Translations under genes and position numbers: made by a program
Shown here: positions 1 through 64,000 of the stretch, in pieces
Layout: each line of letters begins with the position of its first letter
Numbering within the stretch: position 1 is the stretch's first letter
Notes under the pieces: model-generated
Databases searched by the model: none
Told to the model about the DNA's origin: nothing
What the model saw: only the letters and a program-made list of their open reading frames with translations
NCBI GenBank assembly: GCA_964016885.1
Contig: OZ024742.1
Location: forward strand, 48,794,001 to 48,858,000
Reading direction: 5' to 3'
DNA length: 64,000 nucleotides
Source: Eledone cirrhosa
Lineage: Eukaryota

Positions 1-267
1 GATTTGTTGGGGAAACAGCTTGATTTATTTGATCATATTGATCTCAGAACCTATTTTTTCAAGAACTTATTTTGATTGATCACGTTGTTGTTTAACTGCT
101 ACGATACGTGACACAACTCGTACACACTCTTAAAATAATAGATTAAAGTTTAAGCACAAAATCGCTGCTTTCACCCTTAAATATTTGCTCACGAGTTCTT
201 CTATATTAGATATGTATTTATGCTTATCGAGCCCTTTTTAGATTTTAGTCTTCGCATTTATTATTAT

Positions 268-2190
<1,923 letters not shown>

Positions 2191-2239
2191 AGGCCAATAA
2201 AGAAATTATTATTATTATTATTAATAATATTATTAATTT

Positions 2240-2252
2240 TAGTAGTAGTTGC

Positions 2253-2347
<95 letters not shown>

Positions 2348-2372
2348 AAGAAGAAGAAGAAGGGGAAGAAGA

Positions 2373-2443
<71 letters not shown>

Positions 2444-2444
2444 A

Positions 2445-2500
<56 letters not shown>

Positions 2501-2522
2501 ATGTTGTTGTTGTAGTTGTTGC
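2240..2522. repeat. Compound (GTA)n/(GAA)n/(GTT)n microsatellite
   Basis: Directly visible; source of the poly-L and poly-V ORFs. Confidence 0.97.
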
Positions 2523-2919
2523 ATAAGTAGTGGTTAAATTGTTTTCTCTAATTTTGTTTTTTTATCAAGATTAATAAACGATTATGTTTTCGGAATTTCT
2601 TTTCTTTTCTTTTATTTAACAACATATCTAAATACTACTAGCAATAGTTATATTAACAGCAGGATTAGCAGCAATAGTTTTAATTCGTTAAAAACATGTT
2701 GAAGTCTTAAACTGCTGTATTTATGTTTTTAACCTTTTCTAATTCCGACTGTCATTGAAACGAATGGAATGTCTCAGGTTACAGCTTCATGTCAGTGTTT
2801 AGTTGCTGAACAGAAAATAGAAGTTATTTTCTTGCTAACTATATTATATCTTTGCTTTGCTATCGTATTACGAAATTAAGATTATATTTAACTTCAATTT
2901 TCAAAATGATAGTTGTAGT

Positions 2920-3440
2920 ATTGATTTCTAAATCAGGCCTAAGGCCAGCAAATTTGTAGGAAGAGTATAGTTGACGAAATCAAACCCACTATTTGACTAG
3001 TCAGTGTCGCATTTACCATTGTGCTTAGGTCTGCTTAAGCACAGGGCCAGGGGAGGTGTCATCTTTCAGCCCCCCAAAAAAATTTCGAGAATTTTTCAAA
3101 TGTTTCGGATCTCATATCTTAACTAGTCCACGGCCTCATTTATTTTATCGATCACGGATGGATGAGAAGTGACGTTGAATTCAGAGGGGTTTGAAATCAG
3201 AGTGTAAAGACCCAACACAAATAGGGCAGTGACATTTAATCCGTCGCGCTGTCAATTTTTTCAAGCCATCCCCATTGTTAGTTGCGAAATTAAATTTTGT
3301 TCTTATGCTCTTGGAGTTCAAATTCCGTTGAGCGCGACAAATTGGAGCTGATGAAAAAAATAGCAGTCAAGAACTAGTATTGATTTAATTGACTCAGTCT
3401 TCTCAATAAATATCTAGCATTATGCTTGTGTTAGAAATAA
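2920..3440. mobile_element. Two degenerate tRNA-SINE copies (minus ~2920-3290, interrupted; plus ~3300-3440)
   Basis: aggccagcaaatt..tttattttatcg..tttgaaatcagag is the reverse of the SINE consensus; ggagttcaaattcc B-box at 3312. Confidence 0.6.
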
Positions 3441-3971
3441 AAACAAATGGACTTTCCAGTCGAATATAAATAATTCAGATACAGAGGAAGTTATTTTATT
3501 CTGAATTCTCAAAACTAATAACTCTGATACTGTCTCATGCACACATAAGTCCTTGACCAAAAAACATTCAGACATGGTTAATGACAAAGGACAATGCTCT
3601 GACTCGACTTAAGTAGCGGGTTCACATTCATCAAGCAGGGTAACACGAAATATGTAAAGGTTTCATATTCCATATTGCTTTAATTATTGCGTGTTTAATC
3701 TATATATTACTAAAGGTGTGTGATTTCTTGCTTCTTTGCTTGTCTGTAATGTAATACAGCCAAAAGGGCGCATAATGGGAACATACTTTGAAAGGTACTT
3801 GATCCTGAAATGAGGATAAACATGGAATAAAACAAGTTTCGCGTAAAACGAACCACGGGTTCCAGAGATTTGGGGTTTTTCCGGGTACCTTAACATAGAG
3901 AGAGGGAGAGAGAGAGGAGACAGAGAAGGAGAATGGAAGAGAGAGAGTGAGAGAGAGAGAGCTGTTGGTGT

Positions 3972-4037
<66 letters not shown>

Positions 4038-4062
4038 TGTGTGTATATATATATATATGAGA

Positions 4063-4114
<52 letters not shown>

Positions 4115-4502
4115 CTATGCCCTGTGTATATAGATCACAGACACCCACTTATATACACAGACGTACATATGTATATAGATATGTATACAAACAAACAGAT
4201 TTATATATATATACATACACACACGTATAGTTATTGGCCTTCCAGTTTCATTTCACATTATTTGCATGTCTGTGTATATTTTAATTATTTAAAAATTATT
4301 TTTAAGTGATCATGATTTTTTCTTAAATATTTTGAAGTGAAAGTGACCCAACGGGTTACGGGTGGTCTAGTGATGTATAATTATTTTATTGTTTTGGTTA
4401 GTTTGAATATGTATATTGTTTGCCAATTTTGTGCAGTTCATATGACCATAACCTTATTCTATTCTATGTTAGAATCTTTGTAACTAGTAAACGATATTAA
4501 TG

Positions 4503-4720
4503 TCGGTGAGAGAATCATTAGAGCGTCAGGCAATATGTCTGCCAGCAATCGGCCTTTTTACGTTTTTAGTTCAAATCCAACCGTGTTCAACATCGCCATT
4601 CATTTCTCCAGCGTCGATAAAATATAGTACAATTTAAGTACTGGATAAAATGTGATCGATTTTCCCTCCTTTGTAAAATACTAGGCTTGGACATATATTA
4701 GAATGTATTACTACTAATCT
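4503..4720 (+). mobile_element. tRNA-derived SINE (degenerate copy)
   Basis: agttcaaatcc B-box; gtcgataaaatatagtac core shared with the 32434 copy. Confidence 0.7.
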
Positions 4721-5226
4721 TATTTTGAGCATATAATAATTCATGTCACCATATTCAGAACTATTGTTCCCAACACATTCATTTATACTATAAATTCTAT
4801 CATTCCCAGTCCATCCATATACATTGATTTCCATTTCCTCTTCATCCATCTATACTTTATTCTTTTCCTCCTCTTCCACACCCCCTTCTATATCTCATAT
4901 GTCTCATCCACCACATCCACATCCAACTCCACCACTTGCATGTTCTTCTTCCTCATCAGACAATCTTTGTGTATTTTATTCCTCCATTCCTCTTTTTTCC
5001 AAAATCTGTTATTTCTTACTTTCGTTCTAAATGATTTCTCCAACTCCAACACAAAATTATTTCAGCCCCTGGCTATGAAGCAGATTTAAAAGTGAGTTTA
5101 TAAGCTTATATAAGTTAGATATATGTTTTGAAAAAACATCTGTATACACCCACATATACACATGGATGTGTATATGTTTGTGTATGTGTTCACAGAATCG
5201 TATTCCTACACACACACACATATATA

Positions 5227-5337
<111 letters not shown>

Positions 5338-5370
5338 TGCATATATATATATACACACACACATATACGC

Positions 5371-5438
<68 letters not shown>

Positions 5439-5455
5439 GCATACATATATACATG

Positions 5456-5485
<30 letters not shown>

Positions 5486-5493
<8 letters not shown>

Positions 5494-5660
5494 TAGGAAT
5501 AACCAAACAGTGCTTAGAAATGTCTAAGCAATCTTTGGTTATTCCTATAACTATAACGGCTCTGTAGTATACTAGTTATCCTACTTTGAGCTAAAACCAC
5601 ACTGTCATACCAAGGGCAATATATCAACATGTTTGGGCATATTGATATATTTGTCAACGA
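5486..5660. repeat. 70-bp fold-back palindrome plus short tail, next to (TA)n
   Basis: tatagttataggaataaccaaa..tgcttaga / tctaagca..tttggttattcctataactata (5486-5555); second small hairpin at 5618-5651. Confidence 0.9.
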
Positions 5661-6175
5661 AATATATATATGTGCGCGCACGCGTGCGTGTGTGTATGTG
5701 CGCGCGTGTGTGTGTGTGTGCGTGTGTCTGTGTGTGTATGTGTGTGCATTATGTATCTATGTATCTGTATAAATATATATATATAGAGAGAGAGAGAGAA
5801 AGAGAGAAAGAAAGAGAGAGAGAGAGAGAAACAAAGAGACAGACAGACTGGGAAATAGAAAATATGCTAGATCGGAAGAAGGCCAGAAGCAAATACTTTC
5901 GAAAGTCGGTTCTTAGAGTGACGTAATTATGTACATGTTTAAAGGATATTGAGACATTTAGAATTAGTGACCGAGATACAAGCAAAATGATGTTAATGGC
6001 TGAAGCAATGGAATCATAGAAAATACAATTACGAGAATTACTCTTTTGTTTATTTTAGATAAAGTGTCAGGTGAATAAGACTACTCTGCATCAACAAACA
6101 TTTTAAAAACACATTTATATAGAGTTGTTTAGACATATAAAATCACACACGCCTATATATATATATATATATATG

Positions 6176-6227
<52 letters not shown>

Positions 6228-6763
6228 AATACAGGCATATATATGTCTATGAATACATACGCAGGCACAGGCACACACATATATAATATCATATATATAT
6301 GTGGGCACTATATGCAAATGAGCATTTCCATCCGATGTTGTCTTTTTGCTGCATGCAAATAAGCATCTCCAGCAAATGCTTAATACACAAAATTTATTTA
6401 CGCTTCATTTTCTTTACGTACAAGCTGAGTAAGTAGCACTGGTGAGAGATAAACGAATCTCATAACAACTGTGTGACACTCCGAACTGCCACTGAGATTT
6501 CTGTGACATGTTCACGGAGCAAAAGAGGGGAAAATGTTTTTATCATAACGAAAAATATCTTCTCCTTGATAACGAGAATCTCGTACATTTATTGTATATA
6601 GATATACATTACATCCTTTCACATACACTACTATTAGACTTAACACAGTCTTAGGGCTACTTTGAATTCACACACACACATATATACACACATACACACA
6701 TACATACACACACACACATAAACACAAACACATACACATACACACACACATACACACACACTG

Positions 6764-6796
<33 letters not shown>

Positions 6797-6874
6797 GTAA
6801 GAGAGAGAGGAATAGAGATTAAAATGACAGGAGGCCGACAGGTTAAATTCCTCCAAATTTTAATTCTTGCAAAC

Positions 6875-6930
6875 ACTATTTTCATTTCAGTGGCCAGGTT
6901 ACGTAAGAACATGGTGACATCATCAGGTGT
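6875..6930 (-). ncRNA. Hammerhead ribozyme-like motif (type I, degenerate)
   Basis: Minus strand: acac CUGAUGA ugucacc..uggccacu GAAA ugaaaa UA gugu; homologous to 8334-8391. Confidence 0.55.
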
Positions 6931-7236
6931 ATATTACATAAAACTTATATAACAAAGGAATGGTGGTAAACTCATTCCAATAGGTTTTAAGGAGGAAAAA
7001 CAGAGAAGAAAAAAATGTGTTTTTTTTTGTGTTTGACTCCAAGGCAATCATGCGGGCCTGCAGACATCATAAGAAGAGGGGAGCTAAGGAAGAAAATGAA
7101 CGAGACAATATCACACAAACATCACCTGACTTATTCAGCTCTCATACTGGATGTAGCTTCGCACTATTTAACTTGATATTTCTACTTAAAATTGCCGGCT
7201 CCTGCAACAGAAAATAAAGAAATGAATGAATATCTA

Positions 7237-7795
<559 letters not shown>

Positions 7796-8333
7796 CTACA
7801 GATTGGCTTGCCTCAGAGCGAATTTCTATAGACTTTTGACTGACCAATGAGAGGAGAGGAGGCCCTTTGTCGCCGAAATTCGTTTGTTTAAATTCATATG
7901 ATTCCAGTTCCTCAGTGAAATAACAACCCAACCAGGAACTGGGCATATGAGAGTATTGACAAAGTTAAACACTTCAACATCATATGTACTCGTCTCCACC
8001 ACACTAATTCGGACTGCCTGAAGAGATCACAGCCAAAGATGGCTGTCACCGAAATATATATATACAGTAATAAACGAAGCCAAATTTTAAGCATTTGATT
8101 TATTTATTTTATTTTATTTTATATATATTTATATATATTTATTTAGGTTTGTAGGTTCACCACTGGATAGAACTGGTCATTCCTTATGGTCAACCTCGAT
8201 GTAATATTATGGAGAACACTCAACGTAATGCAACTCACCCGTCTTCGCTTGTGTATTTGGTGGTGCGAGTACGGAGTTAATTATTATAAAATAACAGGAG
8301 GCTGGACTGGTGTTATTCCTTAAAAGGTTTATT

Positions 8334-8391
8334 GTACTGTGATCATTTCAATGACCAGGTTCAGTATGAATCCGGTGACATCATCAGGTAT
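8334..8391 (-). ncRNA. Hammerhead ribozyme-like motif
   Basis: Minus strand: CUGAUGA ugucaccggauuca-uac-ugaaccuggucauu GAAA UGAUCA (palindromic stem III), followed by aataaa. Confidence 0.6.
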
Positions 8392-8499
8392 TCGATATAT
8401 AACAAAGGAATATAATAGACAAAATTCATGGGGCTGAAAATCAGAGACATAAGGGCGACCGATCGTTTAACAGCTTCTAGTCCGGTCAGCCGCCCTCAA

Positions 8500-8530
<31 letters not shown>

Positions 8531-8536
<6 letters not shown>

Positions 8537-8700
8537 ATATTAACAAATGGAAACTATATTTAGAAAACCATATTTATTTTATTATACATATTTAAAGGGC
8601 CACCAAGGCAAATTATGGTGCGCTTTCATGAAATAAAATACAATACAGATTTGTTTTATGAATAAATATTGGCATACCCTGAAAAAAGACAACCTTAACG
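8531..8700 (+). repeat. Unclassified TA-flanked interspersed repeat (second copy 27795-27982 on minus)
   Basis: aaatggaaactatattt..aaaaccatatttattt..aaaatacaata..catacc is the reverse complement of 27795-27982. Confidence 0.7.
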
Positions 8701-9044
8701 GTTGGAACTTCCTGGATAGTGGAGATATTACATTTATTGTGGGTGATAGAAAATTATGATTGAGTATGCAAATGAGTGTCCGAAAGATTGAAAAGATAAC
8801 GGTTTATTTAAATTAAACTGTTGTAAGAAGGTGATATGTGATGGAAAGAGAAAAAGGGAAGAAAAAAAGAAGGAGCGATTACATATATATTTTGACAGTG
8901 AAAATATTGTAAATTGTTGAGTGCTTTATATATAGTTATAAAAATGTTTAAGCTTGTTGAATCCCAACAAATTAAATATAACCTCTGCATATATATATAT
9001 ATATATATATTTCGTTTTTGAATTTGTTTAGCAAGATTCTTTAT

Positions 9045-9075
9045 CTGAAAACGTGTGTTGAAACCGATATTGTTA
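9045..9075 (+). ncRNA. Degenerate minimal HHR motif in a ~140-bp TA-flanked segment
   Basis: CUGAAAA c-gugu-guu GAAA ccgauauugu UA; stem I weak. Confidence 0.35.
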
Positions 9076-9401
9076 TACTTTGGGAGGGTCATGTTGCCAA
9101 TAAGAAACACACGCACCAGATGCTTCACTCCAATTTATTATAAATTTATCTATATATATATATTTAAATATATATAAATTTAAATATATGTATATATATG
9201 TGTGTGTGCGCGTGTGTATATATACATACATACGTATATATATATATTTTATTTTTCACAAGCATGTGAGTGTGTGTGGTGTCGACCTTAACCAGTTTTG
9301 CTCCATGATTACGAGAGAAAATAATCAATATCAGAGCTCTGCAACAAATTATAAAATAAGAAGAAGTTATAGACACAAATATATAGCAATTCTTTCTTCA
9401 A

Positions 9402-9495
9402 AGTCCTGGCTGTACAGTTTCGCTGGTCAGTTTGCAACAATTGTACATTATAGATGTGTAATATTGTTGTGAGGCACACCAGCTTTTTAAGGACT
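9402..9495 (-). ncRNA. HHR variant with long stem II
   Basis: Minus strand: aguccu UAAAAA gcuggu..acaacaau..auuguug..accagc GAAA CUGUACAG cc aggacu; all three stems pair but the core is mutated. Confidence 0.55.
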
Positions 9496-9748
9496 CCGCG
9501 GGGAAAGAACGCTTTCCAGACACGTATGTAGCAAGTGATAAAATCTCAAAAGGCGGTGGGAGAAATTACCACGTGATACACCGCTCAAGAAAGGGAACTG
9601 AATCCCTTGTAGCAAGTGAAAAATATCTCAGAAGGCGGAGGGAGAAATTAATACATGATAGAGAGTTTAGAGGCGGGTAGTAAGGTGAAGTGAAAACGAT
9701 TATAGTATTTGCTAAAAGCAGTTACTATACTTTCGTATATATATATAT

Positions 9749-9945
9749 AACGAAGGGGGTGTGGTAAGGAACCAGATGGACCATAACGCACCAGAGTACT
9801 CAATACTTAGAGTAGTAGAGTGGGTAATAGGAAAAAGTTTAACCCCGAGGGCAGAGCTCAAACCGTTTCGACGGCTATTTCTGGACTCCAGAAATAGTCG
9901 TCGAAATGGCTTGAGCTCTGCCGTCGGAGTTAAACTTTTTCCTAT
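9749..9945. mobile_element. Family F1 hairpin mini-element (palindrome 9827-9945 plus ~78-bp unique tail), TA-flanked
   Basis: Arms ataggaaaaag..gtttcgacggctatttctgga / tccagaaatagtcgtcgaaa..ctttttcctat; related copies at 21573, 21829, 40443, 45142. Confidence 0.9.
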
Positions 9946-10439
9946 ATATATATATATATATATATAAATATATATATATATAGTGATAATTAGAGTTCTC
10001 GAATAAGGTTCAAAACGATAGGAGTTCAAAAACTATAGAAACCATAAATGCAAAGTCTATAGACTTTTAAATTTGCAAAATTCAGCTTCTGTACACCACA
10101 TATTAGGGCGACCGTTCGAAGACGATGAACCCCTTAGCGCAAATTCCCAAAGGGTATATGAAATAGTGAATAGAAAATACAAAACTGATTTCATATCCGT
10201 GAAGGAACAGATACAAATAAATAAGCACTTGAGTAATTTGACATCACAGCTCCACATACAAACGGCACCCATCAATTCCATGGATGTAAAGTAATATCAG
10301 CTGAAAACGAAATAAACGCATATTCAGCTAGTGGTCCTGGCAAAGTCACTACACTTCCTCTTCCAGAACTTCACAACTAACTCAACCCAGGCCACTCTGT
10401 CCACTTTCCCGTCCTTAAGGTTACTTCACTTGATTTTCC

Positions 10440-10548
10440 CGACTATTATTTATAGTCTTTGCCTTTCATCCTTATGGGGTCGATAAAATAAAGTACCAGT
10501 AATACACTGGATAATTTCTGGCCTTGTGCCAAAAGTAGAACAAATTAT
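10440..10548 (+). mobile_element. tRNA-SINE 3' part
   Basis: ctttgcctttcatccttatggggtcgataaaataaagtaccagt..ggccttgtgccaaaagtagaac. Confidence 0.85.
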
Positions 10549-10681
10549 TTATAGTGAACAACTGATTATTTTTCTGTGTGAATATGTGTATGTGTGCTTT
10601 TGTGCGTGTATATACATATATATTCCTACAACCGTATGTCGTTCTTAATCGTGAACTAGATCCACTCACACATTTGCATTC

Positions 10682-10780
<99 letters not shown>

Positions 10781-11483
10781 TATGCGTGTGCGTGTGTGTG
10801 TGTGTATGCTTGCGTAGGTATGCGCCTGTATGATTGCATTTGTATATAAAATGTATACATACATAAATCTATGTTTACACATGTGTGCATGTGGGTTATA
10901 TTGGGATATGTTAACGTAAAGTAAGGTGTTGAAAATCTTTCGAAATTTGGCAAGAATTTCCATGCCGTTAACACTGTTTTTCAGAGATGTGTTATGAAGT
11001 TGTAATAGCTTAAACCTTTTTCAAAATATACTGGTTGAATGGATGATGGTAGAGAAATGAGAGATGGAAAATAGAGAGACTTATGTAGTGAAAATGAAAG
11101 GGTATTGTGAAAGAAAGGGAAAATGTGCAAGACAATATAAACAGGTGATAAAAATAACAGCAAAAATGGGACTAAGGAAGTCTCTGTAAAAACAAAGAAG
11201 TATAAAGTAAAAATAATAGCTAATATCAAATTGAAAGACATTATATAACAATAGAAAAAGCTAGTAGAAATGTGTGAAAAGGTAAAAAACGTGTTTGTTT
11301 TCACTCATTTTTTTATGACGATTGTAAATGTATATATCAAGCAGCTGAAAGAAGACACGAAGAGGAAAATGAAAGTGAATTAGGAAGAACAAACAAGTAA
11401 AAAATAAACATAGTAGGGTGGATTGCAATAAAGAGAAACAGAATGAAAGAAACCGAGAAGGACAAAGAGATAGAAAATACTCA

Positions 11484-11532
<49 letters not shown>

Positions 11533-11799
11533 AGAGAGAGAGAGAGAGATAGATAGATAGATAATCATCCACAGACAGCTTAAAATGTCATTCCAAATAA
11601 CAATTTAGTTCATTTGCCAAATGTCTGTAAGATTCCCCCTCCTCCCCAACATCCACCTTCCTTTTGGCAGCAGAGTCAACAGGCAGACGACTGTACATCC
11701 AACCGAAAACAGATGTGGTTTAGGTCTTCCTTACTTATGAGTTTGTTATTTCTTTATATATTGTTTTGTGTAGTATTGTTTTTCTCCTCCACCCAGTAT

Positions 11800-14495
11800 A
11801 GTTGAAGTCATGCTGGAGCAGCCAGCAGGAGAGCTAAAATGGATATTACTTTGCTTAGCATGTCTCTACTTGGGGTTTAAACATTGGTGGAGTTGAGAAA
11901 TATTGGGGCGTGATATATATGTGCATTTCCCCGGTTACTCAATTAAGTCCCTACTGTGGAGAGACACAGGGCAACCAAGAAAAGGTATTTCTATTCGCTT
12001 CACTTCTGAAAATTTGACATTGAAGTGGATAAATTAAAGAAAATAAGTCAGGGCTGTTCTACCAGAAAATGAGTCATAAGTGGTGGATATCTATATTGTC
12101 ACCAGGTATGATGTTTACCTGCCGGACGAATAAGCAACCCCGGGCCAACAGGGTGAACTATTAAGGGATATAGAGCAATGAGTGGCAACGTTAGCTCACA
12201 AGAACACTGTCGCAACACAGTGATTCAGCTATAGTGAGGCAAGTAAAGGCCACTCTTGACAAAGCCTAGTATAGATAAGCGTGTCTGAGAAAACTATCAG
12301 ATTGCTAACTAGCGCAAATTAAGACCACCAAAACCACAATATGGTGAGCCGTAACAAAATTAACCATATCGCATCTTCCTTTGCGCGCGATAAGAAAGGA
12401 CGCATTCAGTACAAAATTAGAGGTGCCTGTTCAAAAAATATATTACAGTCTCCATTTCATGTGGTAAAAACTGGCGATGGGTATGTGAAATGTCCTTGGA
12501 AGAGTGGGATGGGCGCACGAATATTGCGCATCACCAGACACCAAAGAGAATTCGAAAGGGGGCAAACCGTAAGAACTGAAACATGGAACATCACAACCCT
12601 TACATGTAAGGAGCAGGAACTAGTGGAGGACGTTAGATACTACCGTTTATATATAGTAGAGGATGGAGACTCCATTAATCAGTAGTGGCACCAGAAATGA
12701 CTGTATAGGCAGTTGAGGATACAAACTCCTGGCTGTCAGAATGTGTTATGGACTGGACCCAATTACGAAGCAGGATTTGGCTACTGAAACTTTGGCTCAA
12801 AGATAGGTCCCTGTGGGTTATGCAAGTTTATGTATCAAACAACGAGTCTGAATACATATCCTTTCTTGATGCAATCACTGCAGTGTTAGAACTAGTAAAG
12901 ATTGAGTCTTATATTCTAATGGGGCTTGCAATGCTTATGTTGGCATTGATCACCTCCCATGAAATTTAGTGCTTCGAAGAAACGGCGAACCGGAACGGAA
13001 TAGGAATGAAGAGGCCTTATTAGACTTCCCTTCTCTTAACAGATTCTCTACTGAGAACAACTCCTTCCAGTACATCCATTAATTTACATGGTGTATGGGG
13101 CAGCAGGGACACAGATCAATAAACGATCTAGTAATTGTTTCTGAACTCTTTGATTCTGTGCTGGATGTTCGTGTTAAATATGTCGCTGAGCTGTCAACTG
13201 ATCTGCAATTTGAAATTAGATAACGCCAAAGAAGCCCAGAAACGTGGCAGATCCAGTTCGACCTACAGGAAAAAGTGTGAAGCGGTGGATAAGGAAGTAA
13301 GGAACAGTAATGCGGATACAATTGCATCCAAATTCATAGAACTCCCTGAGCAAACCGAGGACGCAGAAACCGAGGGGGAAATATTCAGTTTGATAGTTTC
13401 TACTTCAGCTGTTACATGCTGAGGGTGAAAACGTCTGGGTGTGGCGCCGAGTAGAAGGATGATCCCTTGGTCCAATTAAGAAGTCAAAGACGACATTCAA
13501 CCAAAGAATAGACTTATAGAGTCTACTTTGGGAATATGTCCTCCTGCCTGCACTTGCTGTACAAACAGGTGGACTACGTCACAACATAGACGGTAAAGCA
13601 TCCAAAGTTAAGATATTGGAGGACTTTCGGTTTAAGTTGGAATGCGAATTCCGACATTGGCTGACTGGCCGACATTGTAACAAGAAGTCCTCCTCGATAA
13701 CTGCTATTGGGGAGCATCTGGAGTTCTCTATTCAAAGAGGTGCATCCTTGCATGATGGAGAGAATACGATGTTGATATCCTAAATCTGATTAGAAGTGCT
13801 TCTGATGTACAGGAAGTGCATCTGGTAGCGATGACTACTCACTCGGAGGCCGAGGTCATTGGAGACATGAAAGAGTTGAAATGTGACAAGGCCACTGGGG
13901 AGGATAAAATCTAGCCTGAGTTAATAAAACCTTACATAGAGAAGGTTAATATACGGCTGACCCATATGTGCGGGGTGGTCTGAATCTCTGGAAATGCATC
14001 TAAGCAATGGCAATCGGGAATGATAATTACCAACTATAGAGGGATCCTCTTGTTATGCCTCCTCTGTAAAGTCTATGCTATGTATCTGGCAAAGAGATGT
14101 AGAGAGATTGTCGTGTCCACGCTAGCCGATGGACAGTGTGGATTTCGCTCCGGACTCAGCACAACCGACCAAATATTCATACTGTCTTTGATAAATCGTA
14201 GAAGTATTACCACGAGGTGTGTTCTTGTTTTTTTAAACCTCGAAACTCATACGGCTGTATTCCATGGGACCTGCTTTAGAAGGTTCTGCAGGAGTGTGGA
14301 TCGATGGTCAGACACATGTTGGCCTGATGTCTTTAAACAATTTTATGTGGAAGTCTGACTTAGTCAAGTGTGCATACTGTCACTTCTCCTGTTCATAATA
14401 CTCTTGAACAGGATTAACATGCGCAGCGAGGTTGGAAAAGTTACCACGACAAGCGGGTGTAGGATGGGTCGACTGCAATTTTCAGATGACATGGA
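11800..14495 (+). mobile_element. Degenerate RTE-clade LINE (5' UTR, APE, partial RT)
   Basis: TWNITTL (APE N-terminus, ~12580); NYRGILLL..QCGFRSGLSTTDQIFIL RT motifs (14020-14358); many stops and frameshifts. Confidence 0.85.
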
Positions 14496-14789
14496 AGTAC
14501 TTGTCAGATGATCTCAGAGCATCTTCTACTTTCTTAACTAGCTCTCCCTTTACTATAATTTTCCCTATCGTTACAACCTTACTCAACCTCATCAATTCTA
14601 CTGTCATAACCCTTTCCAGGGTAAACCACCATTTGTTTTTGATAATTGTTCCTGTCAAAGCCCGTCATCAAATGTTATCACCCCATAACATGTTTATCTA
14701 CCACACATAAATCTTTAACATCTAATAACATGGGCAAAATATGAATTTAAATATCAATTCATAATTAGTAGTATGATCATTGATAACTG

Positions 14790-16345
14790 CATTAACAAGC
14801 ACAAAAAAGGTTAGCATAAATTGATTACTAAAGGGCTTTCGAGATTATACCACATTCCTGGATTCTAAAATTGACAGACATCGTCAAAAGTTGTTCTTCA
14901 CTTTCAAACTTTCTGAAATATATGTCATTGTGGAACACGAATCTTTAATTATATAATCCCAATGGATTACGAACTTCAAACAATAGTAACAACTGTTGCA
15001 TTTAACAAGATGGTTCACTTTTATGTTTCATATTTTGCATATATTTAATAGCTCTTACAATCGAATTGAAAAGAACAAGTTATGGCTATAAAATTGACAG
15101 CAGAAAAATACATCTATTTTATATATATGATGGGCTTTGGGCTTGATAAGTGTGCCAAGGCCACATTCCTGAAAAGGAAGTTGATAAACTCAAATTCATT
15201 GGAACAGGTTTTGAAAGTTATAAAAGAACTCGATCGGGAACAAACGTATAAATATCGAGATATAAATGAAGGCTCCGACATTCAGCTACAAGCATGAAAA
15301 TGAAGTTAAAGAAGGCATGTTATAGGAGAGTACGAACAGTTCTGAAATATATGTTAAATGCCTATAACAAGGTGTAAACTATAAATAGCTCGGCAGTTCC
15401 AGTTCCAGTTTTGAACTAGAATATCAGTGACAGAAAGTGAATTGACACAAAGGTTCGTAAATGTTGACTTGTACTACGATGCACCTCACAGAGTCAAATG
15501 CAGATCGTCTTTACTTTGCCGGAATTCAAGAAGGTAGAGTCGTAAATCAGTTTTCAGTGTCTCACAACGCTACCACAATTGTAACAGCGAAATAACTTGA
15601 AACAACAAACCACTGCATGCTGAAAATCTTTGAAAAACAGGAGAGGAGTGAGAAGTTTCATTTGACCTTGAAAGAGAGAAAAAGTTTGCTAATGATCTAA
15701 TAAATAATATCCAGTCTGGAAAGACCGAAGGAACATTGGCAACCGTCGTTGCAGAGCAAGTAAAATTAATGGCTAAGAATAAAGGGCGTGAACAATTAAT
15801 ATCGAGGTAGGAGCAGAAACCTCTCCATAGAAAATATGTGGCCCATAACAAACAAGCTGATTTTGACGAAAATCTCATACCGGGCGTGAGGATTTTAAAG
15901 CTTATTTCATCGGAATTAACAAGCCAATGTGCTGAGAAATGGAGTAAACACAAAGATACGATTCAGCAATGATCAGATTGAAACAGTGAACCACTTAATC
16001 TCTAAAAGTAAAGATTTAGCACCTTGATAGGCATGGGAACTGTGGCCAATATCTACCCTGGTTAATATGTCAGCATTATAAAATCAAAACTGCTGACAAG
16101 TAATATAAGCATCACCCTGTTGCAGTAACTGAAGGAGAAAATGTAACATTTCTCCGGAACTTCCCTGTACCTACAAACAGAACCATCAAAGCTAACAAAC
16201 CAGATATTGTAAAAAGCCAAAATAACAGAGTATATTTATTGACTGATATGAACATCCAATGTGATCACAATATTGCAGCAAAGCAATTTGCCAAGATCAA
16301 AGAATATAAAGATTTTTTTATTGAAATTGAAAAAATATAGCATCT
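14790..16345 (+). mobile_element. Degenerate R4/Dong-clade LINE (RT to RLE)
   Basis: MGFGLDKCAK..EQTYKY (15130-15260) and TIKANKPDI-like RLE motif (~16180-16210). Confidence 0.75.
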
Positions 16346-16454
16346 TAAGGTTTAAGCAATTAGGAAGAGGAGAGCTTACCATCAAACACCTCCTCTGCAT
16401 GAATGACCTATAACTCTTCAGGAAGAGCGAAAATGTGTTAATTGTACTTGTTAA

Positions 16455-17500
16455 CACTGCCTTTTCAGCAATTATATTGATATGGAAATTGGTATTAATA
16501 AGAGTGAAGTCCTAGTGATGAGGAAGGGTTAATTGAAGAGAAGCAATAGAATCGAGACACCAGCGAATTAGACGATCAAGGTGATCAACATCGAAGGATA
16601 TAGGTATTTTGGTGTTATAGATGCAGATAACATCAAGGAAAATAAGTTGATGGTAGTATCTGAATACATCTGTGCAATACAATCCCGCGCTGTGTCTATT
16701 ATTAGGTACAGTTTCGGAGTTCAAATCTCACCGAAATTAACTTTGCCTTTTATCCTTACAGGGTCCATAAAATAAAGTACCAGTAATGCACTGGGTAATT
16801 GCTGGCCTTGTGCCAAAAGCAGAAACAATTATTAGGTACAGTGTGGGAATTCTTAAATGGGATGTAGTCAAGCAAAAAGTATTGGATATAAAGACAAGGA
16901 CATTAATGACTACCTACACTATGATTTATAACAAAGTTGCCGTTGAAAGAATTTACTTCAAAAGAGCTGAAGGCGGGAGAGTTTTTATCAGCTTGGAGAA
17001 CTTTGTTCAGCTGGACAAGAGCAGTTTACATTAATATGTGACTGAGGGGCTATATTGGAGGAGATAATAGACCAGGCGTTGTCCAGCAACGACACAACGA
17101 CAGAGAGAAAGGACAGCCTGAATGAAAAAGCTCTAAATATTTATCTTCAGGTAAACAATTAGAACATAATAGGCCAGATTTGATGTATTTGACAAGAAAA
17201 AAAAGACATTTCATGATTATAGATGAACTTTATACCTTTGACACCAAAGTGCAAGCAAACTATGGAGAAAAAACTAATCGCTAACAGCATTTAACGTGTA
17301 AACTTGAAATATGTTGGAACTGTCATATTTTGGATCCACCATCGTTATAGGTGTACTTGCTTCTGTTTCGCAACGTTGCCAAGGCTGACTAAAGACTATT
17401 AACCATGCCACCGTTTTGAGAACACTTCATAGGCATGTCTACTGAGAACGAAAATGACCCACTTATACGTGCGAAATACCTCAGGTTGTTCGTTGCGACT
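16455..17500 (+). mobile_element. Second degenerate R4/Dong fragment (RT C-terminus to 3' end)
   Basis: YSVGILKW..LDIKTRTLMT..VERIYFKRAEGGR and IVIGVLASV motifs. Confidence 0.7.
16713..16827 (+). mobile_element. 5'-truncated tRNA-SINE with 15-bp TSD, nested in the Dong fragment
   Basis: TSD attattaggtacagt at 16698-16712 and 16828-16842. Confidence 0.9.
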
Positions 17501-17604
17501 TGATGAGGGGGGGGGGGCAATGTTTCACGTTAAATAACAACAATGACTGAGATACCAAATTCCTAATAGTAATTTAATAATGTTAATGATGATGATGATG
17601 ATTA

Positions 17605-18075
17605 CTTTCTTGCACACAAGTCATCAATGTGTTGGAGGTGAGAGTCGATTAATTTGATTCCAGTATATAATTGATCCTCTTTTGTATGCATCGGAATGAT
17701 GAAAGTCTAAATTTACTTCGTTGGCATTTGAACGTAGAACTTGAAGAAGCGTAACTGAATGCCACAAAGAATCTTGTCCAACACTTTAACTATTCTGTCA
17801 ATTCATTTTATTGAAACAAGTGTGCAAAATGGAATGAGAATCGGTCTAACTCAGATGGTGATATAAAGTCGATACCAGATTACCAGGAGGTAATTTGAAA
17901 TGGGAATAATTTATAGTTTTTATACTTGGTACTTAGACTAACTTTGCTATTCATCCTTACGATGGATCGATAAAATAAGTAGCAGTCAAGTGCTACGGGT
18001 CAATTCAATCAAATTAGTATACCCAACATACCCTCACATCCCCGAAATCATTGATGGTTTGATGCCAAATTTGTA
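17605..18075. mobile_element. Old SINE copies (minus ~17605-17800; plus ~17935-18075)
   Basis: atttgaac (reverse B-box); tcatccttacgatggatcgataaaataagtagcagt core. Confidence 0.55.
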
Positions 18076-18584
18076 AATCATTATCGCTGCATCCGCAATA
18101 CATACACAGAAAGGAAAAAATAAAGCAAATAGAGATAATTAGAAAGGACGAATGAAAGCATAAAAGAGATGATATATATATATATACATAATAGGGAGGG
18201 GAGAGAGAGGGATGAGATGAAGGGACAAAAGCGAAGGGAGATAGCGAAGTAATACAAGAACCAGCTTTCTTTTAGTACTGTTACAGCTATCTGCTTATAT
18301 CTGTGTAACTGAAACATCTATCATGGTATAATTAGACATTTCGTACCATCTAACAGATGAATTATCTACAGCTGTACTAATGTCAAATGCGTTCCCGTTT
18401 CGGCTGCCAAATTTTCACCATTTTCTTTCGTCAGTTTTCTCGCATACATCCCTAGACACATACACGGAGAGATACGTACTTATGCAAATGCGTCAGTACA
18501 CACGTTCTTATTAAATATACATGCCTTATTACATACCTGCATAGTTGTATACATACATGCTTACATACACACATACATACATAT

Positions 18585-19010
<426 letters not shown>

Positions 19011-19015
19011 ATATA

Positions 19016-19106
<91 letters not shown>

Positions 19107-19119
19107 GTACATACAAACA

Positions 19120-19155
<36 letters not shown>

Positions 19156-19171
19156 TATGTATGTATATATG

Positions 19172-19204
<33 letters not shown>

Positions 19205-19444
19205 GTGTGTATTTATATATATACATACATGCATAATACACAGATACATAGTTACATAAATATATATATACATCGAAGCAGACTGAGATAACATACACAA
19301 AGACAAACAGACATGCATAGACAGACAGACTTTCATACGTGCAAACTGACATACTTGCGTATTTCTAGTTTATCTGTTTGTGTATCTCAAATACACACAG
19401 CAACACTCAATCAGGCCCTTGATCTCATTTAGTCACTCCCCCTG

Positions 19445-19547
<103 letters not shown>

Positions 19548-19680
19548 GTGGAACCTTAGCTCTTTCATTGACACTGGAGCATCTGATTTATCGGTCCATG
19601 TATGTGACCTATATATATATATATACGTGTGTGTGTGTGTGTGTATATATATTTATATATATATATATTTATATATATAC

Positions 19681-19809
<129 letters not shown>

Positions 19810-19847
19810 CACATACAAACACACATAAAATCACACACACACATAGC

Positions 19848-19887
<40 letters not shown>

Positions 19888-20794
19888 CATTATTAAGTTT
19901 CTTGTGTTTATAAGCTGGCATATGTTATTTAGAATAGAAAGTTTCTCTGCGTTTGTATATATGTATGTCTGTGTGTATTCATATGTATGAGTGTGTATGG
20001 GAATATAAAATCCAGGAAGGTGATATCATCAGCCAGATGGTGAACAGACTTAGGATACAGATGTATGTGTGTGTGTGTGTGTGTGTGGTGTATTGGTGTA
20101 TATGTATTATTGGTACTGTTTTTACGAATCTTTGTGTGCATATGTTCTTGTGAGTACGTTTGCGCATATATGTGTGTATAAATGTGTTTATGCAAAGCAG
20201 GCAGCAGATGCAATGTGCTTTCACACAGCAGGAAAGCTGGTACAACCGCAGTTTATTCCTTGATTGTTATTCTTCCTAAGGATATCACCCCCCCTCCCCC
20301 AATACAGAATGAATAATATATTCACACGCAACTTATAAAACTGTTATTCACATATAAACAAATAAAACACATTTTGTGATCCCAAGCATTTCATGCTGCC
20401 CAAATTCTTCACAAATCTTCTTTCAAGATTTGCTTTAAAATTTTGTTTTTTTGTAAATTTTTCTTCAAGCTCTTCTAGTTTCGTTGTTCCAGATACAAGT
20501 TCAACAACATTAGTGTATCCCTGGATTAATCCTACCCGAGCACAATTAGGATCATAGACGCACGAGACAACATTGACCAGTTTTCTTTCGTATGTATTCC
20601 ATTTTTTCCCAGGGATTGAGTGTCATTATAATATAAACTTCTGTAGCGTCAGATTATTTTGCTTATGTTTGTAGCAGAATATATGGCCACCCCGAACTCT
20701 CACGCGATATCTTTCTCTCTATCTCTCGCTCTTTCTATATACATGTATATTCATACATACATACATACGTACATCCATACATTCATATATATAT

Positions 20795-21378
20795 ACTTCT
20801 TCTTGGTTGTCCATCGTAAACGATGATGACATCTTCTTGATCGCCGCAGGGCTTTGGGAGTGCACGCTAAAGAAGAAACTTGTGCGGGAAAGGTTTATAG
20901 TGGGAGGGCCAAATCACAATGACGGTCCCACTCACTCGGCCGCAGAAGCCAGAATCCGGTGGTACGGAGGACCGTCACGAACAGGGATTCCCTGGCTGCA
21001 GTGGATCGCCACGACGTCTGTAGTGCCTTGCCGTGCCCTAGCGCTCCACACCGCTTGCTGTCGCCGCCTTCGTGATTGTTGGGACGATGATGTCCTCTCC
21101 ACTCACTCCGCCGGGTCAATTCTTCGCATGCAGGGGAAGGCACCCCTTATCTAACTCACCGGGGGTTTCAGACCCGTCCGGCTACCCTCAAACTGGTTCG
21201 GCCCGCCAGCCAAGGGGTTTACCAGAGTGTGGCCGCTGTCGCATGCTACAGCTTCTTGGAGCCACAGGTGAGAGGTGAGTGTCAGGTGGGACCCAATGCA
21301 GGACCAGCTGTCCTGAAAAGGGCATGGATAGCCCCCCCCCCCCCTACAGAGGTACATGACCCTCCCTGACACCCCAGG
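20795..21378 (-). mobile_element. GC-rich ~580-bp element, probably a non-autonomous (bipartite) RTE derivative
   Basis: Minus-strand 3' end gtcatcatcgtttacgatggacaacc(aag)n resembles RTE tails; 5' end forms a hairpin gggtgtcagg../..cctgacactc; no RT coding. Confidence 0.5.
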
Positions 21379-21572
21379 CATATGCAAACGTATATACATA
21401 GACATACATATGTACATGTGTATATACATATTTAAACATTTTTGGATGGCCGTTGACTCTTATCAGTTCTTCCGCCCTTATACATACATACATACATATA
21501 TATATATATACATATACATGTGTATTCGTATATATACTACTCACACACGCGTGCATATATATATATATATAT

Positions 21573-21785
21573 AACGAAGGAAATGTGGTAAGGAACCAGG
21601 TGGACCATAACGCACCAAAGTACTCAATACTTGAGGTAGTAGAGTGGGTAATAGGAACCAGTAAGACCCCGACAGCTGAGCTCAAGCCGTTTCGACGGCT
21701 AATTCTGGACTAAAAAAAAAAATTTTTTTAGTCCAGAATTAGCCGTCGAAACGGCTTGAGCTCAGCTGTCGGGGTCTTACTGGTT

Positions 21786-21790
<5 letters not shown>
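21573..21790. mobile_element. Family F1 hairpin mini-element (near-perfect 140-bp palindrome 21651-21790)
   Basis: ataggaaccagtaagacc..gtttcgacggctaattctggact(a)n(t)n agtccagaattagccgtcgaaac..ggttcctat. Confidence 0.92.
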
Positions 21791-21828
<38 letters not shown>

Positions 21829-21830
<2 letters not shown>

Positions 21831-21960
21831 CGAAGGAATTGTGGTAAGGAACCAGATGGACCATAACGCACCAGAGTACTCAATACTTAGGGTATTAGAG
21901 TGGGTAATAGAAAAAGTATGACCCCGATGGCAAAGCTAAAGCCGTTTCGACGGCTATTTC
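21829..21960. mobile_element. Family F1 half copy fused to a Penelope fragment
   Basis: Same tail and left arm, ending at gacggctatttc. Confidence 0.85.
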
Positions 21961-22466
21961 TATATTTCTATAAAAAAGCCGCCAGCAGGGACCTGTTCGT
22001 ACATTTCAGATCGGCCCTCCCACTCGGTGCCAAGTTCGGATACATAAGGAACGAACTGGCACGTATCCGGAACAAATATATATATCTACGCGGTCAGCTA
22101 ACCAAAATACACTCCACCAGACATGACAACTGCTGCAGACTAGCCAACTGCCCCATCAACGACACAGACCTATGCCACCAGGCTTACGTCGTATACAGAC
22201 TAGAGTGTGACAAATGCAACAACTTCTACGTACGTAGCACCACCAGACCACTCCACATAAGAATAAAAAAACACCTCAATACTAACACTTCCTCATTTAA
22301 GAAACACCTAGTTAAATGCAAAAATATCGACAAAACCATAACTGTTAGGATAGAAACTAAGGAAAGAAACCTCAGCAATCTTAGAATTAAGGAAGCACTA
22401 ATTATAGACAAAACACAACCACCAATTAATAATAGATTAGAACTCAACACCCAATTTATAACTTGA
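21961..22466 (+). pseudogene. Penelope-like element C-terminus (thumb remnant plus GIY-YIG endonuclease)
   Basis: FYKKAASRDLFVHFRSALPL..CRLANCP..VVYRLECDKCNNFYVRSTTRPLHIRIKKH..LRIKEALII..PPINNRLE. Confidence 0.88.
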
Positions 22467-22884
22467 TGGAGCTCCTAGCCCCATATTTACACACACCCCA
22501 CACGCACACACGCACCCACACACACACACACGATTACACCTCCACTTATTCTCTCTCACACATACACACACTAAACCTGTTCTAACACGAGATAACATCT
22601 ATCCCCCACATTTACGTATAGACATATCTTCTCACACTCACACACACACACTCACGTACTTACACCTTTATGCATTCTCCCACACACTTAAACAGGCATG
22701 TACAAAAAAACAAAAAAAACAAAAAAACAAAAAAAAAACATAAACAAACCCCTCTTAAAGGGAGACTACTCTTTATCCACCTAATCTTAACTCTTTGAAA
22801 TTAGAGATAGAACAGATACTCTATACCATTTCCTGTCAGCATGACTTGGAAAGCTTTTTAGAACACTGGTTTGACAACTTTATT

Positions 22885-22942
22885 CCCTCTGAAGAAGAGA
22901 TATTATCTCGAAAATTTAGGACACTTAAATAAATCTAAGGTA
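22885..22942 (+). ncRNA. HHR in the Penelope 3' pLTR region
   Basis: CUGAAGA a-gagau-auu-aucuc GAAA auuuag..cuaagg UA, ~420 nt after the EN stop codon. Confidence 0.65.
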
Positions 22943-24299
22943 AAAGACAAATTGTCAACAATATCTTTTGCATTTGCATTCTTTATTCTATGTCCATACC
23001 TGCATTGTTTTGGCTTTATTATACATATACAAACGTTTATATATATTTATATATATATATATATGGGGGGGGGGTCTCTGTGTATGTGTATATGTGTGGG
23101 TTTGTATAATAGTATATGCATATGCGTATATACATATGTGGATGCATATATTATTTTTCTCACTTTCTCATTAGCTTTATGGCCGGAATGAATGGACTGT
23201 AGAGAATCCCTGTGACCAGTGGGTTTTACCAAGCTCATATTTGCCTGAGAAACACCATGTGTCCCTGGGGCACTCCAATACATCAACAAGGTGTTAATGG
23301 TTCAATAAATGATTAAATTTATGCAATAACTGAAATAACTGTTTCTAAAACATAGAAATTGTCCAACAGAAGTGACGTGGGTCTAAACAAGAAGGACAAC
23401 TGCAGCATCACAAACAATATCAACGATGACATGTCGACTTGCTTGAAATAATAACAGAATTTCTTCTCAAACCACACACCATAGGCTCATAAAAGGTCAT
23501 GGTACATTAATTAATTTACTCCTATTTTCTCCTAAAAAAGATTTTCTCAGATCTGCTTCATCAATATTGACCTAGGGTTAAACATCAACAACTTAGCAAC
23601 AATAGTCTTACAACATATCTGTACGGCAATCATTTTGTCTGGCGCCATATTGATTCTGACATCTAAGTTTGCCACAAGGCCAAACATTATGAGCAAAGAC
23701 AGTGTTGATTAAATCGACTCCAGTACTTCACCGGGCAATTTGTGAGAATCTTCATAATAAAATGTTTCTAAGGTCACTTAGAGGGCAATATGTTTTATTC
23801 ATGCTTCATAAAATAGCTAAAGCAGAAAAGTAATAAATAAAATATGAGAGGAAAACACGCACAAACATAATCGCATAGATTTGTATAAACACACACAAAC
23901 ACAAACATACGCGCGCGCTTGTGTATGTGTGTGCGTGTATATATTTATGCAGATACGGCATACGGAAATTGCGTCTATATGACAAAAACTCATTCAAACG
24001 TTTGAAATCAAGAGACTACAAACGAACGAAACAGTTTTAGTCCCGAGGTACCTCATCTACTAATGTAATGCGTACCTTATTTAACTTCTTTCTCGTCGGA
24101 AATAATTTATATATATAAATTGAACATACATTTTTAATATAGAACTAACTTCTGGAATTTGCTGTTGAAACGGAAAAAATCTTAGCCGACGTTAACTAAC
24201 TCTATACTCTCTATATATAAATATGGGTAGATTATCGGTGGGTATCGGGAGGTAACTACAATTTAAAAAGGTATGATATATATATATATATAATATATA

Positions 24300-24396
<97 letters not shown>

Positions 24397-24595
24397 TATG
24401 TACACGTACATACATATATGTATACAGACGTAAAGTAGTATGTATATATATACATACATGCACACATATATATATGTACGTATAGACCTACCGAACATTT
24501 ATTATAATGCCCGGTGTGTTTGTAAACAAACATCCCTTATTAAGCCGTAGTGTCCAGCAACCATCGTTGCTCGTTTATTCAACACTGACAAAGGA

Positions 24596-24638
24596 ACGCT
24601 GTACTAGTTTCAAGCTTATTAGCTATCGTCAGCAACGT
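24596..24638 (-). ncRNA. Minimal type I HHR
   Basis: acguug CUGACGA uagcu-aaua-agcuu GAAA CUAG UA cagcgu. Confidence 0.85.
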
Positions 24639-25121
24639 ATACCTTCCTGCCAGATTGTTGAACGTATATACTTACTTTATGTATATTAACGGCTGAGTAG
24701 CCCAATTTGCATATCGAGTGGGTTAATCGGCCGGGTGCACCGAAAACGATAAACGAAAAAAATGAAACGAAATTTCATTTCCCACTCTTAGTACGGCTTA
24801 ATACGGGATGTTTGTTTACAAACAGACCGGCATTATAATAAATGTTCAGTAGGTCCATACATACATATATATATGTGTGCATGTATGTATATATATATAC
24901 ATACTACTGTACGTCTGTATACATATATGTATGTACGTGTACATACTTATATTTAAGTAACAGCCGTACTAAGAGTGGGAAATGAAATTTCGTTTCATTT
25001 TTTCCAATTATCGTTTTCGGTGCACTCAGCCGATTAACCCACTCGATATGCAAATTGGGCTACTCAGCCGTTAATATGCATAAGGTAAGTATATACGTTC
25101 AACTATCTGGCAGGAAGGTCT

Positions 25122-25164
25122 ACGTTGCTGACGATAGCTAATAAGCTTGAAACTAGTACAGCGT
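25122..25164 (+). ncRNA. Minimal type I HHR
   Basis: acguug CUGACGA uagcu-aaua-agcuu GAAA CUAG UA cagcgu; palindromic ACUAGU stem III. Confidence 0.85.
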
Positions 25165-25170
25165 TCCTTT

Positions 25171-26900
25171 ACTGGATTGATTATACCCATGGAAATTGAG
25201 CCACCTTGTTCTGGCTCCTACGACGTCGTTGTTTAAGATGAGGTGCAGAGTCCAATTGGCAGCATTGATTGTGTGGACCTACCCCACAGGGCATACATAG
25301 TCATCAAGGTATGGTGTCGGTTCCGATGAACCCACGCCGACACCCTGACTGACGTCCGCATCCCCGTATGTCTTTAGTCTTTGCAATCCGGTGGTGTTCA
25401 TGCGGAGAGAGTTCACCTTCTCTGGTGTCTGCTAGTCATGATAATCTCCGATTTCAAGTTGACTATGTCATTCTTTAATCTCACTATCTCCATGGCCTCG
25501 GACAGGCATAGCATGCACATCCTCTCGCCTGCCGAATATGCACTGGCATGTTGAACGATAAGCCAGTTGAGATCATACGGGGTACCGGTGTCCTTCAAGT
25601 CCCATATTAGGTCCACCAGCCTAGTGGAATGTCTCTTGCTCCTGTCCTTGAAAGAGTTTGTGTGATTGTACATCCTCTATTTAAAGTTCGTGGATGCTGC
25701 GCCGATCTAGGTGCGCTTGGTGTTGTGCGTGTTAACCACACATTATTATACTACGTCTTTCGTTAGGCATCTTCCCTGCAGAGGGCATTGTGTGCCTACA
25801 CTGCAGTTGCATGATCGTTCGTTATGTTGCTTATTCATTACGCTGGATCCTGGTCTTATTACGGCGTTCCCCCGATTCTCTGGGCGTTGTTCTGTCGGTG
25901 CCGTGGGCTCCTTTTCGTCATTCAGTTCCACCTGGTAGTCGAGTATTGTGTCTTCCGCGGGTGTGCCGGCCACTGTGGGGACCGGACCATAGTTGATAAC
26001 CCTGTCGCCAAGTGCCCCCCCCCCGGATCGTCGGCCACCTGCCGTAGTTGGCGATTGAGCTACCCCAACTTCACCGCATTGGTTTTGGTCATATAGTCTG
26101 CCATGTTACGTGCGGTAGAGAAGGTAAACTTCACTCTGTGGCGTTGAATATCCTGTGGTATCTGTTCGAGGGCGGGAAGCACTCGTCCAACGCTCTGAAG
26201 AAGAGGCATACATGCTTCGAATACGGCGCGTTAAACCACGTCTTAGACCTTGTCCTATTCCTTCGTCTGTGTGTAGTAGTATTAATGTGTGTTGGGTCAG
26301 ATGCCCATCCCGTGTTGTGTCTACCCGTTAGTTCATTCCCTATGTTACTGCTATCTATATATCTACCATGTGCGTCTGGATTCGCCGTTCACTTATTAAA
26401 TATTATGTTCTATATTGTCGGCCCGGTTGGTAGTCCCGTTAATGCTATCTGGTGTTATTGTCGGGGCTATGTCTATGCTATTGATCCGGGTGCTACCTGG
26501 TTCAACGTCCAGAGCTGCATTTATTCTGTCTCTAGTTCCAGTTGCCGCGTCGTGTATTGTGTCTGTGTTGAGATACTGTCTGCGTGTACTATGTGGTCTA
26601 CCATCCGCGTGTAACTTCGTCTGTCTTAGTGTCAGTCTTGTGTCATTGCGATAATCTATATTGCTAGGCCTATTCTTAGATGCGTGTTCCGGGGTGTTCT
26701 GCCTACCTATGGAAATACTATTGCTATCCTCTATTGCGCATTCCTCGCCGCTGGGCCTTTCCCTGTCTGGGGTGTACAGTATGGCTTCTGTGTAAACGGC
26801 CCTGCGCAGTGCCTCATTATAATAATCGGTGTGCTGTTTAAAGACGTCTGCGTTAGCTGACAGTGTGAATACGCATTTGGATACCCCACTAGACGTATCT
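25171..26900 (-). mobile_element. Penelope-like element 3' portion (thumb, linker, Cys motif, GIY-YIG, 3' UTR), degenerate
   Basis: YYNEALRRAVY; RTRSKTWFNAPYSKHV; CNC..CPLQGRCLTKDVV; YNHTNSFK..STRL..IWDLKD..LNWLIV..AY..CMLCLSE..NLKSEI. Confidence 0.88.
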
Positions 26901-27196
26901 GAGGAACTTGCGAATCCAGAGTCAAGTTCGATCCACATACAGATCTCACCGCGAGCCGTTCGCCGGAGAAATAATTGTAAAACGTAATAAATAAGTTGCG
27001 ATGCATCACTGATTCTTCTTTTGCCATGTTATCATACTCTGCTCCGTAGGAGCATAGAGTTCTCAACCGGCATAACGCTTATGGACGCATCCTAGCAACC
27101 ATAAGACATATGTATATATATATATATATATTTATTAGAAAGTGAAGTTTTTTTTACAAAATGAAAAATAACGAGTGAAGTATACACGAGTGAAAG

Positions 27197-27498
27197 TATA
27201 AAGAAAAAAAGATGAAATCGAAAATTCAACTCGAGTCTTATTTTTAAAAATATATATATATTTATTTGGTTCCTTTACCGGTTTCGCAGTTCTTCTGCTT
27301 TTCAAAAGTAGAATGGAGATGGCGGGTGTGTGGTTTTTCTCACATCTGTGAGAAGGGAGAAAACCAGAGACCCTCCATCTTAACTCTACTTTTGAAAAGC
27401 AGAAGAACTGCGAAACCGGTAAAGGAACCAAATAAATATATATATATTTTTAAATAAGACTCGAGTTGAATTTTCGATTTCATCTTTTTTTCTTTATA
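27197..27498. mobile_element. ~300-bp palindrome with a variant HHR on both arms, TA-flanked
   Basis: Plus-strand motif UUGAAAA gcag-aagaa-cugc GAAA CCGG UA at 27392-27421; mirror at 27275-27305. Confidence 0.85.
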
Positions 27499-27687
27499 TA
27501 TATATATATATAGTGGTAACGGATAAAAGATTTGTCCGGAAAACACTGCCATAATACCGGCCAGAGTCATCTCCCTTGACCTACTGCAAAATCAATACAT
27601 GTTTTTTTACGAAGAATGAACTCTGACGTGCACTTATCATTAGAAACCCGTTCCGAGCCATGTAAGGAACACTTTTTAGTCATTTAT

Positions 27688-27726
27688 GCCCTTGAGAAGC
27701 CCATTCGGGCTAAACGTACGTAGGTG
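27688..27726 (+). ncRNA. Degenerate HHR in a ~270-bp TA-flanked segment
   Basis: cUUGAGA agccc-auuc-gggc UAAA CGUACG UA gg; palindromic stem III ACGUACGU. Confidence 0.5.
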
Positions 27727-27981
27727 GTATTTTAAATAAACATGTTTTAACGGTTTGTTCTCCTATATTTATATCTCCACGTATATATATATATGCCAAA
27801 TCAACTTTTTCAAATACAAGTCGATGTTGAACGGTATGTCAAATCATTTTATCTATAAAACTGTCTATATTGTATTTTGTCTGTGGAAGGCATAACTTAT
27901 TGTTAATATGATATCCCTGAAATATATATAATGAAATAAATATGGTTTTATAAATATAGTTTCCATTTATTTAATATCGTA

Positions 27982-28054
<73 letters not shown>

Positions 28055-28060
<6 letters not shown>

Positions 28061-29059
28061 ATAAATTAACGGAGCCATAGACTCTCGCTATTCCCTGTCA
28101 ATAATGTGCTCAAAGGAGAAGAAATCATGAGCTCTTTAAAATAAAATATGTTGAAAAGGTAACACACTAGAGAGAGATACAGTGCGCTATCAATAAAACA
28201 GGGAAAAACCACCAGTGTATTGAATCTATAACCTATGAAATGCAGAGTAGACACACGATAATTAAACATATTAACTAAAGTGTAAATACATACCTCTTTA
28301 ACTATATAACACACGTACAAATCCAAAGAGATCTGGTTCGCCAGTAATTTGTTTACAGAAATGAAATAACCCATGATTCGTCAGCGTGTGTAAGGCTATA
28401 GATTTCAAACAACACTAAGAGAATTTTAAAGCGACCGTCCAGCTACACGTAGGTGAGAGAATTCACATCGTGTTTAAGCGCACTATATCTGTTTCTAGTG
28501 TGTTACCTTTTCAACATATTGTATTTTAAAGAGCTCAGAATTTCTTCTCCTTTGAGCACATTATTGACAGGGAATAGCGAGAGTCTATGGCTCCGTTAAT
28601 TTATTGTGATATTTCGCTCCTTATAACAGTCTTTCCGCTCTCTCTGTTTGGTTGAGCACACCTCTCTGAGTGGTTTTGGGCTGCCCTTTCTAGCAGCTCG
28701 TCTCTCAGAGGCCACTGGTTCACTACCCTTAAACATGCTGTGACTTCTCTCTCCCACGTGTAGCTGGACGATCGCTTTAAATTCTCTTAGTGTTTTCTAA
28801 AATGTATAGCCTTACACACGCTGACAAACCATGGGTTATTTCATTTCTGTCAACAACTTACTGGCGAAACAGATTTCTTTGGATTTGTACGTGTGTTATA
28901 TAATTATAGAGGTATGTATTTACACTTTAGTTAATATTTTTGATTATCGTGTGTCTACTCTGCCTTTCATAGGTTATAGATTCCTTACACTGGTGGTTTA
29001 TCCCTGTTTTATTGATAGTGCACTGTATCTCTCTCTAGTGTGTTACCTTTTCAACATAT

Positions 29060-29062
<3 letters not shown>
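28055..29062. mobile_element. ~540-nt terminally redundant unit (minus) joined to an inverted partial copy (plus), TA-flanked
   Basis: 28055-28188 is the reverse complement of 28477-28612; 28146-28465 is the reverse complement of 28741-29061. Confidence 0.85.
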
Positions 29063-29104
<42 letters not shown>

Positions 29105-29199
29105 GTTTTGGAAGCTTCAACAATGCGTATGTGTAAATCACCGGATAACAGAATCAGGTGGTAATGAGAGAGAGATGTAAGAGGAAGCGTAGAAAGAGA

Positions 29200-30530
29200 T
29201 GTATAGAGCGTTTTTGTCCGCTACATCAAATATTCCAGAATTTGTGAGGAGATGCTCTTTATGAAAACTCTCATCAACACTACAGGAGAACAAGTGTGCA
29301 ACGCTGTCACCGGCTTTTTAAAGACAAATGATATTAGCATGGATAATATGATCTCCATTTTCACAGATGGTGCGCCGTCAATGATCGGCAAAAGAAAAGG
29401 ATTTGTGTGCAGTTTAATTGAAGAAATAAGCGTGTTTACTATTCATTGTGTTTTCCATCGTGAAAATTTGGTTGCAAAAAATATTGGTAACCGTGATCTT
29501 ATAGCCAGACTTGAAACGGTTGTTTCATCCGTCAACAAAATAAGAAGACGAGCCCTTCAAGACAGGATTTTCTGGGATGCTTGTCGTGACGAAAATTTTC
29601 ATCGGCTGGTTTATTCCACAGACGTACGTTAGCTTTCAATCGGTAACTGTCTCATGAGATGTGTCGTACTGTTTGACAATGTTTTGGAATTTATGCAGAA
29701 CAGAGACACTGTTCTGAGGAATTCACTTATTGATAACAAGATTGTTATATTGTACTTGGAAGAAATATTTCGGAAACTCAATGAACTGAATTTATCCATG
29801 CAAAACCAGGATATGAACATCGTACGTGCTAAACAAGTTATAAAGGCATTCATGAACAAATTGGTGATTTGGAAAATGAAAGCCATGATGCATGACTTCT
29901 GTCATTTTTCTAGTTTGGATGGCAAAGAAATTGATTGTGAGTTACACACAATTATTGTGGATCATTTGTCTATCAAACTCGTTTTGAGGATCTTTTGCAG
30001 TTGAGCATACCACCTGTTGTCGATTTACTTCATACCATGACAATGGAGGATGTCATGAATCAACCTGAATGCGTCCAGATTGAGCTGTGCGAGGCCATTG
30101 CTGACGAGCGCTTGATTCAGGCCTCTGAGAAAAATTGGATCAAAGCGTGGGTGCAAAGCTCGATCAAATATCAAGCCTTGTATGAAAAGGTGGAACCATT
30201 TATAATTAATCTACCAACGTCCAATTTGGGGGAGAAGGGCTTTTCGCTTTTACTTTATTCATTCACAAAATACGAAGGAAATTGCACTTGAACGATAATC
30301 CAGAAATGAGGCTCCGTCTGAGTGACCTACAACCACGGATTTCTGCTCTCGTGACTAATAAACAGACACAAGGCTCTCACTAAAAACGTGTGCCCGTAGG
30401 ACTCTTTGATCATTACGAATACATTTTGTTTGTTGAATTAATGTCCTAAGTTTTGAATGCTCTTGGGGGGTCCATAGCGAAAAAGGATTCTGCTTGATGA
30501 TCCATAGTGAAAAAAGGTTGGGAAGCCCTG
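29200..30530 (+). mobile_element. hAT Buster/Charlie-type DNA transposon, 3' half with disrupted transposase and right TIR
   Basis: TDGAPSMIGKRKGF..IHCVFHRENL..DVR(W)LS; PTSNLGEKGFS; terminus aaaaaggttgggaagccctg followed by ctcTAcgg (NNNTANNN target); left end not seen. Confidence 0.88.
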
Positions 30531-30810
30531 CTCTACGGAAATGAAACCTGGTTGTCAGGCTGGAGACGCGATGTCTGGCATCAGACTGTCGTAAAGAGCG
30601 AAAAGTGGTCCACTTGCGGCTGAAAAGACGGGGCGAAACAAGCGCATCACAAGCATACCAAAAATGCAGGATTCTACATGTATCTGTATCAAGTGCAACA
30701 AAGACTGTATCTCACGCATCGGCCTGCACAGTCAGGGCCAACGATGCCACTGACTAGACATAACTCCAGGCGCATGAAACTTGATCATCCGAGAGTGAGC
30801 TGCCAATAAT
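30531..30810 (+). mobile_element. RTE LINE 3' fragment
   Basis: LYGNETW and the C-terminal zinc motif CIKCNKDCISRIGLHSQGQRC. Confidence 0.75.
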
Positions 30811-31509
30811 AAATCCACAGATCAATTTGTGCAATCAAGAATGAAAAGCAAGTTTAATCCAGGCTAGACTTGAAATCAGAATGAAAAAGGCTGTAAGTCA
30901 ATACTGTAAAATATATTGTGCGACGCTCTAACGATTTTGTCAATAGTAATTTATATTCATATCATATTTTTTGTTAGAGATGACCGCTGAACGATCAATT
31001 TTGAAACAAGTCCTGTTTGAAATGTTACACGTCTTTTCTCTAACGTAAGTTACACATTTTTTATTTATTCTATTGTTACTACATCAAGAGAAAATACGTG
31101 AACTTAATTTTAAATGAAATTCCCAGTTAGGAAAAGAAACTTTTTTTTATATTATCTTTAGTTTGCTTTCACAACTACAGTAATGACAGTGGGAGAGGAT
31201 TCCTATTAAGTTGATTGCGAACTTCATTTTTAGAAAAATAAAGGTAAAAACAACAAACCTCGAAAACAAACAAACAAGTCTCTTGTGTATTCGGAACAAT
31301 TGCCTAAATAGCGATAATAATTCCAACACAGATAACAATACTTACATAAACATAACTAACAATACTCTGAAGAAAATCAATAATTGTAATAAACACCCCC
31401 TGATAATGACTATAACAACAGAACATCATTGGCAGTAGTAGTGATACAAGTGGGAGAATACTGATATTTACAAAATTGTTGACTGCGAAAAACAAATATA
31501 CTTTTTTGC

Positions 31510-31816
31510 TGCCCCTGTGTGCACCAGTCGTATATCCTCATGTTATATTGCACCATATATAGGTGCACCGTCTCTCTGTTCACTAAATGTATGTGTACCA
31601 TCCGTTTGTACAGCAGATATATATGCCAACTGTACGTTTACAAGTCGTACTGTACTAATTGTATGTCCAACAGCCCTCTATATAGCAGCTGAATGCCAAC
31701 CACCTATTTGTACACCAGATATATGTAAATTAACTATAAGTGTATCAGCTCTAATTGCACAAATTGTATGTGCACTAGTTGTACCTCAAATAACTGTATG
31801 TACAACAGCCGTTTGA
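31510..31816. repeat. Degenerate 15-bp tandem array (open 99-codon Cys-periodic frame on plus)
   Basis: tgtacaccagatata/tgtaaattaactata/agtgtatcagctcta/../tgtgcactagttgta/../tgtacaacagccgtt. Confidence 0.65.
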
Positions 31817-32433
31817 CGGATGAAAGCAATATTGACTTGGACGGAATCTAAACTCAGATCATATATAAACAGAGAATTATCGCAATCTTCCGGATTAGTG
31901 AACATTTCTCGGATTAGGAACAATTGCGAAAACTTCCTACCGAAGTAGTGAAGTCAGAATAATTTATTCTAGTTTCACATTATAGAGCTAAAAGTGTTTA
32001 ACATTGAGTAAAATAGCAATACACGTAGGTAATAATATTTGAACGGCCATGACCTTCATAGAATATTTGTAGGATCACGTAGACATAGAAAGAGATATAT
32101 GCAGGTATTTGTCTCGACTGTTGTGAGCCAAAAAACATTAATGAATTTATCAAAACTCTGAAAGTGATCGTCTTCTGCGAAGTTAATTTTGATCCCGTCT
32201 GGATTAATTGCTGTATGCAGAGAAATCTGCTCAATGGTCAGAGTACATGCCTACCCTCTCGGAAACTTATTGCATCATGTCTTTGGTTTTTCAAAATTTG
32301 CCCACTATCTTTCGGTCTCTCCTCCTCCCATTTTCCAGATGTTATTACATGTCTTGGTTAAATTTGAAGATTTGGCAATGAAGTCCGAATGTCGAACAAA
32401 ATAGCATTGCGGCAATTTTCTCAGCTTCTGAAA

Positions 32434-32624
32434 GGGCGGTGGATTGGCAGTATCGGTAGAGGGTCGGACGCCATGCTTTGACGCATAGAGTTACGGCCCT
32501 TTCCATTCTGAGTTCAAATCCCGCCGAAGTTAACTTTGCCTTTCATCCTTACGGGGTCGATAAAATAAAGAACCAGTCATGTACTGGGTAATTGCTGGCC
32601 TTGTGCCAAAAGTAGAAACAATTA
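32434..32624 (+). mobile_element. Full-length tRNA-derived SINE (best copy)
   Basis: A-box tggcagtatcgg, B-box gagttcaaatccc, core ctttgcctttcatccttacggggtcgataaaataaag, tail ggccttgtgccaaaagtagaaacaatta; a second partial copy follows to ~32775. Confidence 0.9.
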
Positions 32625-33702
32625 TATTTTGAAAGCACATCCCACCGAGGTCAGATTTTCATTTAATCCTTCGGCGATCTATAAAGTAAAGTAATAAGCA
32701 AATGCTGCCATCGACATAATAGATTTACTCTCACTCCACAATTGCTGACCTTGTATTAAAATTAGAAACCATTATATGTCTTAGATGTTGATTAGTTAAT
32801 GTGAATGTTACATGTACTAAGTAGCAACCACATCATGTGAATGCTTAAATAATGGAAGAAATAACCCAAATCATTGCTAATTCAAAGATATCACTTTCTT
32901 CGTCTTGATTGTATTTGATGTATAGGCAAATATATATTTTAGAGCAATATAATGTCTGCTTTTCACACGTAAACGTACATTTACATAAACATCCAGGCTA
33001 TTAATCTCAACCCCGAATCATTACAATGACCAAATTAAGCTAAACGACCATTGAGGTTAGCTTTTAAAGTAGCAGAAACACAGATTTATTAACGATGCAT
33101 ATAAAATGTCACTAATTGCAAACTTAAATCAGGCGACATTCATTTACACAAGTGACCTACTACCTTTAACATGTGCGAAAGGAGTACAATAGACGTCATT
33201 CGCCTCACCAAGATGTATTTTAGAAGTTAATTTTGAAATAGGTGTGTAATTTTCGGGATGACGTATAAATATATCATCATCAGTATAAATTAGAAGACGA
33301 TTTTATCCACTGTCTTACGAACAGAGAAACGTTTAAATATGGTAGCTATTTTGTGAAGTTGCAGGAAGCGGTAGATTATTCTGGCGTCAAAATATGACAC
33401 CGAGAAATAGATGGAAATTGTGTTTTGCTGGAATTTATCAGCTAAGACAGGATTGAATAAAAACTTTGTTTAATGACCCCACGTTAAGCTCAAACATCGC
33501 TACTCAATGAAACGGTGCGCGGCAGCATGCTCTGACGTATGTGAGCTAAGCGAAGGCAGCTTCGTGGTCCCAGTGGACAACATGGAGAAAAGATTTGCCT
33601 CGAAAGATGGTGAGGTAGATGCGTTGAAATAAACATTCCAACTCCGCTCCAAAGTGAATATATTCCACTCAATTCCTTAACGATAGAACTTTTATAAATC
33701 AA

Positions 33703-33850
33703 TGCGATGAATTGGCAGAGTCATTAGAACGTACGATAGAATGATATCCATTATTCGTTTCGATTACCTGCTGGCTCAGTTTAAATCCCGCCGCGGTCAA
33801 TTTTGCCTTTCACCATTTAAAGTTCGATAAAAAGTACCAGTCTTACACTG
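33703..33850 (+). mobile_element. tRNA-SINE, degenerate
   Basis: tggcagagtcattag..tttaaatcccgccg..gcctttca..cgataaaaagtaccagt. Confidence 0.7.
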
Positions 33851-34694
33851 TAGTCAGTTCTTCCTCTATATCTCCTCATTTCTTTCATCTCACTATCTAT
33901 CCTTTTTTGGAAGAAAACTGTTGTATTTGGATCTAGAGCGAGATGGGCTCCGCCAGATGTAAATGCCCAAGAAACGCCGCCAGCCACAACAGTACCGGTA
34001 CGACTACATCATGAGTTACGGTACTATACCATAAAACAACATATTCTGCTGTGCTTTTATTGCTGTATTTATTCTTCTGTTAGCAACGTTATTATTGAAC
34101 TGCTGTTGGGTTCTTGCAGTTGTAAGTGTTATTGCTGGTGTTGTGTTATTGCTGTTGTTAGTGCTAGAGTTAGGGATGCAATATTGTTGGTGAATATGCT
34201 GTCTTGTTAGTGCTGCTTTTGTATTTTTAGAATTGTTGATTTTTCTGTTTCTTGTGCTGCTGTGTTGCTCTTATCAGTATAACCAACTTGATCCATCCAC
34301 TAGGTAACCATCGTGATTTGAAAGGTTCCTGTTGCAACAGCTATAAAATTATTTCTGTTCTATGTTATTTGCTTTAATAGCAACTCCTTTCTCTCTATCA
34401 CTTTCTTTTCATTTCCCTCTCCTCACTTTTCTCTAACTATCTATCTATCTATCTATCTATCTATCTCGTTTTCTCTCTCATCCCAGCCCCATTTTCATCA
34501 TTCCATCATGACACGATAATGCCTGAGGCAACAAACTTAATTTTTCTTCATTTCGCAGCTAAGATAAGAAGTAAAGTTTTCTCCCTAAATACGATATTTG
34601 CGAGTCTATATTTAATTGTTGTCACGAAAACTACCTGTCTCCACCGCAACGTGATTAAAAAAATAGAGCGCAAAAACATAATTACGGCAGCTTC

Positions 34695-34695
<1 letters not shown>

Positions 34696-34728
<33 letters not shown>

Positions 34729-34768
34729 TACACACAAACACACACACACACACACACACAGATACACA

Positions 34769-34833
<65 letters not shown>

Positions 34834-34945
34834 ACACACGCGCGCACACACGCACACAGACACACACACACACACGCACACACGCACACACACACACATG
34901 CACACCCACACACTCTCTTTCTCACTCTCACACACACAAACACAC
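34696..34945. repeat. (CA)n microsatellite
   Basis: Directly visible. Confidence 0.97.
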
Positions 34946-35379
34946 GCTCATACAAGCCCGTATATTATGTATTCACTAAATATAATAGCTAAACAACATT
35001 AAATGAAATGGAATTTAAGTAACAAAAACAACAAATATATCCCTATAAACCACACGGAAGAAGATCATGTTTATGAGGAGGAGAAGGAGGATTAATAGGA
35101 CGAGAAAGGGCAGAAATGAAAATAATTTGATAGTAATGGTGGATGAATGCTGATTATGTTATTTCCAAACAAGCCAATGAACGACGCCAATAGGCGATGC
35201 TAATGAGAGCAACCATGATTCACCAATTCTTTTTATCAAATCACAACGTACTCTCCTGAAACTGCAGTATCAACTGGATAATGTTTCTTCCTTAAATACA
35301 CTATACTAGAAGAAATAGTAGCTGGGATGTCATAGTTGGATTGTTCTATACAGACAACAATGCAATTATTATTTTAATT

Positions 35380-35580
35380 AATCAGAACAGTAGAATGTGC
35401 AATATTACAAGGGAATGGGACAAACTACGTCGCGGCATTTAGTTCTGAGTTCTGAGTTCATACCCGCAGATATTAACTTTGCATTTCATCCTTTCACGAT
35501 CGGATAAAATAGAGCGCCAATCAAATACTTGGTTTGGTAAAATAAACATTCCCCTTGTGTCAATGCTTGAAATAATTATT
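35380..35580 (+). mobile_element. tRNA-SINE, degenerate
   Basis: ctgagttcatacccgc..aactttgcatttcatcctttc. Confidence 0.6.
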
Positions 35581-36519
35581 TAAAATAACCAATCGCTCAC
35601 ATCATTTTATTCCTTGTTTCTTTCTTGATATAATATATTCACAGGCGTAAGAGTGTTGGTAATTATATCAATTGGGCAACATACACGCACATTTAGACAG
35701 CCGACATAAATGTTAAAAGCATGCAGAAGATCATTTCTTGTGACAATGATATCGCTAGAACATATATATCGATCTATAGGATGAGTATCTCTATTTTTAT
35801 CAAAAATAGAGTAACAATTCCACTTTGTGTATTATAAAATAAAACAGCAAAATAATATAAGCACATTATCACAATCTAAAACAATCTTAAAACATGCACA
35901 AACCCAAAACATAAAAATAGTCTAAAGACATGCACACAAACCTAAACATAACACACAATCTTAAACCGGACACACGACCCCCAAAACATACACCCTATAT
36001 ATAACCTAATCGAACTACATCAATTAAATTCATTTCGCTCATAAGTTAACTAGTATTACACCAAACAATTTAACAGCAAACACGATTACCACTAAACAAC
36101 TCAGCAAGTATCAAGATAGATCCAGTGTTAATGTGGGGTTATATATGTACTCGTTCAATATGTTTGTAATAGCAGTATACCTTCCATCATTTCATACCTT
36201 GCCATCTAAAGAAATAGAAAGGACACATGGTATATCGTAGTTATAGATAACATTTATAAAAAGATAGAATAGACGCTATTGCAATGACTTAATCTAAAAA
36301 ATAAATAAATAAACAAAATAAAAGAAAAGAAAAAGAAAAGAAAAGAAAAATAAAGAAAGAAAAGGAAAAGCATACATTCCACGGTGTTTTACTTTTTAAA
36401 GACATATTCACACACCAAACAAAAAATAGAACATACTCCTCAAGATCACAAAAGGAGTATAATGAACAAATTTCAAAAATTGGTCGAGTGTAGTCTTAAT
36501 GTTAACGTACTGATACAAA

Positions 36520-37490
36520 TACACGCACACACACACACACCTAATATTAGTTTATTGATAATAAGACTGCCTAGATATCCATTGCAGTTACTAGTTTTCT
36601 CGCATTCAGGTTGGATTTTGTAATCATTTTCACTCTTTTTAAATGTCTATCCAGCCCTTTGTTTCGTTTCTGCATGTAAAATATCATCCAGTTCTAGAAT
36701 TCCCAAATACTTGTACCTACTATATTCTGATTCCGCAATGTATTTTCTAACTATGGCAACCGAAATCCATTACAAGCGGCATTTCCCCCTCTTTTCATGG
36801 TGATCACAGAGCATTTGAAAATTCCAAATTCCATACCGATGTAACTGCTACATATCTGGACGGATTTAACCAAAGAATCTATTTGGTTTTCAGACTTTCC
36901 AAACAGTTTCAGGTCATCGATAAACAGAATATGGTTTATGAATCGTCCTTTCTTTCCACATTGGCAACCCTATTCTACTTCAACAAAGAATACATCTTTC
37001 GTATACAACTTGGTCTTTCCTCGTAACATTATTCAGAGGGAAATTTGTGATGTCAGCAGCACCAAACATCTGCAGTCATTCAACAATCCATGAATGAGAG
37101 ACCATATCATATGCCTTCTTATAACCAAGCCAGGTCAAATGCATGTTGGTATGATGTTTTTAAAATGTCCCAAAACTGTCTTATAGACCAGCAAGTGATC
37201 CTTTTTGCCATGAGATCTGCTGTTAATTCCTCTTTGTTCCCTTGTTGATATTACTTCCTGTGAAAGAAAACAAATATCCCAATAAGAAACTTCCATATTA
37301 TGTTCTGGTGTGCTGCAGAACGGTGGTTTTCCAGAGCATTCTGCTTCTTATATTACAAGCGCTGTTCTTCGCTTCAATATCCAAGAGGGAACTGCATCTC
37401 TCTGGTCATATTCAATTGAGTTGCAGGTCTTTCCTGAACTGCATTGCATCTCTCCATCTAAAAGCCATGGATCGCATTTGAAATATTTGT
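36520..37490 (-). mobile_element. R4/Dong LINE RT fragment
   Basis: Minus frame INHILFIDDLKLFGKSENQIDSLVKSVQICSSYIGMEFGIFKC; YKKAYDMVSHSWI. Confidence 0.85.
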
Positions 37491-37499
37491 CAATTGATT

Positions 37500-39925
37500 C
37501 TTCACATCAACCTCTATGTACCTCACATACAAAGAGCAAGTCATTTCGCCGTCTTCGCGGCCCTTGCACAAAAATATGAGATAATCCTCCACCCCAAGTC
37601 CTCGTCGGCGAGATGAGTTTATACTTTATACAACTCATCTTTTAAGGAAGACCGCGAGGTTAAACATACCAGGTGTTCAGTCTGGCATAAATAACTGGTG
37701 GAGTGTTGGCTGCGTTGTCCTTGGAGGTCCGGAGACTCAACTCGCAGAGAAAGGAAGCAAAGGTCTTGGATAAATCTTTGAGAGTTTGCTTCATGTAACT
37801 CCAGACGAAATAGAAAAGATGCTGGTCCAAACACAGCTGCTCAACGGAGTAGAACTCCTAAGAAATATAGAAGACAAAAAAGAAACAAAAGGTGATCTAT
37901 GTAAACCGACAAGCCATTTGAAAGCCCCAGCCCATAAAAAGAAGGAAACCAGAGACCATTCTACTACCACCAACTCAACCTCAACAAATGGAACAACAAC
38001 AGTGTGCTACAAATTCAGCAACATAAACAACTATTGCACAGGCGGCTGAAAACCCTTCCAGACCAGCAACGCCATCGAGAATCATAGTAGCTTAGTCAAA
38101 TACAGCACCAACAACAGCAGCAGAATCACTGCCATCACCACCGCCAACAGCACCTACACCCGTGGAAGATATGCCTCTCCCTGAGATCACAAAGTTGGAT
38201 GCTGATTGTGACGAGGGTATGGAGTAGCAAGCCTTCTGCCACAACATATATATAAAAAAAAACACCCTGTCTTCCCCCTAAAGAAAGGGGAAAACGTGCG
38301 GAAAAGAAAAATGCTGACTTTTTGAAGAAACAAATGGCATCATATATACACATTTCACCATCACTCCCATCACCCCCACCCCATCATCACCACCATAAAC
38401 AGCACAGAAGCTACCCCAAAATACATCCCAAACACAACCAAAAGACCATCTGCAACAACAAACGCGAATTCAATGAAAGAGGATAAACCGCATTAATTAC
38501 ACAGCAATAAACACACAAAACAAAAATACAGAAACTGATGCACCACATAAACTCAACACCACTATAACGGGAACTGATGAAATCTCCCCACACCTCCCAA
38601 AACGATTACACTGTCCACATACAGTTCATACACATCATACAAGATTCAAACACTACTTTAAAAACAAAATATATGCGATTTGATAATGTGGTGCAGGATT
38701 CCCTATTTGTATTGGGGAATCCCGCACTACATTATCAAATCGCATATATTTAGACATTCTTGTCGGATTACCACAATGGAATGGAGGAAGAACCATCATC
38801 CCCCATTCCACACGAACAGGATAAGTAACCCTTTCTCATCTTTCCTCGTGACTTTTCTCAGGATTGACAGTATAAATGCATGTAGGTCGTCTTGGAAGCA
38901 GGACCACCTGCCCAATGACCTCAGATCACTGAACTTAAATGTGGTGGACATTAACGAGAACAGAATAACCTTCGCAAACATTTTCTGTTGCTATGAAATG
39001 TATGCATCTCCAACCACTCCGAGATCCGACATTATTTAAGAAAGATTGGATCTTATGATATTGACCATCTTCCTGGAGTCAGAGGGTGAGTTAGTGGTGT
39101 AAGACGTGACCAGCATCAAAGAGCATGATTTTAGGCGGTTAATGGCTGTCTATGCTCATATATGGGCAGGAAGGCCTGATTTCTTCAGGCGCCTGAAACA
39201 CTTACTTGGATTGTCTTAGTGCTTGGGGATGAATGGAACAGTGAATTAAAGGCACGTTGTGGTTGTGTGAGAATAGCAAATAGGGTAGGGGTGTAAAAGC
39301 TTCACAAACCGGTCTAGCCGCTTCCAGCTGCCTGACAACTAGCAGTTGAATTTCGCAGATGTGCCAATGTGAACATGGTCAAACCGCATCGCGTGATCCA
39401 TATCTTATCTAGATAGAGTATTTTGTAGAGAAATAGATAAGCGTACTATAGGTTGTAAACAATTTGAAATAGTCGACTACACAGACCGTAAATTTGTGAC
39501 ATGAACAGTTGACATAGAAAGGCTTTAGCCAGGTTGCAGGAAGCAGAATGCGTGGTGTTCAGAGCGCAATGATTAGAGAGATGGGATTAGTGAATTAGGT
39601 ATGCGAGATTTGAGGGGGGCAATTGTCAACAACTGAAAAGGGCAATGACAGTAGAATCAACAAGATTTAGTAAAAGAGTATTCATAAAGAAAACTAGACT
39701 AGAGGGAGAACTAGTTAGAAAGTTAGAAGACGCTATTAGAGAGGATATGGCAGACGACATACTTTCAGCGGGATTGGCGCTCGATGAATTCTTCAATGCG
39801 AAATATGAAGGCTGTTTTGTCAGAGCTAGAGAGCATATTTTTAAACCCGAGGAAAAGATAGCAGTTCGATGAGCCAGAGTAGCGGAGGAACAGTGTGGCA
39901 ACAAATGCACAATTCAGACTTTGGC
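37500..39925 (+). mobile_element. Degenerate Tx1/L1-clade LINE, 5' half (ORF1 remnant, APE, start of tower region)
   Basis: SWKQDHLPNDLRSLNLNVV and LDEFFNAKYEGCFVRAR are homologous to the 46-52 kb element; truncated at the F2 palindrome. Confidence 0.8.
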
Positions 39926-39937
39926 AAACAGCCCGAA

Positions 39938-40365
39938 TAAACAAACAGCCCGAATTAAGCCGTACAGTGTTCGGCAACCATCGTTGGCCTTTTGTTCAAC
40001 ACTGACAAAGGAACGATGAACTAGTTTCAAGCTTATTAGCTATCGTCAAGCTTGTTAGCTATATGCTGACGATAGCTAATAAGCTTGAAACTAGTTCATC
40101 GTTCTTTTGTCAGTGTTGAACAAAAGGGCAACGATGGTTGCCGAACACTGTACGGCTTAATTCGGGCTGTTTGTTTACAAAGAAACCGAACATTATAATA
40201 AATGTTCGGTAAACCCATACGTACATATATATATATATGTGCATGTATGTATATATATACATGCTACTGTACGTCTGTATACATATATGTATGTACGTAT
40301 ACATACTTATATTTAAGTATCAGCCGTACTAAGAGTGAGAAATGAAATTTCATTTCATTCTTTTC
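39938..40365. mobile_element. Family F2 copy: 240-bp palindrome (39938-40177) centred just 5' of the HHR, then A-B segments
   Basis: CUGACGA at 40066, GAAA 40087, CUAG UU; order on plus strand is HHR-C-A-B. Confidence 0.88.
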
Positions 40366-40390
40366 TATATATATATATATATAGATATCT

Positions 40391-40442
<52 letters not shown>

Positions 40443-40444
<2 letters not shown>

Positions 40445-40521
40445 CGAAGGAAATGTGGTAAGGAACCAGGTGGACCATAACGCACCAAAGTACTCAATAC
40501 TTAGGGTAGTAGAGTGGGTAA
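40443..40521. mobile_element. Family F1 tail-only copy
   Basis: acgaaggaaatgtggtaaggaaccagg..gtactcaatac..gagtgggtaata between TA tracts. Confidence 0.88.
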
Positions 40522-40551
40522 TATATATATATAAATACATAAATACATAAA

Positions 40552-41345
40552 TACATAAACGGAGAAAGCTATTAGCGATACTCCGACCAATTTCCAACTC
40601 ACTCAACAAACGTTAGGAAATACCGGGGTATATTCCCAATTAAACGTTTGGGGTGCTAACTATATTGTATTGTGTGGATAATCGGCTGTATTATTTTATA
40701 TGAGATATATTAAAATCTCATTCCCCAAACGAATCATTTCATTATAAGATTTCTACATGGTGGGTGAAATTTTACGAAGTTGTGTAGAAGCCTGCATAAG
40801 ATCAATGGATTCCCATGCAAGTGGGCTCTTATAAATCTTCAGTGGGTGCCCAATAATATCAATATTAATAACTAAATCAACATTAATATTTAGCGATAAT
40901 CTCCATCAGTGCTAGAAAGAGCTGCCTAGGTTGTACGTCCAGCAGTTCTAAAGAAAATCTCACACTGTCCCCAAATGGGAGGGGGAGGTCATCGTGAAAA
41001 ATATAATAATATACATGCATGTCATTGAACCCTGTCAGGCATTCAAGCCTCGTGCGAAGAACTCAATTGGATATGAAAAAATAAATATATGTGTGCACTA
41101 TTTTAAGGACACATAGAGGTATTTTCCCGGGCAAAATAACAGATATGAGATACAGGAACAAACAATCAATATTCATATAAAAAGATGAATAAAGAGAGTC
41201 ATACCTTATATCTGGAAAATCGATGTCTGGCGATCCAAGAGTATATTACATAACTACATAAACGGAGAAAGCTATTAGCAATACTCCGACCAATTTCCAA
41301 CTCACTCAACAAACATTAGGAAATACCGAAATATATTCCCAATTA
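40552..41345. mobile_element. 703-nt unit with ~90-bp terminal direct repeats, TA-flanked
   Basis: tacataaacggagaaagctattagc..tattcccaatta at 40552-40642 and 41255-41345. Confidence 0.75.
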
Positions 41346-41353
41346 ATTATTCC

Positions 41354-41498
<145 letters not shown>

Positions 41499-42231
41499 GT
41501 GTGTGTGTTAGTGTGTGCATGTGTATATATACGTGTATGTATATATAGAAATGTGTGTGTGTATATTTATTTATTTATACACACTTGACACATGATTGTC
41601 TGCCACACACCACCCTCTACACCCCAAAAGTTGTTGCATTGCTGGGATGATAACTGTTGATCTGAAGGGCAGAGAAAGTAAAAAAGTGTCAAAGAGTATT
41701 TATGGCAATATTGTGCCAGTAGATCAAAGCTGATTGTTAGTCCTTCCATAATATAACAGAAATTCTTCGTTCAAAACGAAAGAAAATCTGGGTTGTGAGA
41801 ATAAATAGGGCACATACTTCTGTAAGGTTTCGATGTTTTGAATGTATGTTAATTGGGACAGTTTAAAAATATGTCAAGCAAGAGTTCCTTACCAATGAGA
41901 ACCAGTTGGAGTTTGAGAACCTGTCGCACGAATGACATCCATAAAATATGACAAGTAACCAATAGCAGCATTCTTTCCTATTTTCTCTTGATTTGGAGTA
42001 GTTTAATTTGGGGAAGAGTTAACCCAGATTTCTTCGTGAGAACCATTCATTTACATGCGGGGAAAATATATATATGTATGTATATTTATATATGGAACGC
42101 AACGTGAAATTAAGCATTCGGATGAAGAACACCAACCACCTGGTAGAGTAATCAAACCCACAACTTTATGATCGTGCATCCAATACCCTAACCTCTTGCT
42201 CCATCGCCTTCGCTATTAGAATTAGAATAAT

Positions 42232-42436
42232 AGTTTCCAATATTGGCACAAGGCTACCAATGTTGGTAAAAGGTAACATTGACTGAACTGGTATTTTATT
42301 CAGTGACTCCTGGAAGAATAATAGCGAATTTTACATCGGGATTTGAACTCAGAACATAGAAAGTCGTATATATATACTGTTTAGCAATTCGTCCGATGTT
42401 CTGATACTCTACTGATACTGCCAATCTGCCAGCTTT
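42232..42436 (-). mobile_element. tRNA-SINE, degenerate
   Basis: ttggcacaagg..gggatttgaactcagaac..ctgccaatctgcc. Confidence 0.7.
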
Positions 42437-43097
42437 AATAGAGTTAATATAATAGAAGCGAATCATAGAATTTAATGAAATGGCTGGTACAAAATTGCCT
42501 GATTAGTAAAACTACCAAAACGTAGGGGTATGTTATTTTACTGTCTCAAAATTACTTCATATAATCTAAATTATCAACGTATATTTTATACATAGATGGG
42601 CTTTTCCTGATCGTTTACCAATTACCTTATTACGAAAAGATCAGTCAGCAAGGTTCTTAAACAAAATGCTTCAGGAAGAAAATGCAACAAAAGGGGACAG
42701 ATTTTTCGTCCGACTTTCACTAAATCTACTATCATTCACCCGTATAAATAAGATTTGTGTTTTTTGATAATTAATGGGTAGAAGTGGGTGATGGATTGGC
42801 AGAATCATTAAGGCATCAAGCAAAGTTTTTGTGGTTTTCTCCAGCTATTTCTTCCCTGTATTCAAATACACATCGTTATATTCATGAATATATCAATATT
42901 TTCGAAAATGACTAAACATATTCGTATTTCGATATATATCAATTCAAAGAAGCCAGACGGCGTTCTCTGTATCTCTGTCTCTGTCTGTTTGTCTCTGTCT
43001 GTCTGTCTCTCTCTCTCACTCACTGTCTCTCTCACTCTCTCTCTCTCTCTCCCTCTCTCTCTCTCTCTATCTCCCCCTCTCTCTATCTCTCGCTATG

Positions 43098-43148
<51 letters not shown>

Positions 43149-44161
43149 ATGTATTACACAAACACACATTATATGTATATATATGAGTGTGTGTATATAC
43201 ATATTTACGGGTTTATGTGTATGTTTTCTGCTTATGTTCATGTGTGTGTATGGGCTTGTTCTTGTGTCAGAGAACGAGGGAGAGAAAGTAAGAGAAAGAG
43301 AGAGAGAGAGAAAGAGAGAGTGACATAGGGGAGGAGTGATAAACAGCATTTATCATATTGCAAATCGAGAATTCAATAACTATGCCAGTTTTGACAGAAC
43401 TGTTAGAGAATTTTCCTATCATTTCGAAATGAGGTTCAATCTCTCCATTTGTAAAATGGTAATAACAGAGTTGAATGATAGATTTCAGATCTATGTCCGC
43501 TGGGCACTGTCAGAAAAATATTGGTTTCTCACTTATGTCTGCAACAGTAAATGTGTTAGTGCCAATGGGTCGAAGAGGCAGAGACAAAGAAACATAGAAT
43601 GAAAGACCGATAGAGAAAAGGAAAGAAAACGTCGCGTAAGATATTAGCCAATGAAATCAAATGGCTTTCCACTGACATGACTGTAAGTAACATAACACGT
43701 AAATGGCCCGTAAAGATGGTTTTTCGACATCCGTTCTGTTTCAACAATTAACAAGTTGAAAAAGTTATTCGACAAGAAAAACATTAGTTTTTATTTATTT
43801 GTTCATTTGTTTGTTTGTATTTTTGTGCTGTTTGTTTTGTTTTGAGAACTTAGATAATGGCAGTTAATTACACAAATGGAATAACTACTTGTGCATACCA
43901 CCTTTGCACATGTGTGTATGTATGAAAATACTCACTCACACACATACGCACACACACACACACGCACACACATACATGTATATATGTGTATATGTGTGTT
44001 TATAATGCATAGAAAACTAAGAAGAAGAGGTTTGAGACATTTCAATTGACTTACAAATGTTTCAATAAGAAAGATGAAAAATGTAAATGGTGAAAAGCCG
44101 GCAGAGCGTTCTTTAACTGACGTTTACGCTTGATATATATATATGCAACCACATAGCCCGC

Positions 44162-44224
<63 letters not shown>

Positions 44225-44288
44225 ATTATATAAATATATATATATATATACATAAATATATAAATATATATACACATATATATAAATG

Positions 44289-44356
<68 letters not shown>

Positions 44357-44812
44357 TACATATTGTGATTGTCATCGTGGTGCATGTGATAAACAAAAGT
44401 TTGGTTGGTGGGGGGTGATAATTATAATGTTGTCGTTAATCGGGTTTGAAACAGTTTTTCCACGTCACCAAAGAGTAGGTCTTTATATCATATGTCACAT
44501 TTTTGGCAATAACACCTGTTAATTTACATATTACGGCTTACAGGATTAAATTTAACGATAATGATGTGTAATGTGATAAAAAAATAAAAATTGTCAGTTT
44601 TTCACATTTGGCTTGTTTGCTTGGTATTTTTGTAGCGAGTATATATGGGACATTTAATACCAAACTATGAAACGGTCCTTGCAAGCTACTAGTATCAATC
44701 ACATATATTTAGTATTGTGTGGAAGTTTCCCACTAATAATACGTAGTGAGAGAACATGCAATATTGATGATACAGGTAAATAAATATAGGAACAACTAGA
44801 TTCAGATTTCGT

Positions 44813-44971
44813 AACGTGTGTGAATGTTGAAATATATATATTTACAATTCAATGTAATAACCGGACACCAGTCTGAATTTGCTGCCCCTACTAAAGGTGA
44901 AGCAAATTCAGACTGGTGTCTGGTTATTACATTGAATTATAAATATATATATTTCAACATTCACACACGTT
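44813..44971. repeat. 159-bp palindrome (71-bp arms, 17-bp loop) next to (TA)n
   Basis: aacgtgtgtgaatgttg..gaatttgct / agcaaattc..caacattcacacacgtt. Confidence 0.9.
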
Positions 44972-45016
44972 CGCATATATATATATATATATACATGTAT
45001 GTATACACACACACAT

Positions 45017-45134
<118 letters not shown>

Positions 45135-45141
45135 GTGTGTG

Positions 45142-45305
45142 TAGGAGAAAAGTCAGGACCCCGACGGCTGAGCTCCGGCCGTTTCGACAGCAAGATCCAA
45201 ACTGTTCAGATCTAGCTGTCGTAACGGCCGGATTTCAGCCGTTGGGGTCCTGTCTCTTTTCCTATTACCAACTCTACTAAGTATTGAGTACTCTGGTGCG
45301 CTACG
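45142..45305. mobile_element. Family F1 hairpin element, diverged subfamily, opposite orientation
   Basis: Palindrome 45142-45264 centred on gtttcgacagc..gctgtcgtaac; tail ctaagtattgagtactctggtgcg. Confidence 0.85.
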
Positions 45306-45702
45306 TATATATATATATATAGAGAGAGAACTTATGTTTACCGAATTCGCAGACCAGACCCCTTCTTCCTCCCGTTAGACCTGTGCGAAATTCCTTCCTT
45401 GCTCACATTTCAACCAGGTTTGATGGTCTTTATTCTCTCGTTCACGATTCCACCGAATTTATATTCATAGAAATCTGGGACTTGTTTCCTTCTTCATCAC
45501 TTTCTGCTGCTTAAACCATTTTGTTCGTTTACCCTAGCTTCCCCCTTATTTACGTGTGCCAACGACTTTTTTTTAGCCGTTGCTCGCACCAACCTGAGGT
45601 ATATGGCCTGTAATGCGACGAAATGCCTACGACGGTTGGATGGCCACTGATCATGACACTTTTTCATATGTAACCCATTTGCAGCGCCGCAGCTCCATTA
45701 TT

Positions 45703-45767
<65 letters not shown>

Positions 45768-46369
45768 GTCTCGAAAATTGTGACAACAGTTGTGTTTATT
45801 TGAAAATCATAGAGATAAATTGAAACACAAAAATTGTTTTTAAACAGCCAAATGCCGTAATTGACAGCATGCTAAATACTTTAGGACGAAATCCATAGCC
45901 AGTGATTGGGATTTAAGTGACAGGTAGATGAATTAGAAATGATAAGAAGAAAGAATGCGGTACAAATGAAGATTATTTTTACAATAAGAGTCTAGATTAA
46001 AGTTATTAAAGATACACAAACGGTTTTGCACGAATTAATTGAGAAAACCACAATTATTTTTTAAATGCATGTTCGTGCTCCAGAAAATAAAGATTTCAGC
46101 AGGTATGATGTGTGACAAGCTAAACCGAACACACGAACAGATCAGAGAAGGATATAAAGCGTGCCATGTCAAGCATTTCGCTTGACATGGTATATGAAAC
46201 AGGCATATGAAAATAAAACTATTAATAAAATAACAAATAACAATTGATATCCCCAATAGGGGGGTGGCGTTACACAGGGGTTGTACACAGCCCGAAATAA
46301 TGTATATCCCTCATCTGCAGGAGCACCAAGAGTGAGTACTCCCTCCTCTCTTCCTCTTTTTCCTCAACC

Positions 46370-49300
46370 TACAGGCTTATATAGAGGGAAGGCCGATCCA
46401 CTCGGGCCATCTTTGCCACGTTCACCCACATTTTATAAAATTTGCTGGGGTACAGCACCTCTCTCTTCGTCCTGATTCTTCTTCCAAAATGATATTTGAA
46501 AAACGTATCAGTTGTTCGCCGGAGAGAAAGGTGTCTGACCTCAACCCTTTTAACCTCGTCCACCATATAACATCTTTCACCATAGCCATAACACAGGAAA
46601 ACCGCCTCTCCCTGTTTTTGAATGAGGGTGGCGGTTTGATCATGACAATGGACTCGGTGGTCAACTGGATTGGTCCCACCCGCGAAAATAGTCGTTCTAC
46701 ATAGCCCCACAGGTCGGTAACGACCGGGCAGTGTACAAATGCGTACGCGACAGTTTCCTCGTCGCGCACGCATCTCGGACAGATCTTTTTCGAAGGGTCT
46801 CTGCCTGGCGCCCGTGTCTGTAGAGCTTGTCTCGAACTGGTAGAGCTCCTCGGTAGCACTGCCAGGCCAGGGACATTTGGAAGTTGTCCATTGGTCCCGG
46901 GCGGAAGGTCCTACCGAACAGACTGGCAAGTTCGTCCTCTTCTACGCCTAGAGTTTCTTGAGCCCGTCGTCGCACTTGCTGCGGACTAACCCTCTATAGA
47001 ATGTCGAAGTGGAGTCTCCACTGATCGCCGGGTCCGTTTGCCAGACGAATGTGAGCACCTGAGCACATTCGATGTGCAAGTCGCCCATTTTTCTCGGTCT
47101 TTGCTTGACCCAGGACTGCAGTTCGGTCAGCGAAACGAGTGGTGGGAAGGCTCGCCTCACGAACGGCGCCCACACCGGTTGTCTGGTGAGGAATACGTGG
47201 AGGTGCCGCAGTCTGAGCGCGTGTTTGCGCATCGTCAGCCACGGCATCCCCAGCCCTCCGTTTGAAGGGTGTTGGCAGCAGATGGATCTTCTCACCAAAG
47301 GAGCCCGTTTCTTCCAAAGGAATTTGAAGAGCGCGCGCTCCATTTTGGTGAGCATTTTGGCTGGACAAGGCACGAAGGTCAAGCGGTAGTAGATGACGGA
47401 CGCTATAAAATTGTTCGCCACCTTCGCTCGACCTTTCAAGGATAGTTTGCACTCGGCCCACTTCTGGGTGAGCGCAAACACCTTGGCCGTTACCTCGTTC
47501 CAGTTTTTCTCCACATGGAGGTCCGGATCAGCTTTACCTGTCCTTCCTTCCAGCGTCGGACGACGCCATCGGAGGGCATCGGTTTGCCTCTCGACGTTCA
47601 GAGTTGCAAACGGACCGATTTGTGCCGGTTCAGATTTGAAAGGTGCTCGACACCATTACTGTTACGTCGTTGGCGTAGGCCGACGCCGGTTTTAGCAGTC
47701 CTGGTTCCAAAGAGATGTCCTTCAATAGCTCCAACTTCCGCAGTAGTGGCTCGAGAGTCAGAACGTACAGAAGTGAGGAGAGAGGGCATCCCTGTCGGAT
47801 GGATCACGTGATATGGAACGGCTCCGAGAGGTAACCGTTCACCTTGACCCTTGAGCAGAAGATGCTGCTGTACATTGCAGCAATCCAGCCCCTGAACAAG
47901 CGTTCGAAGCCTGCCGCCTCGAGCACCGCATCCGGTAACGATGGTCAACCCTATCGAAAGCCTTAGACTGATCCAAGTTGATCAGGGGCCCACCGAAGCC
48001 GTGTTTACACCCTACCCTCTCTATGATGTATCGCATGAGGTGGAGGTTGTCGTGTATGGACCTCATCGGGATTACGCATGTCAGCTCTTCTCCCACCAGG
48101 TTTTCGATGACAAGCGCCAGCCTCTTTGCCAACACTTCGGCCAAAATCTGTAACTCTGTATGGGCCGGAAGTTGCCTATGTCATCCCCCTTATTCTCGTC
48201 CTTCCTGACTAACGTGATTACGCCCTTGTTCTCAGAACTGGGAATTCTCTCGTTCTGCTGCCAGTTACAGTAGACCGCTTCCAGAAGACCGGAGAACAGA
48301 TCCGGCATTGCTACGTAAAATTAGTAGGGTAGACCATCGAGAACTGGAGATTTGTGTTTGCGGCATTGGCTCAGCGCGTCCCCTATCTCAGCGGCCGAAA
48401 TCGGCCTTTCGCAGAACTTCGCCTCGCTGTCCGAGAGTCGCGGTAGACCGTCGAGGTATTGACCGAAATCCCTAGCCTCTCCCGGCGCCCCGCCTTGTCT
48501 GAACAATTGAGCAAAGTGCCGCTGAAAGGCGGCGCACATTTGCTTCGGCTCACGTATCACGCATCCGTCTTGGTCCTTCAAAGACCGAATCGTAGACTTG
48601 TTGCCACTTTTCGCCTCCGTCACTCGGGCCCAGCTAACAGCTTTGGCTCCCTCGTTTCCCAGAGCACGTATTTTGCTTCTGACAATGCAGCCTTCATGCT
48701 TTGCGTCGAAGAACTGGTCTAAGGCCGTTCTCGTCGCTAGCACGCTAGCTACGTTGCCGCTCCTAAGTGCCTCTTCTACTTTATCTACCAGTTCCTTTTC
48801 GGTCTTATTTCTATCTAACACTAATTATTTACTAAAACCTATCGAGTCTAATATAACTGCCCTCTTGAGAGAGTACAACCATCTGTTGTTGACAATGGCC
48901 CCTGTCAAGTGCTGCTTAACTAAAGTGCTAATCCGTCTACTGTAGGCTTTGCACGTCGGTAACGACAAGTTCAGCTTCCAGTAGCCGGGACCCTGTCTAT
49001 GGGTTTTGTCAAGGTCGACTAAGCAGGTCACTAATTTGTGATCTGAATAGGCAACCATGAACATTTGTGGACAGCTTAACATTCCCTATCCTTCTTTCTA
49101 ACTAGAACCCTATCCAGGTACGATCTAGATCTTCCGCTGAGATTATTCCACGTCCACAGTGGCACAGTCGGAAAATCTAGTCGATATTTATCGGCCAGAT
49201 CAAATCGGCCGATTAACTGTTTGAGGCTGTTACACCCCCTCTATCGGGACATGCCTCCATATAGTTCCAACGTGCATCTAGGATTCCATTCCAGTCCCCA

Positions 49301-49716
49301 GCTAACAACAAGGGGCGGGACGTTCCCAGAAAAGTCTCTAGACGTTTGAAGAAGTCTGGCCGCGGTGTGCCGGATGGGGCATATGCGGCCACCAGCCTGA
49401 AGGCTCCACCTTCACTACCGTCAACGTCTAGGACCACCAGTCGACCCTCCGGGTCCCGATATACGGTCTGTGTTATGAGGTCTATGTGTTTACTCAGCAA
49501 AACGTCAACCCCACCCCCACCTCCCGGCTGACAGAGAGATGCGTAGATCTCAAAGTCGTCGAAGATGGGGGCCAGTTGTCGCTCGCTGTGGATCATGGAC
49601 TCGCAAATGGCTACTACATCCATACTGTGCGACCTGAGGCCGTTTAAGAGTTTGCCCTGTTTCCAGGGCATCCCCTGGCCGCGTACATTCACACATCCAA
49701 CCCTTATATTGGTCAT
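46370..49716 (-). pseudogene. Tx1-type ORF2 (APE endonuclease, reverse transcriptase, zinc motif), frameshifted, RT partly deleted
   Basis: GCVNVRG..VAICE; AAYAP; GDWNG; SDH; GPGYWKLN; KSPVLDGLP; NFRPI; LDQSKAFDRVDH; CPRC..ETVAYAFVHC. Confidence 0.9.
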
Positions 49717-49794
49717 GTTGGTGCTGAAAAGTTAAAAGAAGAGGAAAAGAAATCACTCACCTCTTCGTCTCCTGGGGACTAGGCTGCACAATTT

Positions 49795-51467
49795 TCATGG
49801 GGGTGTTGGAGGGGTTGTTTGGTGGGGTGGTGGTCTCTGGCGGTGTGGGGACGGAGATGTTTGGTGGGGAGGGGGCGTCAGGTGGGGTGGGGTGCCTGGG
49901 GTGAGAGTGTCTGGTGTGGGGGTGGGGAAATATTTCAAAAGGACGCGGTTATAGGGTTTGACGCAGGGGTTACCTACGTCGTTAGGACATTTTTCTTTTA
50001 ACTGTTTATGTGTATCCATGGAGATCCTAATCAATTTAAGATTAGGATTATCCGAAGAGTGTGTAATAGTGTTCACTTCGGTCTCCACCGAAGGGTTTTT
50101 ATATATGGTGTCTGTTAAAGTGTTATTGTTAGTATTTATGTAGGTGTAACATTTTTGTTGTGTCGTGTTGCTTTTTTTCTGTGGTTCTTGTGTCTTGTGT
50201 GTGTTTACGTTTTGTTGTAGGTGTTTTGTTTTCAGGAGGGTGTGTTTTTGTTTGTGCTGTTTGCGTCGCTTGTATTGGTGTTTGTGTGTTTGTTGCATTT
50301 TTGTTTGTGTTATGTATTTTCTTTTTTCGTTTTACTGGTCGGAAAGGCTCTCCCTCATCCTCACTGGGTGACGATGATGAGGCCTCATCCGTGTTGTTGA
50401 GAAAGGGTACATTTTGAGGAGCTGTTATGTGCGTGGGTGTTTCTGGATTTGTTTTAGTTGGGGAGGGGTTGGGTGGGACTGTGTTTGCAGTTTGGTTTGT
50501 TTTTGTGTGTTGTTGTGTGGTGGTGGTGGTGGTGGTTGTGTTGTTGTGTTGGGTGTCGGCTGTAGTGCCTTTTTTAATGCAGTTCATTGAGGAGAGGAAG
50601 GCTTCAGGTGTCCACTGCTTAAACAGTGGTAACATGAAGGCCGCCTACCCTCAACAGAAATGTTTATGTAGGAATTTCCATCCAGAGGCACACGTTGTGG
50701 TATTCTAGCTATCCGTTCAGGTCTCATTTGGACCAGAACTTCTAAGCTTGTACCGTTGAATATGTCCCTGGAGGACTTTCCTACCGAAATTACTGTATCT
50801 TCATCAAAATTGATGAAACCAGCTAATATCCACCAGATGTTTACATTTGGTGTTATATTTGTTACTTTTATTTTTTGGGTCCTGTTTCCCATATATGTGG
50901 GGAAAAGGGTGTAGAGGGGGGACACAATTGGCGACACAGAATATTTATGTGCCGTCAGTTGGTCTTTCTTTATTATTGATAAACTCCCGCCGGGGTTAAC
51001 TTTGCATTTCATCCTTACGGGGTCGATAAAATAAAGTACCAGTAATGTACTGGGTATTTGCTGGCCTTCTGCCTAAAGTAGAAACAATTATTATTGATAA
51101 ACTCCCGAAGAGTTTTTCCTTCTGTATGAAGGTAATGTCCTTCATGGAGTTTCTTAGAACCAGCCTACTTTCGTTTTGAGTTAATTGAGCTGGTTTCCTG
51201 GTGGTATTTGAGATTGTCCTAAAAACTATGGTTTTCAGGACAGTGTCTGTACGCAATTCTTGGGGAGAAGTGATGCTAAAAGCACCATTCTCCCCAAAAG
51301 TTATATATTGCTTGGCATCTCTTAGCAATTCTCCGGCATTAGAGATGTCAATCTGTGTATATAGTTCTGTCTTTTGGACAGTGTGTGCAAAACAAACCTT
51401 TTTTTCCTTGTTGGTGTTGTTGTCATTAATGTTGCTGCCGTTGGTGTTGTTGTTGTCATTGTTGTCG

Positions 51468-51498
<31 letters not shown>

Positions 51499-51744
51499 CA
51501 ATTGATTGATATGTGGTTGAGGAATTCATTTGTGAAGTTGTGTTTTCGTTCATAGCATTGTTGTTATTGCTGTTGCTGGCGCCGCTCGTTGTGTTGTTTT
51601 GGTTTGATTCCATGTCAACGTCAAGTTGTCGGTCAGCAGGTGGAGAAAATCTTTGACATCTGCTACTATGACAGTGGCAGGGGGAAGATGTAAGCATATC
51701 TTCCCCTTTCCTCCTTCGAATGTTGGTGAAGAAGCATCAGCCAT
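49795..51744 (-). pseudogene. Tx1-type ORF1 (zinc knuckle, low-complexity termini)
   Basis: ISVEGRRPSCYHCLSSGHLKP; N/T/P-rich ends; interrupted by a SINE. Confidence 0.75.
50990..51087 (+). mobile_element. 5'-truncated tRNA-SINE with 20-bp TSD inside Tx1 ORF1
   Basis: ttattattgataaactcccg at 50970-50989 and 51088-51107. Confidence 0.92.
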
Positions 51745-51967
51745 TTTTTTTAAATGTTAGCTTTTCAAAAAAAAACATTTTATGTACAATTTCGCCTAAA
51801 GGCTTAGAATATTTTGAGAGGCTGACCAGATCAAAATTTGACCTAGCAGTCCCTCTACAAATTGGTATAAAAATGAAGGTTCACAGTTAGGAATTTCTAT
51901 AGAAATTTAGGCAGAATTTACCCAGCAAGATTCACGCGTGTGTCCATCCCAGATAGAGGAATAGATA

Positions 51968-53050
51968 AATGTCTTTATTAGCCACAAGGGCACAAAATTG
52001 AGGGGACAAATACAAATGGGGAGTTTACATACAGGTATAAGAAAATAAAACTATTAATAAAATAACAAATAACAATTAAAATCCCCAATAGGCGTTACAC
52101 AGGGGTTGTACACACCCCGAAAAAATGTAAAACCCTCATCTACAGGAGCACCAAGAGTGAGTAATTCCTTCCTCTCTTCCTCTTTTTCCTCAACCTACAG
52201 GCTTATATAGAGAGAAGGTCCAACCACTCGAGCCATATTTGCCATATTCACCCACCTTTTATAAAATTTTCTGGGGTACAGCACCTCTCTCACCATCCTG
52301 ATTCTTCTTCCAAAGTGATATTTGAAAAAACGAATCAGTTGTTCGCCGGTGAGAAAGGTATCTTACCTCAGCCCTTTTAACCTCGTCCACCATATAACAT
52401 CTTTCATTTCACCATAGCCATAACACATAGGAAAACCGCCTCTCCCTCGTTTTTAAAGGAGGGTGGCGGTTTGATCATGACAATGGACTCGGTGGTCAAC
52501 TGGATTGGCCCCACCCGCGAAAATAGTCGCTATACATAGCCCCACAAGTCGGTAACGACCGGGCAGTGTACAAATGCGTGCGCGACGGTTTCCTCGTCGC
52601 GCACGCATCTCGAACAGATCTTTTTCGAAGGGTCTCTGCCTGGGCGCCCGTGTCTGTAGAGCTTGTCTCGAACTGGTAGAGCTCCTCGGTAGCACTGCCA
52701 GGCCAGGGACTTTTGCAAGTTGTCCATTGGTCCCGGGCGGAAGGTCCTACTGAACAGACTGGCCAGTTCGTCCTCCTCTACGCCTAGAGTTTCTCCGAGC
52801 GCGTCGTCGCACTTGCTGCGGACTAACCTTCTATAGAATGTCGAAGTGGAGTCTCCACTGATCGCCGGGTCCGTGTGCCAGAGGACTGTGAGCGCCTGAG
52901 CACATTTGATGTGCCAGTCGCCCATTTTCCTCGGTCTTTGCTTGACCCAGGACTGCAGTTCGGTCAGCGAGACGAGTGGTGGAAAGGCTCCCCAGCCCTC
53001 CGTTTGAAGGGTGTTGGCAGCAGATGGATCTTCTCACCAAAGGAGCCCGT
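51968..53050 (-). mobile_element. 5'-truncated second copy of the same Tx1 family, with polyA signal
   Basis: Highly similar to 46210-47305; aataaa at the 3' end; flanked by aatagata (51960-51967, 53051-53058). Confidence 0.9.
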
Positions 53051-53402
53051 AATAGATAGCTTACAAATCAGCAATTTAGGTTAAATAAATGAGTGAGAGA
53101 TACCGAGAGTAGGAGTGAGCGAATAGAAAATTAAAGACTGAAAGAGACAGGGTAAAGCAAGAGTGTTTAATTTATATAGGGGTGAAGAAAGGAAAACGTG
53201 ATAACGACGAAATATTGTATTGTTCTCCAACATTACTGATGACTTTAATCTTGCCGCGATCGATAAATTCTATGTCAGGCAAGTATTGGACAATATAATA
53301 GACAATTTCCACATACCAACATTTCTTTTCTTGTCTTCGTTTAAAAATGATGCAAATGCTATTTTAAGTTAAGGAGAAACAAATTTAAAGAGAAAAAAAA
53401 AG

Positions 53403-53492
<90 letters not shown>

Positions 53493-54445
53493 GTATTCAC
53501 AAATATTTATTCATATTTAAATGTGTAAGAATTCTATGAATTGCAGTGCAACACCTGTAAAATTCCAATAATTTCTCTTTTGAGAAACCTACAGAAAATT
53601 GTCCATTATGCATTTAATACTGAACTCACGTGAATATATTTTTGTCATTTTAAAAAAAACAAAACATTTAGTTCTGATTTCATATCATTATTTCCATTTA
53701 CTGTTCATTCAGTAAAATCGTAAGATTTCATTTCTATTTTTATTCAAATATTTATGATAACCATTATTTTTTGTTGTTTTCTTTTGGCCATTTTTATTAT
53801 ATTTTATCATTTCACGTCATTCGATTTTTCAAGGTTTCTCTCTACTTTATACTTGAATAACTCCCACTGAAACATCTGTTGACAATTTCCAACGAAAAAA
53901 ATATTATTTCCATCATTTCATGATGAAATCTATAATTTCTAAACTACCATCTGAAAGTACCTGATATTAAGATATTTTATTTTCTATTCATTCCGCCACT
54001 AGCGTATAACTATACCCTTAGCTCTAGAATTCAAGAATATTCTATAGATGATTTTTAAAGGCAATTTTACATACATCTGGATTTCTTTCAAGCAATTTCT
54101 TTCTCCTGGTGATTGTAAAACTATATGTTCCTTTTATACTCTTTGAGACATTGCCACTTTACACATTTCCTATATAATTCTAACTTCTTCTTCCATAGTT
54201 ATCTATAGAGTCATATTTATTTATCTCACATCAATAATTTATGTCTCTTTCATCATTTCTTTTTACACTCACCAAGTCGCCCCCAATTTTGCTTCACACT
54301 AGTCTACCATACAGGATGAGGAACATTTGTTCCGACAAACCACTATCTACCAAATTTCACCAAACACACCTTAGATCAACCCAGTCTTCACAGAATAAAT
54401 ACCATGGTTGCAATTGAATTCCCCACATCTATTTAATTTAAATTC

Positions 54446-54480
<35 letters not shown>

Positions 54481-54487
<7 letters not shown>

Positions 54488-56533
54488 TAACAGATTGAAG
54501 TTTAAACAAAGAATCGCTGCTTTCACCCTTAACGGGATCTTCTGAAACTAACAAAGTCAATCTGTGAACGCAGAAGTGAATATTTCAAAAAACGTTGCAA
54601 CCGGAGGAAGACAGGAAGACGATACTTTGTTTCGTGGAAACGTTCCCTGGCAAAGAACGGGAAAAAACGAATATGATACGTCATTAATAGGAGCGGTGAA
54701 AAGCAATTACACGCAAAGACAAAACCACGTTTATGGTATAAAAGAAGTCATAGACTAATATTCTATTAGGTGGTTCATAGAGACGGTCTCTGGCAATGAA
54801 CGGAAAAAACGAAGAAAATACCTCATAGGTGGAGCGGGGAGAACAATTGCACGCAAAGACAAAACGACGTAAATGGTATAACTCTCCTCGTAGACTAGAA
54901 TTAAGACTAAAGTAAATAAAATACAGATTTAATTGAAATTAAATAAATACATACACGCATCCATAAACGTGCATACACAAGCATACGTGAAAACAATCGC
55001 CATAGGTATACAAATACACGCACGTACACAAAAAAAAAAACCGCACGCACATACAGAACCCACGTAACGCCTGTACCCGCACGCATACGAATGTATACAT
55101 AAAATACACATAAAAATATATATAAAAGTATATATATATATATCTATATATATATGTGTGTGTGAGTGTGCGTGTTTACATATAATTAAATAAACGTATA
55201 TAAATAAATAAATACGTATATAACAAGCGCACACACATACCTACATATAAATACACATATGTTCGGAAACATACGGAAACTAAAACACAAAGTACACATA
55301 CACACACACCCTACATACTTACGAACCCGCATAGTCACACCGACGCAAAACTCACGTATGCACATAACCAAAAGCATATGTACCAGAATATATAATATAT
55401 ACTCTGGTATCTATCTATCTATCTAAGGCGGGAAAAATTCCCGAGATCCATGGACGAGTTCTCTCCAGTGGTCTCTGTCCCTCATTATCGCTGCCATGTT
55501 GGAGACGCAGGACATAGCAGCGATACTCTGGTATATACCAGAGAATATATTATATATTCTGGTACATATGCTTTTGGTTCAGAGTATATATTATATATTC
55601 TGGTAAATATGTTTTTGGTTATATGTATACGTGAGTTTTGCGTCTGTGTGAGTATGCGGGTTCGTACGTATGTAGGGAGTGTGTATATGTGTACTTTGTG
55701 TTTTGGTGGACGTACGTCTCCGATCATATGTGTATTTACATGTAGGTATGTATGTGCGCTTGTTATATACGTATTTATTTATTTATATACGTTTATTTAA
55801 TATATGTATACATGCACACACACATATATATATATATATTTTTTTTTTATATATATTTTTATGTGTATTTGGTGTATACATTCGTAGGCGTGCGGGTACA
55901 TGCTTTGCGTGGGTTCTGTATGTGCGTGCGGGTTTTTTTTTTTTTTTTTTTTGTAAGTGCGTGTATTTGTATACCTGTGGCGAGTGTTTTCGCGTATGCT
56001 TGTGTATATACGTTTATGGATGCGTGTATGTATTTATTTAATTTCAATTACCTATTATTTTATTTACTTTATTCTTAACCCTGAAGCGGAGAGTCATTCG
56101 GTTTCCTAGTTAGAATTCTTGTCTACGACTTCAGTTATACCATTTACGTCGTTTTGTCTTTGCGTGCAATTGTTCTCCCCGCGCCACATATGACGTATTT
56201 TCTTCGTTTTTCCGTTCATTGCCAGAGAACGTCTCTATGAACCACCTAATAGAATATTAGTCTATGACTTCTTTTATACCATAAACGTGGTTTTGTCTTT
56301 GCGTGTTATTGTTTTTCAACGCTCCAAATAATGACGTATCATATTCGTTTTTTCCCGTTCTTTGCCAGGGAACGTTTCCACGAACCAAAGTATCATCTTC
56401 CTGTCTTCCTCCGGTTACAACGTTTTTTGAAATATTCACTTCTGCGTTCACAGATTGAATTTGTTAGTTTCAGAAGATCCCGTTAAGGGTGAACGCAGCG
56501 ATTCTTGCTTAAACTTTAATCTGTCATTTTAAT
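54481..56533. repeat. ~2.05-kb fold-back (arms 54481-55410 and 55535-56533), TA-flanked, with a tail to ~56625
   Basis: Mirror ORFs 54564+ and 56257-; internal ~143-bp tandem duplication in both arms; tail homologous to 180-270. Confidence 0.92.
55411..55522 (-). mobile_element. Extreme 3' fragment of an RTE-type LINE with (GATA)n tail and 12-bp TSD
   Basis: Minus frame MRDRDHWRELVHG..; TSD atactctggtat at 55399-55410 and 55523-55534. Confidence 0.75.
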
Positions 56534-56622
56534 AAATATTTGCTCTACGGTTCTTATATATTTGATATATATTTATCCTTATCGAGCCCTCTTTGCATTT
56601 TAGTCTTCAAATTTATTATTAT

Positions 56623-56691
<69 letters not shown>

Positions 56692-56730
56692 AAATGACTG
56701 AGAGTTTATTCTCAAAATATAATAATATAG

Positions 56731-56763
<33 letters not shown>

Positions 56764-56780
56764 CGCACTGCCCGATAGAT

Positions 56781-56845
<65 letters not shown>

Positions 56846-56899
56846 TTATATATGTGTGTGTGTATATATATGTATATATATATATATATATATACATAA

Positions 56900-58200
56900 C
56901 TTAGATAACTTTGATACTTTTTGGCCAGTAAATGTCTAAATTAATAACACCATTTCAAATCATGATTTAGACACCATTGCCCACTCAAGCAGAGAGTTAT
57001 TGGATTCGGAAACATATCTGGGGGTAGGAAGTTTATCCAGGATTTCTTGGATGAATTTGTCTAAAGACCTTTTGAATTTTATGCGATCTTTTTCTGTTGT
57101 TTCTGTTTTTGGTGTAACGTTAAAAGAGCGGGACCAACTGAGCTGAAATAATTTTGCCGTAATGTTGTTATGAGATGTGAGTTTGTTTTTGTTGTGGGGG
57201 GATATCTTGGGGCTCAAGATGATGCCAATGAAATGTGAACAATGGTAATGGAATATTTTCCCTATCATGGAGATAATGTATTGCTCAGAGTGATTGTTAG
57301 AGTGAGTAGAATTTGAGTTTTTCTAGTCGATCTCAATAGTCAAGTCCTGCCATGTCATCTATCTGTTTTGTGATTGACCTTTGAGGTGCTTCAACTTTCA
57401 TAATACTTTGTTTCGTGTTGGGAGACCACATTGGACAACATTAATCAATGTGGTGGAGGGAAAATTAGAGAAGAGAAGGAGAATGGTGTGGATATCTCTC
57501 GACTGGGAAGTACTGAGAACCCAGGAACACATGGTGCGGGCCATGTCAACTTTTCTAGTTATGTGAGTAGCCCAGCTTATGTTATCATCAAAAATTACTC
57601 ACGGGATTCCGGAGTTGTATGCTATGAGGGAAGAGAATATGATAGATTCAGTGCATTCTCTCTTAGTTCGAAGTTATCCTCGTTCAGCAGCATATTGGTT
57701 ATCGGGGGGTTTTCTTCACTCATTGGATAACAGCAAATAGACCTGTTTGAAAGGATTTCCGGTCTCCCACACTATTGATGACATTCTGTAGTTTTGAAAT
57801 ATCTGTAAAGATTCATATGTTGCTGTGCTTGATGATGTCGATAATATAATTGATATAAATGTTTCTACTTTTGGCACAAGTCCAGCAAATTATCCAGTGT
57901 ATTACTGGTACTTTATTTTATAGAACCCGTAAGGATGACAGGCAAAGTTAACCTCGGCGGGATTTGAACTCAGACTATAAAGGGCCGTAACTGGTCTGAG
58001 TTCAAATCCCGCCAAGGTTAACTTGCTGATATAAGTAATGAAGATAAGTGAGCCCATCTGAGTGTCATTTGGGTAGCCACTGATGACTTTGGTTAGGCTT
58101 GATTGTACGCCTTCGTTTGTAACATGCTGGACTCTGTTTGGCAGGAAACACTTGATCCATTGCAGTTACTTTCGAGATACACCAATGTATATATATTGAG
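56900..58200 (-). mobile_element. CR1-group LINE 3' part (same family as 381-2190)
   Basis: VISGYPNDTQMGSLIFITYIN (decayed SGVPQG..GPLLF motif); FKRSLDKFIQEILDKLPTP..NNSLLEW; same ..atcaaagtta 3' end. Confidence 0.8.
57859..58026 (-). mobile_element. tRNA-SINE with inverted 5' duplication and 8-bp TSD, nested in the CR1 RT
   Basis: TSD tgatataa at 57851-57858 and 58027-58034. Confidence 0.85.
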
Positions 58201-58764
58201 TTTTAAATCGTTTACTTCCACACCGGTAGAAAAATAAGCACAGGATTTAAGTTGAAAATATAATTTAATTAATCTATTTTTACAAATTACTACGTTGGTT
58301 TCAAAACATTTCATTTTAATAATGGTTTTACGATGTAAATAAAACAAGATGAAACATTAGATTCCTTTTAGCAATTAATTTGTCACAACATAATATTCAA
58401 CGCCTTTTCTTATCATGAAATGTTTTCTTTCTCTCATATTCTCTCACATCGACAGTGCAGTTTATTTCTATGACAGTACATGTGATTTCTCTTGTCACAA
58501 ACTTCTATTTCAGGCTTATTAACTTTGCATTCCTTAGAACGTTTGGTGTTTTGATTTAAAAAAGAAGGTATTACGTATATCCATGCATCCATACAATTCT
58601 GAATCAATACACGTCACGTGACATTTCCAAACTTATTACTTCAGTTAGCAACCATATTTAAACTTAACCTCATCAAAACACAAACTAAAGCTACACGAAT
58701 ACGTACGCATATTCATACATTCATACATTACACATACCATATGCATATAAATATATACATATAG

Positions 58765-58904
<140 letters not shown>

Positions 58905-59599
58905 TCATACCATACATACAATGCATCTATATACACATACTCAGACGCACGCACATACTTAACTCTGGCCGATCGGTCGGTTGAAACGTCCAAATCATTT
59001 ACTTAAAAGCCAGTCAACCGTATAGCTGTATTGGACATGAAAAGCAAGGAATCATCGACTTCTTTCTGCCTTCTCGAATTCTCCGTATTTGTAACAATAC
59101 ACAACTTATCAAGATTTTCAGATATTGCTTCCGATTTTGTTTTCCTTTTTTTTGTGTTTTATAATTCTTACTATTTTATGGGTTTTTTTTTTTGTTTCCT
59201 TCAATTTTCTCTACTTTTTTCTCTCAGTTCTATTCTCTATACATCTTCCCACCAATTCCACACCCACCTCCACTTTCTATGCTACTTTCTCATTGCTTTG
59301 CTGTTGTTTTTTGTTTTTTTTTATTGTTGTTTTTTTTTACAATTCTAAGTTCATATTTGTCTTCAAACTAAGCTCTTCAGAATATATTAACTGAAGAATT
59401 TCTCCAACGCAGCAGAAAGAATGGAATACACAACGAACTCACACACACAGACGCACACATATACACACACATAGACAGATACACACATTTACGCACACCC
59501 ATTCTCACACACGCATACACATATACGCACAAATACACACACATATACACACTAATGTACAATGCACTGTGACAATAAATATGTATATGTATATATAAG

Positions 59600-59696
<97 letters not shown>

Positions 59697-59782
59697 TTAT
59701 ATATATACATGTGTATATATATATATATATGTATATACATATGTATACATATACACATATATACATATATATATATATATAT

Positions 59783-61575
59783 AGTCCCAAGTCTGCTACG
59801 TCGAAAGTTAGTAACGTTTTAAAACTGCTACTCGTAGCATGCACCACGGATAGTCACTGGCATCCAACCCCAACTATCGTGGCCTTCTTGTGTGGCCTAC
59901 CATGCAAGCCCTGTACAACTGTTCCTATTGATCGGAGAAGCTTCTCAAGCGGGTTCAGAGCACCGCGAAGCTGCTACTTGACAGCTCTGATGGGCAGTCC
60001 ATCTAAGAGAAGGTAAGCGTATTTTAATCTTCCGCTTCTTTGCGGCTATACCCACCTACACAAAAGGCTTCTGGAGTAAACCCCGAAGATAAATCTAGAG
60101 CTAGAATCCCTAAGACAGTTCGGTGATATATTCAGCCACGTGTTGGAAACTACTGAACCTCCACCGGACCAAGTTATATTGATTCCCGCTGTTTCCCTTG
60201 GTGAGGGGAGACGTACTACATGGACGACTATCGATCTTCCATAAAACACTGGCCAGGCCTGCAGCCTGGAGAAGACATTCCAGCCTCACATAACCACGGG
60301 AACATTAAAACGGAAAGCAGCCGTCTACCGGTTATAATCCTGCACATATTCAGCGTGAGCAAATTGCCGGCGCCTGCGTGTGATGGACGGAGAGGCCATT
60401 TTGTCTCACTGAACAGCTAACGCCTACCTCAAGCTAAGCAGCTCCCAACCAGTTAGGTGCTGTCCGGTTCAAACCCGCCTGCTCAACGAGGATACTAATA
60501 TCCTGAATCGTTAGCAGTAAACACTTCACCAAAATTCAACACAGAAACAATTAAAGAAATTGCATTCATACTTGGATGCTCGAATATATGGATAAGCGAC
60601 ACCCATGAAACAGCAATGATAGACATTGAACTGATACTTCTAGTAGACATTGCATTGCTCCGGGAACCGCAGTTCCCAGATTTGGGGATCCTTCGTGGTA
60701 GACAGAATGCCTTTTCCAGTCAAGGGAAATGCATACACGAGGTCAGAGGGGACTGTGTCGCCTTTGCCGTGAGGAACTCTCTGTTCAAGATAGTGGAATT
60801 CAGCTGCTATGGTTTGGAGTGGATCCTCTCACTCCGATTGCACACTTCAGATGGGCCTGTCAAATTGCCAATGTTTATACACCAAACATTTATTCCAAAC
60901 AAGAAGACAATGACAAATTTTACGATGAGCTTTCCAGGAAAACACAGGTGATGCAGGTAGGTTAAATGGTAGTACCTAGAGACTTCAACGTTAAAGTGGG
61001 AGTCATTCACGACTCCTAGACAGGGTGTCTTGGATAGTGAGGGGTAGGCTACATAAATGACAATACGCAGTGACTGATGCTTGAGCTCTGTGTACTCCAT
61101 GGAATATGTGTCAGTATCACTTACTTCCAGTTCAAATCTCAGCACAAACTTTACTAGAGTTATCCCCACCCAAAACACAATCACCTTAGAAACCTGCTGC
61201 TGACTAAGTCTTTTCAGAACACTGTATGTGACACAGTTCAGTCCCTGGTTTACTGCTATCTCAGACATCAACTGAAGATAATGCACTACGCCAAACCTCC
61301 AGACAAGCAGCGTATCAATACTACTGCGACCCAGGAGACTGTCAAAGAAGTTGCATTCCTTACGTCACTGGATGACGCCCTCCATGTAGACCCACGGGAA
61401 GATAATGTCCAATAGAAAATGTAAGTCTCTCAGGGACATCGTCCATAGCATTGCATTGAAGACCTTCGGGAAGAAGCGAAGAATAGCATGTGACATTTTG
61501 CGGGGAGCGCGAATGAGCCCAGTGCAACAATGGAAGAGATGTGTATTGCCCTGTTGATGCACAAAACCCTACGTA
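59783..61575 (+). mobile_element. RTE LINE 5' half (5' UTR and APE), degenerate
   Basis: gggcagtccatctaagagaagg UTR motif; DIALLRE, VAFAVRNSL, ANVYTP..DKFYDEL, DFN.KVG. Confidence 0.8.
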
Positions 61576-61620
61576 ATATATAATAATAATAATAATAAAA
61601 AAAAAATAAAAAAAAAAAAA

Positions 61621-61676
<56 letters not shown>

Positions 61677-62447
61677 GGGAAGAAGACACACATGGTGGAT
61701 AGAAGGTCGAGAAATTGCTCCCGTAAGTTTTGATTTTTAACATATTTAAATCATTTGTGAAATAACAATTCTTAGTACAAATGTTACGTAAAGCATCCGG
61801 CTTGAGCCCAAAAAAAATTCGGACCCAAAATATATTGTTATAAGGCTCAAATATTCAACTTTGTATTGTACATTGTATATTCAAAAAAGAAAATGGCTAT
61901 ACATGGAAGAAGAAGAACCCCCCCCCCCCCCTTCCTCTGTCTACACTATATAGAACAGCCAAACAACAGCAATTTCACCAACACCAGAAACTAGATACAC
62001 CACCTACCCCATCACCCCTCTGTGTACACTAAACACAACAGCCAGATAACGGCAATTTCACCACCACCACAACAAATCTCAACATAATAATGATAATAAT
62101 AATTACTATTATTATTGTCCCAAGTTTTAACAAAATGTTTAATTCCAACATTAAGGGAATTTATGTCAACACATGTACGCGACTAGCCCCATAGAATCAC
62201 CGAACGGACATCAGTAACGACAACGCCATCACTACAGTCACCGCCGCCGCCGCCCATCCATCATTACTACCACAATCCCATCACCGCCGCCACCACTCCT
62301 TCATTGCTACCACTGCTACCCCCCCCCCCCCACTACCTTCTGTTAACTTACGAAAGGGGAGGATGGCGATATCACTAGACAATATTGATAAACAAGATTA
62401 ATATTTAATTTTGGATCAGGAATGTTGGAGTCGAAAATGGCAAAATG

Positions 62448-62863
62448 ACTAAACGACTACAGATTATTATTTCACCACCAATACCACCACCACTGCCACG
62501 ATGAAAACTCTGGTCGAATCGACTCAAATTTATACCCCAACTACAACACCATCACTACAGTAATACGACCACATCACCACCACTACTAAACGACTACAGA
62601 TTATTATTATTTCACCACCAATAACACCACCACTACCACGATGAAAACTCTGGTCAAATTGACTCAAATTTATACCCCAACTACAACACCATCACTACAG
62701 TAATACGATCACATCACCACCACTACTAAACGACTACAGATTACTATTTCACCACCAATAACACCACCACTACCACGATGAAAACTCTGGTCAAATCGAC
62801 TAAATTTATACCCCAACTACAACACCATCACTACAGTAATACGATCACATCACCACCACCACT
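62448..62863. repeat. Three tandem copies of a ~137-140 bp minisatellite
   Basis: Units start at 62448, 62585 and 62725 (actaaacgactacagatta..). Confidence 0.92.
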
Positions 62864-63378
62864 GCGTTAGTATCGCTACCGCTGCTATTCTCTCCTATTA
62901 CCTCCTGGTGCTAGCACAGCAACGCCACCACATTGTAGAATTCCTACTAAAAAAGAGGAAGGCAGCAAAATATATAGATAGACTCAAAAGGAAAAACAAA
63001 AATCAAAATCAAAGCAGCACAGCAACAACAACAGAAAAAAAGCAGCCAAAAAAAAACAAAAACAAAAAACGTAAAGAAAGTAAGAATGAGGAGAGAAACA
63101 AACGGACGGACAGAGAAGGGAAGGGAAAAACTAAGTCAGACATGCGAACACTACATTACAATGAAACTTATGCTTATTCATTTTGGGGGTTTTTTCTGCC
63201 TGTTTGTTTGTTTGTTTATTTGTGTTCGTCTACAGCGTGATAATGCCACACAAGAGCCACGTGGAGCGACGCAACCACCGGAGACGGTGAATCCACAGGT
63301 CGTTATGTAACCATACATTCGCCAATCCTCGATAAGAGTGTTTAAATGTCGAACCTAAACAGTTCGAATAACGGTGAA

Positions 63379-64000
63379 ATGGAGACTAGAACGTCATGTG
63401 ACAGACTCTCACCCAACAGGTGCTCCCTGGCTCAGCAGCAGGGGCCTGGCTGTCAACCAAATACTGCTGGTGTCGGAGGAAGAAGAAGAAGGAAAGGGAC
63501 CAGAACCAACTGGACGAAAGAATTGAATAGAACTGTTATGCAATGTTACCTGAAAAGTAACCCCAAGGAGAGGGGCTATAGGAAACGGATGCATAACATC
63601 TGGAACGAGATTGGTCTATTTAAATTAGATGAACAAAAATTGGCCGGGCAGGCTCGGGTAATAAGAACTAATGGGTGGATAAGCGAGCTGGAACTGGAGG
63701 AACTGAGCAGAGAGATTAGCTTGGAGATGGAGGGTGGAGTATGCCAGGCAAACGAGCCAGTGGGAAATGAAGGTGAAGAGGTCGAGAGAACGGAGGAACC
63801 ACCCGAAGCAGACAATGATCTGAATACTGAGATAAATAATACCTCGAACAGAGATACGGCCACTGAGGAGATGAATGCTGACGGGCTAGGACAAGATTTG
63901 GTTGACATCCTAAATTTAGTGGTAGATGAATTGAACAATGATAGTGGGAGACCTATGAACCTAAGACTTGTAGACAGGAAAAAGTTAAAAGAAACAACAG
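63379..64000 (+). CDS. R4/Dong-clade LINE ORF N-terminus, open to the window edge
   Basis: Manual translation from ATG 63379 has no stop: ..WTKELNRTVMQCYLKSNPKERGYRKRMHNIWNEIGLFKLDEQKLAGQARVIRTNGWISELELEEL..; absent from the ORF track, probably because no stop falls inside the window. Confidence 0.85.
   Translation, partial: METRTSCDRLSPNRCSLAQQQGPGCQPNTAGVGGRRRRKGTRTNWTKELNRTVMQCYLKSNPKERGYRKRMHNIWNEIGLFKLDEQKLAGQARVIRTNGWISELELEELSREISLEMEGGVCQANEPVGNEGEEVERTEEPPEADNDLNTEINNTSNRDTATEEMNADGLGQDLVDILNLVVDELNNDSGRPMNLRLVDRKKLKETT

Follow-up and report, generated by a model that had tools for sequence, protein, structure and literature searches.

We found that F2, a non-coding hammerhead repeat family of Eledone cirrhosa, has the insertion footprint of a PLE, and the genomic data suggest that it is copied in trans by a PLE reverse transcriptase-endonuclease, most likely (with a probability of about 0.65) from a circular monomer RNA. 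The window that we analyzed is a whole stretch of 64,000 nucleotides (contig OZ024742.1, positions 48,794,001 to 48,858,000 of the forward strand) and it holds two F2 insertions. An earlier note on this DNA described a hammerhead unit of ~415 nt in three circular permutations and proposed a circular or tandem RNA template. A repeating template is supported by the genome-wide data, far better than by the window itself; the three segment orders alone do not show a circle.

The hammerhead unit is real, and its length is 420 nt rather than ~415 nt. This length comes from an alignment of 34 full monomers (range 413–430 nt), a best-match sample diverging by 1.8% from the consensus, which we number c1–c420. 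The longest reading frame is 61 codons even in a trimer of the unit, which bears out the observation that the segments carry no ORF, and there is no reverse transcriptase or GIY-YIG ORF; F2 is therefore not an autonomous PLE. An exact 30-nt stretch of the hammerhead is present in 13,302 copies in the 3.0-Gb genome (at least this many F2 hammerheads, as only exact 30-mer matches count) and its reversed control in 0. The A-B unit junction is present in 10,878 exact copies and its control also in 0, so that chance is excluded. The youngest lineage comprises 631 exact units that are almost undiverged. The tandem 420-nt unit, the GC content of 37.6% and the absence of a protein fit the non-LTR retrozymes, an already known class to which F2 belongs, and we saw no terminal direct repeats in the anatomy of the copies. 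Of the 30 bins into which the unit was divided, 24 are covered by contigs from a second organism, and the family may reach a related species.

In the window, all three segment orders are present where the earlier note had placed them, in the following arrangement:

24276–24389, no strand: (TA)n tract into which the minus-strand arm runs at its 3' end; genome-wide, both fixed 3' ends run into (TA)n
24390–24798, minus strand: left arm, c1–c411, ending at the upstream fixed 3' end (c411); 96.4% identity to the consensus
24596–24638, minus strand: minimal type I hammerhead, predicted to cut between 24602 and 24601
24792–24798, no strand: point where the two arms meet head-to-head, within 7 nt of microhomology that correspond to both strands of the long-range RNA helix c1–7 / c250–256
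24792–25170, plus strand: right arm, which starts at c250, crosses the unit junction and stops at c209; neither of the normal 3' ends is present
25082–25090, plus strand: donor-like 9-mer AAG/GTAAGT, the derived state of younger subfamilies
25122–25164, plus strand: second hammerhead copy, predicted to cut after 25158
25171–26887, minus strand: decayed, 5'-truncated Hydra-type PLE ORF with a CxCX5C linker and a GIY-YIG-like end, a neighbor that lies outside F2
39938–40048, minus strand: inverted left arm (c168–c276) of the second insertion
40064–40372, plus strand: right arm of the second insertion, from c165 through the junction to c50, then (TA)n

The hammerhead cores begin at 24632 (minus strand), 25128 (plus strand) and 40066 (plus strand). 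In the first insertion, the left and right arms (24390–25170) have a rare 3-nt change at c310–312 in common, and the strand switch does fall on an internal inverted motif, the 7 nt at 24792–24798. This motif is a conserved RNA helix that was used once as microhomology, and the sequence of the inversion junction in the window occurs 3 times genome-wide. The plus arm halts at 25170 (c209) against the truncated old PLE, and its missing normal 3' end is likely the result of a later deletion. In the second insertion, the copy at 40066 also carries an inverted left arm that was absent from the earlier description; its right arm is of an older subfamily (90% identity) and ends at the downstream fixed 3' end, c50. 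There are also remnants of other elements in the window. On the minus strand, hammerhead-core motifs of other repeat families are found at 18878, 7507 and 1913, and the 18878 type is also found at another locus (L150). Translations point to decayed LINE-like elements, which retain pieces of an endonuclease and of a reverse transcriptase, and to a transposase-like remnant (46200–51700, minus strand; 29200–30000 and 12300–14400, plus strand).

When we extended the analysis to the genome, we found that F2 copies end at only two 3' positions, c411 and c50 of the next unit, which are 59 nt apart. Both ends are inserted into (TA)n, and exact end-plus-(TA)n matches number 2,671 for the c50 end and 1,256 for the c411 end. 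From 140 loci that were fetched by these 3' ends in chromosome order we recovered 128 arms, or 125 after 3 near-duplicates were dropped. The 5' ends of the 125 arms are scattered over the unit and no 20-nt bin stands out; the median arm length is 406 nt, with more than one unit in 59 arms and more than two units in 12. At the 5' junctions of the 128 arms we found an inverted F2 arm in 75, other sequence in 43, F2 in the same direction in 7 and another PLE in 3, and there was no recurrent upstream flank among the arms that are not joined to F2. Where the inverted arms abut, the junctions have 2.2 nt of microhomology (0.37 nt expected) and 47 of 49 are distinct. With random 5' ends, two 3' ends and inversion, any F2 copy reads as some rotation of the unit. 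Thus, the segment orders are real, and they are not special circularly permuted forms but follow from random 5' truncation, the two fixed 3' ends and inversion.

To see how the two ends are distributed between arms, we considered all distinct insertions with two complete arms among the fetched loci (94 insertions). One c411 end and one c50 end are found in 91 of the 94, when 47 would be expected if the ends were independent (p = 7e-24). This implies that a single event produces both arms, with a different start site assigned to each DNA end, and we infer a dimeric enzyme behind this pairing. The known PLE footprint consists of 5' truncation, partial tandems, an inverted 5' copy and an optional tail (PMC8557442, PMC3846280), and the tail is described as often being at one end only (PMC8557442). 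In F2, the tandems are partial and truncated on the 5' side, a 5' copy is inverted, there are two fixed 3' ends, and the insertions lie in (TA)n, as those of Hydra and Naiad do; autonomous PLEs of the same genome display that anatomy too, with 3' ends 40 nt apart in the family N1 and 164 nt apart in the family H3a. F2 is therefore a non-autonomous PLE-type retrozyme.

Among 10 reference pieces from six autonomous PLE families of this genome (N1, N2, H1, H2, H3a and H3b), we found no homology to F2 (best E-value 0.13); as no autonomous homologous family is among them, a helper is inferred. In five insertions (L072, L279, L388, L331 and L469), F2 is fused to a Hydra-type PLE with no (TA)n spacer and with normal outer ends. 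No join of F2 to N1 was found in the 417 loci scanned, where most N1 loci had been fetched for N1 itself. The joins to Hydra-type elements, with none to N1, make a Hydra-clade PLE the likely helper. One such family, the recently active H3a (L499–L510; for example G000:C1:56973000-56982900), has a 4,172-nt unit and an intact 832-aa frame in 12 fetched copies that are 99.3–99.9% identical to the first. Pfam did not recognize the 832-aa frame, and the apparent placement of H3a in the Hydra clade rests on its CxCX5C linker. H3a also has a hammerhead-like motif with a changed core base. N1 has a 905-aa frame with RVT_1 and GIY-YIG; it is a young family of 20,743 first-look candidates with frames up to 905 aa and a 40-nt tail, and its 3' part, with a GIY-YIG and cysteine linker, lies in the window at 22002–23064 (plus strand). 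The window also contains the terminal repeat of a Hydra-type PLE, H2 (21555–21961, 9736–9982 and 40430–40523; ORF in L389 and L392), in which the 3' UTR is 1.1 kb long, the two 3' ends are separated by about 89 nt and a hammerhead-like motif has a long helix II.

The hammerhead of F2 occupies c161–c203 with a predicted cut after c197, and it has the minimal type I form, with a 6-bp helix I, a 4-bp helix II and a palindromic 2-bp helix III. Except for point changes, the 34 aligned monomers retain its core and helices. In Rfam, there was no hammerhead among the matches listed for the window (the best 150 of 173) and no match on 24950–25200; the microRNA matches in the window proved to be simple-repeat artefacts. 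Folded as a circle, the unit reaches –140.6 kcal/mol (z = –7.9, 60 shuffles), with z = –5.8 for the antisense strand, and the same fold is kept by an older sister family of about 425 nt that is 69% identical to F2. In an alignment of 22 F2 and sister copies, pairing is kept in 94.7% of cells, and both partners have changed in 20 of 55 pairs; these are mostly single changes between the two families, in a structure that was picked from consensus folds. None of 500 shuffles reached the observed covariation, and slid controls paired in 32–39% of cells. The two-sided changes cover helix I (3 of 6 pairs), helix II and the center of the helix III palindrome, and the inverted motif at the strand switch corresponds to a long-range helix, c1–8 / c250–257, in which 3 of 8 pairs covary. 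Taken together, these data suggest that the RNA fold of F2 is under selection. The helix III palindrome is described as necessary for dimer cleavage (PMC4209133). Helix I extends to about 25 bp, and in the predicted structure this would keep the two ends of a monomer in contact after the cut. The older sister retrozyme family is represented by the loci L418–L447 (2,365 first-look candidates); its hammerhead differs from that of F2, yet covaries.

A splice donor just upstream of the hammerhead had also been proposed, as a reminder of the introns in PLE pLTRs. The 9-mer is present at 25082–25090, 32 nt before helix I of the hammerhead and not ~40 nt before the hammerhead as a whole. An intron of the PLE pLTR type is not supported: the donor is derived, having arisen in younger subfamilies by one substitution and an 8-nt deletion, and is missing from older F2 and from the sister family, where the region is a small palindromic hairpin, the ancestral state. 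Across 319 sampled insertions, 36% have a non-donor base. One predicted spliced junction has 0 genomic copies, as would also be the case if the intron were retained.

The alternatives to a circular template differ in where F2 comes from and in what is copied. Because F2 abuts a PLE ORF at 25170/25171, it could have been the pseudo-LTR of that element or the product of a local duplication. None of 28 other copies of that PLE runs on into F2 and they have their own 3' UTR instead; F2 is younger (96–99% identity, as compared to 77–89%) and has more than 10,000 junctions without an ORF, which leaves this origin scarcely credible. We also considered the adjacent ORF as a Naiad and rejected this, as its C-terminal endonuclease and CxCX5C linker are those described for Hydra (PMC8557442). 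Nor do the copies show one fixed linear order with an A-B junction explained by local duplication, given 10,878 A-B junctions and the anatomy above. In another model, the template is a linear monomer cut by the hammerhead, on which the enzyme jumps repeatedly from the 5' end to a 3' end. The cut site is read through in 108 of 112 passes; the remaining 4, which fit this model, stop within 5 nt of it. The 5' ends at c195–199 in the arm set (4, as compared to 1.4 expected; p = 0.05) and, in a separate analysis, 3 ends at c199 hinted at a pile-up, but neither the arm set as a whole nor the genome-wide patterns have an excess. A first cut-site pattern gave 27 genome-wide matches, of which only ~15 look like true junctions by eye, and junction patterns gave 85 matches at the cut site and 151 in the next downstream window; the patterns have different anchors and were partly checked, so that there is no excess but the ratio is inexact. 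In each of the 34 aligned monomers, the sequence continues seamlessly across the cut site. Read-through of the cut site thus excludes a cut linear monomer as the main template, and we regard that model as largely refuted and its probability as very small. It is also improbable, if a little less so, that insertions of about one unit grew later by unequal crossing-over and gene conversion, as minisatellites do. DNA-level duplication and mosaic arrays do exist (L219, an exact dimer duplication; L386 and L384, patchwork arrays; and the region of L370), and the median bulk arm is about one unit. However, the longest arms are in the youngest, almost undiverged insertions, where 28 arms average 3.8 units (up to 20.6) as compared to 1.6 units for 67 comparable bulk arms; both opposite arms are long and share variants, and arm lengths pass smoothly through one unit. 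One region, G000:C1:253172000-253187400, contains very young arrays with 20 and 7 units head-to-head and a further arm of 9 units, which have a period of 424 rather than 422. The two- to threefold greater arm length of the youngest insertions relative to older ones may reflect unit loss with age or a more processive current helper.

The remaining alternative, in which the same element and PLE helper work from a linear multimer that stays uncut and is made by transcription of long homogeneous arrays, is a real competitor that we consider possible but clearly less probable than a circle. Copying would start at the two sites of any unit, and the hammerhead would persist for its part in regulation or in binding protein. 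Copying past the cut site fits this model equally well; arrays of 16–20 near-identical units exist and could be a source of linear multimers; and in vitro, the PAc PLE is reported to initiate internally, to dispense with hammerhead cleavage and to use uncut RNA as its main substrate (PMC11167929). What favors the circle is how variants are shared. In a sample of 611 units in 319 insertions, common variants are shared by 85% within an insertion (both in tandem and across the inversion) and by 20% between insertions, and in insertions of the youngest lineage variant and period are mostly uniform. C102T is present in 33 of 33 units of four insertions, one with 16 and 7 units. A119T, on the youngest haplotype, matches 8 sites genome-wide; they belong to a single insertion, where they fall on both arms, and each of the 9 units of that insertion has A294G as well. 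Since a mutation arises in one unit, it must pass through a monomer bottleneck and be multiplied anew to become fixed in every unit of the two arms, and a circle offers such a route; a linear multimer does not readily account for such successive fixations, and this assembly contains no array from which the A119T haplotype could have come, although an array with A119T and A294G may be missing from it. Not every variant is uniform, and G59C occurs in a single arm, in 6 of its 7 units. Among rare variants, 15 are fixed in all units (7 of these are the lineage marker A92T), 221 are single, 3 are patchy and 8 are repeated in one arm; 6, in four insertions, mirror each other at the same index of the two arms, as a linear template would predict, and 5 are shared at different indices, the control pattern. 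This test, with 47 informative insertions of 70, is small and did not pick up the two largest fixed cases (C102T and A119T); it shows no excess of the linear-template signature (6 as compared to 5). The compensatory changes that preserve the catalytic helices and the dimer palindrome also argue against an uncut template. In sum, a circle is the likeliest template of F2 given the sequence evidence.

In the mechanism that we propose for a circular template, a tandem F2 copy would be transcribed, and two hammerheads would pair through the palindromic helix III and release monomers. The extended helix I of ~25 bp would keep the monomer ends close for ligation, and the single hammerhead left in the circle would not be active. 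Next, both (TA)n strands would be cut by a PLE protein that is probably dimeric and probably belongs to the Hydra clade, and each DNA end would be primed at one of the two internal start sites. Each reverse transcriptase would circle the template until it falls off at random, and the two cDNA 5' ends would be joined through microhomology. Later, DNA-level duplication, conversion and unit loss would alter older arrays.

F2 resembles the animal non-LTR retrozymes that have been described, which have tandem non-coding units of 150–450 bp, a type I hammerhead and low GC, and for which circle intermediates and PLE helpers have been proposed (PMC7229834; 10.64898/2026.07.22.740005). Its hammerhead differs in having the minimal PLE-type form, and the two fixed 3' ends, head-to-head arms and haplotype fixation appear to go beyond what those accounts describe. 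Circles have been shown for animal retrozymes (Cervera & de la Peña, 2020; PMC7229834), and cleavage and circles are reported for some retrozyme species, whereas F2 is known here from DNA; for Xenopus, 8 of 9 retrozyme dimers are reported not to cleave (Li, Clavereau & Pollet, 2026; 10.64898/2026.07.22.740005), which counts against a circular template. TE homology is given for 24 of 57 Xenopus families, whereas none of the PLEs compared has a pseudo-LTR homologous to F2. PLEs of the Hydra clade and others (Craig et al., 2021, PMC8557442; Arkhipova et al., 2013, PMC3846280) share with F2 5' truncation, partial tandems and an inverted 5' copy, as well as a tail that is optional and often confined to one end, (TA)n targets and a hammerhead in the repeat. 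F2 is unlike them in its lack of an ORF, its tail of 59 nt rather than the 30–40 nt described, its arms of up to 20 units and its lack of a supported intron. For Poseidon PAc of the green anole, the in vitro work of Frangieh et al. (2024, PMC11167929) describes two internal start sites that define the tail, cutting and extension of both DNA strands, AT-rich targets and a predicted dimer; that account gives no start-site difference between strands and proposes a linear multi-copy mRNA, whereas F2 has strict pairing of one site per arm (91/94) and bears signs of having passed through a monomer bottleneck. MRC1 and similar Chlamys elements are likewise non-autonomous PLEs with multicopy head-to-tail insertions, but they are described as similar to autonomous families at the 3' end and generally without canonical hammerheads (PMC8557442), whereas F2 has a hammerhead and no identified parent. 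In the main texts of openly available papers, we found no description of a cephalopod retrozyme or of a one-end-per-arm count, and the words ribozyme and retrozyme are absent from the main text of a 2026 octopus repeat annotation (PMC13282606).

How PLEs make tandem and inverted insertions, and whether hammerhead circles are templates, is debated. The circle-template model for retrozymes and PLEs has been a proposal since 2014 (PMC4209133, PMC7229834), the only in vitro PLE study favors uncut linear RNA (PMC11167929), and in 2026 it was argued that non-LTR retrozymes derive from PLEs and are non-autonomous (10.64898/2026.07.22.740005). On balance, the genomic patterns favor by a narrow measure the fuller picture in which F2 is still active and its young insertions record rolling-circle reverse transcription by a PLE, with a dimer that primes two DNA ends at two sites and makes up to 20 rounds per arm. 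If this is true, F2 would provide genomic proof of the circle-template model for retrozymes and PLEs, and it would add a new rule, one start site per DNA end, that was not seen in the in vitro PLE system. F2 suits such a test since it is small and very abundant, with a lineage of near-zero divergence in a genome that has an intact, recently active PLE; a 420-nt RNA and one protein would test the circle model directly.
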